A DNA stretch of 62,910 bases, the filler included, from Globobulimina sp. (lineage: Eukaryota): the NCBI GenBank assembly GCA_003354225.1. It is 57 parts of 57 records of this genome, joined end to end, with 100 filler letters (N's around TTAATTAATTAA, not from the genome) between each part and the next. Parts side by side here need not be neighbours in the genome. Positions count along the whole stretch, not along the records: positions 51,962 to 52,966 come from PIVH01026048.1; 56 more parts are not named here. One strand, 5' to 3'. Position numbers and translations under genes: made by a program. Position 1 is the first letter of the stretch; each line of letters begins with the position of its first letter. A model generated the notes under the pieces. It was not told where the DNA came from and did not search any database. It saw only the letters and a program-made list of their open reading frames with translations. Below are positions 1-62,910 of this stretch, piece by piece.

Positions 1-174
1 TTAAACTTCTAAACACTTCTTTTGTGATTGGCAAGGTTTTTGTGTTAGCTAGAGTGGTTTTCAACCTAGTATTCGAAGTTGACCTAGTATTCGAATCCTA
101 GTATTCAAAGTTGAAAACCATTCTAGCTAACCCAAAAACCTTGCCAATCACAAAAGAAGTGTTTAGAAGTTTAA
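1..174. repeat. Foldback/inverted repeat: 65-bp arms (1-65, 110-174) around three CCTAGTATTC(G/A)AA direct repeats
   Basis: 110-174 is the reverse complement of 1-65 with 2 mismatches; 13-mer repeats at 65-77, 83-95, 97-109. Confidence 0.95.
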
Positions 175-344
175 GCCTAAAAAGTCAAGTGGAGTTGGAT
201 ATTGCTTTTTTGATAGGCAAAACTTGGTGTACCCAAAAATGTTTTGATACGATTTTGTTGTTTTGAGTAATATAGACTGCTCTACCTTTTCATGCAATTA
301 GTTTCAGTAATTAACAGCAGATTTTTTAAAGTTAAGGTGATGGA

Positions 345-413
345 TACAATACACACAATACAACAACGCACAAGTCAAGTAAAATGACGAAAGAGTTAGT
401 GTGGTCATCCCTA
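345..413 (-). mobile_element. Terminus of a dispersed repeat (TAGGGATGACCAC end; hAT-like MITE), copy 1
   Basis: Similar to 46797-46929 (same strand) and 36173-36293 (opposite strand); similarity stops at ...GTGGTCATCCCTA in all three. Confidence 0.7.
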
Positions 414-455
414 TTTGCAGTTTTCTTAAAAACAAAGTTTTTTATCTATCTGAAC

Positions 456-908
456 ATGTCGCAGAATGTTACTGATGATAGCGACTCATTTGGATTTGAT
501 TTTGAAGAATGGATTGTTAAAAATGGACTGTGTGCAATGAAGGAATTGTTCATTAAATATGAGATGAATACGCTCGATTCAATCAGTATGAAGAATAGAA
601 ATCTTGCAAAAATGTTGTCAGATGATAGAAGCACAGCAGATGGTGATGGAGCCGATATGCTTTCTAAAGTGTTTTCCTGTGTTGAAGCTTTAGAAAAAGA
701 AAAGGAAGCCACAAAATTCAAAAAGGAAGAAAAATGTTTTGATGGCCTGGTTCCTGCTAATTCGACAACATTATATTTCTCAAATTTTGCTGCTTGCGTA
801 CTGCGTCATATGTGCTCAGAAACAGGACAATGTTTATCTGAACATGTTGAAACATTAATTATAGCATATTATGGAACTACACATTTTTTTGAACAGGGGG
901 GGAAATAA
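456..908 (+). CDS. Hypothetical protein with N-terminal SAM-like segment
   Basis: FDFEEWIVKNGLCAMKELFIKYEMNTLDSI resembles a SAM pattern; the ORF-track ATG at 384 lies inside the repeat, so the second Met is used. Confidence 0.4.
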   Translation: MSQNVTDDSDSFGFDFEEWIVKNGLCAMKELFIKYEMNTLDSISMKNRNLAKMLSDDRSTADGDGADMLSKVFSCVEALEKEKEATKFKKEEKCFDGLVPANSTTLYFSNFAACVLRHMCSETGQCLSEHVETLIIAYYGTTHFFEQGGK

Positions 909-1006
909 TCTTTTTTAATTTAAATAATATTTGGAAACACTTGTGCATAGATCAACAACTATATACATCCTTTTCACGTGGATAAATTGCTAAAAAGCAA
1001 TATAGG

Positions 1007-1106
1007 NNNNNNNNNNNNNNNNNNNNNNNNNNNNNNNNNNNNNNNNNNNNTTAATTAATTAANNNNNNNNNNNNNNNNNNNNNNNNNNNNNNNNNNNNNN
1101 NNNNNN
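1007..1106. other. Artificial contig linker (44N-TTAATTAATTAA-44N); first of 56 linkers spaced every 1105-1106 nt
   Basis: Same 100-nt block with six-frame stops recurs throughout; inserts are 1006 then 1005 bp. Confidence 0.99.
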
Positions 1107-1184
1107 AATATGTATTATAAAATATTATTGTATTAATAGTGTATTATAATAAAAATTAGTATAGGATAGGATTGTGGCATGGAT

Positions 1185-1811
1185 TCATTTTTTCGCCTGT
1201 TCTAAACGAATTCTTTTTATTCCAAGTACTGCAGCTGCGAATAGTGCAAAATTTGCCGTTGCGTCACTTCCTGGAATATAACCACTGCCATTGGCAGCCG
1301 TATAAATAAAGAAACAATTTGCAGCAAAATCCAATTGGAATTTATTATCATTTTTTGCATCTTTATCTTTCATCCATTTCATTGCTTGTAAAGTGAGGGT
1401 GAAAAATAAGCACCAAAACCATAATTTATTTGCTTTGGATCCTAATGATGCAAAATCTAAATCTTTTAATACACCAATTGATCCTAAAAATATTTTATTA
1501 TCATAATAAAAAAATAAAATATAACCAATACTTATCAACATTTTTAACACTTTAATGACCGTTTCATCAAACGATGCTGGACTTGCTAATAAACCCTCCA
1601 ATGGCTTAGTTGCATTAAAAAATCTATCTACAGATCGACATAAAGCTACACCTTTTCCTAAATTTAACATTTTTTCTGCTAATTGTGGATCTGATTGATT
1701 TCTGGTTAAAATATAATGCAATAATTTACCACCTGCTTGAAGCATTAAATTCACTTTATCTCTGCCATCTGTTCTCTTAATAACTTGGTTGAACGCCTTG
1801 ACAGTGTTCAT
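1185..1811 (-). CDS. PEX11: Peroxisomal membrane protein PEX11 family
   Basis: RTDGRDKVNLMLQ N-terminal motif, CRSVDRFF, YDN motif, hydrophobic C-terminus, about 208 aa. Confidence 0.85.
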   Translation of the reverse strand: MNTVKAFNQVIKRTDGRDKVNLMLQAGGKLLHYILTRNQSDPQLAEKMLNLGKGVALCRSVDRFFNATKPLEGLLASPASFDETVIKVLKMLISIGYILFFYYDNKIFLGSIGVLKDLDFASLGSKANKLWFWCLFFTLTLQAMKWMKDKDAKNDNKFQLDFAANCFFIYTAANGSGYIPGSDATANFALFAAAVLGIKRIRLEQAKK

Positions 1812-1886
1812 GGTGTTTTGTAACTGCAATTTGGTTTTACTTAAAAACTTTTTGTCATTTAAGCCGTCTGTAACTACAATGATAGA

Positions 1887-2112
1887 TTAACTAAAGATGT
1901 CTACTAAGCGAACATATTTCTCACGTTGCACAACATTGTCGTAATAAACCAACTCTTTCCAACGCTGTATTGCGTTTTTCAAGGTAATAAATGGATTTCT
2001 TTCGTTGGCTAATTGACATTCAATGCTATGCTTTGTATTCCCATCAATTTTTTGATGTTTTCTACAACAATAAAATACAGATTTGCATTTTGCACATTTA
2101 CGCAACTTAACA
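1887..2112 (-). CDS. MYND zinc-finger protein, 3' fragment
   Basis: CAKCKSVFYCCRKHQKIDGNTKHSIEC. Confidence 0.75.
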
Positions 2113-2212
2113 NNNNNNNNNNNNNNNNNNNNNNNNNNNNNNNNNNNNNNNNNNNNTTAATTAATTAANNNNNNNNNNNNNNNNNNNNNNNNNNNNNNNN
2201 NNNNNNNNNNNN

Positions 2213-3197
2213 CCATAGTGACAAATGAATATGACATCCACTGCCAACACTATCTGTAAATGGTTTGCACATAAACGTCAATGAGACTCCATTTAAATCT
2301 GCTACTTCTTTCAAACACTGTTTATAAATTATATGGTTGTCACACATTGATAATATGTCATCATATTCAATATTTAATTCGTGCTGACCTATACCTGCTT
2401 CACCTGCAATGATTTATTATTGTTTCTCAATAATATATACACTGCAACAGAAACACACCTTTTGTACATTCGACAGGAATGCCAGAATCACGTAAATGCG
2501 CTCGAAATTGTGAGTTGATCCATTCCGAGCGGGTTCCTTGCAAAATATGATAATCTTCGGGATAATCACCAATCGATTTCATTTTTGATTTGATATAATT
2601 TGCGTTATTCCGTGCATCGCGATATGAATCTTCAAAAAGATAATATTCTAATTCTGAAGCAGCTAATGCATAATATCCAAATTCTTTATTTAATGAATTT
2701 ATGGTGTTTTTAAGAATCGAGCGAGGTGCAACTGACACTAATTCGTGTGACTGTGGATCTGTTACATCACATAAGACAATGCCAGTGTTATCTTGCCAGG
2801 AAAGCTTACGAAATGTTTTATGATCGGGACTTAAATGGAAATCGCCATATCCATCACTCCAATTTGAATATTTAAATCCATTCTGCGGCGTCATGCCCAT
2901 ATCACAGGTCAATAAATAATTACATCCGTGCGTTCCATCGATCATTACTGATTTTTGATAAAAGTTTTTATCCATTCGTTTACCCATCAAACGACCATAA
3001 ATATCCGTAAATCCGGTGATTATGGTATCACAATCTTATTATTATTAAATTCAATTCATATTGGTTGTGTGATGCAATTTCATTTAATCATACCATCAAT
3101 GGATCCAGTTTCATTGTGATAATGTGTATCTATTTGATCTAATGATAGTTTGTCTTGTGAGGCGAATTTACGGTTTAAGTATATTGGTTGGATCAAC
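2213..3197 (-). CDS. glnA: Glutamine synthetase-like protein (GSI-like gamma-glutamyl ligase, GlnA4 type), partial, with introns at 2404-2458 and about 3036-3093
   Basis: FTDIYGRLMGKR, GTHGCNYLL, WSDGYGDF, SELEYYLF, GEAGIGQHELN, FMCKP...GSGCHIHLSLW; GT-AG introns restore the frame. Confidence 0.9.
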
Positions 3198-3318
3198 CTA
3201 GAATTTAATATCAACTTANNNNNNNNNNNNNNNNNNNNNNNNNNNNNNNNNNNNNNNNNNNNTTAATTAATTAANNNNNNNNNNNNNNNNNNNNNNNNNN
3301 NNNNNNNNNNNNNNNNNN

Positions 3319-4324
3319 GAAACAGCCAATCAATGATATTGACATTTGTCACTTTGCGCCGCGCATAAATGCCGCCCACATTCTTTCGCGAGTCGATAAT
3401 ATCGGAGATGCGCTGCAAATTGATCGGCAATTTGCATTCTTTGCCGTTCTTTTTTTTATACGTATTTAAGGCTTGCTGTTGTTCAATGAATTTATTATAC
3501 GCTGGAAAACTTGGCAACGGATCAATGGTCGAAGGGACGTCCCAGGGCTCGCAAGCAGATATATTTGCGCCTAAATTGAGATCCAATCCATTCCAAACAC
3601 ATCGTCGGTCATCGTCTGGTAATATGACCCCACGGCCCAACTCATTATTTATCCCAAAGTAATACGCCGAAGATCCATTCGCCACTAATGAGAGTTCAAA
3701 GGGAGCGCCATAATAATCCACAATGTCATCGTCTTTGATCTCCATCGATTCTTCCACAACGACCACCACTTCGGACGTGGTACCGGTCTCTGCCGTCTCT
3801 GCCTCCTTTGCAGACTCAGTGCCATTGGGTGTGGCCACCGCAAATTCATTTTCTTCCTCGGGCTCCGGTGGCAAATCTGGCGGCTCTTCGTCGTTGTCAT
3901 TATCATCGGGGACGGCATGGCTATTATTAATGGGCGGGAAGGTGGCCGTGGATGCGGAGCGGATTAAGATGGATAGCAATTTAACAATGTCCTGAACTCG
4001 CGGCGGTGCAATGCGGCGCGTCGACCGCTGTCCGGATTCACTTCTGCCCACAACCTGGCGATTAAAGTGTAGAATGGGCGAATCATTCAAATAAAAGGCA
4101 ACAATGCTCCGTATGCAGCCCAAATTAATCAACAAATAGCGTTCATGCCAGGAATTGTGCGCGATGCCCAATAATAATTTGAAGAATTCTTCATAACTCC
4201 GATGGAATTTCGGTGATAAATGCAAGAAACGGAACATAGCGACAATGAAGCGAGCACAGCAATATTTATCTGAATCCAAGCCCGCTATAATATTTTCCAT
4301 GCCTTTCTCTTCATTTTCGTCAAT
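3319..4324 (-). CDS. Internal fragment of a large protein, possibly USP9X/24/34-type ubiquitin protease C-terminal region
   Basis: Open frame; SYEEFFKLLLGIAHNSWHERYLLINLGCIRSIVAFYL resembles that region. Confidence 0.4.
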
Positions 4325-4424
4325 NNNNNNNNNNNNNNNNNNNNNNNNNNNNNNNNNNNNNNNNNNNNTTAATTAATTAANNNNNNNNNNNNNNNNNNNN
4401 NNNNNNNNNNNNNNNNNNNNNNNN

Positions 4425-5340
4425 AGGATTTATGCGAAAATTAGGAAATGATAATGGCCGTTATTTTACCGGTGTAATTAATCGCGTATTTTGTTATATC
4501 GTTGGTATTGCTGTAGGAAAAATGATGGAATATTCTCCATGGTCTGATCCCGCAGAGACTCAAATGCGTTTTATTACGAAAGGTATTGCCATTCATAAAT
4601 ATAATTATGATCATTATGGATTGGCTTCATTGTATGACAAATTAAATCAATTAGAAAGAAGTAAAAAGTATTCGAAATATGAAAATTATTTACCATCAAT
4701 ACAATTCAGTCAAAATAACATAAAAAGAAATCATACTGGTTTCTCCCCAAATGAATTAAGATTTTATTTTCCGTTTAATACAAATTGTTTAGAAATGAAT
4801 TTGAGATTGAAGGATTTTAGCAAATTAAATCCAAATGATTTTAATATAAAAGGATCCGTCGATTATAAGAAATTTCAGAAATGGGCCAGAAACACTCATA
4901 AATTAATAATTGACAAAGCAACAAGAAAAAGAATCAAATTTGAAAAGGATCAACAATTAAAATATAATAATATCAATAATAAACAGTTTAATTTGTATGA
5001 TTATGTGGTATGGAAACCAACTAATATTATATCAAATAAATTGGATCAAAATGAGATATATGGATGGTATATATCTGAAATATTACAACCAGGAAAATTA
5101 TATATTATTAAAAATGTATTTGATACAAAGATTTGGCACAAAGTTAATCATGGACATTTACGATATTTTTATAAACCATTATTTGAAGAACCAAGTGATA
5201 TGCTTGATTGTGCATTATTACGTATTGACAATCTCGATGATCATAACGAGGAAGAAGAGAATTTTGTAAACAAAAAGAACAAATTAGTTATTAAAGCAAA
5301 AGAGAAAGTAAATCAATTATCAATTATCGAAATTGTATAG
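4425..5340 (+). mobile_element. Retroviral-type (rve) integrase C-terminal half, Ty3/Gypsy- or Ginger-like
   Basis: DNGRYFTG...GI...YSPWSDPAE; LPSIQFSQNN...TGFSPNEL; GPY/F-like module FNLYDYV...KL...GWYI...VNHGHLRYF. Confidence 0.8.
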
Positions 5341-5600
5341 CAAATTAAAAATACAATTTTATTTAGTCGCAAATAATAATTTTGAAATGTTTGTGATTGT
5401 TTGACAGATTTGATACATCATCCAATTCTGNNNNNNNNNNNNNNNNNNNNNNNNNNNNNNNNNNNNNNNNNNNNTTAATTAATTAANNNNNNNNNNNNNN
5501 NNNNNNNNNNNNNNNNNNNNNNNNNNNNNNCACAAATATATTACATATTATATCCTCAATTTCTATCGCTTTTCAAATATAATACATTCTATATTTAGTT

Positions 5601-6536
5601 CTAATTATCCTTATTAAATTGATACAAAAACTTCTTCAAAATAGTCAAAGCCCGTTTTGGTTCTGTAGTTGGTACCATATGTCCGGCAGTACGAACCGTC
5701 AAAAAATGTAAAGCAACATCACTCCCATCACTGCTCATATATTGCGAATAAAAGCCACCTAACTCTCCATCATCATCTTCCCATTGTTGCCAATCCACAT
5801 TTTCATTCACTTGATACTTCCACCGATCTAACCAATATTGTGTCCCTTGTAAGCCACAAACACTGTCATCATCGCCAGAATATACGCTCAAAGTTAGCTC
5901 TTTTGGCACTAAATATTTATCGATAATCTCTGCATAAAATGCTTCCACTTTCGTATCATAGTCGCTCTCTGGCCATTCATTCCAGATATTATCATTACAC
6001 ATTTGCCACTCAGTTGGCTTGACGTGTAACGCACTTTGCACTGCGCCCAAATTCAAATAATCCGCCATATCATATTCAATACACGGAAGGTATTCATCTC
6101 CATATTGTACATTTGCACCGTCATCAGCCGCTGCGGCGGACTTTGCTTGTTCTTCTCTCTCCTTTTCCAATGCTTCTTGTTCTCTGGCTAGTTCTTCATC
6201 TCTTTCTGCTTGCGATCCAGCCACGGCTTTATTACCAACATTATGATTCGGCCGGTCGTGTTCCATACCATTGGGCACTTTCGGCTTACTACGCTGTGCT
6301 GTGCCTGTTTGTTGTCCAGTACTTGCGCCTTGTTGACCTTGTTGAGACTGACCCTAAAATAAAAAAACATCATTTTTTAAAAAAACCTTACTTAAGCAAA
6401 GCAAAACAAAACAATGGCGACATACCATCTGTCCTTGTGACGGTTGTTGTGGCATACCCTGTGCTGGCTGCTGTGGTTGCTGTCCGCCTTGAGAAGGTTG
6501 CTGCGGTTGTTGTTGTTGTCCAGCCGCTCCTCCACC
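5601..6536 (-). CDS. Serine carboxypeptidase (S10), 3' part, intron 6354-6425
   Basis: YSGDDDSVC (catalytic Asp) and FLTVRTAGHMVP (catalytic His). Confidence 0.92.
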
Positions 6537-6636
6537 NNNNNNNNNNNNNNNNNNNNNNNNNNNNNNNNNNNNNNNNNNNNTTAATTAATTAANNNNNNNN
6601 NNNNNNNNNNNNNNNNNNNNNNNNNNNNNNNNNNNN

Positions 6637-7317
6637 CCATTCGTTTTGGTATGCGGCAGCAATGTCTAATTCAATTTGCAGCGTTAATTTCTTTGGCATG
6701 TCAGTTGAATAGGATTTTTTCCTTTTTTTGGATTTTTTGCGCTTTAATTTCGGTGCTTTGTTTGCTGCGGTGATTATCACAGATTTTATATCATTTATAT
6801 CATCAATGTCCGTGTCGAATGTTTTTTTTTCTGCAAAAGTGCTGGATTGAGTTTGCCGCAAAGGTAGACGGGATTTTTTTTGTTTGTTTTCAAGATCAGC
6901 ATTATCGAATTCGTTATACATTATACATCCATTGAATTCATCGAATGTGTGTTTATCGGTAAAAGGCGGCGGAGATTCTGGAACTTGTTTGATGGCATTT
7001 TGATGAAATATGTACTCGGTATAATCGTTTTTATGCTGTGATTGCAGCAATTTTAGTGATTTTTGGAAATATATTTCTGCTTTGAATGAATCTTTTTCTT
7101 TTGTTTTATTATATGATAATTCGCCGTTTGTAAATGCCAATAAATTTGCTAAATGGAAATGAAATTGCCAGTTTGTTGGGTGATTTTCAACTTGTTGACA
7201 TAACTGGTCGTGTATATGAATCAATAATCTTTTTTCGCGAAATACTGACACGAGAGCATTTGATGGAAGTGATAATATCGATTTCCTTGTTTGATTAACA
7301 TTATGCATTATGTACAA
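6637..7317 (-). CDS. Hypothetical protein with TPR-like helices, partial
   Basis: HPTNWQFHFHLANLLAF...AEIYFQKSLKL. Confidence 0.4.
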
Positions 7318-8086
7318 AATATTTTTAGGGGATAACTTTACTCGAAAAACGGTAGTAGAAAAATCGTTGCATTTTATTGTTGCAACTAACTACAATGTCA
7401 TAACAATGTCATTAAGACAAAAAAGGAAATGTGTTGCATACAACTTTTACAGTTGACCAGAAAACTGGATCATGACATAAGTCCGATTCCAAATATATAA
7501 GGCTTGAATCAAACGAAAAGTTTTAAATAACTTCTTCTTCTTCAACATCCCGTGCAAAAGAGCATCAGGTTTTCAGCGTCAGATTTTTATTGTTTCTGAG
7601 AAACGAAGGCAAACCTATATTATTTTTACCTTTATCAGTCACNNNNNNNNNNNNNNNNNNNNNNNNNNNNNNNNNNNNNNNNNNNNTTAATTAATTAANN
7701 NNNNNNNNNNNNNNNNNNNNNNNNNNNNNNNNNNNNNNNNNNTGCCATTCGGACTGTGCGGGCTTCATAATACAGCATATTCATCCTCTTTAATGTTAGC
7801 AAATTCGAAGCACAGTGCTATTTACTACACCAAGTTTTGTTTCATTTTTAGTGTGATAATAATTGTAATATAATCTCAGACAATGAACTATGATATATAA
7901 TTATCGCAGTTATTGTCGTTCCAATGATACTTACAATACGATTAAACAGTAATTGATCAGAGAAACATTGTAAAAATTTTGAACCGAGCAGGCTCCTTTC
8001 CATTCTCAGTAAGAACTTTTCTTTTATTATTTCCAACACCGTCACGTTGTCACAGTGCCCACTACGTACAGACACTAAGAAGTTGT

Positions 8087-8320
8087 TTATTTATTGCATG
8101 CATATTGCGATCCAATATCAAAATTAAATGTACAGTCATTAGCACCCATAGCATATGTTACTTCTGTTGTGTTGCTACAGAACCAATTAATATAAACATG
8201 TGTTTGTCCTTTTAATGGCGATAAATCTAAAGTTAAACCTGAAGTCGCATCTTTATAAACACAGTCTGCTGCAAATCCAATGAAAGCAATCGCATTTATA
8301 GTCAATAAAAATGTTTTCAT
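8087..8320 (-). CDS. Small secreted protein with mannose-6-phosphate-receptor-homology (MRH)-like ends
   Basis: Signal peptide, CVYKDATSGLTLDLSPL and CTFNFDIGSQYAC; central part missing. Confidence 0.45.
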   Translation of the reverse strand: MKTFLLTINAIAFIGFAADCVYKDATSGLTLDLSPLKGQTHVYINWFCSNTTEVTYAMGANDCTFNFDIGSQYACNK

Positions 8321-8355
8321 AATTGATGTCATTAAAAAAAAAGATATTTATAACA

Positions 8356-8748
8356 ATGGCTGAAGAGGAAGCTTATTCACAATTAGGTCAGTCTGAAGAA
8401 TCAGTGTTCGTGCTTGGAACATTTATATTGCTTCCAATTGGCGCAACAATTGCAATGATAATATTATTTTCATTGTATCAACAAAGAAAAAAAATATTAG
8501 TTGAAAAAAAAAGAGCTTATCAATTTGCAATTCTTTCGATTGTGTGTTCATTATTGATGTATATTACCAGCATTTTTTTTTGCAATAATTTAATAGTTCC
8601 GTGGCAATATGATGGCAGACATCAATCCTTCGTCGAAATTACAGATTCAATTGAAAATTTATTTTTTATTCCTGGCAAAATTGCATTTTATTGCAGTTTT
8701 ACGTATCATTTATTATCGATATTTGATAAAAACAGTAAAACAAGAAAA
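8356..8748 (+). CDS. Multi-pass (7TM-like) membrane protein, 5' part
   Basis: Three hydrophobic segments before the contig ends. Confidence 0.6.
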
Positions 8749-8962
8749 NNNNNNNNNNNNNNNNNNNNNNNNNNNNNNNNNNNNNNNNNNNNTTAATTAA
8801 TTAANNNNNNNNNNNNNNNNNNNNNNNNNNNNNNNNNNNNNNNNNNNNAAGTTCGAAATTTCTCTGACCGGAAGTTTTTTTAATCAAATCATTTGATACT
8901 GAACAAGTGCCAGTGTCAGTGTAAGGATATATAATTAATAAATAATAACTATTGTGTCACTA

Positions 8963-9601
8963 TCATGCAATATCTGGTATATCAGATTCATGCGCATACA
9001 CAACAACATTGACATCAACAAGTCTAAAGTCTTTCCATTCAATATATTGATTGGGATCCACAATATCCTTCCACGACCGGTCTTGTTGGTCTTGTTTCAT
9101 ATTATTCTGTGCTGGAGTTCCCATATCCTTTCTAGATGTCGTTATAACCAATCTAGGAAACCTTTGAGATCTAATAATATTTACAATTTGCTTTGGTGTA
9201 ATACCACCATTTATATTTAAATGGTTATTTAATTCTCGTTTGATATCTTTCCTGTCATCGACCGATACACCATCATCAAAAGCAATGTGTAGCTCTCTTA
9301 TTCCTTCTCTAACATTCCATATTTTAACATAATGACTGATATAATCACCCCATGATTGTTTGTATGATAATATATTACCATCGCATGGAATTAATAATTG
9401 ATTTCCATAGCCAGTTGTTTCTAATTTTATTGCATTGATCAATGCCATTGGATTGGCAAATGCCAGCGATGAAAATATACCATCGTCTGCTTTGACATTG
9501 GATGAAGAATATGAATAACTGCATGATGATGCGGTTACTGCACCCAAAAATATCAAACCACGATAGTGATTGTTATAGATTCTCAATTTCTGTTTTTGCA
9601 A
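8963..9601 (-). CDS. Hypothetical protein
   Basis: 212-aa ORF with plausible composition; no family recognised. Confidence 0.5.
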   Translation of the reverse strand: MQKQKLRIYNNHYRGLIFLGAVTASSCSYSYSSSNVKADDGIFSSLAFANPMALINAIKLETTGYGNQLLIPCDGNILSYKQSWGDYISHYVKIWNVREGIRELHIAFDDGVSVDDRKDIKRELNNHLNINGGITPKQIVNIIRSQRFPRLVITTSRKDMGTPAQNNMKQDQQDRSWKDIVDPNQYIEWKDFRLVDVNVVVYAHESDIPDIA

Positions 9602-10325
9602 TCAAACAACAAACAGTATATTTATAATATGTATATAAATAACAAACTATATTTGATGGATTTAACTGGAAATTTCTTTGCATTTCGTGTGAAACGCGCA
9701 GACATCTTTAATTGTATAAAGTTTTCTGAAGTTATATATTTAATTTGGTAAACTCATCGTTCTTTCATCGACCGGTCATGTTTTCCTTCCAATCGTTTCT
9801 CCGCAAGAATTGTCAGCGGATAAATGTATTACACGGCAACTGGAAATGCTTGAANNNNNNNNNNNNNNNNNNNNNNNNNNNNNNNNNNNNNNNNNNNNTT
9901 AATTAATTAANNNNNNNNNNNNNNNNNNNNNNNNNNNNNNNNNNNNNNNNNNNNGGTCCATTGAGACAAAGTGAAAGTTGTTTAAGTTTCTATTTATTGC
10001 AAAGTAAAGTTAAGTTATTACTCAAGTCGTGTTCGAACTTTTCCTCAACATTCAATTCCAGTGTTTCAAGTTTAGTGCAGTTAATGAGGACAAGAGACAA
10101 ATGCATTAAATTAGAATTACCAATAGAAGTGATTTTAAATGAAGATAAATTTGTAGATGCCATCACGAATGACAAGAAACCCATTTGAAAAGAACAGGAA
10201 CAGAACGGGTTTTCCATCGATTTTTAATTGCATTGATTTCATTTGATTCATTGAAGAGACACGAAGAGTACATATTTATAAATAGAGCTTGACATTCACA
10301 ATCAGCACAAAGGAATGTAACACTT

Positions 10326-10703
10326 TCAAGAGCCAAAGATGATGAATAATAGATTAATGATATTACATAATATAATAATTAATCGAAAATCATTCGGCAA
10401 TTCACCAACGACAATTTGTTTGACAGTAATTTTGGTCAATAATATAGCCAGAGCTTCCGTTATGTTTTCACCAGCGAATGCAGTACCATTTATTGAATGT
10501 TTTATTGCTAATTGATATTCGATCATTTCCTCCATAGTCGGTTCATGATCATTTTCTCCTTCGGTTTTGGGCGGATATAATGTGGCGAAATTCAATAAAT
10601 TGTCAAAAATCCAACAAATTCGATTTTTTATTTGAGTACGAAAATTTCTAGAGACCAATTCCAAACTTATTGTCGAGGTTGGTACTAAAAATTGTCCAAC
10701 CAT
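10326..10703 (-). CDS. Possible F-box-like protein, fragmentary
   Basis: VGQFLVPTSTISLELVSRNFR weakly F-box-like; downstream frame is broken. Confidence 0.25.
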   Translation of the reverse strand: MVGQFLVPTSTISLELVSRNFRTQIKNRICWIFDNLLNFATLYPPKTEGENDHEPTMEEMIEYQLAIKHSINGTAFAGENITEALAILLTKITVKQIVVGELPNDFRLIIILCNIINLLFIIFGS

Positions 10704-11060
10704 GGAGTTTGAATGGCTCCTTACGTTTTTTATGCTTGCATTAGCATGCTATGCTAACATGTACATATTATTAGCTGTACTGTAATAAACTGTACCATGT
10801 AGCTATGTGCTAACCAAATCGCAAAGGCTCTGTCTCCTATCCTGACTATAGTTAATGTGATCTACATATTTGAAACCATTTCCAAAATCGCAAAAAATAA
10901 GAATTCCTGCCTGGCCCACCCCACGCCAAATCCTATCTAAAACGTGCCACTCCTCCACTCNNNNNNNNNNNNNNNNNNNNNNNNNNNNNNNNNNNNNNNN
11001 NNNNTTAATTAATTAANNNNNNNNNNNNNNNNNNNNNNNNNNNNNNNNNNNNNNNNNNNN

Positions 11061-11391
11061 TATGCATGCGTGTTATAGTTTGGCAGTGTTATGATGGGAG
11101 TGATCTATGAATGCGTGATACAGTTTGGCAGTGTTTTGAAGACATGGTTAGGAGCCTATGATGTTGTGTTGCTTTGTTGATTATAAAATGGCCGATGAGA
11201 TATTTCGATGCTTGTGGTGTTCTGCAACATGACGCTAAGAATCTGTTGGTTTGTTCAAATGAAAGCAAATCATTCAAACGCAATGTTGAGGCAATGTATG
11301 CAATAATATTCGATGGCAAATCAATTAATTTAGTGCTAACTGCCGTGTTTTCTGATAATTTCTGTTCTGTTTTGCATTGGTTTGCCTTCAA
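11061..11391 (-). CDS. F-box-like protein, 5' part
   Basis: LIDLPSNIIAYIASTLRLNDLLSFEQTNRFLASCCR. Confidence 0.6.
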
Positions 11392-12242
11392 TCTGTCATT
11401 AAAACGGATGAAACAATTCCATGCAAAGCAGTATTAAATGAAATTGAAAATCAACGATAATGTATTTTTTCGATCTAATGTTGCAAGGAATGAAGAGATA
11501 AGGAGTTGTGCTCTCAACAGAGAACCAAGCGGTTCTTGATGGTGTTTCTGAGGCATATTGATTTACCAAACCAAAGAAAAAGAAAAAGAACTTACTTACT
11601 TTACAGTTTTTGCAACAAACAAACATCAACTCACCATTCTTTCAACACAAACTTCCATACCAAGCGAACATTGGCAATTCGAGACCCTGTTTTCCGCAGT
11701 CATCTGATGATTAACTACGTACATTGATTATGATAATTATAACAAAAATATGATTCATTTACATTTGATTAGCAATGAATGGATGAAAACAAAATAAAAT
11801 TTATCGATCCTTTAATCTCATCGTTTTATGCATTGCCTACTTAGATTTTCTGGCTATTCTGAAAATTATGAATTATGGCAAATGCTAACTCATTAAATTA
11901 ATCGATCAGCAAATATCCAACAACGTACATTATGAGAATAACATTTGCTGAGCAATATAAAGTGTCTGTGATGATTGGGGTGATATTATGTGGTATGTCT
12001 TTGTTGTGTGTTTTTTTGAATGATGAATAAATTTATACCGATATCTGAAACAATATGAATGAACAANNNNNNNNNNNNNNNNNNNNNNNNNNNNNNNNNN
12101 NNNNNNNNNNTTAATTAATTAANNNNNNNNNNNNNNNNNNNNNNNNNNNNNNNNNNNNNNNNNNNNATTTCATAAAATAAGAAAATATAAAGAAGCAGCA
12201 ATAGGGTTAGAAGAATTATACATTTTTCAAAGCCGCCTAACC

Positions 12243-12300
12243 AATAACAATAATAATAATAATAATAATAACAATAATAACAATAATAACAATAATAATA
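12243..12300 (+). repeat. AAT/AAC microsatellite encoding poly-Asn in the 3' end of a gene (stop at about 12382)
   Basis: Trinucleotide run in frame with downstream ...PPPPDQPPSKRLRLNN*. Confidence 0.8.
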
Positions 12301-12509
12301 TAATTAGAAAACGTTTGCTGCCGCCACTGGTACCTCCACCTCCAGACCAACCACCAAGTAAACGATTAAGATTAAATAATTAAATATTATATTTTTTTTC
12401 TACTCCTTTTTTTTTTATACATTTAATTATTAATTTACGTACGATCCGCTGTCCTTGCTCTAAAAAACAAAAAACATTCATAAGGATTTTGCTTTATTAA
12501 ATTTAAACC

Positions 12510-13172
12510 ATGTCACACAATGATTTAGCGACGCAAGCCAGCACATTGGGTGATCGTTCGCACCAAAAACGCGAACTCGCCGCAATCTCCGTAGAAATGA
12601 CCGTGCGTCAAATCATGAGCAGTGACATATTAGCCGGTGGACTTGGCATCCACCGCCATCACACATTATCCTCTATGTCCGCCGCCGTCTTAAATCAGAA
12701 CCGATCTGCCGCAGAGATAATATATCGTCGCACGGATCAAATCCAAAAAGTCATAAACTTTTTAATGACAAACTACATCGACAGCGAACAGGCAAATTAC
12801 CGTAAAGGTGGCTTGTTAGGTTTAGCCGGCGTAATAATGGCATTGACCACCAAACGAAACACCTTAACTTACGAAGGCATTACGTTTTTAAATCAGGTCA
12901 TTCCAATCATCCAGAAATGCTTAGATGATAAAGACGCGTCAGTCCGCTATTACGCCAATGAGACCTTGTTCAATGTGATAAAAGTGGCACGTTATCATAT
13001 TATCTTATTTTTTGATTTAATATTCAATCAAATTCAAATCTTATGCGACGACGAAGATGAACTGGTACGTGAATCTAATAAATGTGTGAACCGATTATTG
13101 CAGGATGTCGCCTGCAATTACGACCATTTCAAAAAACGCTGTAAAAGTTTTTTTACAAAAGGATACTTATGA
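12510..13172 (+). CDS. VAC14: VAC14 (PIKfyve complex scaffold), N-terminal HEAT region
   Basis: LGDRSHQKRELAA, NYRKGGLLGLA, DKDASVRYYANETLFNVIKVAR, LCDDEDELVR...NRLLQDV. Confidence 0.9.
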   Translation: MSHNDLATQASTLGDRSHQKRELAAISVEMTVRQIMSSDILAGGLGIHRHHTLSSMSAAVLNQNRSAAEIIYRRTDQIQKVINFLMTNYIDSEQANYRKGGLLGLAGVIMALTTKRNTLTYEGITFLNQVIPIIQKCLDDKDASVRYYANETLFNVIKVARYHIILFFDLIFNQIQILCDDEDELVRESNKCVNRLLQDVACNYDHFKKRCKSFFTKGYL

Positions 13173-13272
13173 NNNNNNNNNNNNNNNNNNNNNNNNNNNN
13201 NNNNNNNNNNNNNNNNTTAATTAATTAANNNNNNNNNNNNNNNNNNNNNNNNNNNNNNNNNNNNNNNNNNNN

Positions 13273-14278
13273 ATCAAATATCCGGATTTAATACAGCACC
13301 AAATGCACGACAACAACAATATTATTATTATTATTATCCAAACAATCAATACCAATATGATTATACACATACGCAACAAACAAATCCTTATCTCCCAACA
13401 AACGTTGTAATACCTTCAAGTCAGATACATTGCCCTCAACATATACCCTCTTATCCGAGCAATATCACTTATTATGAAAAAAATGGAACTGTTTTCTATT
13501 GCAAAAAAAATGAAGCTATTTCCAGAAAACTTACAACCATTCTTTATAAACGGTCAACGCACAAAACATCAAAACATCAGCCACATTCTATACGTATTTG
13601 TAATAAAAAAGAATTATTAATAACTGGTTACACTGAAAAATATTTAAATTGCTCCAAATGGATTATTCCAAATGTAATAATTGATTTATTTATAAAATAT
13701 TATGGTATTTATTATCATAATGACAATAATAAATTGGTGCTTTTCGCAAACAATACAATTGCAAGAAGAAATCGTGGATTTTATTTATTAGATTATGTGA
13801 CACAGAAACTTATTTATTACAAACCTGCTTTTCTATGGGAATGGGATTATCAGTGTCAAACAGTTGCATCTGACATTAAATGTAATTATAATTATTTAAA
13901 TATAGATAAATATGATGTATGCAATGCATTATTTATATGTGATACTGCAGCAAAATCTGAATTAAAATATGAATGTGTTTTATTTACAACATCCAATGCC
14001 ATACAAATATCATTGCCACGAATAACAAATAAGAGAAATACTCGTCATTTTAGATCTGTTTATTCCAAGGAAAGGAATCAATTAATTGTAGTATCTCAAG
14101 GTAAAATATCTATCTTTTCTTTGACTGAATGGAAATGGATATCGTCGATTGAATGCGAATATATTCGAACAAATTATATTAAAGGAATTGCTTTAATGGA
14201 TAACACATATAAATTGTTTGGGGCAGGTACAAGAAAGCATGGCTGTTTTATTTATTATTTAAATAATAATACACGACA
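13273..14278 (+). CDS. Hypothetical protein (LLxxGY...IP..II..YY motif then beta-rich region), partial
   Basis: Frame of the 13734 ORF extends upstream without stops; LLITGYTEKYLNCSKWIIPNVIIDLFIKYYG. Confidence 0.6.
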
Positions 14279-14542
14279 NNNNNNNNNNNNNNNNNNNNNN
14301 NNNNNNNNNNNNNNNNNNNNNNTTAATTAATTAANNNNNNNNNNNNNNNNNNNNNNNNNNNNNNNNNNNNNNNNNNNNAATTTATTTCTCTTGTAAATTT
14401 TAAGTTTGAATGATTATTCACTGTTATTATAGATTACAGGTTGATAATGTTCTGACTTCGACTTAATTATGATGAGTACATCAAGACAAAACCTCAAATG
14501 GTCATAATCTCATACATAATGGATGAAACACGTTTTCTATAC

Positions 14543-14732
14543 CTTTCAAATGAACATGGGATGCTAACTTTTGATCTTGAACATGTCCATACAGTGCCAT
14601 TCTCGAACAGCAATGTAAACGCGTTCGGTTCAGGGGTTGCATGGGTGGAAAATTCACGGGCGTCAATCAGGGTGAGACGAGGATTCCACAACTGTGCAAC
14701 CACATCAGGTGATAATGAGATATTCGGATTAC
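14543..14732 (-). CDS. Exon of a Cys-loop ligand-gated ion channel extracellular domain
   Basis: AG/GT-bounded exon: QLWNPRLTLIDAREFSTHATPEPNAFTLLFENGTVWTCSRSKVSIPC (WxP motif, NGTV...R, first loop Cys). Confidence 0.7.
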
Positions 14733-15541
14733 CTAAAATTTATGCATTGGTATGTGTACATTTGTGAGTACTAGAAACTGTAAATAAGTATAGTCAAATA
14801 GTTTCACAGAATAAATGTACAGTCGATAGCATATTTTTTAGATCTTCCAATCATTTATGAGGTAAAACCTTTACTGTAAAAAGTGTCTACCTATTTTAAA
14901 TATAATAATGGAATATAATATAATAATTCATTCAGTTGTACTATTAAGTACATTAGTGTTTGTACCTACCGCCTAATAGAACGAAACTCTAATGAAGGAG
15001 ACGCTAGTCATTTACTCATTTCCCGCTACTGTTTGACCAAGTAATTACTATCCAAACACAATGTACCAGTGCCCTCAAATGTCATGAAATGACTAATTTT
15101 GGGCAAATAATTTAAAGCGTTTGACTGAAAGTCAGCTATACTTTTGCCTAAATTTTAATATAACATAATCACTCACATGGTTTCAAATTGTGATAATCGA
15201 GTCTGAAATCTGTGTATTTATTTCTGTACATTACCAGTTCATTGAAATGACAAAATTTCATCAGGTTGATAACAAGTCTATGGTCAAAACATTCTGGAGC
15301 CCAATAGACAATGTAGCCTGTCAGCCGTCGCCATTGGCCAATTACACCCTACGAAGAAAATTATTTTAAACTGAAAGACGAATTNNNNNNNNNNNNNNNN
15401 NNNNNNNNNNNNNNNNNNNNNNNNNNNNTTAATTAATTAANNNNNNNNNNNNNNNNNNNNNNNNNNNNNNNNNNNNNNNNNNNNAGACCTACTTAGATTG
15501 AAAAAAGCTTATATTAAACTAAATAAAGCAAGTATTTAAAC

Positions 15542-16168
15542 ATGCCACAAGAAGAGACACAGAACGAATTCTCAGATGATCGAGATGATAGAAAAACAAT
15601 CTATGGCTTACCTAATCAAAATCAAATGAGAGTGAATAAATCCATGATATGGATTCCGTTGGTAGTTGGTTTGTCCATTGCTGCGGGAATAGTCACAACG
15701 AGAGCCATTCAAAAGTTAGCTCGCGGAGCATCTCCTAAAACAGTATCAAAAGCAACACACAATGCATCATCCACTACAACATCATCTACTACATCAACTA
15801 CATCAACAACTGCATCTGAAGCATCAGTACGTTAATTTAAGCACATATATAATTTCTGGAATTTTCAATCATACGTTTTGTTGAATGCTATTCAGTCTGG
15901 TCCATCATATGAAATTCCAGCATCCGCGGAGTCAAACTTTTCAGCAAAAACATTTACAGGATTTGTGCCATATAGTGGGGATTTTAAGGAACCGATGGAT
16001 GTGGGCGAAGCAGCATTGATATTGGGATGTAGAGAAACTTCATCCAAAGACATTTTAAATAAACGGTTCAATACGCTCATGAAATGCAACCACCCGGACA
16101 AAGGTGGCAGTCCTTTCATAGCATCGAAAATAAATGAGGCCAAAACTGTTCTCATGAAAGGCAAATAA
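15542..16168 (+). CDS. PAM18: Mitochondrial import motor J-protein Pam18/Tim14, intron 15827-15895
   Basis: TM segment, then FKEPMDVGEAALILG...NHPDKGGSPFIASKINEAK; GT-AG intron joins the two listed ORFs in frame. Confidence 0.93.
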
Positions 16169-18067
16169 TGATGACTCTATAACTCTAATTGTTGCACTTT
16201 CATTGTTTGAACATAAAGATATTATGTTTCTCATAGTTCGGTGTTAATTCGATTCGAAAACACTAAAATATGACAAATCAATACATATTGAGTTTAAGGC
16301 TGTATATGAATTTTCTCAGAGCAATATCTTTATTGATGTTTGTTAGAATATCATTCGAAACTAAATCCTTCACATATTGCATAATACCGTATGGCTTTGT
16401 CTTTAATTCAATCACATTTCCTGTATTTCCTTTAACTTGAATACAAATATCAAATCCATTACATATGAACTTAGGCTTTATCAACAAAAANNNNNNNNNN
16501 NNNNNNNNNNNNNNNNNNNNNNNNNNNNNNNNNNTTAATTAATTAANNNNNNNNNNNNNNNNNNNNNNNNNNNNNNNNNNNNNNNNNNNNTTTAATTTGG
16601 CATTATAAATAGTTTTGTCAATATTTGGTGCATGGATAAGTCGACGCCTCTGAAAAAAGTGGATTGCACCGATCAAAACTCTAACCGTTTCATATGGATA
16701 CGTGGTGCATAGATAAGTCAGTACCTTAAGTAAAGTCAAAGTGGGCGAACAAAATGCGAAGAGACTATACATATATTGTTTGTACTGCCAAAAAGTCGAA
16801 AAATTTTATTTTAATTTTATTTTCAATCAATCGTTACAAAATGTCAAAATCATGAATAAACAATATATAAAAACCAAACCAGCGAAAAAATCACATACAA
16901 TACATATACATTTTAATTATTATTATTATTAAAAATCAAAAAAATAACAAAAGCGACAGGACAAAACATACAAAGGAAAAAATGTGCATATAACATAACT
17001 TAATACAGTAGGTATATAAGAAATATGCCTTAATTTTGTCTCTAAATTTAAAGTTAGAAATATTTTTTTTGTAAAATTATTAATACTGTATTAAGTTATT
17101 TGTTGCGCTACCGACTGAACTTTTTCGGATTATAATGTAATAAAAAATTTTTTTTTTACATTTTCGATCTTTTTTGCACTTGAGGACAGTCACATGGCAG
17201 CATACTAGAAGGCAGCGTTCCTCTTTCCACCTGGAGACTGAATAGCCAGCAATTGACGCAAACCTAAATTATACATTCATATATATAGTATGCATGTTGC
17301 GATTACAACAGTTTCAACAATTCCCCCAACAATGTATCGTCACTTTGACCCAATTCCCTGGTTCGATCTGGGGGTAAAACGAACCTTTTCACTAAGGGCT
17401 GTTGGCGAATCATATACTCTATATGGTCCCAAATTTTGTCAGGGTTTGTACTGCATTCTTCGTAAGGATAGACCTGCCTGCGTAATTCAGTACCGCGGTA
17501 GGTTTCATGTGTCATGTGACACGTTCCCTTGCTGCAATATGCAAATTTGCAATTTAGTTTCGACAATCCACGTTTTTTCTGGGTGTAAGTAAAATGNNNN
17601 NNNNNNNNNNNNNNNNNNNNNNNNNNNNNNNNNNNNNNNNTTAATTAATTAANNNNNNNNNNNNNNNNNNNNNNNNNNNNNNNNNNNNNNNNNNNNAACA
17701 TGAAGTTATTTCATTAAATGATGATATCGAAGTATTAACTCTAATAAACTCGTGTAAGACATTGCGAAATAACATTTCTGTTTTATAAGTTATCATTTAT
17801 TTAACTTTTACTTTTATCAAATTTGCTTGAACGATGTATTAAGTTTATATAGTCGCAGATCGTTATAGTCGCGCATAAGTCTATGATTAAAAATGTTATG
17901 GATAGTTAATCCATTTATATCTCGCTAGCACTACGTTGTCTACGTATATAATTACGGATTACGGATTTCGAAATCCGTAACGCATTAAACGCAATCCGTA
18001 ACGGATTGAGTTGTATAAAACTATAAAGAATAAAAAAAAGAAGAGGCTCACACATATTTCATGCAAA

Positions 18068-18702
18068 TTAAAGCTTATTCCCCCAAATAACAAAATAAAT
18101 AATTCCTGTTAAACAAATCCCACCAACCATATTGCCTAAAGTTACAGGAATTTGATTCCATAGCAACCAATCAGCTGCGTTATAAGCATCACATCCATAA
18201 GTTAAGCCAGCTGGAAATAAAAATAAATTTACAATGCTGTGTTCGAACCCTAATGTAATAAATAATGTGACAGGTATATACATTGCGAATATTTTACCCA
18301 TTGTTGATTTGCTTGAAAATGATAATAAAACACCCATTGTTACCATCCAATTACACATTACCCCATTAAATAACGACGCGAACCATCCGGCTCCTCCGCC
18401 CGTAAGCTTGTATTCGATTGATTTGGCCGTTGTAACTTTACATAAAACATCTTGAAATGCATGATATTTTGTTGGATCTCTGTGTCCGAAATGCGTCATA
18501 CCGCCCCATAAAAAAAATAAATATAACAATGTACCCATAAAATTGCCACAATAAACAACCAACCAATTAATTAATATCATTTTGATGGATAATTCTTTTT
18601 TATCTTTCTTTGACGCTAAATATGCCATTGGTAAAAGGGCAAAATTGCCGGTGGCCAAGTCATTGCCCATTAATATTAACATTACAAAACCAGTCGGAAA
18701 TA
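18068..18702 (-). CDS. Formate/nitrite transporter (FNT family), 3' part
   Basis: DLATGNF, GNFMG, GVMCNWMV, GFEHSIVN, WNQIPVTLGNMVGG. Confidence 0.95.
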
Positions 18703-18802
18703 NNNNNNNNNNNNNNNNNNNNNNNNNNNNNNNNNNNNNNNNNNNNTTAATTAATTAANNNNNNNNNNNNNNNNNNNNNNNNNNNNNNNNNNNNNNNNNN
18801 NN

Positions 18803-19113
18803 ATATTATCCATTTTTTTGATTACTTTCATACTCTCAATGTCTATAATTAATAATATTTCATTCACCCGCCCATCAAATAAAAATAATGTTTTCTTATC
18901 ATTTGATGTACAGATTGCATGATCTCCAATATTTTTATAGTCACCAAATGAATATTTAGTCCATGATTGTGATTTGATGTTGAATTTATAAATATGATTA
19001 TCGTAGTGTGGAGATAAAATAATTTCATCATTAATCAACAATGCTGGTCTGCCACACTCATTAAACCCAAATGGCGCATCTGGAAGTTTTGTCCATGTTG
19101 GTGCAGCTGCCAT
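18803..19113 (-). CDS. Kelch/beta-propeller-like protein, 5' part
   Basis: WTKLPDAP, IYKFNIKSQSWTKY, HAIC...LFLFDG. Confidence 0.6.
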
Positions 19114-19188
19114 GGTCAGAGCAGTTGAGTTAGCTATTTAGCTTTGGTTTTTTTTGTTAAAAGATCAGAATACCAATATTTTAAAAGC

Positions 19189-19808
19189 ATGGAACGTAGA
19201 GAGCTCCTCAAATTGAGCAAACTGCAACTCATTAAACGTTGTAAAAAATCAAAAATACCGGTCAATGGAACAAAAGGCGATATGGTCAACAGATTACTTC
19301 AAAGCTCATCACAAAAACACACAAAAGCAAAAAATAACAAAAAGAAATTAACAAAAAAGAAACATGTGAGACAAGCAGCATCAATGGGAGCGCTGGCTTT
19401 CAATAAAAAAAAAAAGAAATTCAAAATTAAAAAAGTCCACAAGTATAACGCACAAATTATTTATCAATTGATTCAATTTAATTACAACAGAAAAGACATT
19501 CTGAATGCAATGGATAATGTGATTGATCAAAATGATATCAATTCCATCATTAATTATTTGCAAAAAACAATAAATATAAACACAAAAACTGACGAAATTA
19601 AAAACGAGCAATCTGATTCGCAGTCTGATGATAATAACAGTTCATTATCAATGCTATCAATATGTAGCAATGGGATACATTCACAACGAAAAGCATCGCT
19701 ATCCAGCCCATCCAATCATAGTTCGGAAGAAAAAAACGTTCTGTACACTGACGAAAAACACATAACTACGGAACAAATATTTGACATTAATAACATGTCT
19801 GTTGATAT
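19189..19808 (+). CDS. SAP-domain protein with UBA-like segment, 5' part
   Basis: LLKLSKLQLIKRCKKSKIPVNGTKGDMVNRLL (SAP); IIYQLIQFNYNRKDILNAM (UBA-like). Confidence 0.65.
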
Positions 19809-19913
19809 NNNNNNNNNNNNNNNNNNNNNNNNNNNNNNNNNNNNNNNNNNNNTTAATTAATTAANNNNNNNNNNNNNNNNNNNNNNNNNNNNNNNNNNNN
19901 NNNNNNNNTTTAG

Positions 19914-20588
19914 GGATTTCAAACAATTTCTCGATCCAGAATTGGGACTTTGTTATACATTCAATGGTGAACAACATTCCAAATATAATATAACCAACCC
20001 TGGACCGGATACAGGTCAGTAATTATTTCATTCAGCATGGGCCAGTGAAGGTCCACACTTGTCCCATACTTTGGTAGAAAGCCACCCATCTATCTATTTG
20101 CTATTGCCTACTTCCTTTCCAACGACCTGGGTTTTAGTTTTACATCTATGACCCCCTTAATATGAGAAAAATTATTTTCACCGTAGACGGGGATGTTAAC
20201 CACTCACCATCACCTGTGCAGCTAACAAACAGTATAACTGCTGTTCACTGTGATCTCATATTAAGAAATATTTTATTAAGGCCTTCATATTACAATCGTA
20301 TCCAATGACTCTGAATATCTTTATTCAACTGGTAAGGTTGGCGTTCGTGTTGTTATCCATGAAAGAAATAGTCATCCATTTCCAAATGTGGATGGTTTCA
20401 GTTTTGGTCCTGGAACAAAGGCATTAGTGGCAATGCAATATGTAAATATGACAGTTTTACCATACTATTCATGTTGAAATTGTACTTGTTTTTAGTCCCA
20501 ATCAAACCTCTTGGGTCCGCCATATGGACAATGTGAACCTGAAGATAATGTACGAGACAGCTACATATTTGAAGGATATTCCCTAGAG
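19914..20588 (+). CDS. DEG/ENaC sodium channel, three internal exons (19914-20014, 20281-20441, 20496-20588)
   Basis: Spliced: FLDPELGLCYTFN...GPDTGL...GVRVVIHERNSHPFP...GPGT...LGPPYGQC...YSLE; all junctions GT-AG. Confidence 0.88.
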
Positions 20589-21157
20589 GTTAGTTTTTAT
20601 TTCCGACTTTTGAAGTGAAATGTTTCTTGTTTATGTTTCTTCCCCCATGCTACAATGCATTTTTAACAATCTGAAACATGGAACTATTGACCTATTGCTT
20701 GAAACTGCTCTGCACCGATACATTTAATGTGATACTTTACATTGTTATGTTTTTGAGCTCCATACGGCTACTTCACTCTAACAATGCAAAACAATTCTTT
20801 GACATTTGATTAACTAACTGGTGCGCATCTCTAGATACATACAGCATCTATGGTTCTGCTTCAAAATGTGATGCCCACATGCTTTACTTGTAATGAATTT
20901 CAGGGCTGTTATCGNNNNNNNNNNNNNNNNNNNNNNNNNNNNNNNNNNNNNNNNNNNNTTAATTAATTAANNNNNNNNNNNNNNNNNNNNNNNNNNNNNN
21001 NNNNNNNNNNNNNNTGTTTGTCAATAAGTGCAGTTGGGTGTGTTTTTAACTACTTTTTGTTGAGTTGAGTATGTTTTTGATTGGTTGAAAAATGTTTTGA
21101 TTGGTTGATAATTTGTTTCTGTTCTTGAGGAATAGAAACTCTCAATTGGAAATGAGC

Positions 21158-21468
21158 CTTTATTTCGGATGCCTGTAGCAAACCCAAATGTTGTTGTATG
21201 GCACAAAGAGGGATAACTGAGTGCGGAATACAAATTCTATGTATAGCAAGTTCAAATGTGCAAATATGTTTTCGGATAGAAACAGATTGTGAAGAAGATT
21301 GCTGTCTTTTGACGAGTGTAATACGCACATCGATATTGATATTGTTCACCATTATTGCATCGGAAAACGCATTTGCAGCTATACATAGAATTTGTATTCG
21401 CACTCAGTTATCCCTCTTTGTACCATACAACAACATTTGGGTTTGCTGCAGGCCTCCGAAATAAAGCC
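21158..21468. repeat. Internal inverted repeat with arms of about 90 bp (21158-21248 / 21379-21468)
   Basis: Arms are reverse-complementary with a few mismatches and indels. Confidence 0.9.
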
Positions 21469-21533
21469 AAATTCAAATGTTGAGATGCTCATATTGTAGA
21501 TTTGTAGCTGTCATAAAATATAGAATATGAATA

Positions 21534-21721
21534 CTATCGATATCGAAATAAGCGACTTCTTTGCGAAAGGATTCTTTTAGGAAAGGATTCTCTTAAGTGA
21601 GTTAAGTGTGGGTGAGCTTAAGTTTTTCTCTTAGTAGTGGAGATTCGCTTAAGGTTTTTGGGGATTCGCTTAAGTGGTGATTCGTTTAAGCATGGGGATT
21701 CGCTTATTTCGATATCGATAG
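21534..21721. mobile_element. 188-bp MITE-like element, 22-bp perfect TIRs, TA flanks (Tc1/mariner-pogo-like)
   Basis: TA|CTATCGATATCGAAATAAGCGA ... TCGCTTATTTCGATATCGATAG|TA; internal GATTCGCTTAAG-like repeats. Confidence 0.7.
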
Positions 21722-22186
21722 TAATCATAATTGCAATACCGATTTAATTAACTTATTAATAACTTAATTTCCTCATCCTTTCTCTCTTCCTTCGATCCTT
21801 ACACATTTTAGAAATAACAATCTCTCAACACTTGGAGAGTGTGACCGCGAATAGCATACAAATACGCCTACGTTTTGTTTCTATCGTAAGATCAAAGAAC
21901 AATTCCTCAAGAACAGAAACAAATTATCAACCAATCAAAACATTTTTCAACCAATCAAAAACATACTCAACTCAACAAAAAGTAGTTAAAAACACACCCA
22001 ACTGCACTTATTGACAAACANNNNNNNNNNNNNNNNNNNNNNNNNNNNNNNNNNNNNNNNNNNNTTAATTAATTAANNNNNNNNNNNNNNNNNNNNNNNN
22101 NNNNNNNNNNNNNNNNNNNNATCTCATGTATTCGTAATCTCTCAATAGCTTGGGCATCTATGAAATCTGTGGAAATCTATGGCGAT

Positions 22187-23126
22187 TCAATAGATATATT
22201 TCTGATTGTCAGTATTTGAGAAATATCGACACTTTTGACTGGATCTGGTCTTACCATCAATCTGCAAAATATAACCAAATAATTCCCTTTTTATGGAAAT
22301 TGTAAATATAAATAACAAACCAAATGCAGCTAAGATGTTGAAAATTGTTTTAAATATTACAAAGTGATGTTGTTTACGGTCTGAATCAGCTTTATTTTCA
22401 AAATAATTGCATCGAATGATAAAAAACATTGTAATTAATAATAATAAAGTTTTATACAGAATTTTTGTTCGATTATGTTTGTCAAATAAGAATATCTGAA
22501 GCACCAAATTCCCGCAACATAATAAAATCCCGCTTGTTACAAATATATATGCTGTCACTTCGACGACGCCATCTGTTATCATAAAATTAAAGAAAATAAC
22601 AAATGCTAATAAGGATAATACCGAATGTGTGTTATTGATCAACTTCTCATATTTATTCCAAAACGTCTTCCATTTCTGGTCAGTGTTATGTTCAATATTA
22701 ACTTTACTATTTGCAATATAACATTGTATTTGCAATGGAAGTATATTCTTATTAATTACTAAGGATTACCAAATAATCGATACAGCCTCAACCTGCATAG
22801 CAATGTAACCACAGAGGCACAAATACCAATCATTCCCCATAACAAGTACCATATTTCAAACTTATTCGTTTTTAAACCAAATATTGCACCCATTAAAACA
22901 AATAAATTCCAGCCACACATTGCGACACAAATACCACAGGAAATTGTTATAAATATCATAAAAAATCTAAAGCATAACATATAGTCTCTGAATCGCAACA
23001 ACACTGGATATAAACCTTGATTACTTTTTTTGTTTTGTCGAGCTCCGATATCTGCGATAACTTTGCAAATAAACAGCAATTATGATAATTGGACCAAAAG
23101 TAAATGGTACAGCATAGACTACATTT
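22187..23126 (-). CDS. Multi-pass membrane protein(s), interrupted near 22740-22760
   Basis: Two consecutive hydrophobic ORFs on the same strand. Confidence 0.4.
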
Positions 23127-24907
23127 NNNNNNNNNNNNNNNNNNNNNNNNNNNNNNNNNNNNNNNNNNNNTTAATTAATTAANNNNNNNNNNNNNNNNNN
23201 NNNNNNNNNNNNNNNNNNNNNNNNNNTGATGGGCGGTATTGGTGGCATTGAATAACCAGTACATGTGTTAGGTGGCATTGCCTGACGATTGTGTTTTGTC
23301 CAATTAGTGGTTTGATGAACGACATTGCAGTTTTTACAAATTCAGTAACATCAAGATTGAATGTACAGTTATTTGCTAACAAATGCTCGTTTTTGTTGAT
23401 TATACACAATAATTCGGCAATTCTTTTCGTGATATTTTGCGTGGTGGTAACCTATAATTATATGTTCTGTCGATTGCAGAGATAGCTGGAAATGTATTGA
23501 GCAGCATACCACAAAGCCAGGAACCAATTCATGGTGATATTGAGAACAACGTGTTTCGTCGTCATTGGTGTTGATTTTTTTCTCTTCCTCATCCATCATT
23601 CCATTGGTTGTGTTACGTAGAGAATAGACTGAATAGTGGGTTCCGGAAGCCATGTTTCAGTAATTATAAAGTGGTAGGAAACGTGTCAACAACGATATTA
23701 TTGTACCGGCAACGATAGACACTCTACATATTATGGCCAGATCATAGGGGAACATTACACTTTATAGAGATATCAATTTATTTAACAGACAAACAAAAAA
23801 CAAAAGCACTAAAATTAAAAGAAACAAAATGAATATAAGCATGTATCACTATGTAATACATAAGAAATGCATTTTAATTTACAGCATCAATATATATTCA
23901 TTTATCACTGGTTTATATTCTAAAACTTGATATCGTATCATTAGAGCTTTGTTGTTTTCTGAGTTATAATTAATTAAACTTATACGATTTGACCGTCGAT
24001 GTACATTATTATTGACCGGTTTGTTATTATTTAAATTTGTATTCGTTTGGATAATGTTATTCAAAAATGAAATACTCGAATTGTTATTGTTATTGTTATT
24101 GTTATCTGTATGTGTTTGTGTTTGTGGACAGAGTGCTTTTGATGCAATATTGCTGTTTGGATAATGATATTGCGGCATATCCATATTTGCATAACCTGGC
24201 ATGCTATAAAAACTACATTTTTTTGAAATTAANNNNNNNNNNNNNNNNNNNNNNNNNNNNNNNNNNNNNNNNNNNNTTAATTAATTAANNNNNNNNNNNN
24301 NNNNNNNNNNNNNNNNNNNNNNNNNNNNNNNNATGGGGATTAATAACGAAAATCCAGGCACTACGGCACCGCCACCAACTATTAATACTGACCAGAAACA
24401 CGCAAATAAGATAAAAAGGGCAATTCGAAAAAAGGCATATCCAATGCAAGTGATCCAATATGAGACGAAAAATAAAATATATAAAAAACGAGCAAAACCT
24501 TCCGCGATATCATCTTTATAAAAATGGTAAATTGCGTGGACACTAAAATTGCCATTGATAATATTATTATAAATCTGTGTCTGAATTGAAGTCACATCTA
24601 CGTCGATTGCGGTTGAGCTAATATTTAATGCATCTCTGTAATATTAATGTGTGAAACAGTATTAACACAAAACCTACTAAACACGACAACATGTTCAGTC
24701 GTAAGCGTCACTCACTTAAATCCAGATGTTTTGTACATGTATTGTACTTTGCTGAATTCATAATTAATTAATAATATATTGAAAAAAATTTGACAATATT
24801 GGGGAAAAAACAACACACATAATTTACTACACAATTACATTAAAGCTACAAAAACACTCAAAGCATGAATTAATGGATTAAACAACAAAAAAGAATGAAA
24901 CACACAT

Positions 24908-25338
24908 TTATTCTTGAACAGAATTTAGATTTGTTTGAAATTGGTTGATAACCAATTGACATAATGTCCAGTTTGCTTTTTTTATATTTTTTTTATTCTT
25001 ACAATAGTTAACAAACGCTTGTATATCGCTTGGTATTTTTCCTTTCTCTCTCTTATATTCCTTATATGCGCTGCCTATGTCCTGTTTGACCTTCATCGTT
25101 ATCACAGAGTCCCTTTTTTGGCAATGTTTCTCTTCTTGTTTGTAATCCATATCCACGAACATTATCACATTCTCGTCATGCGAATAAGGCGAATGCGACG
25201 AATTAGAATATGGCGAATACGGTGAGCGAGAACCCTTACTTTTAATGTAAACATCATCGGATTTGTATTTCTTTGCAAGTGGTTTGTTCATAGTTGGTCT
25301 CAATTTATTCGCTGTTTTCTTATCTTTGCTGTAAACAT
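24908..25338 (-). CDS. 3' end of hypothetical protein carrying the C-terminal module shared with 53651-53878
   Basis: KQDIGSAYKEYKREKGKIPSDIQAFVNYCK...NLNSVQE*. Confidence 0.75.
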
Positions 25339-25438
25339 NNNNNNNNNNNNNNNNNNNNNNNNNNNNNNNNNNNNNNNNNNNNTTAATTAATTAANNNNNN
25401 NNNNNNNNNNNNNNNNNNNNNNNNNNNNNNNNNNNNNN

Positions 25439-26363
25439 GGATAATGCACCATGGGATTCAGCACAAATGTTACACCATATTGCATTGGGAAGGCAAACTC
25501 ATATGTTACGAATGCATACGTTTCCACATAAAGGGCAATATATATATTTTGCGATTGATACAATGATTCAACCTTTTTTCCTTCAGCGCAATGCTCATGA
25601 CTCACAAATAAATGTTGGTAAAAATATTGGAGGCAATGATTGGGTGCTTCAAGGAAATGAAGGAACAATATATCAAATACAAAAAATGAATCGCCAACAT
25701 TATTGCAACAATGGTGGGAATATAAAAAAATTAAAACAAGAAAATGAAGAAAAACAAATATTTGTTTATGAAAGAATTGCCAAACGATATGATACAATTG
25801 TATTTGGACAATCTACTCAACAAATATTGAATATTCCAAAAGTGAAAAAAACAGCAAAGAAAAATAAAATGAGCTATAATTTATTTGAATCAAAATGGAA
25901 TGATTTAACTGGTATATCGGAAAAATGCACTCAAATGATAAGAGCATTGGAAAGCATAGAATGTAAAAAAATTGATAATGGATATGAATGTAGCGAATTC
26001 CCAGAAATTGTAAAAACTGTTAGCGAACATCCGATTGTTAGTGAACAAATAAAAAAACTCAGAGCAAAAAGATGGACCGATACAGGTGAATCTGAAGAAA
26101 AAGATGACACTGTGTATATTGATATTGATGCTGAGGAGAAAGATGATGTTAAATCTAATGAAGTAATTGCATCAAATGAGTCAAATAAACCACAACAAAC
26201 ATCCAAAATAAATAATAAAAAAAGAAAACGGAGTCAAGAAAGTAATGAAGAACCAAAACGTAAAAGGCACAAAAATAGTGCTAGAACAACACGAAATAAC
26301 CACAATAACAACAACAACAACTCAAATGTTTCAAATATGGCTGAAAATTTCAACTTTTTCTAA
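25439..26363 (+). CDS. Hypothetical protein, 3' part
   Basis: About 300-aa open frame with basic, NLS-like tail. Confidence 0.55.
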
Positions 26364-26823
26364 TAATAATGTCATTGTTTCCATTGCAGAGAAAATCCAT
26401 TTTAGTCTCACAATATGTGCTTGTTTTGGACCGGTACAATCGATNNNNNNNNNNNNNNNNNNNNNNNNNNNNNNNNNNNNNNNNNNNNTTAATTAATTAA
26501 NNNNNNNNNNNNNNNNNNNNNNNNNNNNNNNNNNNNNNNNNNNNTAATCAAATACCGCAATATATTCATATTTTGTATTAATATGCTTAAATATATTATT
26601 TTGTTTGTAATACAGAGCAAAATTATAAGGACATTGCATATTTTATATTTGATGGCACAGAGAATATTTATATTTGTTATTATGTGACAGTATACTGCTA
26701 TGTGTGATTTCTTGTTTTCATTTATGTTTCATAAAATTGATAGCATTTGCATATTACCCATAAATTTCAAGAATTTTAGGACAAGTACAGTTTTTGTGTA
26801 GTTGAGAAACTTTAAAGTAAAAC

Positions 26824-27550
26824 ATGAGTAATGGAAGAGACTTCTACACACTTCTGTTGCTCTCGTCATGTTGTGTTTTGCTAATTATATGGTTTGCCAC
26901 ATTGCAGCAATATTGCGTAAGTAATTTTTATGACAAACCACGATTACACCGGATATTATGTGCAGTATTATTTATAACGTTATCACTGATATTAAATATT
27001 TTGGTTTATGTGTCTCTCATATATCCAAACGCAAAAACACAATCAGGATTATCATTGATGTTTATTGTTTGTATATTTGAAGCTTTTTACATATTGGTCG
27101 CATTTCACATCTTCCGCATATTTCATCTCTGGGCTATAAATCAGTTTTATGAACCACTAAATAAGGAAATACCTAAATGGAATTATTATTTCTTTAATAT
27201 ATTGCAAGGATCTGTCATTGTGATGGTACTAATTTGTTATGGCTTTTTTTATTATTCAAGTGATGGACAATGGATAATACGTTTTTATCTTTTTATAGCT
27301 TTTATTATTTTAATTCAAGCAGTGTTTGCTTTATTTAATCTAAAAAAAACGACGGATTTATTTAACAATTCAAAGAAAAACGCTTTAATTAAGTCTGCCA
27401 AGAGATATATTACAACAATATACATATTAACTGCATTGCTATGCAGTTATAGCATATTCCAAGCTTTTATGTGTTTCGTCATATTATTTAACGATAAAAT
27501 TGTCTCATTTAATCATAAACTAGGTATGGTATATCAGATATATTCAGTTA
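26824..27550 (+). CDS. 7TM-like multi-pass membrane protein, 5' part
   Basis: Six hydrophobic segments in 242 aa. Confidence 0.7.
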
Positions 27551-28756
27551 NNNNNNNNNNNNNNNNNNNNNNNNNNNNNNNNNNNNNNNNNNNNTTAATT
27601 AATTAANNNNNNNNNNNNNNNNNNNNNNNNNNNNNNNNNNNNNNNNNNNNTAGTTGTTGTTGATGTTTACGATGACTTTTGTGGTCGTGGCACTACGTTT
27701 TTTGACAATGGATATGATAATATATCACACCCAATTTATCATTATTCGTATAAATATAATCTGAAATATCTGAAATATAATAATAAAAATTCAATATTGT
27801 TATTATATGTTGTTAATGATGCCATTATTGATGTATTTGATGGCTTTAAGTCGTATTTAAATATCTCTTTATTCAGTTTTGTTATTGTTGGTGAAGTGGG
27901 TGATGTGTTTGAATGGATTGGAGTCATTGGGGAGGCTTTAAATACATATTTAACACAATTATTATGTGCATATTTAGCACAATTATCAAATTTATTACTT
28001 TCCTTTACATTGAATGCGATTGTTGATGATATTGATTTTGATTTTTGTAATGTTATTGGATTTAATGATGCCATAAAATACGAAAACGTTATAACTGATA
28101 ATATCCATTGCGAGACGAATAATAACCAATATATTGACCGTGATATTGATCGTGACTTCAAAGACGACTTACACTCATGGGTGTGGAAAAATACTATTTG
28201 ACGTGTGACGAAAGAATGAAAAAATGTAAAGTTTAAGTTTTGGAAGCTTAAAATGTGAAAATGTTGGTAACTTACAAACTGACTATTTCTTTCCTTTCTT
28301 TTGAGAAAAGGGTGATGTGGATTTCTATCCTTTTATTGATTACTTATATATGTGTGACTGAGAATGTTTCTAACTTAAAGTTTTCTTAGTTTATCTATCT
28401 ACGCATCTTAAAATTACTCGTTTCTAATCCTCACAAACTATAAATAAATATACAAGTTTCTACATTTGGGGGGTCAAGTGTTCAACCTATTCACGATATA
28501 GAGTTGTACCCGTAAAAAGAAAAGAAGAAGAAGAAGGTAAATATATGTTAGATATATGCATAATATAAGAAAGTTAAAGTGAGGTACACGTACATAAGTT
28601 TGTATATACGTTTTTGAGAAAAGTTAAGGACTAGTCTTAGTTATAGCGAGTAGAGANNNNNNNNNNNNNNNNNNNNNNNNNNNNNNNNNNNNNNNNNNNN
28701 TTAATTAATTAANNNNNNNNNNNNNNNNNNNNNNNNNNNNNNNNNNNNNNNNNNNN

Positions 28757-28948
28757 TATGGACAATGCGTTGGCAGACTCAGTGATATCAGGTTTTGTTG
28801 ATTGAGGTTTTACTGGCTGGCAATGGTCTATCTTGGGAACCAATGCTTGTTCTGAGCCTTCAATCTCGTTCCAGTCATGCTCGTATTCATGATGTTTACC
28901 TTCTAATTCTTTTGCTTCATCACCGGCAGTCTGGTCAATCGATGCCAT
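28757..28948 (-). CDS. Hypothetical protein, 5' end
   Basis: ATG at 28948, frame open to the contig edge. Confidence 0.45.
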
Positions 28949-29005
28949 GATATTGGTTAAAGTCCGTCAATCCTTGAAAACTGTTGGTGTCTTTGAAGTA
29001 TTTCC

Positions 29006-29761
29006 ATGACGTACGTTGTCAACGACAAAATTAAATTAATCGATGGCTCCGATGCGATTATTAAATTCATTGGCAAGGTTGATATTTGCATATACAATAT
29101 CTACTTAACTAAAATTCATGAGACTCCATATATTATACAACAACAGACACGTTTAGACAACACCATATGGTTTGGTATTGAATATATGTCATCCTTAACC
29201 TCATCATTTAAACCAACACTAATTACAATCGCAGATATTAAATCTCTGAAAAAGAAATCATATGAATCAAAATCAAGCAAAAAAAAACTGAGAGCACATA
29301 ACAAAACATCATCGTCCATATTAACTACGAATGCGATAAACACGTATAAAAAACGTATAAAATCACCAAGAAAACGTATTAATTTGTGTTTCTGTCTATG
29401 TTTTTATGTTAGTATACCATAAATATGCCATATATATATAGATTCAAATGAGTCCATATTTCAACAAAAAGTGAACCAATCCTTGGCCAAAAAATCAGTC
29501 AAGAAACAGAAACAAAAAAAAAAAGAGCGATGTTCATCCGCGCCATCAAAAACGATCGAAACGCATTTAATTGCAATGGACACAATGGATATAAATAATA
29601 CATTTGCGATTAATGATAATTTCGATGCGATTTCTTCAACGATCAATGATAATTTTGATGCTGTGACAAATATGAATAATTATAAAAATAAAATAAAAAA
29701 GAAAAAAAGACGGAATAAATATCATAGTGATATAACCGCGAACATTTTATCGTTATCAGCA
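29006..29761 (+). CDS. Protein with degenerate N-terminal CAP-Gly-like domain, intron about 29078-29146, partial
   Basis: VNDKIKLIDGSDAIIKFIGK|TRLDNTIWFGIEY. Confidence 0.55.
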
Positions 29762-29861
29762 NNNNNNNNNNNNNNNNNNNNNNNNNNNNNNNNNNNNNNN
29801 NNNNNTTAATTAATTAANNNNNNNNNNNNNNNNNNNNNNNNNNNNNNNNNNNNNNNNNNNN

Positions 29862-30812
29862 GCAAACCTGTCATACTGACCGGATCTCAGGTACTGTTAC
29901 ACGCATACATGTATATCCAAGTGTTAACACATAAGGGGTCTTCGGTGCGTGCAGCAAGATATACTGGAGGCATCGGGCCTTGAACAGAGATACTTCCTTC
30001 TTTATCGATGTTGAGCCCTTGTTCCACCAACACTTTTGTATTATGAATACGTTGCGCCCCGCTTGTAATCTCTTCGCCGCGCAAGAAAAAATCATAAGAG
30101 TTACTAACTAATGGATTATACGGATCAGGCATCGTATAAAATGGCCTGGCCGCCAATGGGTATTTATCCACACAGTAAAACTCTGTGCCATGTTTTTGTG
30201 CCACCAATCTGCCCAACAATTTCTCTTCGGGCGTACTAAAATCCTTTGACAAACCCATCAATAATGCTTCTGCCTCTTCAGTAGCACCATCCGCCAACAA
30301 TTTATCATAATATTCTTGCGTCATTTGCTTGGCTTCTTTGAAGGTCAAAATTAATAATTTATCATCGAATTTCAACGGCTCAAACGGATATTGCGCATTG
30401 ATGGCCTCCATCTCGGCTTGGTAATATTTGTTCAAATTCTTAAAAATGTACACAAACATATTACCAATGATGGCTAATACTTCGTGATAATGTTCTCGAA
30501 ATTCCATCTCCAAATCTAAGCCCGTAAACTCGCATAAATGTCGGTGTGTGTTGCTATCTTCCGCTCGGAACACTGTATACAATTTAAACATTTTTCAAAG
30601 TAAAAAAAAAAAAACTTGAGCCTGTCACAATGTCACATGCCTGGACCCACTTCGAATACACGAAAGAAGTCTGAACAAATCCCCATTTGTTTGTAAAGTT
30701 GCGGCGACTGTGCCAAAAATGCATCTTTGCCAAAATATTGTAATTTAAAAACATTTGCGCCGCCCTCAGACGCTGCACCGATTAATTTTGGTGAATGTAT
30801 CTCTATAAAACC
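29862..30812 (-). CDS. DARS1: Cytosolic aspartyl-tRNA synthetase, internal part; GC-AG intron 30573-30640
   Basis: [69 protein letters not shown]. Confidence 0.97.
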
Positions 30813-30966
30813 CTATTTTTGCATGCATTACAATTATTCCATCTCAAAAACGCATAAAAATATGCANNNNNNNNNNNNNNNNNNNNNNNNNNNNNNNNNN
30901 NNNNNNNNNNTTAATTAATTAANNNNNNNNNNNNNNNNNNNNNNNNNNNNNNNNNNNNNNNNNNNN

Positions 30967-31971
30967 ATTGCCGATCGAGATGAAAATTTACGCACTGCCA
31001 TAGACAGTTTATCCACGCCATTGTTCCAAAACGATGAAGACGGCGCGCCCTTTTCTATTCGCTGTGTATTGGATCCATTGTCGCCACAAACACAGCGGAT
31101 CATATCTTTTATCGACGAGCTGTATGATTATCATAATTTATTTGACATTGAAATATTATTCAACCCGGTGACCGATATGAAAGAGGAAATAAATCGGTAC
31201 GGCTTCCCGAAGAAATTGGGCAGGTTTTATCGCTATGTGTTCAATCCGAATAATTACATTGCGAACGGGGAGGATAATTCGGATAAGGCTGTATTTGTAA
31301 ATATGCCCTCTGATGATGTGCTGACTATGGGTATCACCGATACGCCCGGCACGTGGCTGTATGAGTCGTTAGTGTGCAAATACGATTTGGATAATTTATT
31401 ATTATCCAACATCGAGGTGGCTCAAGGGAATAAAGGGAATGCGTTAGCGGTAAATTATCATTTAACAAGGATGCTAATTCAAGGACAATGCTTTGATGAA
31501 AAGTCTCAACCTGTGCCAGGATTGCAGTTGGAATTAAGGAACAACACAAATCTATTTGATGCTACCATTGCTATGCAGACATTGGGGTACTGGCAACTTA
31601 AAGGTATGCTGTGTGACAGTGTCATGCATTCTTTGTTTGAAGTTTTGGAGTAAAAATTAACAAAAATCACTCTCACGCAGCAAACCCGGGCGTGTGGGAG
31701 ATTCGGTTGAGAGAAGGTCGAACCACTCAAGTTATGGAGGTGGATGCCAATAAAACCAAGTCTGATGATACGTTACTGATTGAAGATGAAGATTCATTGA
31801 CCATCAAAGTTGTACTAAATTCATTCACGCGCACTCCATTCCGATTGCGTACCAAACACAAAGTTGGCATGGAAAAGGAAGAGTTGTTGCCACAGCTAAC
31901 CGAGGAACAAATTGAAGCGGCCGAACAACACCGATTGAAGGAAAAACAGGAAAAACTGGAGAAACGAAAGA
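30967..31971 (+). CDS. UGGT: UDP-glucose:glycoprotein glucosyltransferase, internal part; intron 31604-31680
   Basis: VLDPLS, RFYRYV, YDLDNL, PGLQLEL, TIAMQTLGYWQLK|ANPGVWEIRLREGR. Confidence 0.92.
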
Positions 31972-32071
31972 NNNNNNNNNNNNNNNNNNNNNNNNNNNNN
32001 NNNNNNNNNNNNNNNTTAATTAATTAANNNNNNNNNNNNNNNNNNNNNNNNNNNNNNNNNNNNNNNNNNNN

Positions 32072-33076
32072 GATGACATCATTGCAAGTGTACGAATGCA
32101 ACCATCCTAAAACAGTATAATAATTCATCACAAGTGCTTGTTGCATTTGATTGACATTCAGAAATAAGGAATTCTGCCACATAAAATACACTGATCCTTG
32201 CGATGCATTATACAGAAAACCATCATAAGCATAGATGTTATCATTGTTACTGCATTCTGTTTTTGTTGGTGCATATTTTTGCGAGCTGGAAATTGAAGAA
32301 TTTGAATCGGAGCTACAAAATGTATCAATGGTATAATTAACATTTGATTCATCGCAAGCAATTATTGAATCAATACCAACCGAATCAATACCAATGCCAG
32401 ATATTTTTAAATTAAATCCACTCAAAAATCCGCATGTTTCATTTATCTTAAAAGTGCCGTAAAGTTTTCAATGGTAATCTGTTTGTATGCGTATACTGAG
32501 AAAAAAATGTACGGCCCTTTTAAAAGTAAATGAAACATGATGTGGTAACTGAAGCAGATGAGGTTGTATAAGTTGTTTTTTTTTCTGACGGTATTAAATT
32601 ATCCCATATATATTCATCAGTGTCCCAATGTAATTTAACATTGAATGTGGATAACGAGCCAGCATTGTTTGTGGATAATGTACGTATGCCGAATTTTGTA
32701 ATTTTGGGCGGTTTGACTGCTCCTTCATTTGCTTCGTTTTTGTGGTTTATGACATCACTCCGAAATACGACATATGATATTGTTAAAGCGGCATTTTCTT
32801 GATTTCCCATAGCAAAATTATCATATTTTAGCCGTTGCGACCAATAACAACATTGCAACGATTGGACGTAGATTGTGGCAGCTGCAGTGTTTGCAAATTG
32901 TGATGGTAAACAAAAGGAAGTGATGTTATAAGAATTTTTATCTTCATCATATACTGTTATTTCTGCGATTTGCATTAAATCAGATGTGTCTCCAATTAAT
33001 TCTATCTTCATTGTATATTCTTTATTTGGTAATGAGCCGGCGATTAATGTTGCTTTTGGTGCTGTCTCTATTCCGC
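32072..33076 (-). CDS. Hypothetical, probably extracellular protein, partial and spliced
   Basis: Two same-strand ORFs (32520-33011 and one ending at 32425), rich in Cys/Ser/Thr. Confidence 0.4.
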
Positions 33077-33176
33077 NNNNNNNNNNNNNNNNNNNNNNNN
33101 NNNNNNNNNNNNNNNNNNNNTTAATTAATTAANNNNNNNNNNNNNNNNNNNNNNNNNNNNNNNNNNNNNNNNNNNN

Positions 33177-33787
33177 AAGAGGCGGATTTGGCATGTCGGG
33201 GCTGTATGGGATCCCGGTCCAAAAATCAAAGCCATGATTAGCAGGACAATAAGTACAATTTTCGCCAGCTACGCCAAGATGCCATTTTCCTATGATTGCA
33301 GATGAATAATTAAGATCTTTTAAAAACGATGCGATGGTTATTTCAGATAATGGTAAACCACCAACACTTCCTGGACTAAAAACACCTTATTTTAAAATTA
33401 TTAGATATAAAAGAAAGTAAATGTAATCAGATGATAATGTACCTGGCCATACACCAGAACGAGTTTGAGTTCGTCCAGTTAGGAGACAACTTCTCGAGGC
33501 GGAACAAGTTGGAGAACCGCTATAAAATGCAGTTAGTTTTGTTCCTTCGCGTTGTAATTGATTAAGATTCGGTGTCAATGAGGATGGATGGCCAAATGAT
33601 TCAAGGTCTCCCCTGTGATGTGGGTGAAATATATATTGAATAAATTATTGTCAAGAGTTTATAAAACATACCATCCCATATCATCAGCATAAAAAAAAAT
33701 GATATTGGGGAGAAATCCAAGTGGAGGAGCACCGAAACAATCTGATACCAAATTAAGTATCACCAAAATAATGAGAACTGAAAACAT
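33177..33787 (-). CDS. Arylsulfatase (ARSA/GALNS-like), 5' part with two introns
   Basis: Signal peptide, PNIIFFYADDMGWGDL, TPNL, CSASRSCLLTGR (FGly motif), GKWHLG, HGFD. Confidence 0.93.
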
Positions 33788-33877
33788 GTTGTTGGACTGA
33801 GCCGGTTTCTAGTTAATATTTTATAAAAGGATCCTGTTTTCAAGTTTTTAACGTCTTCTGATGTGGAGGAGTCCAGC

Positions 33878-34181
33878 ATGTCAAGTTTACGACCAACTTC
33901 CATTTTTTTAACACTTTTCCTCTCGACATGCATATCACTAAACACTTACTACATAACACACGAACCGACTGGAGAGATAGTATGGCGACTAACCACTCCA
34001 TTTTACCCACAAGTGGCCACATCTTATGGCGAAATAAGAATAGGAAAAGAAATGAGCATCGAATTTGATTTCGTTTATGAGGGCAGAACCTCCACATATC
34101 TTAACTAATTTTTTCGTATTGGTGCTGCGTCAGACACTCAAAACTGTGACGGAGGAGACTCAAAATATCCATCAATGTGGT
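33878..34181 (+). pseudogene. Secreted-type protein 5' part with in-frame TAA at 34106-34108
   Basis: Signal peptide; frame continues plausibly after the stop (FFRIGAASDTQNCDGGDSKYPSMW). Confidence 0.4.
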
Positions 34182-34281
34182 NNNNNNNNNNNNNNNNNNN
34201 NNNNNNNNNNNNNNNNNNNNNNNNNTTAATTAATTAANNNNNNNNNNNNNNNNNNNNNNNNNNNNNNNNNNNNNNNNNNNN

Positions 34282-34396
34282 AATAGTTGCTCATTTTCGT
34301 TTTTAGATTGGAATAGCAACTAAATAGTTGCATATTTTCGTTTTTAGTCTGAAATAGCAACTAAATAGTTGCGCGGCAACTATTTAGGAAACCTAG
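34282..34396. repeat. Repeat cluster with GCAACTAAATAGTTGC palindromes and a 12-bp-stem hairpin (34361-34387); probable transposon end
   Basis: Two copies of about 42 bp, then CTAAATAGTTGC-gcg-GCAACTATTTAG-gaaa-CCTAG. Confidence 0.7.
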
Positions 34397-34547
34397 GCTC
34401 AAAAACACTCACTATAAAAAAACGCACTTAAAAACTTTTTCAACACTATTCACATTTTACATACGCGTAAACATTTTGCACATTAACCAACTTTTCAAAC
34501 ACACCATATTTACAATACACAAACATACGCATACATTGTTTTTGATA

Positions 34548-35286
34548 ATGCTATCAATTGTCACCGAATCCATATCGAACAAGAATCAAATCATGAACAT
34601 ATTGTCAGACAATTACCACACGATATTAATATCAATCATCACTGTGTTGCTCACCATACTCATATCATACATAACATCAACATATTACCATAGAAATTAC
34701 AAAAACAAGGAAACAGAGCCCAAACCAAAACAGAAAGAAACACAAAACACACTCAACAAACCACAACCGCAGCAACAGCAACCTGCAAATCAGCAGAACA
34801 ACGCACCACAATTTGTACCTGTACCTATACCCTCAGCCAAAATAACACCGACTAGTCCACCCCCAACAGCACCCAACGAGATCCCCCATATTCCCCATCA
34901 ATTTGATTTCATCTCCAATGAGAAAAAAAAGCATTTACACTGCAATTATCGCTCCAGCAAAGACGCCAACAACGCAGCAGATATCCCATTCGTTCGAATG
35001 CCAAATAACATCAACTTTGCAAATCCGAGTGGGAACTGCAAAAAAGCACAGTTCAACACCATCGCGAAGATCACCAAAATCACCACCATCCAGATCGGAA
35101 ACGAAGAGCCCGTCACAATCAAACAAGAAACGAGCATCGATATCAACAAACAATTCTGGTCGCCGTTAAGTATAAACCGTGCATTGCGAATTTGCGAAGC
35201 CAACAATAAACTATGTAAACAACATGAAAATACAAACATAAATGCAGATTCATGGACGGTTTGCGCTTCGCCGTCAAACACGACCA
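34548..35286 (+). CDS. Single-TM hypothetical protein with Pro/Gln-rich linker, partial
   Basis: Long ORF; TM segment ILISIITVLLTILISYITS. Confidence 0.5.
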
Positions 35287-35386
35287 NNNNNNNNNNNNNN
35301 NNNNNNNNNNNNNNNNNNNNNNNNNNNNNNTTAATTAATTAANNNNNNNNNNNNNNNNNNNNNNNNNNNNNNNNNNNNNNNNNNNN

Positions 35387-35677
35387 AAACATTGTATAAA
35401 TGCCTTGGCCAGAATAAAAACATTGCATACAATGCATTGGCCAGAATAAAAACATTGCATACAATGCATTGGCCAGAATAAAAACATTGCATACAATGCC
35501 TTGGCCAGAATAAAAACATTGTATAAATGCCTTGGCCAGAATAAAAACATTGTATAAATGCATTTGCCAGAATAAAAACATTGTATAAATGCATTGGCCA
35601 GAATAAAAACATTGCATACAAAGCCTTGGCCAGAATAAAAACATTGCATACAATGCCTTGGCCAGAATAAAAACATT
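35387..35677. repeat. 32-bp minisatellite, about 9 copies
   Basis: Unit approximately AAAAACATTGCATACAATGCATTGGCCAGAAT head to tail, no spacers. Confidence 0.95.
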
Positions 35678-36172
35678 CGCTATGCTACTTCATCTGATTT
35701 ATTTTTATTTGTTATCCGAATATTATCAAAATCTGCAAAGATAATTGGAATGATGCAAGGCAATGATAAATATACAAAACAGAAATACAGAAACTGAAAT
35801 AATATAATTAAGGAACATATTTCCTGAGGTATGTGTCTGAAATAATTACGTAATTTAAACACAATCCTATTAAACAGAACAATATAAAAATAGTTTGTTT
35901 TATATTTATTCATAATAATTTTAAATAACTTGTCATAATATTATTATTATTATTTTGATTTGTTTCAAGATCGAAACTTAATATCATTTGCAACTTATGG
36001 TGATGGTCTTGGTCATGACCCAATAAATCCACCACAAAATCAAGGAGATAGACTTTTCGTTGATCGCCATGCTCACCAACTATTAATTTACAGATAAATT
36101 ACAAAAGTTTTTTTTCTTTGATTATCAAAGCGTTCATTGATGAAATGAACTAAAAGCAAAAATTCTATTGCA

Positions 36173-36293
36173 TAGGGATGACCACATTGAATCTCTTGAC
36201 TTTTGCGTTGTTGTATTGTGTGTGTATTGCATGAATCAGATAGGATCTAAAAGGAAAGACCTCAATTTTTCGATTTGACAAAGTTAGAAATTG
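36173..36293 (+). mobile_element. Dispersed repeat terminus (TAGGGATGACCAC), copy 2
   Basis: Reverse complement of 46797-46929 with a short deletion. Confidence 0.75.
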
Positions 36294-36491
36294 CTAGAAT
36301 TCCATTTTTGTAAAATACAATATTCAGTTGCTATGTCGAACAAAGAAAGCTATGATACAATTTCAAACACTTTTATTACGCAGCTAATTTTNNNNNNNNN
36401 NNNNNNNNNNNNNNNNNNNNNNNNNNNNNNNNNNNTTAATTAATTAANNNNNNNNNNNNNNNNNNNNNNNNNNNNNNNNNNNNNNNNNNNN

Positions 36492-37496
36492 GTGTTTGTA
36501 CTTGTAGAGATTCTGATAGATCTACAATAGAGAATAATCTATTTAAATGGTATAACCTGACCACGATATTTCAATCATATTTTTCTCTTTTCTGAAAAGT
36601 ACAAATTTCAATCGAAAAGCAGCAGGCAGCCTTAAACGGCAGGTTGTCAGGAAAAAGTGGAGCACCAGACAAATTTTGCTTATCAAAAAATATTTAGCTA
36701 TCCAGCTGAGCTAGATCTGTTATTCATTTCATTCTTCTCATCCACAGTCTCTCAACTGCTGTGGTTGACAACTTGTTGCTATGAGTAGAGATTATGATAT
36801 ATTTAGAATAGAGAATCTAAATGGTAGGACTACCCATTCACAACCGTTCAACTACTCTGGTTGACAACTTGTTGCCACTAGTAAAGATTCCTTCAGCTTT
36901 AGAATACTGAATGGTAAATCTAGGTTAGAGAACAGTACGACTTCCATCAATTGTCATTCAACTGAGTGGTTGACAATTTGTTGCTCCGAGTAGAAATTTT
37001 TGATATATTTAGAATAGATAATCTAAATAGTAGGACTAACCCATCCACAACCTTTCAACTACTCTGGTTGACAAGTTGTTGCCACTAGTAAAGATTCCCT
37101 CGGGTCTAGAATAGAGACTTGCAGGTTCTAGGTTAGAGAACAGTAGGACTCACCCACTGTCTTCCAACTGATGTGGTTGACAATGTGTTTGTACTTGTAG
37201 AGATTCTGATAGATCTACAATAGAGAATAATCCATCTAAATGGTATAACCTCACCACGATATTTCAAACATATTTTTCTGTTTACTAAAAAGTCTATAAT
37301 TGCAAATTTCAATCTAAAACCAGCAGGCATCCTAAAACGGCAGGTTGTCAGAAAAAAGTGGAGCACCAGAAAAATTTTGCTTATCAAAAAATATTTAGCT
37401 ATCCAGCTGAGCTAGATCTGTTATTCATTTCATTCTTCTCATCCACAGTCTCTCAACTGCTGTGGTTGACAACTTGTTGCTCTGAGTAGAGATTAT
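36492..37496. repeat. Higher-order satellite: period about 695 bp with 96-109 bp sub-monomers
   Basis: 36492ff recurs at 37185ff; GGTTGACAA core at 36763, 36859, 36968, 37066, 37175, 37464. Confidence 0.9.
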
Positions 37497-38225
37497 NNNN
37501 NNNNNNNNNNNNNNNNNNNNNNNNNNNNNNNNNNNNNNNNTTAATTAATTAANNNNNNNNNNNNNNNNNNNNNNNNNNNNNNNNNNNNNNNNNNNNCACG
37601 AAAAGTAAAAGTACGAGTAGCAGTGCTCTGAGTCGTGACTATTTGAGGTTAGGTATGAGTTTTGGGTTAGTTTTTTTTGAAGTTGAATTATGAAACATTA
37701 AATGTTGAAGCTATTAATATCAAATCATGATGTTGAATTATGAAACAATGTATGCTTGAGCTTGATCGATTTTGTTCTCATTACCTGACCAATTTGTTAA
37801 GTAGAAACATAATTTACATTACAATTCACTACATTTTGTTAATTTGTTTATACACCGCATGGTCTGGATTTGTAGACATATTTTATCTACGGAACCGGTA
37901 ACATGTACACGTGGTTGTATTTCAATTAATTATTAAACAATGAATCAGGACCAATCAGCTACCATAATTCAGATTTTTCAATTGAAAATATATTGAGGCT
38001 AGTTCTTAATGGGTCTTGTTCCATTTGTTAATATTCTTCATTACAAATCCAAACATAGCGGTGCCTAAACTCAACAAATAATGTTTGATATACATGATAG
38101 CATGCTTCCTAACCACACACTTTTTGATTGTTTTGAATATTGCATATTTCAGAAATTTCGCCATTTATATAAAAGGCCGTAAATAAGATAAATGAAAGTA
38201 AGCGCTTACACAAACCCGTTAAAAC

Positions 38226-38601
38226 ATGTCAACTCAAACTGTTGGTAACTGCAACAACAATATGAATGATATCATTCACATATTGATATTGTTATCATTT
38301 GTATTCATTTCTTGTATTAATAGTCGATTCATTTACGAAGCGAGTCCGCAATCCGCTACAGAGTCCATAGGCATTACGGATGTATTATTTGATCTCAGTG
38401 AGAACAGAGACTTATTAGAATTCAGTCCGTCCGCACAGTCAGACAAACGATATTTTAAGACACAACAATATCATCAAGGAATTCCCATATTTGCAGCAAC
38501 ATTACTGATTGAAAAGGATCAGGATCATAACAGAAGAGCGATATTTGGTAATTGGTATCATGAGCAGGATATTATACAATGCGTTCCAAATATCAATGCT
38601 A
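38226..38601 (+). CDS. Secreted metallopeptidase precursor (M4/M36-type FTP propeptide), 5' part
   Basis: Signal peptide plus YFKTQQYHQGIPIFAATLLIEKD...IFGNW. Confidence 0.65.
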
Positions 38602-38701
38602 NNNNNNNNNNNNNNNNNNNNNNNNNNNNNNNNNNNNNNNNNNNNTTAATTAATTAANNNNNNNNNNNNNNNNNNNNNNNNNNNNNNNNNNNNNNNNNNN
38701 N

Positions 38702-39706
38702 TCTTGTTTGGCGTTTTTAATGGTTTGCGCGAAATCTGTGCGTTTGATTAAGGCAAATTCAACATCGTCTTCGTTGCGCAAGGCGTCGCGTACTGCTTCA
38801 TATTCAATCACGTGTTTTTTACCATACATATATGCTTCTTGTCCGACAATCTTAATAATAAAATCGCCAACGTTTCCTTGTTTGTCATGGGGTGGATCCA
38901 ATTTGCTCACACCGGCTTTGATCACATCCGAAGCTTTGGTGATGTCGTTTTTTATTTGCACTAAGGAATATTTCTTGTTTTTGCTGAATTCTTTGGGCAA
39001 TTTGATCTTTGCTAAGAATTTATTAGCTAATAATTCGGGTAAAGGCGCCAAACTAAAATATTCAGGGAATACGTATTGCTGTGGTTTGGCTAACATGGTG
39101 GTATGGTCGCGTTTGGAGGCAGATAAGCGATAATTATACACATTTAAATTGTTATAATCAAAATTCCAGCCTCGAATATCATTATCAAACTGCAATAGGG
39201 AGGCTACGATGTTCTCATTAGGCATAGGAAAGAGGCTACGGTTGAGATAATATTCCTTTTCTGTATCGATGATATTTGCATTTTTGCCGCCTTTGCTGCC
39301 GTTAATGGCACCCATCGGTGAAGTGAGGTTTACATTTAATATCTCAACATTTGGCGGGGTATCAAATACTAAGCGAGTAGTTAACGAATTATACCATGAC
39401 ACTTTACCGGTTAAGGTCTCACGCACTTCGATCCATTCTCCCATAGACTCCCATTTTTTCATTTTGCTCTCGTATAAGGATAAGAAATCGGCCACTTCGC
39501 GACTCACTTCTTCATTCATTTTCATTTCGTTCTTATTCCTATTGTTTTCCAATAAAAATGCATTGTCATTATAAAATACGGATGTTTTGTAGGGTGATGC
39601 TGGTGGTGGCACTCTGATTGCATCTCCTGATGATCGAGTTCGTTTTTTTTTGTTTGCAGAGTTATAGCTCAAATCGTATGAATGTGCTATGTTTGTTACG
39701 TTGACG
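38702..39706 (-). CDS. PI3-kinase N-terminal region: WW domain plus PI3K Ras-binding domain, partial
   Basis: GEWIEVRETLTGKVSWYNSLTTRLVFDTPP (WW); DFIIKIVGQEAYMYGKKHVIEYEAVRDAL (PI3K RBD-like). Confidence 0.65.
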
Positions 39707-39892
39707 NNNNNNNNNNNNNNNNNNNNNNNNNNNNNNNNNNNNNNNNNNNNTTAATTAATTAANNNNNNNNNNNNNNNNNNNNNNNNNNNNNNNNNNNNNN
39801 NNNNNNGTATTACAGTAAAATAAATGTAAATATAAATGTAAATCTAAATATAGTCGCAATACATTACATATCTCTGGGAAAAACATCTAAAA

Positions 39893-40696
39893 ATGGATGA
39901 TCCAAAGAAGTTTGATATTGTTGGATATATGGATCGAAAATATTTGATTCGCGATGAATTTAAACCAACCCCCAGAGGTCCAAAAGAATACGAATTTGCC
40001 CGCGAGGAATACATAGATATTTGTGTTGGGTCAAAAGATGGAATATTTACAGTGAAGGATATAAAAGCAATGATGGCGAATATTGAGAAAGACGGAGTGT
40101 TTCATTTTATTTTAAATTATCAAACGTTTGGAAATATAAAACAAGAAACAAATGAAAATGTTGACGTAGCAAAACTGAAAAGCGGCACCGAATCATATTA
40201 CCGCGAATATGTAAAATATATGCATAGAGATGCAATATCACAGCAAATAATAAAGGAAATGGACGAAAAAAAAAGACTACAAACAGTAATGTCGGAATAT
40301 AATGCCATCAAACTTCGACAATTTATGGTAGAAAATAGAGATACAATTAATATTAATATTGAATGCTGCAGAAAACCATGTTTTTGGCCTATGATTGAAG
40401 CGAAATTAAAATATTTCTTCAATATAATTAAATATCAATTCGGGTTTATGTTTGAATCGCCAACAAACTGTTTTTCGTTTACAATCCCGATTTATGATTT
40501 GATTTGCGGTGAAAAAAAGGTTTATTTTCAAAATTCAGAGCTGTTGTTAATGATAGTTTGTTTGGAGGAAGTTGTGGTTTATACAGGCCATATATCATTG
40601 TTTTGCATTCCTGGTGGCTCATTTTTCTTGTTGAGCGTAGTCGTCATCAAATTCTTGACTCATTGGAATCGTGATTTTTTTCATACCAAAATATAA
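39893..40696 (+). CDS. Hypothetical protein
   Basis: 267-aa ORF with ATG and stop. Confidence 0.5.
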   Translation: MDDPKKFDIVGYMDRKYLIRDEFKPTPRGPKEYEFAREEYIDICVGSKDGIFTVKDIKAMMANIEKDGVFHFILNYQTFGNIKQETNENVDVAKLKSGTESYYREYVKYMHRDAISQQIIKEMDEKKRLQTVMSEYNAIKLRQFMVENRDTININIECCRKPCFWPMIEAKLKYFFNIIKYQFGFMFESPTNCFSFTIPIYDLICGEKKVYFQNSELLLMIVCLEEVVVYTGHISLFCIPGGSFFLLSVVVIKFLTHWNRDFFHTKI

Positions 40697-40985
40697 CCCA
40701 ATCCCTATAAAACCAAGGCACATAAACAAAATAACTAGTGTGTCAAATCTACGGTGCATAAAATAAAAATAAACCCCTATACCTGAAAACATACCACCCC
40801 CGATTAGGCTANNNNNNNNNNNNNNNNNNNNNNNNNNNNNNNNNNNNNNNNNNNNTTAATTAATTAANNNNNNNNNNNNNNNNNNNNNNNNNNNNNNNNN
40901 NNNNNNNNNNNTTTGTTTTTATTTTAATTGTATTTTGTTTTGTTTTGTTGTATTTGTTTTTGTGTGCATGTAATTATATTCTTAA

Positions 40986-41870
40986 TTGAATTTCTCATCA
41001 TATCATTTATATTGGGGTTTAGATGCTACTCTTCCAGAATATGCTGATTATAATAGACCTGTATCTAGGATTCTTGCTACAATTAATCTAGCTGATAATT
41101 TTGAAAAGGGTGATATTATTCATTTTAGAGTATCGGCTGAAGAGAATCAACAGACTCAATGGTCTGGTATTTTCACAATTAGGTACGATCCGACTACTAA
41201 GTTTCCGTATCACATTCCACATGTAGCTAATACAGATTCAGTAGAAACTATTCTATATATTGATTACCCAGATAATGGAACAGTATATTGTGCTGTTGAG
41301 TTCTCTGCTATGGTATCTAAGTCCGTATTCGGCACACCTAAATATGAATCTAGTACTGAATTGTTTTACGCTGGATCTAAATTTTACGTAAAAACTACAG
41401 ATTTATTTAGAGAAATTCACCAAGCACCTATCAAAATTGTATCAGAGCAACCACTTATTATTAAAACTATGTATAAGACAACTTTCGGTGAAGGTACTAA
41501 CTACGCATATACTGGTGCTGTAACTGAAGCCCATAGGGATCTAACTATTAGTGGACTTATCGGTTCACCATTTACATTCCCTGGAGCTAGTATCAGTAAT
41601 ACAACTGAAGTAGATGGCGCGGCAACGGTATATTTCGTTTATATTGACACTGAAGTATTCGGTTCACCACAATATATATCTGAAGTCGCACATATCACTA
41701 TTCCTTCTTATAGCAGTCATGTGTTTTCATTTAGTGATGTGTTCCCTGATTTACCTTTAAATTACATTGGAAGACTTTATGTTAATTGTAATGTCCCTAT
41801 TATTGGAGTTGGTAGCATTCGTAACCAATTTCCAACTATGAGTACATTCGATTTTAGCGATGCAGACTAA
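40986..41870 (+). CDS. Beta-rich, prokaryote- or phage-like surface protein fragment
   Basis: Intronless 294-aa frame; C-terminal ...ISN...ITIPSYSSHVFSFSDVFPDLPLNYIGRLYVNCNVPIIGVG resembles bacterial Ig-like repeats. Confidence 0.5.
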   Translation: MNFSSYHLYWGLDATLPEYADYNRPVSRILATINLADNFEKGDIIHFRVSAEENQQTQWSGIFTIRYDPTTKFPYHIPHVANTDSVETILYIDYPDNGTVYCAVEFSAMVSKSVFGTPKYESSTELFYAGSKFYVKTTDLFREIHQAPIKIVSEQPLIIKTMYKTTFGEGTNYAYTGAVTEAHRDLTISGLIGSPFTFPGASISNTTEVDGAATVYFVYIDTEVFGSPQYISEVAHITIPSYSSHVFSFSDVFPDLPLNYIGRLYVNCNVPIIGVGSIRNQFPTMSTFDFSDAD

Positions 41871-42016
41871 TGTGTAATTTCAACTCTCTTATATTATAAT
41901 ATTATTGTGAATGCATNNNNNNNNNNNNNNNNNNNNNNNNNNNNNNNNNNNNNNNNNNNNTTAATTAATTAANNNNNNNNNNNNNNNNNNNNNNNNNNNN
42001 NNNNNNNNNNNNNNNN

Positions 42017-42460
42017 GGTCTGGAAGAAGAGAAGATCTCCACTGATGGGCTGTTCTTTGGGCTGGGTGGTAATTCGTTAAATATTATGGCCCTGGCCTCA
42101 CGGATTCACCGTGAATTTGATGTCTCTCTTGACTTGAAACAGGTGTTCAACAATGCAACCATTAAGAAGCAGGCAGAGTTAATTGGTTCGGAAAGCGGGG
42201 TTCCTACGGAGCATTTTCATTCGATTGAACCGCGGTTTATGTTCAATTCGAACTTGTCACATTTGCAGGTTGTTGGTGAGGACAGCGCAGAATTGCAAAG
42301 TCCGGCTAGTAAAGAGTTTAAATTTGAAGATAGTGCTCATGGCGACGAGGAGTATATGGATAAAGTGAAGGAAGAATTGGAGGATATACCAAGCAATGTT
42401 GATAAAAACGTTGAACAAAAAGGAATGGAAGAACAAGGACTGTTGGAATTCGAACCTTAA
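42017..42460 (+). CDS. NRPS-type peptidyl carrier (PP-binding) domain followed by an unrelated acidic tail, 3' part
   Basis: ISTDGLFFGLGGNSLNIMALASRIHREFDVSLDLKQVFNNATIKKQAELI. Confidence 0.85.
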   Translation, partial: GLEEEKISTDGLFFGLGGNSLNIMALASRIHREFDVSLDLKQVFNNATIKKQAELIGSESGVPTEHFHSIEPRFMFNSNLSHLQVVGEDSAELQSPASKEFKFEDSAHGDEEYMDKVKEELEDIPSNVDKNVEQKGMEEQGLLEFEP

Positions 42461-42646
42461 TTTTAATTTTAACCTTGAATTTTAAACTTATTAATTTTAT
42501 TTTTCAATATCATTATTTTTCTAAATAAAAACAGTTGCGGACTCAACTGCAGACTGTGATTGTAAACCAAACAGAAACGTAAAGATAAGATCGACATAAA
42601 ATTATACATAAACAAACACACACAAAACAAGAGGAAGTGCTTTAAT

Positions 42647-43021
42647 TTAATTGTGCACATAGTACACAAGCATGATATTAATAATAAGTAATAATTTATT
42701 TTTATTTTGAACTGTAAACGCATTATCTTCAAAATCATCAGGATCGAATGCATAGCGATGTAATGAGATGCTATCATCTAAAATATCAAATATTGTAAAT
42801 GCAGAAGAATATCCCCAAAAATATCCAAAATTACTCACTGTATCAATGCCAATGTTATAAGCTATGTCAATTTTAGTTAAGTTTAAATTATAAAACAAAT
42901 CATCTTCAGATATACTGATAGAATATTGATACAATATGCTTTTATTGCAAATGTCATATTCATCTGCAAATTGTAGAAATTTATATGTATCATATGATTT
43001 TACATCGGATTTTAAATTAAA
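42647..43021 (-). CDS. 3' end of hypothetical protein with hydrophobic C-terminus
   Basis: Frame open from contig edge; AT-rich codon usage. Confidence 0.4.
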   Translation of the reverse strand, partial: FNLKSDVKSYDTYKFLQFADEYDICNKSILYQYSISISEDDLFYNLNLTKIDIAYNIGIDTVSNFGYFWGYSSAFTIFDILDDSISLHRYAFDPDDFEDNAFTVQNKNKLLLIINIMLVYYVHN

Positions 43022-43121
43022 NNNNNNNNNNNNNNNNNNNNNNNNNNNNNNNNNNNNNNNNNNNNTTAATTAATTAANNNNNNNNNNNNNNNNNNNNNNN
43101 NNNNNNNNNNNNNNNNNNNNN

Positions 43122-43959
43122 TATTCAAGCAAATTTAATGCAATTTGAATTCATTCGTAGCCATAAATCACTATCTCACACATTATATTTGATCGAGACA
43201 GCAATGAAAAGCAAAAAAAATCACATTGTGTATCATAACGGATTGAGGAACATTTTAGATGTGTTGATATCTAATCCATTAATCCTGAAATATATGTTCC
43301 AGTCCGCTCATACGCATAAAATATGGCAATCCTTAATGTTTTGTATAAACTATATATTATCTTTTAATATTCCATTGTTGACTGACCACGAATCTGCCAC
43401 AAAGCATGAATGGTTTGAATTATATCTGGATTTTACCGCTCTTATCAAATATTGGCAACATAATCATTTATTATACTTTCTTGAAAATTGCTTTTGTGTG
43501 TTTATGTATAACACATTTGCGGAATATCAGACATTTATACGCTGTAAGTATTTGGATGTGGAAATGTACAGAGATAATATCTGTGATTCTGATTCACCAC
43601 TATTTACTTTATGGACTTCATTCGATTTACATTCAAAAATTATGTGTCGTGCGCAAAAAATCGATAATGCAAAAGGTAGCAAATTAGTGAAATTATTTAA
43701 CCAACAAATTGAAGAATTATTCGCACAAAGTATTGAGGCGTCTACTTATTTGACGTTAGCAGCGGGGCATAATGAAACATGTGATGATAAATTTAACAAC
43801 AACACGTATTGTGGCTATCCATTTTGTGATAAAAGAAAATCGGAGTTTATACATAAAAATAAATGCAAGAGATGTAAATTGATTAGATATTGTTCACGAA
43901 AGCATCAAAAAAAACATTGGAAAATGATTCATTCTCAACACTGCCAACCATATTATTAA
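43122..43959 (+). CDS. C-terminal MYND zinc-finger protein, 3' part
   Basis: CGYPFC...CKRCKLIRYCSRKHQKKHWKMIHSQHC. Confidence 0.85.
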
Positions 43960-44267
43960 TAATCTATGACTTTTTTTTTTTTTGAGTTGTTTCTTATTGT
44001 AAGAAATTCAGAATTCACACAAAATTATAATCTTTTTTAAGGTATTGTATTACGGTTATTTACATATAAAATCTCCGTCTATTTGTATGCATAAAACGAA
44101 AAGTTTTGATTCTGTGCAGCTAAAATNNNNNNNNNNNNNNNNNNNNNNNNNNNNNNNNNNNNNNNNNNNNTTAATTAATTAANNNNNNNNNNNNNNNNNN
44201 NNNNNNNNNNNNNNNNNNNNNNNNNNTTATAAATTCACAGTTTAAAACAGTCAAAAATGCCACAGAT

Positions 44268-45231
44268 ATGGTGTGGATCAGCACTAATAATGATCCTTTT
44301 AATGACAAATATGATGAATTGGCCTCATCATTGCAATCCAAAATAAAAAATAAAAATGCATTGAGATCACAATTTAATACATTACAAAATCTGAGAAAGT
44401 ATACAACTGTTAATATGCAAACGCAATTGCATCACACACAGCTGTTTCAAAAACATATTATTCACGCTTCTGATTTAAAACGTAAAGTGTTATCACAATT
44501 ACCTGTGATGACAGTGAAATTGCCTATATTCAATCAATTAAAACCAATCCAATATACAGAGTTTATCACTCTTAAGTCATTTCCGAATCGTAATCCTGTT
44601 GCACATTGGTATAATTTGATTAATTTTGTAAGCGAATATGGCTATAATTTAATAGATACGCATAATAAAAATAGAGATGTTATGGTGGGTTTAATTAAAC
44701 AAAAATTGAAAATAGCTCAAACCAGAGAAGCAAAAATGTTGCTAAAACAAATAGCTGTCGAGTTGTTTGGGTCTGCAGTGATTCATAAAAAATTGAAGGT
44801 GCGACAAGTTAGCAAGCATCGTTTGAATGAATATGAAGAAGCAAAGAAATTATTAACTACACAGCAAGAAGCATTACAAAAATCATATGAAAAGTATACA
44901 AACAGAATTAATAATTTAAAACGTAAATTGCAAGAAATAGAAAGTGATGAATATTTGGATGAATATAATGAAATAACATCATTTGATTTAATTATAAAAC
45001 AAAAACATTTGACGCGAGAAATTGAGAGATTACAGGCAGCGAAAATTGTGACTGTCACAAACAGTATGAATTATATCATAAATAAAAGCAAAACGAGAAT
45101 GAGAAACCGTGCGTCGCGATTAAAATCTGAAAGAGGGTCAGATGGAAAAGTAACTGCTGACTCTCAATTATATTGCTCTCTGATTATAGAATCATCGAAA
45201 GAATATGTATTAGCTGCTGTTGATAGATCAC
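44268..45231 (+). CDS. Hypothetical coiled-coil protein, partial
   Basis: 320-aa open frame. Confidence 0.55.
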
Positions 45232-45331
45232 NNNNNNNNNNNNNNNNNNNNNNNNNNNNNNNNNNNNNNNNNNNNTTAATTAATTAANNNNNNNNNNNNN
45301 NNNNNNNNNNNNNNNNNNNNNNNNNNNNNNN

Positions 45332-46317
45332 TCCAATGTCCATCCATTTTGGAATAGGTTTTGCCAAATCGCTGCCTTTCGTAATTGTGAAAGCTGGATC
45401 TTCCGCCAATGCCCATTTCCGACTTTCATAGTAAAAATCGCCTATTTTGAGACCAAAAAACTGTTGACATTCTGCTACAAATTGTTTATTGTCAGCATAA
45501 CACACAAGCATCATACACTTGTTTTTGTTGTTATTTTTTTCAAATATTCCAACTCGAACACTGCGACCTTTTTGGTCAACGTGTTGTTGGTTCGCATGAG
45601 GCTCAGCTCTCAGTCCATTGAATAATAAAATTGAATCACAAAATTGAATACGATAATTCTCTGAAAACTGTCGGAAATCCTGACTTAACTCATCGTTTTT
45701 GTTATGTTTGTTGACGCTGCGAATGCATTCTTTTAACATAGTTTCATATTTGATACTTTCTGTGGGTGATGGCGATGGAAAGGAAGCTTCGTAAATATGC
45801 GCCAATGAGTCATTGCTAAAATATTCACAGCAAAAATTCCATCGATATTTACAATTAAATACAAATGGTTTGTTTTCCAGTAATTCATCAAAATCCCATT
45901 CTGCGCAAATTCCTGTTTCTGGATCTGGCTTTGGTTCAGGTTCAGGTTCTGGTGCTTTTTTTTCTTGTTTTTCTTGTTTTTGAGTGGTGCTGTTTGTGTG
46001 GTCTGTGTGCAAAGTGTTGATGGTGTGAGTATGAGCAGTATGGTTGAGTTGACATGACATGCTGTGTAGCTTTGTTTGCATCCGAAGTATACACAGCATA
46101 TCTGCTGATTTTTGGGATATTGGAGGATAGCAAAACTTTGATTATCTTGTTCCAGATCACAATCGTCATCGCTTTGATTGTTATGTTGATCAGTACCAAA
46201 TCCTGGATATTTTCTTTCCATTAAATGTAATTTTTTTAATTCTTCATCTGAATTATAATTTGAGTGATGAGTTTGTGATTTTTTTGGTTTTCTATCTCTC
46301 ATTTCATAGTAACCCAA
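45332..46317 (-). CDS. Hypothetical protein, partial; frame change near 46000-46100
   Basis: Overlapping same-strand ORFs. Confidence 0.4.
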
Positions 46318-46635
46318 TAATGTGGCTTTGTTGTTGNNNNNNNNNNNNNNNNNNNNNNNNNNNNNNNNNNNNNNNNNNNNTTAATTAATTAANNNNNNNN
46401 NNNNNNNNNNNNNNNNNNNNNNNNNNNNNNNNNNNNAATTGTTTTACTGCTTCAATGCAAACTCGTGAATGCAAACGATAATAATCAATGATAAAATGTA
46501 TTAATATGATGCATAAGTTATTGTTTTTAATTCCAATGTGCAGTAATTCCGATTTATTCACATCATATTCCCATTACTTTTTATTTCTATTGTTTTGTGT
46601 ATATATCGTCAAAATATAAAAACAGAGACCAAACG

Positions 46636-46929
46636 CCATGTCAACCTTAACTTTATAAAATCTGCAATTAATGAAACTGATTGAAATTGTTGATTGAGCA
46701 CTGTATATTGCTTAAAACAACAAAATATGTTCTTTAATTCACATAACAAACAAAATATAATCGTATGATCAACTTTTTCAAAAAGTAAAAATTTGACAAT
46801 TTCTAACTTTGTCAAATCAAAGAATTGAAGTCTTTCCTTTTAGATCCTATCTGATTGACACAATACACACACAATACAACAAAGCAAAAGTCAAGCAAAA
46901 TGACGAAAGAGTCAGTGTGGTCATCCCTA
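46636..46929 (-). mobile_element. Dispersed repeat, copy 3 (longest), ending GTGGTCATCCCTA
   Basis: Matches 345-413 and 36173-36293; 46636-46726 also matches 253-343 in inverted orientation. Confidence 0.75.
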
Positions 46930-47541
46930 ACAATGAATGATTAAATAGAGAGTTTTTTTAATATAAAAGTGGTAATGATGGAAATATAAACTGGTACGCC
47001 GGTACACGTACTGCTATTATTAAATATTTATTTGAAGCTGTATAACTCTGTTGTCTTTGTGGTAAAATGGAGTATATCTATGACTCGCTACTCTGTGCGA
47101 AATGCCATGAATCCCACCATATAAATGCCTCATATCCGCCATATTATTATTGACATTCAAAAGGTAAATTAATGGCATACATATGTTTTATAAACACGTA
47201 CGCAAATACCTTCAGTTTTTGTTTCGTAATACTTATCCAATCACAATATCCAACTCCAGGCTTTGTATCTACAGAATCAATGTCGACATATGCATTTTTA
47301 ACAATGAGTTGTTTTCTTTTTGTTTGTTTATGATGATTCATTTTAAGCTAGTCTAAAATCTAAATTTTGAAGCTTGCTCAGTTTTGAACATTTCAGCAAT
47401 GGAAGTCGAACCACCGTTGATTGCAACATCAAAGAAATACANNNNNNNNNNNNNNNNNNNNNNNNNNNNNNNNNNNNNNNNNNNNTTAATTAATTAANNN
47501 NNNNNNNNNNNNNNNNNNNNNNNNNNNNNNNNNNNNNNNNN

Positions 47542-48546
47542 TCGCATCAAAGATAGCATCCGGATCTGAAGATTGTTTGATTGATATGATTACGGACATT
47601 GGTGGTATGGTTCGTAATGGCTTTCCCACTGTAATGGCATCAAACGATTCAAGCAGTGCCTACAACGCAATGTATCCTCCGATAATTGAAGATAAAATGG
47701 TGTATCACTGTGGATTTAATCAGAAAGCACTGACTATGTTTAGATCATTCACAAGCAACGTCAGATCAATATGTAATGTAAACAATCAATTATCAGACCC
47801 CTTCGATCCACTAAACTCATTATTCTCGCAAGGTTTCATACCCGCTGGATTCTCGTGGTGCGTTTATGTAAATCCTGGCGGTATGCACCTAAATAGTAAG
47901 TATATTCTGTATAATAATCAAAGTCAACCAATCGCAAAGATACAACCAAAAATATTAATGGATGATATCAATTATTATATCCTTATTATGCAAAATGAGA
48001 ATGAGTTAAAAATGGATACAAGAAATACGTACATCAAAGCAACAATGAATAACAAGATATCAATCAATCAATTTCTGCGATTGCAACCAAATAAAAAGTA
48101 CATGGACATAGTCGAAAAAATGTATCCAATGATGCAGAATGCCATAGATTTTACGCGAGAATATTTAAACGTAAATAATATCCCCACAAATAATGATAAA
48201 TCGCATATATTAATATTTAAGGATTTCTATTATCAAAAACTAAAACAATTCCAGCAAGAATATAGCGACTATGTTCCGGTATTAATGAAATTGCAAAAAT
48301 TGATGGTAGTTAGCAATGAAAAGAGGATTAAAATGCATACCCCGCCAATCTATGTACTCACAAAAAAAGTTATAGTCCGAAAGTTGCAGTTAAAATACGA
48401 TGAGCAATATGTTACAAATTTGGTAAACTACGCAATTAGAGAGGAAATCTGGTATTATTGCCAGAATAATATGGATGAAAAATGCATCGTAACTATGGAC
48501 AAAAATGAGTATATACAATTTATTGAGAAACAGAAATCGGTTAAAA
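47542..48546 (+). mobile_element. Divergent non-LTR-type reverse transcriptase, internal fragment
   Basis: GSEDCLIDMITDI, NDSSSAYN, GFNQKALTMFRSFTSN, SQG, ILMDDINY, MQNAIDFTREYLNVNNIPTNNDKSHILIF align in order with LINE RT motifs. Confidence 0.8.
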
Positions 48547-48799
48547 NNNNNNNNNNNNNNNNNNNNNNNNNNNNNNNNNNNNNNNNNNNNTTAATTAATT
48601 AANNNNNNNNNNNNNNNNNNNNNNNNNNNNNNNNNNNNNNNNNNNNTTGCCACTGTGTGAATCAATTATAAGGAAGGTACGTATCTTCGAAGTTGCTGTA
48701 TAGAAACAAAGTTCTATTATGCACGATCTAAATAGTAGCAGCCTTTGTATTGAGACATTATGCGATAACTACTAGCTTTCCAAAAAAAACTTTACGACA

Positions 48800-48863
48800 A
48801 ATCTTGCAGGATAATAATCTTGCAGGATAACAATATTGCAGGATAACAATCTTGAAGGATAAC
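48800..48863. repeat. 16-bp tandem repeat x4 (AATCTTGCAGGATAAY)
   Basis: Direct inspection. Confidence 0.9.
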
Positions 48864-48958
48864 AGTCACTGACTTGTTGTTAGCAGCTGCGCAACTTAAC
48901 TACACAGAAAAGGGAGAAGCGTTTCCGTGTTATACCGCAGGATGAAGTTGAGAATAAA

Positions 48959-49651
48959 GTGCAGCAAAACTACGCAAACAGACACGCAAAAGGCACGACA
49001 ACGAACTATAACGGAACCATCGGACATTGGAAAATATACGCTAGGATGCAAAGAAAATCAACAACGGATTTCAGTGAATCAAACATCCGGATTTTCATTG
49101 CATGGAAGCAGCTAACAACAGGGATTGGATGGTCCGCAATGCACGGCCACAAATACGCAGTCAGGGATTTTGCGAAATCAAATGGGCATTACATTGACGT
49201 GATAGCCAAAGCAATGCCGAACTTGAATGATGACATAATCGGCGAAAAGAGAAGGAAACCATCGACCGGCGGATCCAAAGCAGTCGACAGGGACATCATT
49301 AAGCAATTTTATCAAGTCATTGATGATGACACCCAATACGATGCAAGGGATAAATTCATATGGAAGGCGCTCCTCGCAATCGGACATGACGCAATAAAGA
49401 GGGGGTCGGAGATCACATATGACGACGTCATGGAGGAAGGCCTCCAATTAAACAAATTCGAATTTGAGCATAAAATGGATATCAACGATCTGAGTAATAT
49501 GGAATGGACGCAAAGCAGTTACTGTACATACAACAGAACCAAAGGGAAAACGTACCAATTCGGAGCCAAGTTGACGGCCATATTAATCTGCAACTGCTAT
49601 AGCGACATTTGCGGACTTCACGCGCTAATAAATCTGATAAAATTCAAGATT
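48959..49651 (+). mobile_element. Tyrosine recombinase of DIRS/Ngaro (or Crypton) type, partial
   Basis: Core-binding-like N-terminus (GTTTNY...W...FIAW), WKALLAIGHDAIKRGSEI (catalytic Arg), KTYQFG, ICGLHAL. Confidence 0.8.
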
Positions 49652-49751
49652 NNNNNNNNNNNNNNNNNNNNNNNNNNNNNNNNNNNNNNNNNNNNTTAAT
49701 TAATTAANNNNNNNNNNNNNNNNNNNNNNNNNNNNNNNNNNNNNNNNNNNN

Positions 49752-50231
49752 ACAATGCAACAACACACTGCACTGTTTGGTGCTTTTTTCAAATGTTTCC
49801 GTTGCACCACAAAATTGAAAAATGGCATTAAATTCAGCTGCCGCATTTGCTGATAATTTTTCTGCAATTTGTTGCGAGAGATTTTCTAATTTAATTCCCT
49901 GTTTATAACAAACGCCAACGTCTTTGGTTGCCACTAATGTGTCACTCGATTTTTCGTCGTCATTTAAAGCAATAATAGGATTGGATAATATTTGTGCATT
50001 TTTCGATGTGTCCATAAAGGCTAATTGTAATGTTTTGGAATTTAACACTATAAAATAAAATTGTTTTGGATAATATCCCAACACCAACATATTAATTACA
50101 TCTGCTACGTTTTCCTTTTTTAATTCTTTTTGAATTGAACCAATATAGCCAGCAACCAATAACTCCAAAAGTTTAGCTGATATTTCGTGTTTTGCCATTG
50201 CTGCTTGTTTTTCTTCGGCGTGTTCTGGCAT
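49752..50231 (-). CDS. Hypothetical protein with LLVAGY...YY motif, 5' part
   Basis: LELLVAGYIGSIQKELKKENVADVINMLVLGYYP. Confidence 0.6.
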
Positions 50232-50281
50232 TGTGGCTTAAAAAGGAAAAAACCTCTCCTTTGAACCATTACGCGCCTACC

Positions 50282-50670
50282 ATGTTGGTTAGCCTCTTTT
50301 TCCTCATATTGATTAGATTTGGAGGATCGATATCAGTCTGTGATGATCTTGACATTTATTTCTTGATTGATACAGACTCATTAATTCATAATCATGCGGG
50401 TGTAGCAAGTGTGGTGGAAGCAATTATTGCAGACGGTTCAAGCGAAGATGCTGCATTCTCATTGCTCATATATGGGACTGCTGTCAGTGACTCTCAGTTA
50501 GCATCGCAATTAACGTTGTTAGACACACACGACACATTCAGGGCAAATAAATCGAGCACAATATTACAGCGATTACGACAAATGCATGATGGTGCAAATA
50601 CAGGTACATTTCGTGATATTTCTTTGGCGGATGCATTTACTGCGGCAACTCAACAAGTACAGCCACAGCG
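50282..50670 (+). CDS. Secreted protein with degenerate von Willebrand A domain, first exon
   Basis: Signal peptide, CDDLDIYFLIDTDS, FSLLIYG; GTATGT donor at 50671. Confidence 0.6.
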
Positions 50671-50856
50671 GTATGTTATGTCCGCACAATCGCAAATAAA
50701 TTAATTTGTCCTTAATATTATACATACGCACAATCGCAAATAAATTAATTTGTCCTNNNNNNNNNNNNNNNNNNNNNNNNNNNNNNNNNNNNNNNNNNNN
50801 TTAATTAATTAANNNNNNNNNNNNNNNNNNNNNNNNNNNNNNNNNNNNNNNNNNNN

Positions 50857-51105
50857 ATTTATGAGAGTATGGATTTAATTGAAATATATGAGATTATTAC
50901 AAATAATCAAAGAATGCCAATTCTGAGCTATCAACAATGTCAAAATCCGCAACTAAATCCACGTAACGGTTTCTATGCGGGGTCTGAAGCGATTTAAGAA
51001 TCTTATGTTAATTTAATGAAACAATGTTGGTCACAAAATCCAAATAATAGACCTACTTTTACTGAAATAAAAATAATATTGCAAGATATCGCCACTCAAA
51101 CCTAA
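50857..51105 (+). pseudogene. TKL/tyrosine-kinase-like C-terminal lobe with in-frame TAA at 50995-50997
   Basis: YVNLMKQCWSQNPNNRPTFTEI (kinase subdomain XI). Confidence 0.65.
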
Positions 51106-51369
51106 AATAGGACAGTTTTTATCTCTACACAACTTTGTGTTATTTTTGTGTATATATATACCAAATTTATTATTTACACCGATTTTTATGTTACTTTTAA
51201 ATGTATTAATACTTCTTTTTTTTAATTTTTCCTTCTGATTGGTTTGTTTTCTATTTTTTGCTTTATTCTCTGAGTTCGCGTCTTGGTTGTATCCATTGAA
51301 TGATGCTAAAAAAAAAAACGATACCTTTTCGACCAAAAAAAAAAATTCCTTGTTCTCCAGTCTTCGATC

Positions 51370-51861
51370 ATGGAAACAATGCCACCTTTAGAGCAACAAG
51401 AACAAACCACGCAGGTACCGGTTGACAACAAAAATAAACGTATATTTGAAATCAGTCCTTGTGATAATTACGAAGAAATAGTCGATGAATTTATGCATGA
51501 AATTAGAACAAATAATAACAATTGCTCGGACACAGACGCATTTACCAAATTAATAAAATATTTAAACCCATTATCAATGAATACAATATTTACCAAACAA
51601 ATAGGCAATAAAGCCGATATGATAAGTGTTTGTGGCTGGAATTTAATAAAATCATCATCAAATATTGAACAAATTACAATCATTTGTTATTTAGTTGAAT
51701 ATGTTTATAAGAAAGTAAAGAAACAATCAAATCCGTCAATAGTCTCCATCCGCAACAGTAATATTTACAGAAATAAAATATTTAATAAATTAAACAATGA
51801 AATTCAACATAACTTACAATTAAATTCATTGTCATTAGATATATTATCATTAATTATTTCT
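51370..51861 (+). CDS. Hypothetical protein, 5' part
   Basis: ATG-initiated frame open to the contig edge. Confidence 0.5.
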
Positions 51862-51982
51862 NNNNNNNNNNNNNNNNNNNNNNNNNNNNNNNNNNNNNNN
51901 NNNNNTTAATTAATTAANNNNNNNNNNNNNNNNNNNNNNNNNNNNNNNNNNNNNNNNNNNNTAAAAAAATGAGAGTTTATAG

Positions 51983-52966
51983 TTTTTCCCATTTCACTGG
52001 GCCTCGGATAAAGATTTGTTTCAATATAATTCAGTTTGGCCCGAACCACAGGACTACGTCGAAGTCAAAGAAAATGACAAACAAACATTCATGAAATTCT
52101 ATGTCAGTGAGCGAGCATCAAAACCCACTTTTAATCTGTTGAAAAACCTTGTCGATTACACAAAAATTGATTGTGTGGTAAGTGAAATTTAGTCTGCATA
52201 ATATAAGAGCAAATTTTTTCTGTTAGGTTATGTGGCATTCATGCTCAAAATTTTTCGAGCTTGTTATGGAATTGGAAAATATTAACCCATTGATTCATAT
52301 TAGCATCAGTTCACTAACCTCAATGATTTATCGAACTAATCATTTACCAAAAGACATCAGTTTGGCAATTATAACCGATCAAGACTGCTCGGCCATATGG
52401 AAGAATGTGCAGTCAAAAATAGCCTATAAATATTTATCGTATGTGCAAACGCATGAAATTAGCGATTTGAAACATAGCGGAAATTCGGGTCGCGAATTTG
52501 GTATCAGTTCATACAAAGCAGATGGTGTGTCAGAAAGCAGACGTTTGGTGATCGAGGTAGAGTAGAATATAATTAAAATCTACTTTTTCCACTCGTGTAT
52601 TTTAGGTTGCGTCTTGCATGCATCATGCTCATCTCGATCCCATTTGCAAATATTACTTTGCAGGAAAGGAAAGTGCGCGCTTCCCTTTAGACAATGGAAT
52701 GACATATGAAGACGTTTTTGCAAAGTTTATGTCAAGAATCGATGAAATTATCAAACAGGGGTGGAGTGTTCGTTTGATTTGGTGTTGCCAAATTGAAACT
52801 GATAGGTCAAAAAACCAAAAAATGGATTCTTTTTTTAAAACTTATGAGAAGGACGAAACGGAGATGGAGCCGATTCAGGCGAGAGACGCACTATTTGGGT
52901 GAAAAGATTGCTTGCTATATTGCATTCATCATTATTTATCTATTCTAGAGGTAGAGTTGATTCGGG
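51983..52966 (+). mobile_element. Polinton/Maverick-type protein-primed DNA polymerase B fragment with Vsr-like insertion, split by introns 52178-52226, 52557-52605, 52899-52948
   Basis: Spliced frame open: FFPFHW..., DYTKIDCV|VMW (ExoIII), QSKIAYKYL, YKADG...VIE|VASCMHH, GWSVRLIWCC, PIQARDALFG|GRVD. Confidence 0.85.
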
Positions 52967-53188
52967 NNNNNNNNNNNNNNNNNNNNNNNNNNNNNNNNNN
53001 NNNNNNNNNNTTAATTAATTAANNNNNNNNNNNNNNNNNNNNNNNNNNNNNNNNNNNNNNNNNNNNTAAGTGTTTGTACCTATTCATAAATTAATATATG
53101 AAATAATTATTGCAATTCAACATAGAGATCTGATGCAGAGCAAATATTACTAAATGATGGTCAATTATTTGTCTTTTTAGATGAATAT

Positions 53189-53878
53189 TTGAGTGAATAT
53201 CATATGCACCAAAAAAATATTAACATTAATGATGGTTCGGGTGATATGCCAATGAATAATAACAATGATAATGAGGTGATAGATGATAAATTAATCCATA
53301 TATCACAAATATTTGTGGAAATCGGCCGTATTATCGACAAAGAATATCATTCAGATCAAAATAAAAAAGCAGCCAAATTAAAATCAGAATATGATAAATG
53401 GAAAAAAAAAGGATTTAAAAAAAGAGCCAGTCTGAAGCCATTAAATATGAATCGATTGGTACAACAATTAAAACAGCAGCAACATAAACGCTCTTTGGCA
53501 AAGGATATCGATTCAATTAATGAATTGCAACATTTATATTTTATAAATCCAAATTTTAAAATTAAACGTAAATCCAAATCTAAAAGAACCATGCAATCAA
53601 TCAAGAAACTATTTAACTATTCACAAAGTGATCAAGTTACTGGTAATGACGAAGAGAAACATTTTAAAGAAATGGAATCTGCGATAATGACAAAAATTAA
53701 ACAGGAGATTGGCAGCGCATATAAGGAATATAAGAGAGAGAAAGGAAAAATACCAAGCGATATACAAGCGTTTGTTAATTATTGTAAAAAGAAAAAAAAT
53801 ATAAAAAAAGCAAATTGGGCATTATGTCAATCGGTTATCAAGCAATTTGAGACGAATTTAAATTCTGTTCAAGAATAA
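53189..53878 (+). CDS. 3' exon of hypothetical protein carrying the C-terminal module shared with 24908-25135
   Basis: KQEIGSAYKEYKREKGKIPSDIQAFVNYCK...NLNSVQE*. Confidence 0.75.
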   Translation: MSEYHMHQKNININDGSGDMPMNNNNDNEVIDDKLIHISQIFVEIGRIIDKEYHSDQNKKAAKLKSEYDKWKKKGFKKRASLKPLNMNRLVQQLKQQQHKRSLAKDIDSINELQHLYFINPNFKIKRKSKSKRTMQSIKKLFNYSQSDQVTGNDEEKHFKEMESAIMTKIKQEIGSAYKEYKREKGKIPSDIQAFVNYCKKKKNIKKANWALCQSVIKQFETNLNSVQE

Positions 53879-55276
53879 TTATATGTGTTGTGTTTGTAGT
53901 TTTTTTTTCAACCAAAATTTACATCATAATCCTTACTTTAATCAACATCATCCTTTTGTAAGTTGTCGCAGCGTCATGGTAGCTGATCTCCAACCTGAAT
54001 GGTTATATTTATCAGCTATTCTCGGCATTATCGGAGCTGTGGTTATAGCAATAATTGGAGCACACTCAATGNNNNNNNNNNNNNNNNNNNNNNNNNNNNN
54101 NNNNNNNNNNNNNNNTTAATTAATTAANNNNNNNNNNNNNNNNNNNNNNNNNNNNNNNNNNNNNNNNNNNNCGTTGTCGAGACAGCCTCAGCCGAATTAG
54201 GAACCGGTCAGGCACTGAGTTATAAAGAGACGAAAAGGCATGACCCCAAGTTTCGACTCTAGTTACTGTCAGTTAAAGGCGACAACGTGTGTTTTGGCCA
54301 ACGACGGTTGATATTTGAACCAAAACACCTATCCGTAATTAATATCCGTAATTCCGTATAAAATTATATTATAAAATAAAAATAGCACAAGATTATAGTG
54401 CTGGTTTGTATTTGGATTTTTGGGAATCCAATAAAATAATAAGCACCTCCTGCAATGCACGCTCCCGTTACAAATAAATAAAAGCATGAAGAGTGATAAA
54501 AACTTTAATTTACTTGACAGTTTTGTCTGTTAATAAAATGGTCATACAAAAAACTATTATTACAACCCGAATACAATCTGATTTGTTGCAATTGTTTTGT
54601 GTATAAAATTTGAAAGTACGAGTTATTGGTTGAACTGGAAGGATCCCAGTAATTAATTTTTTTTATTCTTGTTTAGAAAGTTTGAAAGATACAAAAGTGA
54701 ATTCAATAAAACGAAACCCGACTCACCTCGCTGCGCTCGGTGTTGAAAAAATAACAAAAAAAAAACACCCACCCACCAGCCAGCCACCCACCCACGCCTC
54801 GCTTCGCTCGGAGAAACTCATTAAACACAAAATGAAACTCATTGATTCGAGTTGATGTCGGACAAGAAATAGGTGGACAGACCAATCATAATCGAGTAGA
54901 AATGACAAAGCAATCAATTATATTTTTAATTTTTGCCATACACAAACTGCAAATAATTTTGTTGTCTTAAATAAATTGAAAAAAACCAGAAAGAAAGAAA
55001 AGTTGAATGTCACTCAATTAAAAGTTGAAATTGTCAGTAGACTGTCTTTTTGTTTTGTTTTTCGCAGTTCTCGAGTTTGAGTTTGAGTTTGAATCGAAAT
55101 CAGTAGCAGTTGCTGTCGCTCTTCTTTTTATTCTCGACTTTGTTTGAATGTGTTTCTTGAAAGAAAGAGATGACAANNNNNNNNNNNNNNNNNNNNNNNN
55201 NNNNNNNNNNNNNNNNNNNNTTAATTAATTAANNNNNNNNNNNNNNNNNNNNNNNNNNNNNNNNNNNNNNNNNNNN

Positions 55277-55451
55277 AAAATATGTTTGATCTCTCATTTA
55301 ATGCTACGGTTTCCATCTGACTTTTTATTATATTTTTAATCATTTGCAATTCCATAAATTGTAACATTGGAATAAGATCATTGACTGATGTGGCTTCATC
55401 AATTCGTTGATAGATCAGATTTTTATGATTATGATACTCTGCGGCTGCCAT
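55277..55451 (-). CDS. Hypothetical protein, 5' end
   Basis: MAAAEYHNHKNLIYQRIDEA..., open to the contig edge. Confidence 0.45.
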
Positions 55452-55563
55452 TGTCAAAAAGGTTAATTGTCAGACGGTTCTCAAAAACAACACTTCACTC
55501 CTTTCATTAACTTTTGCATTCTGTCTTGCAAACCACACAGCGAACCCTAAAGAGTTCAAAAAC

Positions 55564-56281
55564 ATGACATCAACTCCACCATTATCAACTGGTGAAAAAG
55601 CACTGGATCTAGAACAAGAACCATTGGATTTTTTCACTATGCCAATGCCAGACGCTCTTACCATAACTCGTCAGCAAACAGATCAAACCATGGCCAATGA
55701 CGTAACCCCAATCGAACCGGATAATGGCAACAATGCATTTGCGATGCCCGCACTCATAACCCGTCAAAAAACAGATAACACTCCGCATAGCACCGAAGCA
55801 AATGCAACCATCCCATCCATGAACAATAACAATAGCAATAATGATGAAGCGGAAATTATTTTGCCGCCTACATTATTGCGACAAAAGACTGACAACACAC
55901 TACACAGCAAACAAACTCGTCAGCAAACAGATGATACGAAAAACAATAATAAAAACGAGCTGTATGAGATGGCCACTTTAGATACGTTAGATATGCCGCT
56001 ACAAATAAGCCGACAACAAACGGATCAGACAGATAAAGACATTCATAACAAATCGCCATCGCCATCGCCAGATATGCCCTCAGTGAATGACTTATTATTA
56101 GCTCCAATAACCCGACAGCAAACTGATCAGAATATCAATGAAACTGATATGGAAGTAATGGAAGTTGACCATGATAGCCAGGCGAATGAAGCAGTGTTAT
56201 TCGATTTTGATAGCATGAATCTCGAACGTCAACAAACTGATATATTGGTGGAAAAAAAAGAGTTGGTTGGGGACGATATTG
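55564..56281 (+). CDS. Disordered protein with seven RQ(Q/K)TD repeats, 5' part
   Basis: ITRQQTD, ITRQKTD, LLRQKTD, QTRQQTD, ISRQQTD, ITRQQTD, LERQQTD. Confidence 0.75.
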
Positions 56282-56381
56282 NNNNNNNNNNNNNNNNNNN
56301 NNNNNNNNNNNNNNNNNNNNNNNNNTTAATTAATTAANNNNNNNNNNNNNNNNNNNNNNNNNNNNNNNNNNNNNNNNNNNN

Positions 56382-57210
56382 TGCGCCTAAAAAATCTGAA
56401 ATGGCCAATTTTAAGCAAAACAAAAATGAGCTTGCCATTGTAGCAGCAAATAAAAATGAGCAAGCATGGGATGGCGATTATGGCTCAGTCACAGTGCATG
56501 ACAAAACTAATAATATTATGGAAGAAGACTTGTCGTTGAGCTTAGAGGCAAATGCAGTGAAAGATAATTTATTACATGGTTTGAATGTGGACATTTTGGC
56601 AGATTTAAGTAAAAAAGAAGAGAAAATTCGAAACGAATCGGAGAAATTTGACCCGCAGGTCGAGGAATCATTTGCTTGGTTGCAAGTATTGACTGCCACA
56701 TTTGCCATCGTAGCGCATGGAAGCAATGATGTGGCGAACGCAGTGGCACCGTTTGCAGCGATGATTGGGATATTTCGAGATGGCCTGGTTTCAGCCAATG
56801 TCGATGTGGATTGGTGGGTGTTGGCCATTGGTGGCCTCGGAATGAGCCTTGGTTTGGCAACCTTTGGATATAAAGTAATCAAGGCATTGGGTGCAAGAAT
56901 GGCAGCCATGAGCTGTACAAGAGGTTATTGTATACAATTAAGCTCAGCAACTACTATTATTTTGGCATCCTATTATGGACAGCCTGCGTCTTCTACGCAT
57001 GCACAAGTTGGAGCAACGGTCGGTTGTGGTTTAATGGAATTATTGAATCCAAATTCAAAATTAAAATTGCATGATGTTGTTAATTGGACTTTACTGTTGC
57101 AAATATTTTTTGGTTGGATTATGACATTGCTTGTAAGCGGATTAACAACAGCTGGCATATTTTCATTGTTAGCTTATTCGCCGGCTCATCATTCTGTTTG
57201 TGATGGATAG
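56382..57210 (+). CDS. Inorganic phosphate transporter, PiT/PHO4 family, C-terminal domain
   Basis: LQVLTATFAIVAHGSNDVANAVAP, GYKVIKALG, PASSTHAQVGATVG. Confidence 0.95.
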
Positions 57211-57486
57211 GATAGCCAGGCCAACTAAAATTTGATTTACATTATGTAAATATAAATACATTAATTTATTGAATTATCGATTTTCATTTGTTTCTTACCA
57301 TTAGTTAGCCACAATTTAGAATGTAAATATGATTATTTTTACGATGTGGCTCTTTCCACAGAAACGGTACGATTTTGTGACCTTTTNNNNNNNNNNNNNN
57401 NNNNNNNNNNNNNNNNNNNNNNNNNNNNNNTTAATTAATTAANNNNNNNNNNNNNNNNNNNNNNNNNNNNNNNNNNNNNNNNNNNN

Positions 57487-58491
57487 AATGCTACAAAGTC
57501 CCCCATTTCCGATCATTATATGATTTTTACTATTTTTGATGTACCAAAACATCACTCTGATCCCATAAATTCGCCTCCGATACATAAAATATTTCACGCA
57601 AATAATGTAAATTATCGCTTTGCACGGCCAAAATCTTTAAATTTATATAAAATACATACAATTAAAGCATTATCACAGTTGCAACAATATATTAATAATT
57701 TAATTAAGCCAAATAAATCCGTAATTGATGATATTGCACATCGATTTTATTGTATTATACACAAAAATGCAGCAAAATATATTGGCACAATCCAGAAACG
57801 AAAATATAAATATCGTCAAATTTGGTGTACAGATGAAATCATTGAAGCTAGCAATAATTTGCGAATACTGAAACGAGACTGGCTGTCATGTATTGATCAT
57901 ACAAAAAATGCGAAATTTACTCTGTATAAACAACATAAAAACGCCTTAAAACACTTATGTACAAAAGCAAAAAAGGCAAAGTTGAGACAAAATATAGACT
58001 TAACAATTACAGGTAATCGTAATATATACAAATCAATGCGTTATCTACGCAAAATAGGCAAAAGCAGCCTGCGTAAGCACTGTATACCGTATCTTATTCA
58101 TAATGATAATCCAAATGATAATGCCTCACTCATTCATAATAACCATATTAAAGCCAATCTATTTGCGAATAAATTCTGCCATCGAAAAATAAATGATATT
58201 AATTATGAAACTATGGATAGACTTAAATTCAAAACAATCCCTTTGAAAGATGAGATTTATCCATGTACGGCAATTATGAATAATATATCCACTGATATTT
58301 TGTACGCAAATCAACCAAAAAATCCTCGTGTAATTCAACACGACGCACATTATCATAATGCAAAGAATACCTTAGATAGCCCAATAAATGCGTTTTTGGT
58401 TCGGTATATATTTAAAATTGTAAACAAAAAATGTAATCACGGTATCGGTATTCATATACAATTGCTTTTGTTCCTTGATCCTTTCATTATT
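57487..58491 (+). mobile_element. Non-LTR retrotransposon ORF2, from end of AP endonuclease to start of RT
   Basis: ISDHYMI (APE end), IWCTDEI, KANLFANKF, LDSPINAFLVRYIF...HGIGIH. Confidence 0.75.
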
Positions 58492-59755
58492 NNNNNNNNN
58501 NNNNNNNNNNNNNNNNNNNNNNNNNNNNNNNNNNNTTAATTAATTAANNNNNNNNNNNNNNNNNNNNNNNNNNNNNNNNNNNNNNNNNNNNAGGCCAGAC
58601 TCTGCTACGGATGCAGAACATCACAACCAAACCAAGTGGGTTAGTCATAATTTACGTAAAAACTGCTATATTTTATTGAGCCACACATTCATAGAGTATA
58701 ATAACTATGTATGCCGTACCTACCGTATCATAGGGCAGTAAAAACTGACATAATATTGCGATCCAGTAGTACCATATTAAGTCACTGCCGCCTGTGTGTA
58801 CTATAACAGACAGCGGTCTAGCCATACTTTTTACTCTATGGCATAGACGAACAAAACAGTGTATAATACCATAAACTATAACTGACACAATTTTAGCTCA
58901 TGCCTGCGTATATGGTGTAAGAGCTGAGGTGTTATTTGGGTCATCTAAATCGGCAAAAACAATTGTAAAAATACTGGGCCGGTCCAATATCATCCAAACC
59001 TACTTCCATCGTGTCACATCCGGTTCATACAGTCCGGAAGTTCGTCGAGCCGCCATGGCCTTCTTGGCCACCTTTCCAGTGCAAAGATTGCAGGAATCAG
59101 CTGAATTCCGACAAGAAATTCGTGATTTTTACGAGAACAACACACATAAAGTCTATGAAGCATTGGAACGATCATATTTATAAGTATTACTGTATTATAG
59201 CCATATATTGCACCGTTTATGCTACTGCTTGTCCCAGATATACGTTTTTATTAACCATAAAACACTTTCCGACTATTTGCGTCAATTAGGGCGGGGTCAT
59301 AAGTCGTCGACTGGATCTAATCACCTGTTATAATGTCTCAACTAATGTTTTCGCAAGCCCCGGTCTCATAGACTAAGACTGACTTCATAGATCGACTTCT
59401 AGTTGACTCTGCCGTATCATCGTCGTCCCAAGTTACATGGCCGCCTTTGGATACACTTGGTGTGGTATAAATACAGAACGTTTTCCACTCTGCTCACTCA
59501 GTCCAAGCTCTATCGTCACTCTTACTATATTCATTATTCGTCTTATTTTGTTTCAACATGAACCGAACGACACAATTCACCACGGAAGCCATCGACNNNN
59601 NNNNNNNNNNNNNNNNNNNNNNNNNNNNNNNNNNNNNNNNTTAATTAATTAANNNNNNNNNNNNNNNNNNNNNNNNNNNNNNNNNNNNNNNNNNNNAATA
59701 AAGAGAGGCAGTCCATTGCTTTGAATGTGTTTTTGAGGATAATTTGCATCGATTA

Positions 59756-60202
59756 TTAGTCCGCCAAATTGCAATCACACATTTTACAGATTGCAGTGTT
59801 GATGGTTTTGATGGCTATGCTCAGCTCATTGTATTTGAGGAATTGTCTCTTTTCAAAATCAAACAAAGAGAACAAAGCATTGACTTTGCGGTTGAAGGAA
59901 GATTTGGATATAATACAAATGGCAGTAAATATTTGAAGAGCGGACTGCTTGTTTTTATCCTCTCTGTCCCAAATTGTCCAAGATTTACTGGATTGTTCTG
60001 GTGAGAGTTGGAAGAATTTTGTGTAGATTTCTTTGTTCATTGACCACCCAAATGATGGTGAATTATTTTCAAAATCTTCCACTTTGTCATACCACGCTTT
60101 TATGTCCCAACCACTAAATACCTCCAATCCGGATTGCAATTCAATCTCTGTACTTGTCGATAATCCCATTGTGCAGTCAATAAAATGTGCGACGTACGTC
60201 AA
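59756..60202 (-). CDS. EF-hand-containing protein fragment
   Basis: SFNRKVNALFSLFDFEKRQFLKYNELSIAI. Confidence 0.6.
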   Translation of the reverse strand: MTYVAHFIDCTMGLSTSTEIELQSGLEVFSGWDIKAWYDKVEDFENNSPSFGWSMNKEIYTKFFQLSPEQSSKSWTIWDREDKNKQSALQIFTAICIISKSSFNRKVNALFSLFDFEKRQFLKYNELSIAIKTINTAICKMCDCNLAD

Positions 60203-61447
60203 CAGAATGCATTATTAATTAAATGCTAATCCCAATAATCAATAGTATCAAACAAATGGTAGCATAGAACTCGACAAATATAATTTATGAGCTGCTTTAT
60301 TTCAAATCTTTCTTTTCATACCTTATCACTGCATACGCTTTGGGCTTGTCAAGTAGTGCGATAATCGGTGGAATGAGTTAATTCCGACATGATAGGAGGA
60401 CTGGTTTATGGCGTGGTTACGGGTGAGGCGATTGGTCATTATTCTACGCAATAAAAAGAGAAAATTGAAGTTCTAGCATTTGGAAAATTGAAGTTCTAGA
60501 TTAATTGCATTTTTCTGTACTATATTTAAATTTTTTCTTTGTTGATCTAAAATTTCTATTTCTTGAATGTTTAGTTTTGAGTTGTTGAAAGCCCATAAAT
60601 CTCAAATCCATGACACGATATCTGATAATAACCACTTGAATTCTTTCCTGTGATATATATTCTGAACATTCTATATGATTTATTACAATTTGAAATGTTC
60701 CNNNNNNNNNNNNNNNNNNNNNNNNNNNNNNNNNNNNNNNNNNNNTTAATTAATTAANNNNNNNNNNNNNNNNNNNNNNNNNNNNNNNNNNNNNNNNNNN
60801 NACCAAAACATAGCAAAATCAACACAAAACAAACATAGCATAAATATATAAAAAACAAACGGAGCACGGATCTAAAAACAAACAAACAGAAGCAAATTAG
60901 CAACAAAAATAACGCAAATAAATAATAGAAACAATAGAAAAACAAACAAAGTATCCGGACAAAAACAAAGACGAATGTACAATCTTGACTTAACAAAATA
61001 AAATAAAATATAACAAAAGCAAAAGCAAAACCTATTATGTCACTGTTATTATATTGTTGTAACAGTGAAATTATTACTATTATTCTGTTGGAGTAGCTAT
61101 AGTTGGATATCTTGAACTAAGTTATAAGTGAAAGTTGCAGCTGCTAAATATTGTGGAGTTGCTATAGTTTGATGTCCTGAAGGAGCAGTAGGATTTGCTG
61201 TGTTTGACCATGGGGTAACGGCATAAAATAATAAATAAACTACCAAGATATAGGTCCATGTGTAATATATCTTGTAGGTGTTGGTGTTATGTATGATATA
61301 TTTACAAAACTGAGTGATAATGACATTTGATAAATGTGTATGAAATTGATGAGCTATGGTTATGCCCATAGACTTGAGCAGTAATAAGAGCATTAATAAG
61401 GGCATAATTTGAGCATTGATACGGGCGAAATTGTAAAGCGCAAGAAA

Positions 61448-61806
61448 TTACGAAAGGATTGTTTTTGAGTACTTGATTATATTTAGTTGTACTAATTTTA
61501 TAACGGATCTTATTTCATATTTTAGTATGGGATTATTAAGTAGTTTATATTCATTATTTGGTATTGGGACTGTTGTATCAATTCGCGATGGATTTAGTAT
61601 TTTTGAATTATTATTTTGTTTCACTTTGTCGTGTTTAATATTATGTATATCATTTCTATCATTTATTGGTTCATTTCTATGGTTTTTAAGGAATTCAGGG
61701 ACAAAGTTATTTATATAATCATGCAATTTTTTATGTTTATTGTTAGATTTGGGCCTTGGAGGTCTTGTCATGGCCTCTTGTAATACCTTTGCCTGTTGGA
61801 ATGGGT
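61448..61806 (-). pseudogene. Possible decayed non-LTR ORF2 (pre-RT region)
   Basis: LLNNPILKYEIRSVIK resembles the start of LINE RT; frame collapses afterwards. Confidence 0.3.
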
Positions 61807-61906
61807 NNNNNNNNNNNNNNNNNNNNNNNNNNNNNNNNNNNNNNNNNNNNTTAATTAATTAANNNNNNNNNNNNNNNNNNNNNNNNNNNNNNNNNNNNNN
61901 NNNNNN

Positions 61907-62064
61907 TATTTTCCTTCCGTTTTTTTTGGTAAAGTATAATTTAAATATGTCTGCGATGTAAATCTCTGTCCATTATCTGCTTTAATCATTTGTGTTAATT
62001 TATTGCCTTTAATAATCCATTCATACTGTCCTTTGTACATATTACTGTTTTCTCTGCTTGCCAT
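61907..62064 (-). CDS. MATH/TRAF-like protein, 5' end
   Basis: YEWIIKGNKLTQMIKADNGQRFTSQTY. Confidence 0.45.
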
Positions 62065-62193
62065 TGCGAATTGCCAGATGATTTTCTTAGCAAAATTGTT
62101 GACTTTGTTATAGTGGTTTTCATGCTTACATCATTTTTTTCTAACATCTGCAGTACGGGTCAATTGATTAAATCTAGACAATTTGCATAGTAT

Positions 62194-62910
62194 TTACACT
62201 ATACTTACATTAAATTGATAAGAGAGAAGATTTACAGATAAGAACGTCACATAGTAAACAAATAAAAAAAAGCCAATATACTTATTCAATATCCAGCCAT
62301 TGTAGCCCACAGAGACCAAATACATTGAAATTCCTGCCATGACTCCAAAACACCCAAACAAGATATTGGTTGAGATCGGCACCGTTGCCTCGCCATGTTC
62401 GAGGCAAACAAGTGTTGTCCCCAAACCCACTCCGATCAGTACGTCCAATGTCGGCCCTCCAATGGCCGCCGCAATGCCCATCTTGGCATAGCCTCTGCGA
62501 CTTACACCGACATCTGCCACCAAGTCAGGCGTACTGTTGCCCCACGCCAACACCGTCAAACCCAAAATGGCCAAATCAATGGATGAGACCACCCCCAATG
62601 TCGACAATATATTCACCACTTCGACCGCAGCCAAATTGATCCATGCCACAGCCGACAAAAAGCCCAGCAATAAAAAAAAATACTGCATCACCGGCTGTCG
62701 CTTTAATTGCTGAGCAACCTCTCGCTGACTCTCTGCATCTTTCCTCATCGACTCAGACAATTTAGGCTCCAGTAACTCGATACCACTCTCAATATAGGCA
62801 TCGCCATCGCTGTCCATATCAGTTTGCCTGCTCATTCTATATTTCTTCCTGCACAAATAATAGGTGACAGCACTCATAACAACGCCAAAAAGTAAGGCCA
62901 CAGCCCACAG
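62194..62910 (-). CDS. Cation/Ca2+ exchanger (CCX/NCLX type), C-terminal half
   Basis: Alpha-2 repeat ILGLTVLAWGNSTPDLVAD...MGIAAAIGGPTLDVLIGVG. Confidence 0.93.
   Translation of the reverse strand: MWAVALLFGVVMSAVTYYLCRKKYRMSRQTDMDSDGDAYIESGIELLEPKLSESMRKDAESQREVAQQLKRQPVMQYFFLLLGFLSAVAWINLAAVEVVNILSTLGVVSSIDLAILGLTVLAWGNSTPDLVADVGVSRRGYAKMGIAAAIGGPTLDVLIGVGLGTTLVCLEHGEATVPISTNILFGCFGVMAGISMYLVSVGYNGWILNKYIGFFLFVYYVTFLSVNLLSYQFNVSIV

What the first reader, a model, noticed from the sequence alone, without database searches (positions are those of the whole stretch)
51983..52966. Polinton/Maverick-type protein-primed DNA polymerase interrupted by regular 49-50 nt spliceosomal introns
Seen: three complete GT-AG introns (49, 49, 50 nt) and a fourth acceptor at 51981-51982. 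Removing them gives an uninterrupted frame of about 278 aa that rebuilds motifs exactly across junctions (IDCV|VMW, VIE|VASC, DALFG|GRVD). Established: FP..F/ExoIII, a Vsr-like insertion (DG...E...H...W) and RDAxxGGR are features of Polinton/adintovirus pPolB, whose genes are generally intronless. Inference: either a host-domesticated viral polymerase or an intron-rich Polinton-like lineage. An intron roughly every 200-330 nt with an intact frame argues against simple decay.
Basis: partly seen in the sequence, partly recalled or inferred. Interest (0 to 1): 0.75.

Follow-up and report, generated by a model that had tools for sequence, protein, structure and literature searches.

The report
Intron-split Polinton-type DNA polymerase gene fragment
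A 1-kb contig from an AT-rich, probably animal genome holds part of a virus-like (Polinton/Maverick) DNA polymerase gene that is cut by short host-style introns yet still looks functional, which is unusual because such genes are usually described as intron-free.

Summary
The window is 57 unrelated ~1005-bp contigs glued by N/TTAATTAATTAA linkers, and the finding is one whole contig (51962-52966). Removing three GT-AG segments (49, 49, 50 nt; GC 27-28% against 37-40% in the exons) gives 278 codons without a stop.

No single exon reaches Pfam. However, exon 2 finds 17 proteins by phmmer, and 10 of them pass Pfam's DNA_pol_B_2 cut-off. Exons 1 and 3, which were not used in that search, match the flanking parts of the same homologues, and the exon ends abut to the residue.

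The stretch between the SLx2h and GGR motifs is a Vsr-type nuclease insertion. That insertion is the published mark of group I Mavericks. It is supported by a profile search against PDB (E 1.6e-4) and by a fold search (Z 8.4).

In the only run that holds the contig, 6 of 6 exonic variants are synonymous.

The closest relatives read straight through the positions of introns 1 and 2, but seem to be interrupted elsewhere.

Splicing is not shown because no RNA run was available, and there are no flanks. Whether this is an intron-bearing element or a domesticated gene therefore stays open.

The parts
51962..51982 (+). 3' end of an upstream intron (acceptor AG at 51981-51982); the contig starts inside it
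   Evidence: In-frame TAA and TAG lie just upstream of 51983. Homologues continue upstream without a break, e.g. P0004 residues 1-37.
51983..52177 (+). Exon A, 65 codons. It starts with the FFPF motif and ends with the ExoIII-type Y-x3-D (Y at 52157-52159, D at 52169-52171).
   Evidence: ORF. blastp to P0004 38-98 (E 1e-9) and P0002 10-70. This exon was not used in the homologue search. The family consensus is YCxxDV.
52178..52226 (+). Intron 1, 49 nt, GTAAGT...TTAG, phase 0. It has an in-frame stop if retained.
   Evidence: It is present in contigs of run X1, including the variant form (records 3-5). It is absent from 6 of 6 homologues that cover the site.
52227..52556 (+). Exon B, 110 codons. 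It carries the SLx2h-type motif SISSLTSMIY (52302-52331) and the first half of the Vsr-like insertion (from about 52401).
   Evidence: phmmer gave 17 hits, best 5e-23. tblastn hits lie only on this contig.
52557..52605 (+). Intron 2, 49 nt, GTAGAG...TTAG, phase 0. A stop follows after two codons if retained. It lies inside the Vsr-like insertion.
   Evidence: It is spanned by X1 record 7. It is absent from 5 of 5 homologues that cover the site: P0001, P0002, P0004, P0021, P0022.
52606..52898 (+). Exon C, 97 codons plus 2 nt. It carries the second half of the Vsr-like insertion (to about 52815), then the approach to the GGR (pre-motif A) region.
   Evidence: blastp to P0004 210-298 (E 4e-14), P0008 and P0015. 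This exon was not used in the homologue search.
52899..52948 (+). Intron 3, 50 nt, GTGAAA...CTAG, phase 2. A TGA follows at once if retained.
   Evidence: The joined reading gives F-G-G-R, which aligns with GGR of P0004, P0010 and P0017. X1 contigs gave no cover here.
52949..52966 (+). First 18 nt of exon D (G-R-V-D-S); the contig ends here
52401..52815 (+). Vsr-type (PD-(D/E)xK) nuclease insertion in the polymerase, split by intron 2
   Evidence: A profile that includes these two window pieces hits Vsr structures 1odg/1vsr/1cw0 at E 1.6e-4 to 2.2e-4, ranks 1-3 of 10. The AF2 model of the matching P0004 segment has pLDDT 85.8. Foldseek top hits are 3r3p_A and 1cw0_A. VIA-align gives 1cw0_A Z 8.4 with 112 residues aligned.

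Best explanation
The contig is a piece (ExoIII motif to the GGR pre-motif-A region) of a working gene for a group I, Vsr-bearing Polinton/Maverick-type protein-primed DNA polymerase. It sits in nuclear DNA of an AT-rich, probably animal host.

Proposed working:
- The gene is transcribed in the nucleus, and four short U2-type GT-AG introns (three complete, one cut by the contig end) are spliced out. This step is inferred.
- The mRNA then encodes an uninterrupted exonuclease-Vsr-polymerase protein.
- Polintons copy themselves as DNA, so introns would travel with each copy.

I therefore read this as a low-copy, long-resident Polinton-like lineage that gained host-type introns and is still held by selection, rather than as a dead relic.

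Shown: exon-intron anatomy, homology, the Vsr fold, and synonymous-only variation. Inferred: splicing, membership of a mobile element, and polymerase activity.
For: Anatomy and chance control.

Homology:
- Exon 2 finds 17 proteins at E<=1e-3. Ten of the 17 pass Pfam's cut-off for PF03175, and 12 of 17 are listed at E<=0.01.
- Exons 1 and 3 independently match the adjoining parts of the same proteins, with junctions abutting to the residue.
- tblastn with 20 proteins hits only this contig of the window; 15 of the 20 gave hits.

Vsr insertion: and passages in PMC10328495 and PMC10748475.

Selection:
- Of 7 variant letters in run X1, 6 are exonic and all 6 are synonymous. The seventh is at intron position +3.
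- Only 19% of all possible single-base changes in these exons are synonymous, so 6 of 6 has P of about 5e-5.
- A more diverged piece (9 of 66 letters differ) has a 27-nt loose end. Read by eye, it changes 8 bases but only one residue.

Several diverged forms in one sample, and a clade of five relatives 49-81% identical to each other, fit an element family.

Composition: GC3 is 0.39, within the 0.23-0.53 of 12 host-type ORFs, and codon-fraction r is 0.77.
Against: - No RNA run holds the stretch, so splicing is unproven.
- Pfam finds nothing on single exons.
- Only 1005 bp are available. No integrase, capsid, ATPase, protease or TIR can be looked for, and no other contig of the window matches the polymerase.
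- Published intact Mavericks of vertebrates and nematodes have intronless core genes. Introns are usually taken as a sign of domestication (PMC10675990 passage).
- The two near-identical forms have similar depth, 3.6 against 6.5. With synonymous-only differences, that looks as much like two alleles of a host gene as like two element copies.
- X1 may be the source of the assembly, so it is not independent support.
Confidence: 0.5

Rival explanations
1. Domesticated gene: a Polinton-derived pPolB-Vsr gene was taken over by the host. It is now a resident, intron-bearing, low-copy nuclear gene (or small gene family) kept for a host function, with no mobile element around it.
For: - Four introns fall within 1 kb of a gene type reported intronless in intact elements.
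- The two forms have roughly equal depth and differ only at synonymous or intronic sites, as alleles under purifying selection would. An older paralogue also differs mostly at synonymous sites.
- Codon use is host-like.
- The introns are unrelated to each other, so they are not copies of an introner.
- The sister clade also appears intron-interrupted at its own conserved place: 4 of 4 sequences lose homology just after SCFHHAHL[DE].
Against: - Copies of active elements also show purifying selection between lineages.
- Intron positions are not shared with the closest relatives: intron 1 is absent in 6 of 6 and intron 2 in 5 of 5 that cover the sites. That is odd for orthologues of one host gene.
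- The relatives are 45-52% identical and diverse, like an element family.
- No synteny, expression or full-length data exist.
- Runs X2 and X3 of the same sample hold none of the contig's words. The tool warns that this is no proof of absence.
Confidence: 0.33
2. Decaying relic: the three segments are small insertions in a dead polymerase fragment that only happen to look like introns, and nothing is spliced or expressed.
For: No RNA evidence exists. Only a fragment is seen. Some relatives in the database look degraded, for example P0009, which skips a large part of the alignment.
Against: - All three segments start with GT and end with AG at exactly the residues where uninterrupted homologues continue.
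- They have near-equal length and lower GC.
- The frame runs 278 codons without a stop in 36% GC DNA, against a maximum of 162 in 100 shuffles.
- 6 of 6 exonic variants are synonymous, P about 5e-5.
- Conserved motif residues are kept: the Y and D of ExoIII, SLx2h, GGR, and the D-G and C/H/H of the Vsr core (by eye).
Confidence: 0.05
3. Not the main organism's gene: the contig comes from another eukaryote in the sample (food, symbiont, parasite), so the introns reflect that organism's genome. This is not exclusive of the readings above.
For: - The assembly holds contigs from 26 to 46% GC.
- It holds gene types unusual for animals (Form_Nir_trans, PP-binding) beside an animal-type ASC channel piece.
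- Runs X2 and X3 of the same sample show none of the contig's words.
Against: - GC, GC3 and codon use lie within the range of the host-type ORFs.
- Short GT-AG introns are also found in two host-type genes of the window: UGGT at 62-68 nt and tRNA-synt_2 at 83-89 nt.
- Depth of about 4-8 is unremarkable, but there is no host contig to compare it with.
Confidence: 0.12

Closest known systems
Group I Maverick/Polinton pPolB with the ~140-aa VSR endonuclease insertion (Kapitonov and Jurka 2006, as cited in PMC10328495; vertebrate Mavericks in PMC8097293)
   Same: It is of the DNA_pol_B_2 type. The order is FFP(H/F) motif, ExoIII Y-x3-D, SLx2h, Vsr-like insertion, then GGR. The insertion has the Vsr fold and the Vsr-like D-G ... 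C-x2-H-x-H core.
   Different: Intact vertebrate elements have intronless ORFs, whereas this gene has four introns within 1 kb. The usual GCFWHGC..C core reads SCMHHAHLDPIC here and SCFHHAHL in the sister clade. The element context is unknown.
Nematode and mollusc Polinton pPolB2 with a VSR domain, and nematode Mavericks (PMC10748475; 10.1101/2022.07.12.499685)
   Same: It is a protein-primed PolB carrying a VSR nuclease domain in an invertebrate-type host with short introns.
   Different: In nematode Mavericks the core genes are described as intronless, and only cargo genes have introns.
Introner-bearing maverick-polinton-like proviruses of dinoflagellates (PMC11957031 / PMC12166617)
   Same: These are Polinton-like elements that carry spliceosomal introns.
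   Different: Those introns are copies of repeated introner elements. The three introns here share only 14 invariant columns of 70, GT and AG included, so they are not copies of one element. The host here looks animal, not dinoflagellate.
Foreign or viral genes that gained host introns after endogenization (discussed for Cymbomonas viral regions in PMC10675990; for bdelloid rotifers this is recalled, not read here)
   Same: A gene of viral descent has host-style short introns, host-like codon use and signs of selection.
   Different: No case of a protein-primed polymerase kept in this way was found in the literature searches. Domestication is not shown here.

Membership tests
[quoted passage not shown] | The window's own product matches the Pfam model above its cut-off | tested here: not met
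   0 of 3 single exons (65, 110, 97 aa) matched at E<=10. The joined product could not be handed to the Pfam tool, so the test was limited to short pieces.
[quoted passage not shown] | Significant, collinear similarity to proteins that do pass the Pfam cut-off | tested here: met
   Exon 2 gives phmmer 5e-23 to P0001 and 6.9e-9 to P0004. P0004 scores 118 bits and P0010 122 bits on PF03175. Ten of 17 hits are above the 25.8-bit cut-off. Exons 1 and 3 match P0004 at 1e-9 and 4e-14 in the right order.
[quoted passage not shown] | Exonuclease motif ExoIII (Y-x3-D) | tested here: met
   Y-T-K-I-D at 52157-52171 aligns with the family consensus YCxxDV. The motif name is recalled and is also given in PMC10748475.
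[quoted passage not shown] | ExoI, ExoII and polymerase motifs A, B, C | not testable with these tools
   These motifs lie outside the 1005-bp contig. No genome is held and no related DNA was found.
Group I Maverick/Polinton polymerase | VSR-like endonuclease insertion of about 140 aa in the polymerase | tested here: met
   Profile A4, which includes the two window pieces, hits 1odg/1vsr/1cw0 at E 1.6e-4 to 2.2e-4 as the top 3 of 10. A model of the P0004 segment (pLDDT 85.8) gives Foldseek 3r3p_A E 0.032 and 1cw0_A E 0.058, and VIA-align 1cw0_A Z 8.4, rmsd 4.8, 112 aligned. The model is of a homologue 35-37% identical to the window, not of the window's own protein.
Polinton/Maverick element | Linked rve-type integrase, packaging ATPase, adenain-type protease, major and minor capsid genes, TIRs and 6-bp target-site duplication | not testable with these tools
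   The contig ends inside the gene on both sides. Neighbouring segments of the window are unrelated contigs.
Spliceosomal (U2-type GT-AG) introns | GT...AG borders whose removal restores a frame collinear with uninterrupted homologues | tested here: met
Spliceosomal (U2-type GT-AG) introns | The spliced form is seen in RNA | not testable with these tools
   No RNA holder was listed. The one holder (X1) gives unspliced contigs only and no joints.
Introners (intron-generating repeats) | The introns are copies of one repeated sequence | tested here: not met
   The three introns aligned share 14 invariant columns of 70. Only this contig could be compared, not the genome.

The most novel reading that the evidence does not exclude
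An animal (the mix of an ASC channel, very short introns, ~30% GC and bacterial-type transporter genes would fit a bdelloid rotifer; that fit is recalled and not established) has domesticated a Polinton protein-primed polymerase with its Vsr nuclease. It keeps the gene as an intron-bearing nuclear gene family: two alleles plus an older paralogue in this sample, and a sister clade with its own conserved intron elsewhere. This would be the first host-kept protein-primed DNA polymerase.
Probability: 0.3. Interest if true: 0.75.

Novelty: new variant of a known kind. Interest (0 to 1): 0.5.

Why it matters
Polinton/Maverick core genes are treated as intronless. Pipelines even use prokaryote gene callers on them for that reason (PMC10120064 passage), so an intron-split polymerase lineage would be missed or reported as short fragments. 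That is exactly how the relatives appear in the protein collections: ORFs of 139-288 aa on contigs of 1.1-2.3 kb.

If the gene belongs to a mobile element, it shows that such elements can pick up and carry host-type introns in animals. If it is domesticated, it would be a new kind of host gene: a protein-primed polymerase fused to a Vsr nuclease. Either way the case can be tested with one RT-PCR and one long-read locus.

Tried and rejected
- No whole genome is held for the window.
- The search for homologous proteins found nothing with exon 3 (longer) or with exon 2 (near). The word index is too coarse at 45-50% identity.
With A3 it found no relative in metagenome contigs (263 pattern matches, 0 confirmed) or in viral contigs (55 matches, 0 confirmed).
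- A degenerate DNA pattern for INPLxxxSISSLTxx[IV][YF]R found 0 matches in metagenome contigs, viral contigs and genome contigs. No DNA of any relative could therefore be read, and intron positions in relatives are inferred from protein ends only.
- Sequencing runs: no RNA holder was listed. Only X1 holds the stretch. X2 and X3 had next to none of its words. X1 contigs gave no cover after about 52845.
- Rfam on the whole window gave 0 matches.
- The Atlas search with a host PHO4 piece gave no usable host taxon. With exon 2 it gave only scores below 0.9.
- Host taxon: not resolved beyond 'eukaryote, probably animal'.
- First intron scan of the other contigs was too permissive and was replaced by a stricter one. 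Only two host introns could be verified by Pfam continuity.
- Literature: Kapitonov and Jurka 2006 (PMC1450207) and Krupovic and Koonin 2015 (PMC5898198) are not held. I cannot say what the 2006 paper reports about introns in invertebrate Polintons. My statement that intron-split animal pPolB genes are not described rests only on searches and on the passages read. No supplements were opened.

Full report
WHAT THE WINDOW IS. The 62,910-base window is not one locus. It is 57 segments of 1004-1006 bp, in order of length, joined by N44-TTAATTAATTAA-N44 linkers (112 N runs). The finding is exactly one of these contigs, 51962-52966 (36% GC), so nothing beside it is genomic context. No whole genome is held.

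Other contigs carry ordinary eukaryotic ORFs:
- PEX11, PI3K_rbd, UGGT, PHO4, Na_Ca_ex, tRNA-synt_2, Peptidase_S10, Vac14 and Pam16.
- An ASC/DEG-ENaC channel piece, which by general knowledge is an animal-type family.
- Form_Nir_trans and PP-binding ORFs, which are unusual for animals.

I could not name the host. 'AT-rich eukaryote, probably an animal' is as far as the evidence goes.

THE OBSERVATION. It is right to the base.
- Exons: 51983-52177, 52227-52556, 52606-52898 and 52949-52966.
- Introns: 52178-52226 (49 nt), 52557-52605 (49 nt) and 52899-52948 (50 nt). All are GT...AG with a T-rich stretch before the AG, and all bring a stop within 0-5 codons if retained.
- An AG at 51981-51982 follows in-frame stops, so a fourth intron is cut by the contig start.
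- The joined frame has 278 codons and no stop. Intron GC is 0.27-0.28 and exon GC 0.37-0.40.

As a control I let a dynamic programme remove up to three GT-AG pieces of 45-55 nt.
- The + strand gives 278 codons and the - strand 79.
- 100 shuffles give a mean of 97 and a maximum of 162.
- The best of the 64 other contig-strands with a plain ORF of 120 codons or fewer gives 235.

WHAT THE PROTEIN IS. Pfam sees nothing in the single exons (0 of 3), and I could not hand a joined sequence to the tools. phmmer with exon 2 against 1.84 billion representatives gave 17 hits at E<=1e-3, the best being P0001 at 5e-23 and 46% identity. Twelve of the 17 have a PF03175 (DNA_pol_B_2) match at E<=0.01, and 10 of the 17 are above Pfam's cut-off. 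These include P0004 (557 aa, 118 bits) and P0010 (620 aa, 122 bits). One hit (P0014, CARDB repeats) is unrelated.

Exons 1 and 3 took no part in that search, and they match the adjoining parts of the same proteins:
- P0004 residues 38-98, 101-209 and 210-298.
- P0002 residues 10-70, 73-184 and 185 onward.
- P0001 up to residue 127, then from residue 128.

The exon ends therefore abut to the residue in proteins whose ORFs run straight through. This is the strongest evidence that the three segments are true introns.

tblastn with 20 proteins hits only this contig of the window (15 of 20 queries).

By eye, the conserved landmarks are in place:
- FFPF, where the family has FFPH.
- Y-x3-D of ExoIII.
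- SISSLT, the SLx2h motif.
- F-G-G-R across intron 3.

THE VSR INSERTION. A profile was built from the region between SLx2h and GGR. It used 13 rows: a P0004 segment, the two window pieces and 10 relatives. It hits the three Vsr endonuclease entries first (1odg, 1vsr, 1cw0; E 1.6e-4 to 2.2e-4); the next hit has E 0.036.

An AlphaFold model of the P0004 segment (pLDDT 85.8) gives these matches:
- Foldseek: the Vsr-related homing endonuclease I-Bth0305I (E 0.032, prob 0.99) and Vsr 1cw0_A (E 0.058, prob 0.96). None reaches E<=0.001.
- VIA-align: 1cw0_A at Z 8.4 (rmsd 4.8, 112 aligned). This is tied with a mitoribosomal protein at Z 8.6 and followed by other Vsr-like nucleases at Z 7.2.

A ~140-aa VSR insertion is what separates group I from group II Mavericks (passage in PMC10328495 citing Kapitonov and Jurka 2006). 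VSR-bearing pPolB2 is described in a marine nematode and molluscs (PMC10748475).

In the window the usual GCFWHGC..C core reads SCMHHAHLDPIC. The Asp of D-G lies 15 residues before the Cys, as in P0004. The match to Vsr's catalytic Asp is my reading from memory.

IS IT ALIVE? One public run (X1; kind unknown; possibly the assembly's own source) holds 82% of the contig's words. No RNA run does.
- Its contigs are unspliced and show no joints. Records span intron 1 and intron 2.
- They show 7 variant letters. Six are exonic and all six are synonymous in the spliced frame. The seventh is intron 1 position +3.
- Only 19% of possible single-base changes in these exons are synonymous, so 6 of 6 has P of about 5e-5.
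- The variant and reference unitigs have similar depth, 6.5 against 3.6.
- A third, more distant form (9 of 66 letters differ) runs on into 27 letters. Read by eye, these change 8 bases but one residue.

The frame has thus been under purifying selection both recently and over a longer time. Composition is host-like: GC3 is 0.39 against 0.23-0.53 in 12 host-type ORFs, and codon-fraction r is 0.77.

THE INTRONS COMPARED.
- The three introns are not copies of one sequence: 14 invariant columns of 70. They are therefore not introners of the kind found in dinoflagellate polinton-like proviruses (PMC11957031).
- Two host-type genes of the window have verified GT-AG introns of 62-68 and 83-89 nt, with Pfam domains continuing across them. 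Short introns are thus normal in this assembly. The sample is too small to say that 49-50 nt is the mode.
- A profile search added P0021 and P0022 to a sister clade, which now holds P0001, P0002, P0003, P0021 and P0022. These are 49-81% identical to each other and 45-52% to the window.
- Every homologue that covers the sites lacks intron 1 (6 of 6, P0004 included) and intron 2 (5 of 5).
- All 4 clade members that reach SCFHHAHL[DE] lose homology right after it, while the window and P0004 carry on.
- P0021 has a 15-16-residue insert (RYV...CCFF) where P0004 has none. That is what an in-frame read-through of a ~48-nt GTATGT...polyT-AG intron would look like.

This last group of points is inference from protein sequences only. 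No DNA of any relative could be fetched. If the inference is right, the whole clade is intron-bearing, with positions that differ between branches.

READING. The gene is real, of Polinton/Maverick group I type, and selected. Its introns were gained after the split from its known relatives.

I give 0.5 to an intron-bearing, low-copy Polinton-like lineage. Its introns would ride along because the element copies itself as DNA, and its genes would be expressed through the host's nuclear splicing machinery. I give 0.33 to a domesticated host gene or small gene family. The allele-like pair and the introns point that way. The unshared intron positions and the diverse relatives point the other way. 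Simple decay gets 0.05. A contig from another organism in the sample is possible (0.12) and does not exclude the other readings.

LITERATURE. Passages read:
- Vertebrate Mavericks are intronless (PMC8097293).
- Nematode Maverick core genes are intronless, while cargo genes have introns (10.1101/2022.07.12.499685).
- Endogenous viruses of protists 'do not contain introns' (PMC10120064).
- Introns in viral regions are taken as a possible sign of domestication (PMC10675990).
- Introners occur in dinoflagellate proviruses.

Searches turned up no description of spliceosomal introns inside an animal Polinton polymerase gene. [quoted passage not shown] 2007) could not be read, and no supplements were opened, so earlier mention cannot be excluded.

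VERDICT. This is a new variant of a known kind. It is of moderate interest, limited by the 1-kb fragment, the unnamed host and the lack of RNA evidence.

Noticed in passing
window 1-62910: The window is 57 separate contigs of 1004-1006 bp in order of length, glued by N44-TTAATTAATTAA-N44 linkers. Neighbouring segments are not syntenic, and GC ranges from 26 to 46% between contigs.
   Followed up: yes
window 18071-18700 (-) and 42017-42457 (+): There is a Formate/nitrite transporter ORF (E 8e-50) and a PP-binding (carrier protein) ORF. They sit in an assembly that also holds an animal-type ASC/DEG-ENaC channel piece (20280-20474) and PI3K_rbd. This points to either horizontally acquired genes or more than one organism in the assembly.
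   Followed up: partly
window 30967-31970 (+) and 29890-30812 (-): Two host-type genes have GT-AG introns verified by Pfam domain continuity. UDP-g_GGTase profile positions 1-44 then 45-107 lie across a 62-68-nt intron. tRNA-synt_2 positions 40-99 then 93-248 lie across an 83-89-nt intron.
   Followed up: yes
runs X2, X3: Two larger runs filed under the same sample as X1 hold next to none of the contig's words. It could not be checked whether they hold the host contigs, so the meaning is open: different library, different individual, or a contig that is not fixed.
   Followed up: no
proteins P0017, P0021, P0009: More distant pPolB relatives also look interrupted. P0017 has a 28-residue insert between EFHG and CVWHGC. 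P0021 has a 15-16-residue insert whose ends would translate from GTATGT... and ...T-rich-AG. P0009 jumps from the Vsr core to the polymerase palm region.
   Followed up: partly
proteins P0023-P0026: This is a separate group of very AT-rich, N/K/Y-rich pPolB fragments. They share the SLSISSLT motif but go straight on to FFGGH/FYGGH without any Vsr insertion. One lies on a 62.9-kb contig.
   Followed up: no
window 55277-56281 (-): In the splice control this strand reached 235 codons after up to three 45-55-nt GT-AG removals, from a plain ORF of 88 codons. It lies opposite a 282-codon ORF on the + strand, so it may be an antisense artefact or a second intron-rich gene.
   Followed up: no
window 1926-2111 (-) and 43123-43956 (+): Two different contigs carry zf-MYND fingers. 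On the first, the finger ORF is followed after a 51-nt GT-AG candidate intron by a PEX11 ORF. That would be an odd fusion or two close genes.
   Followed up: no
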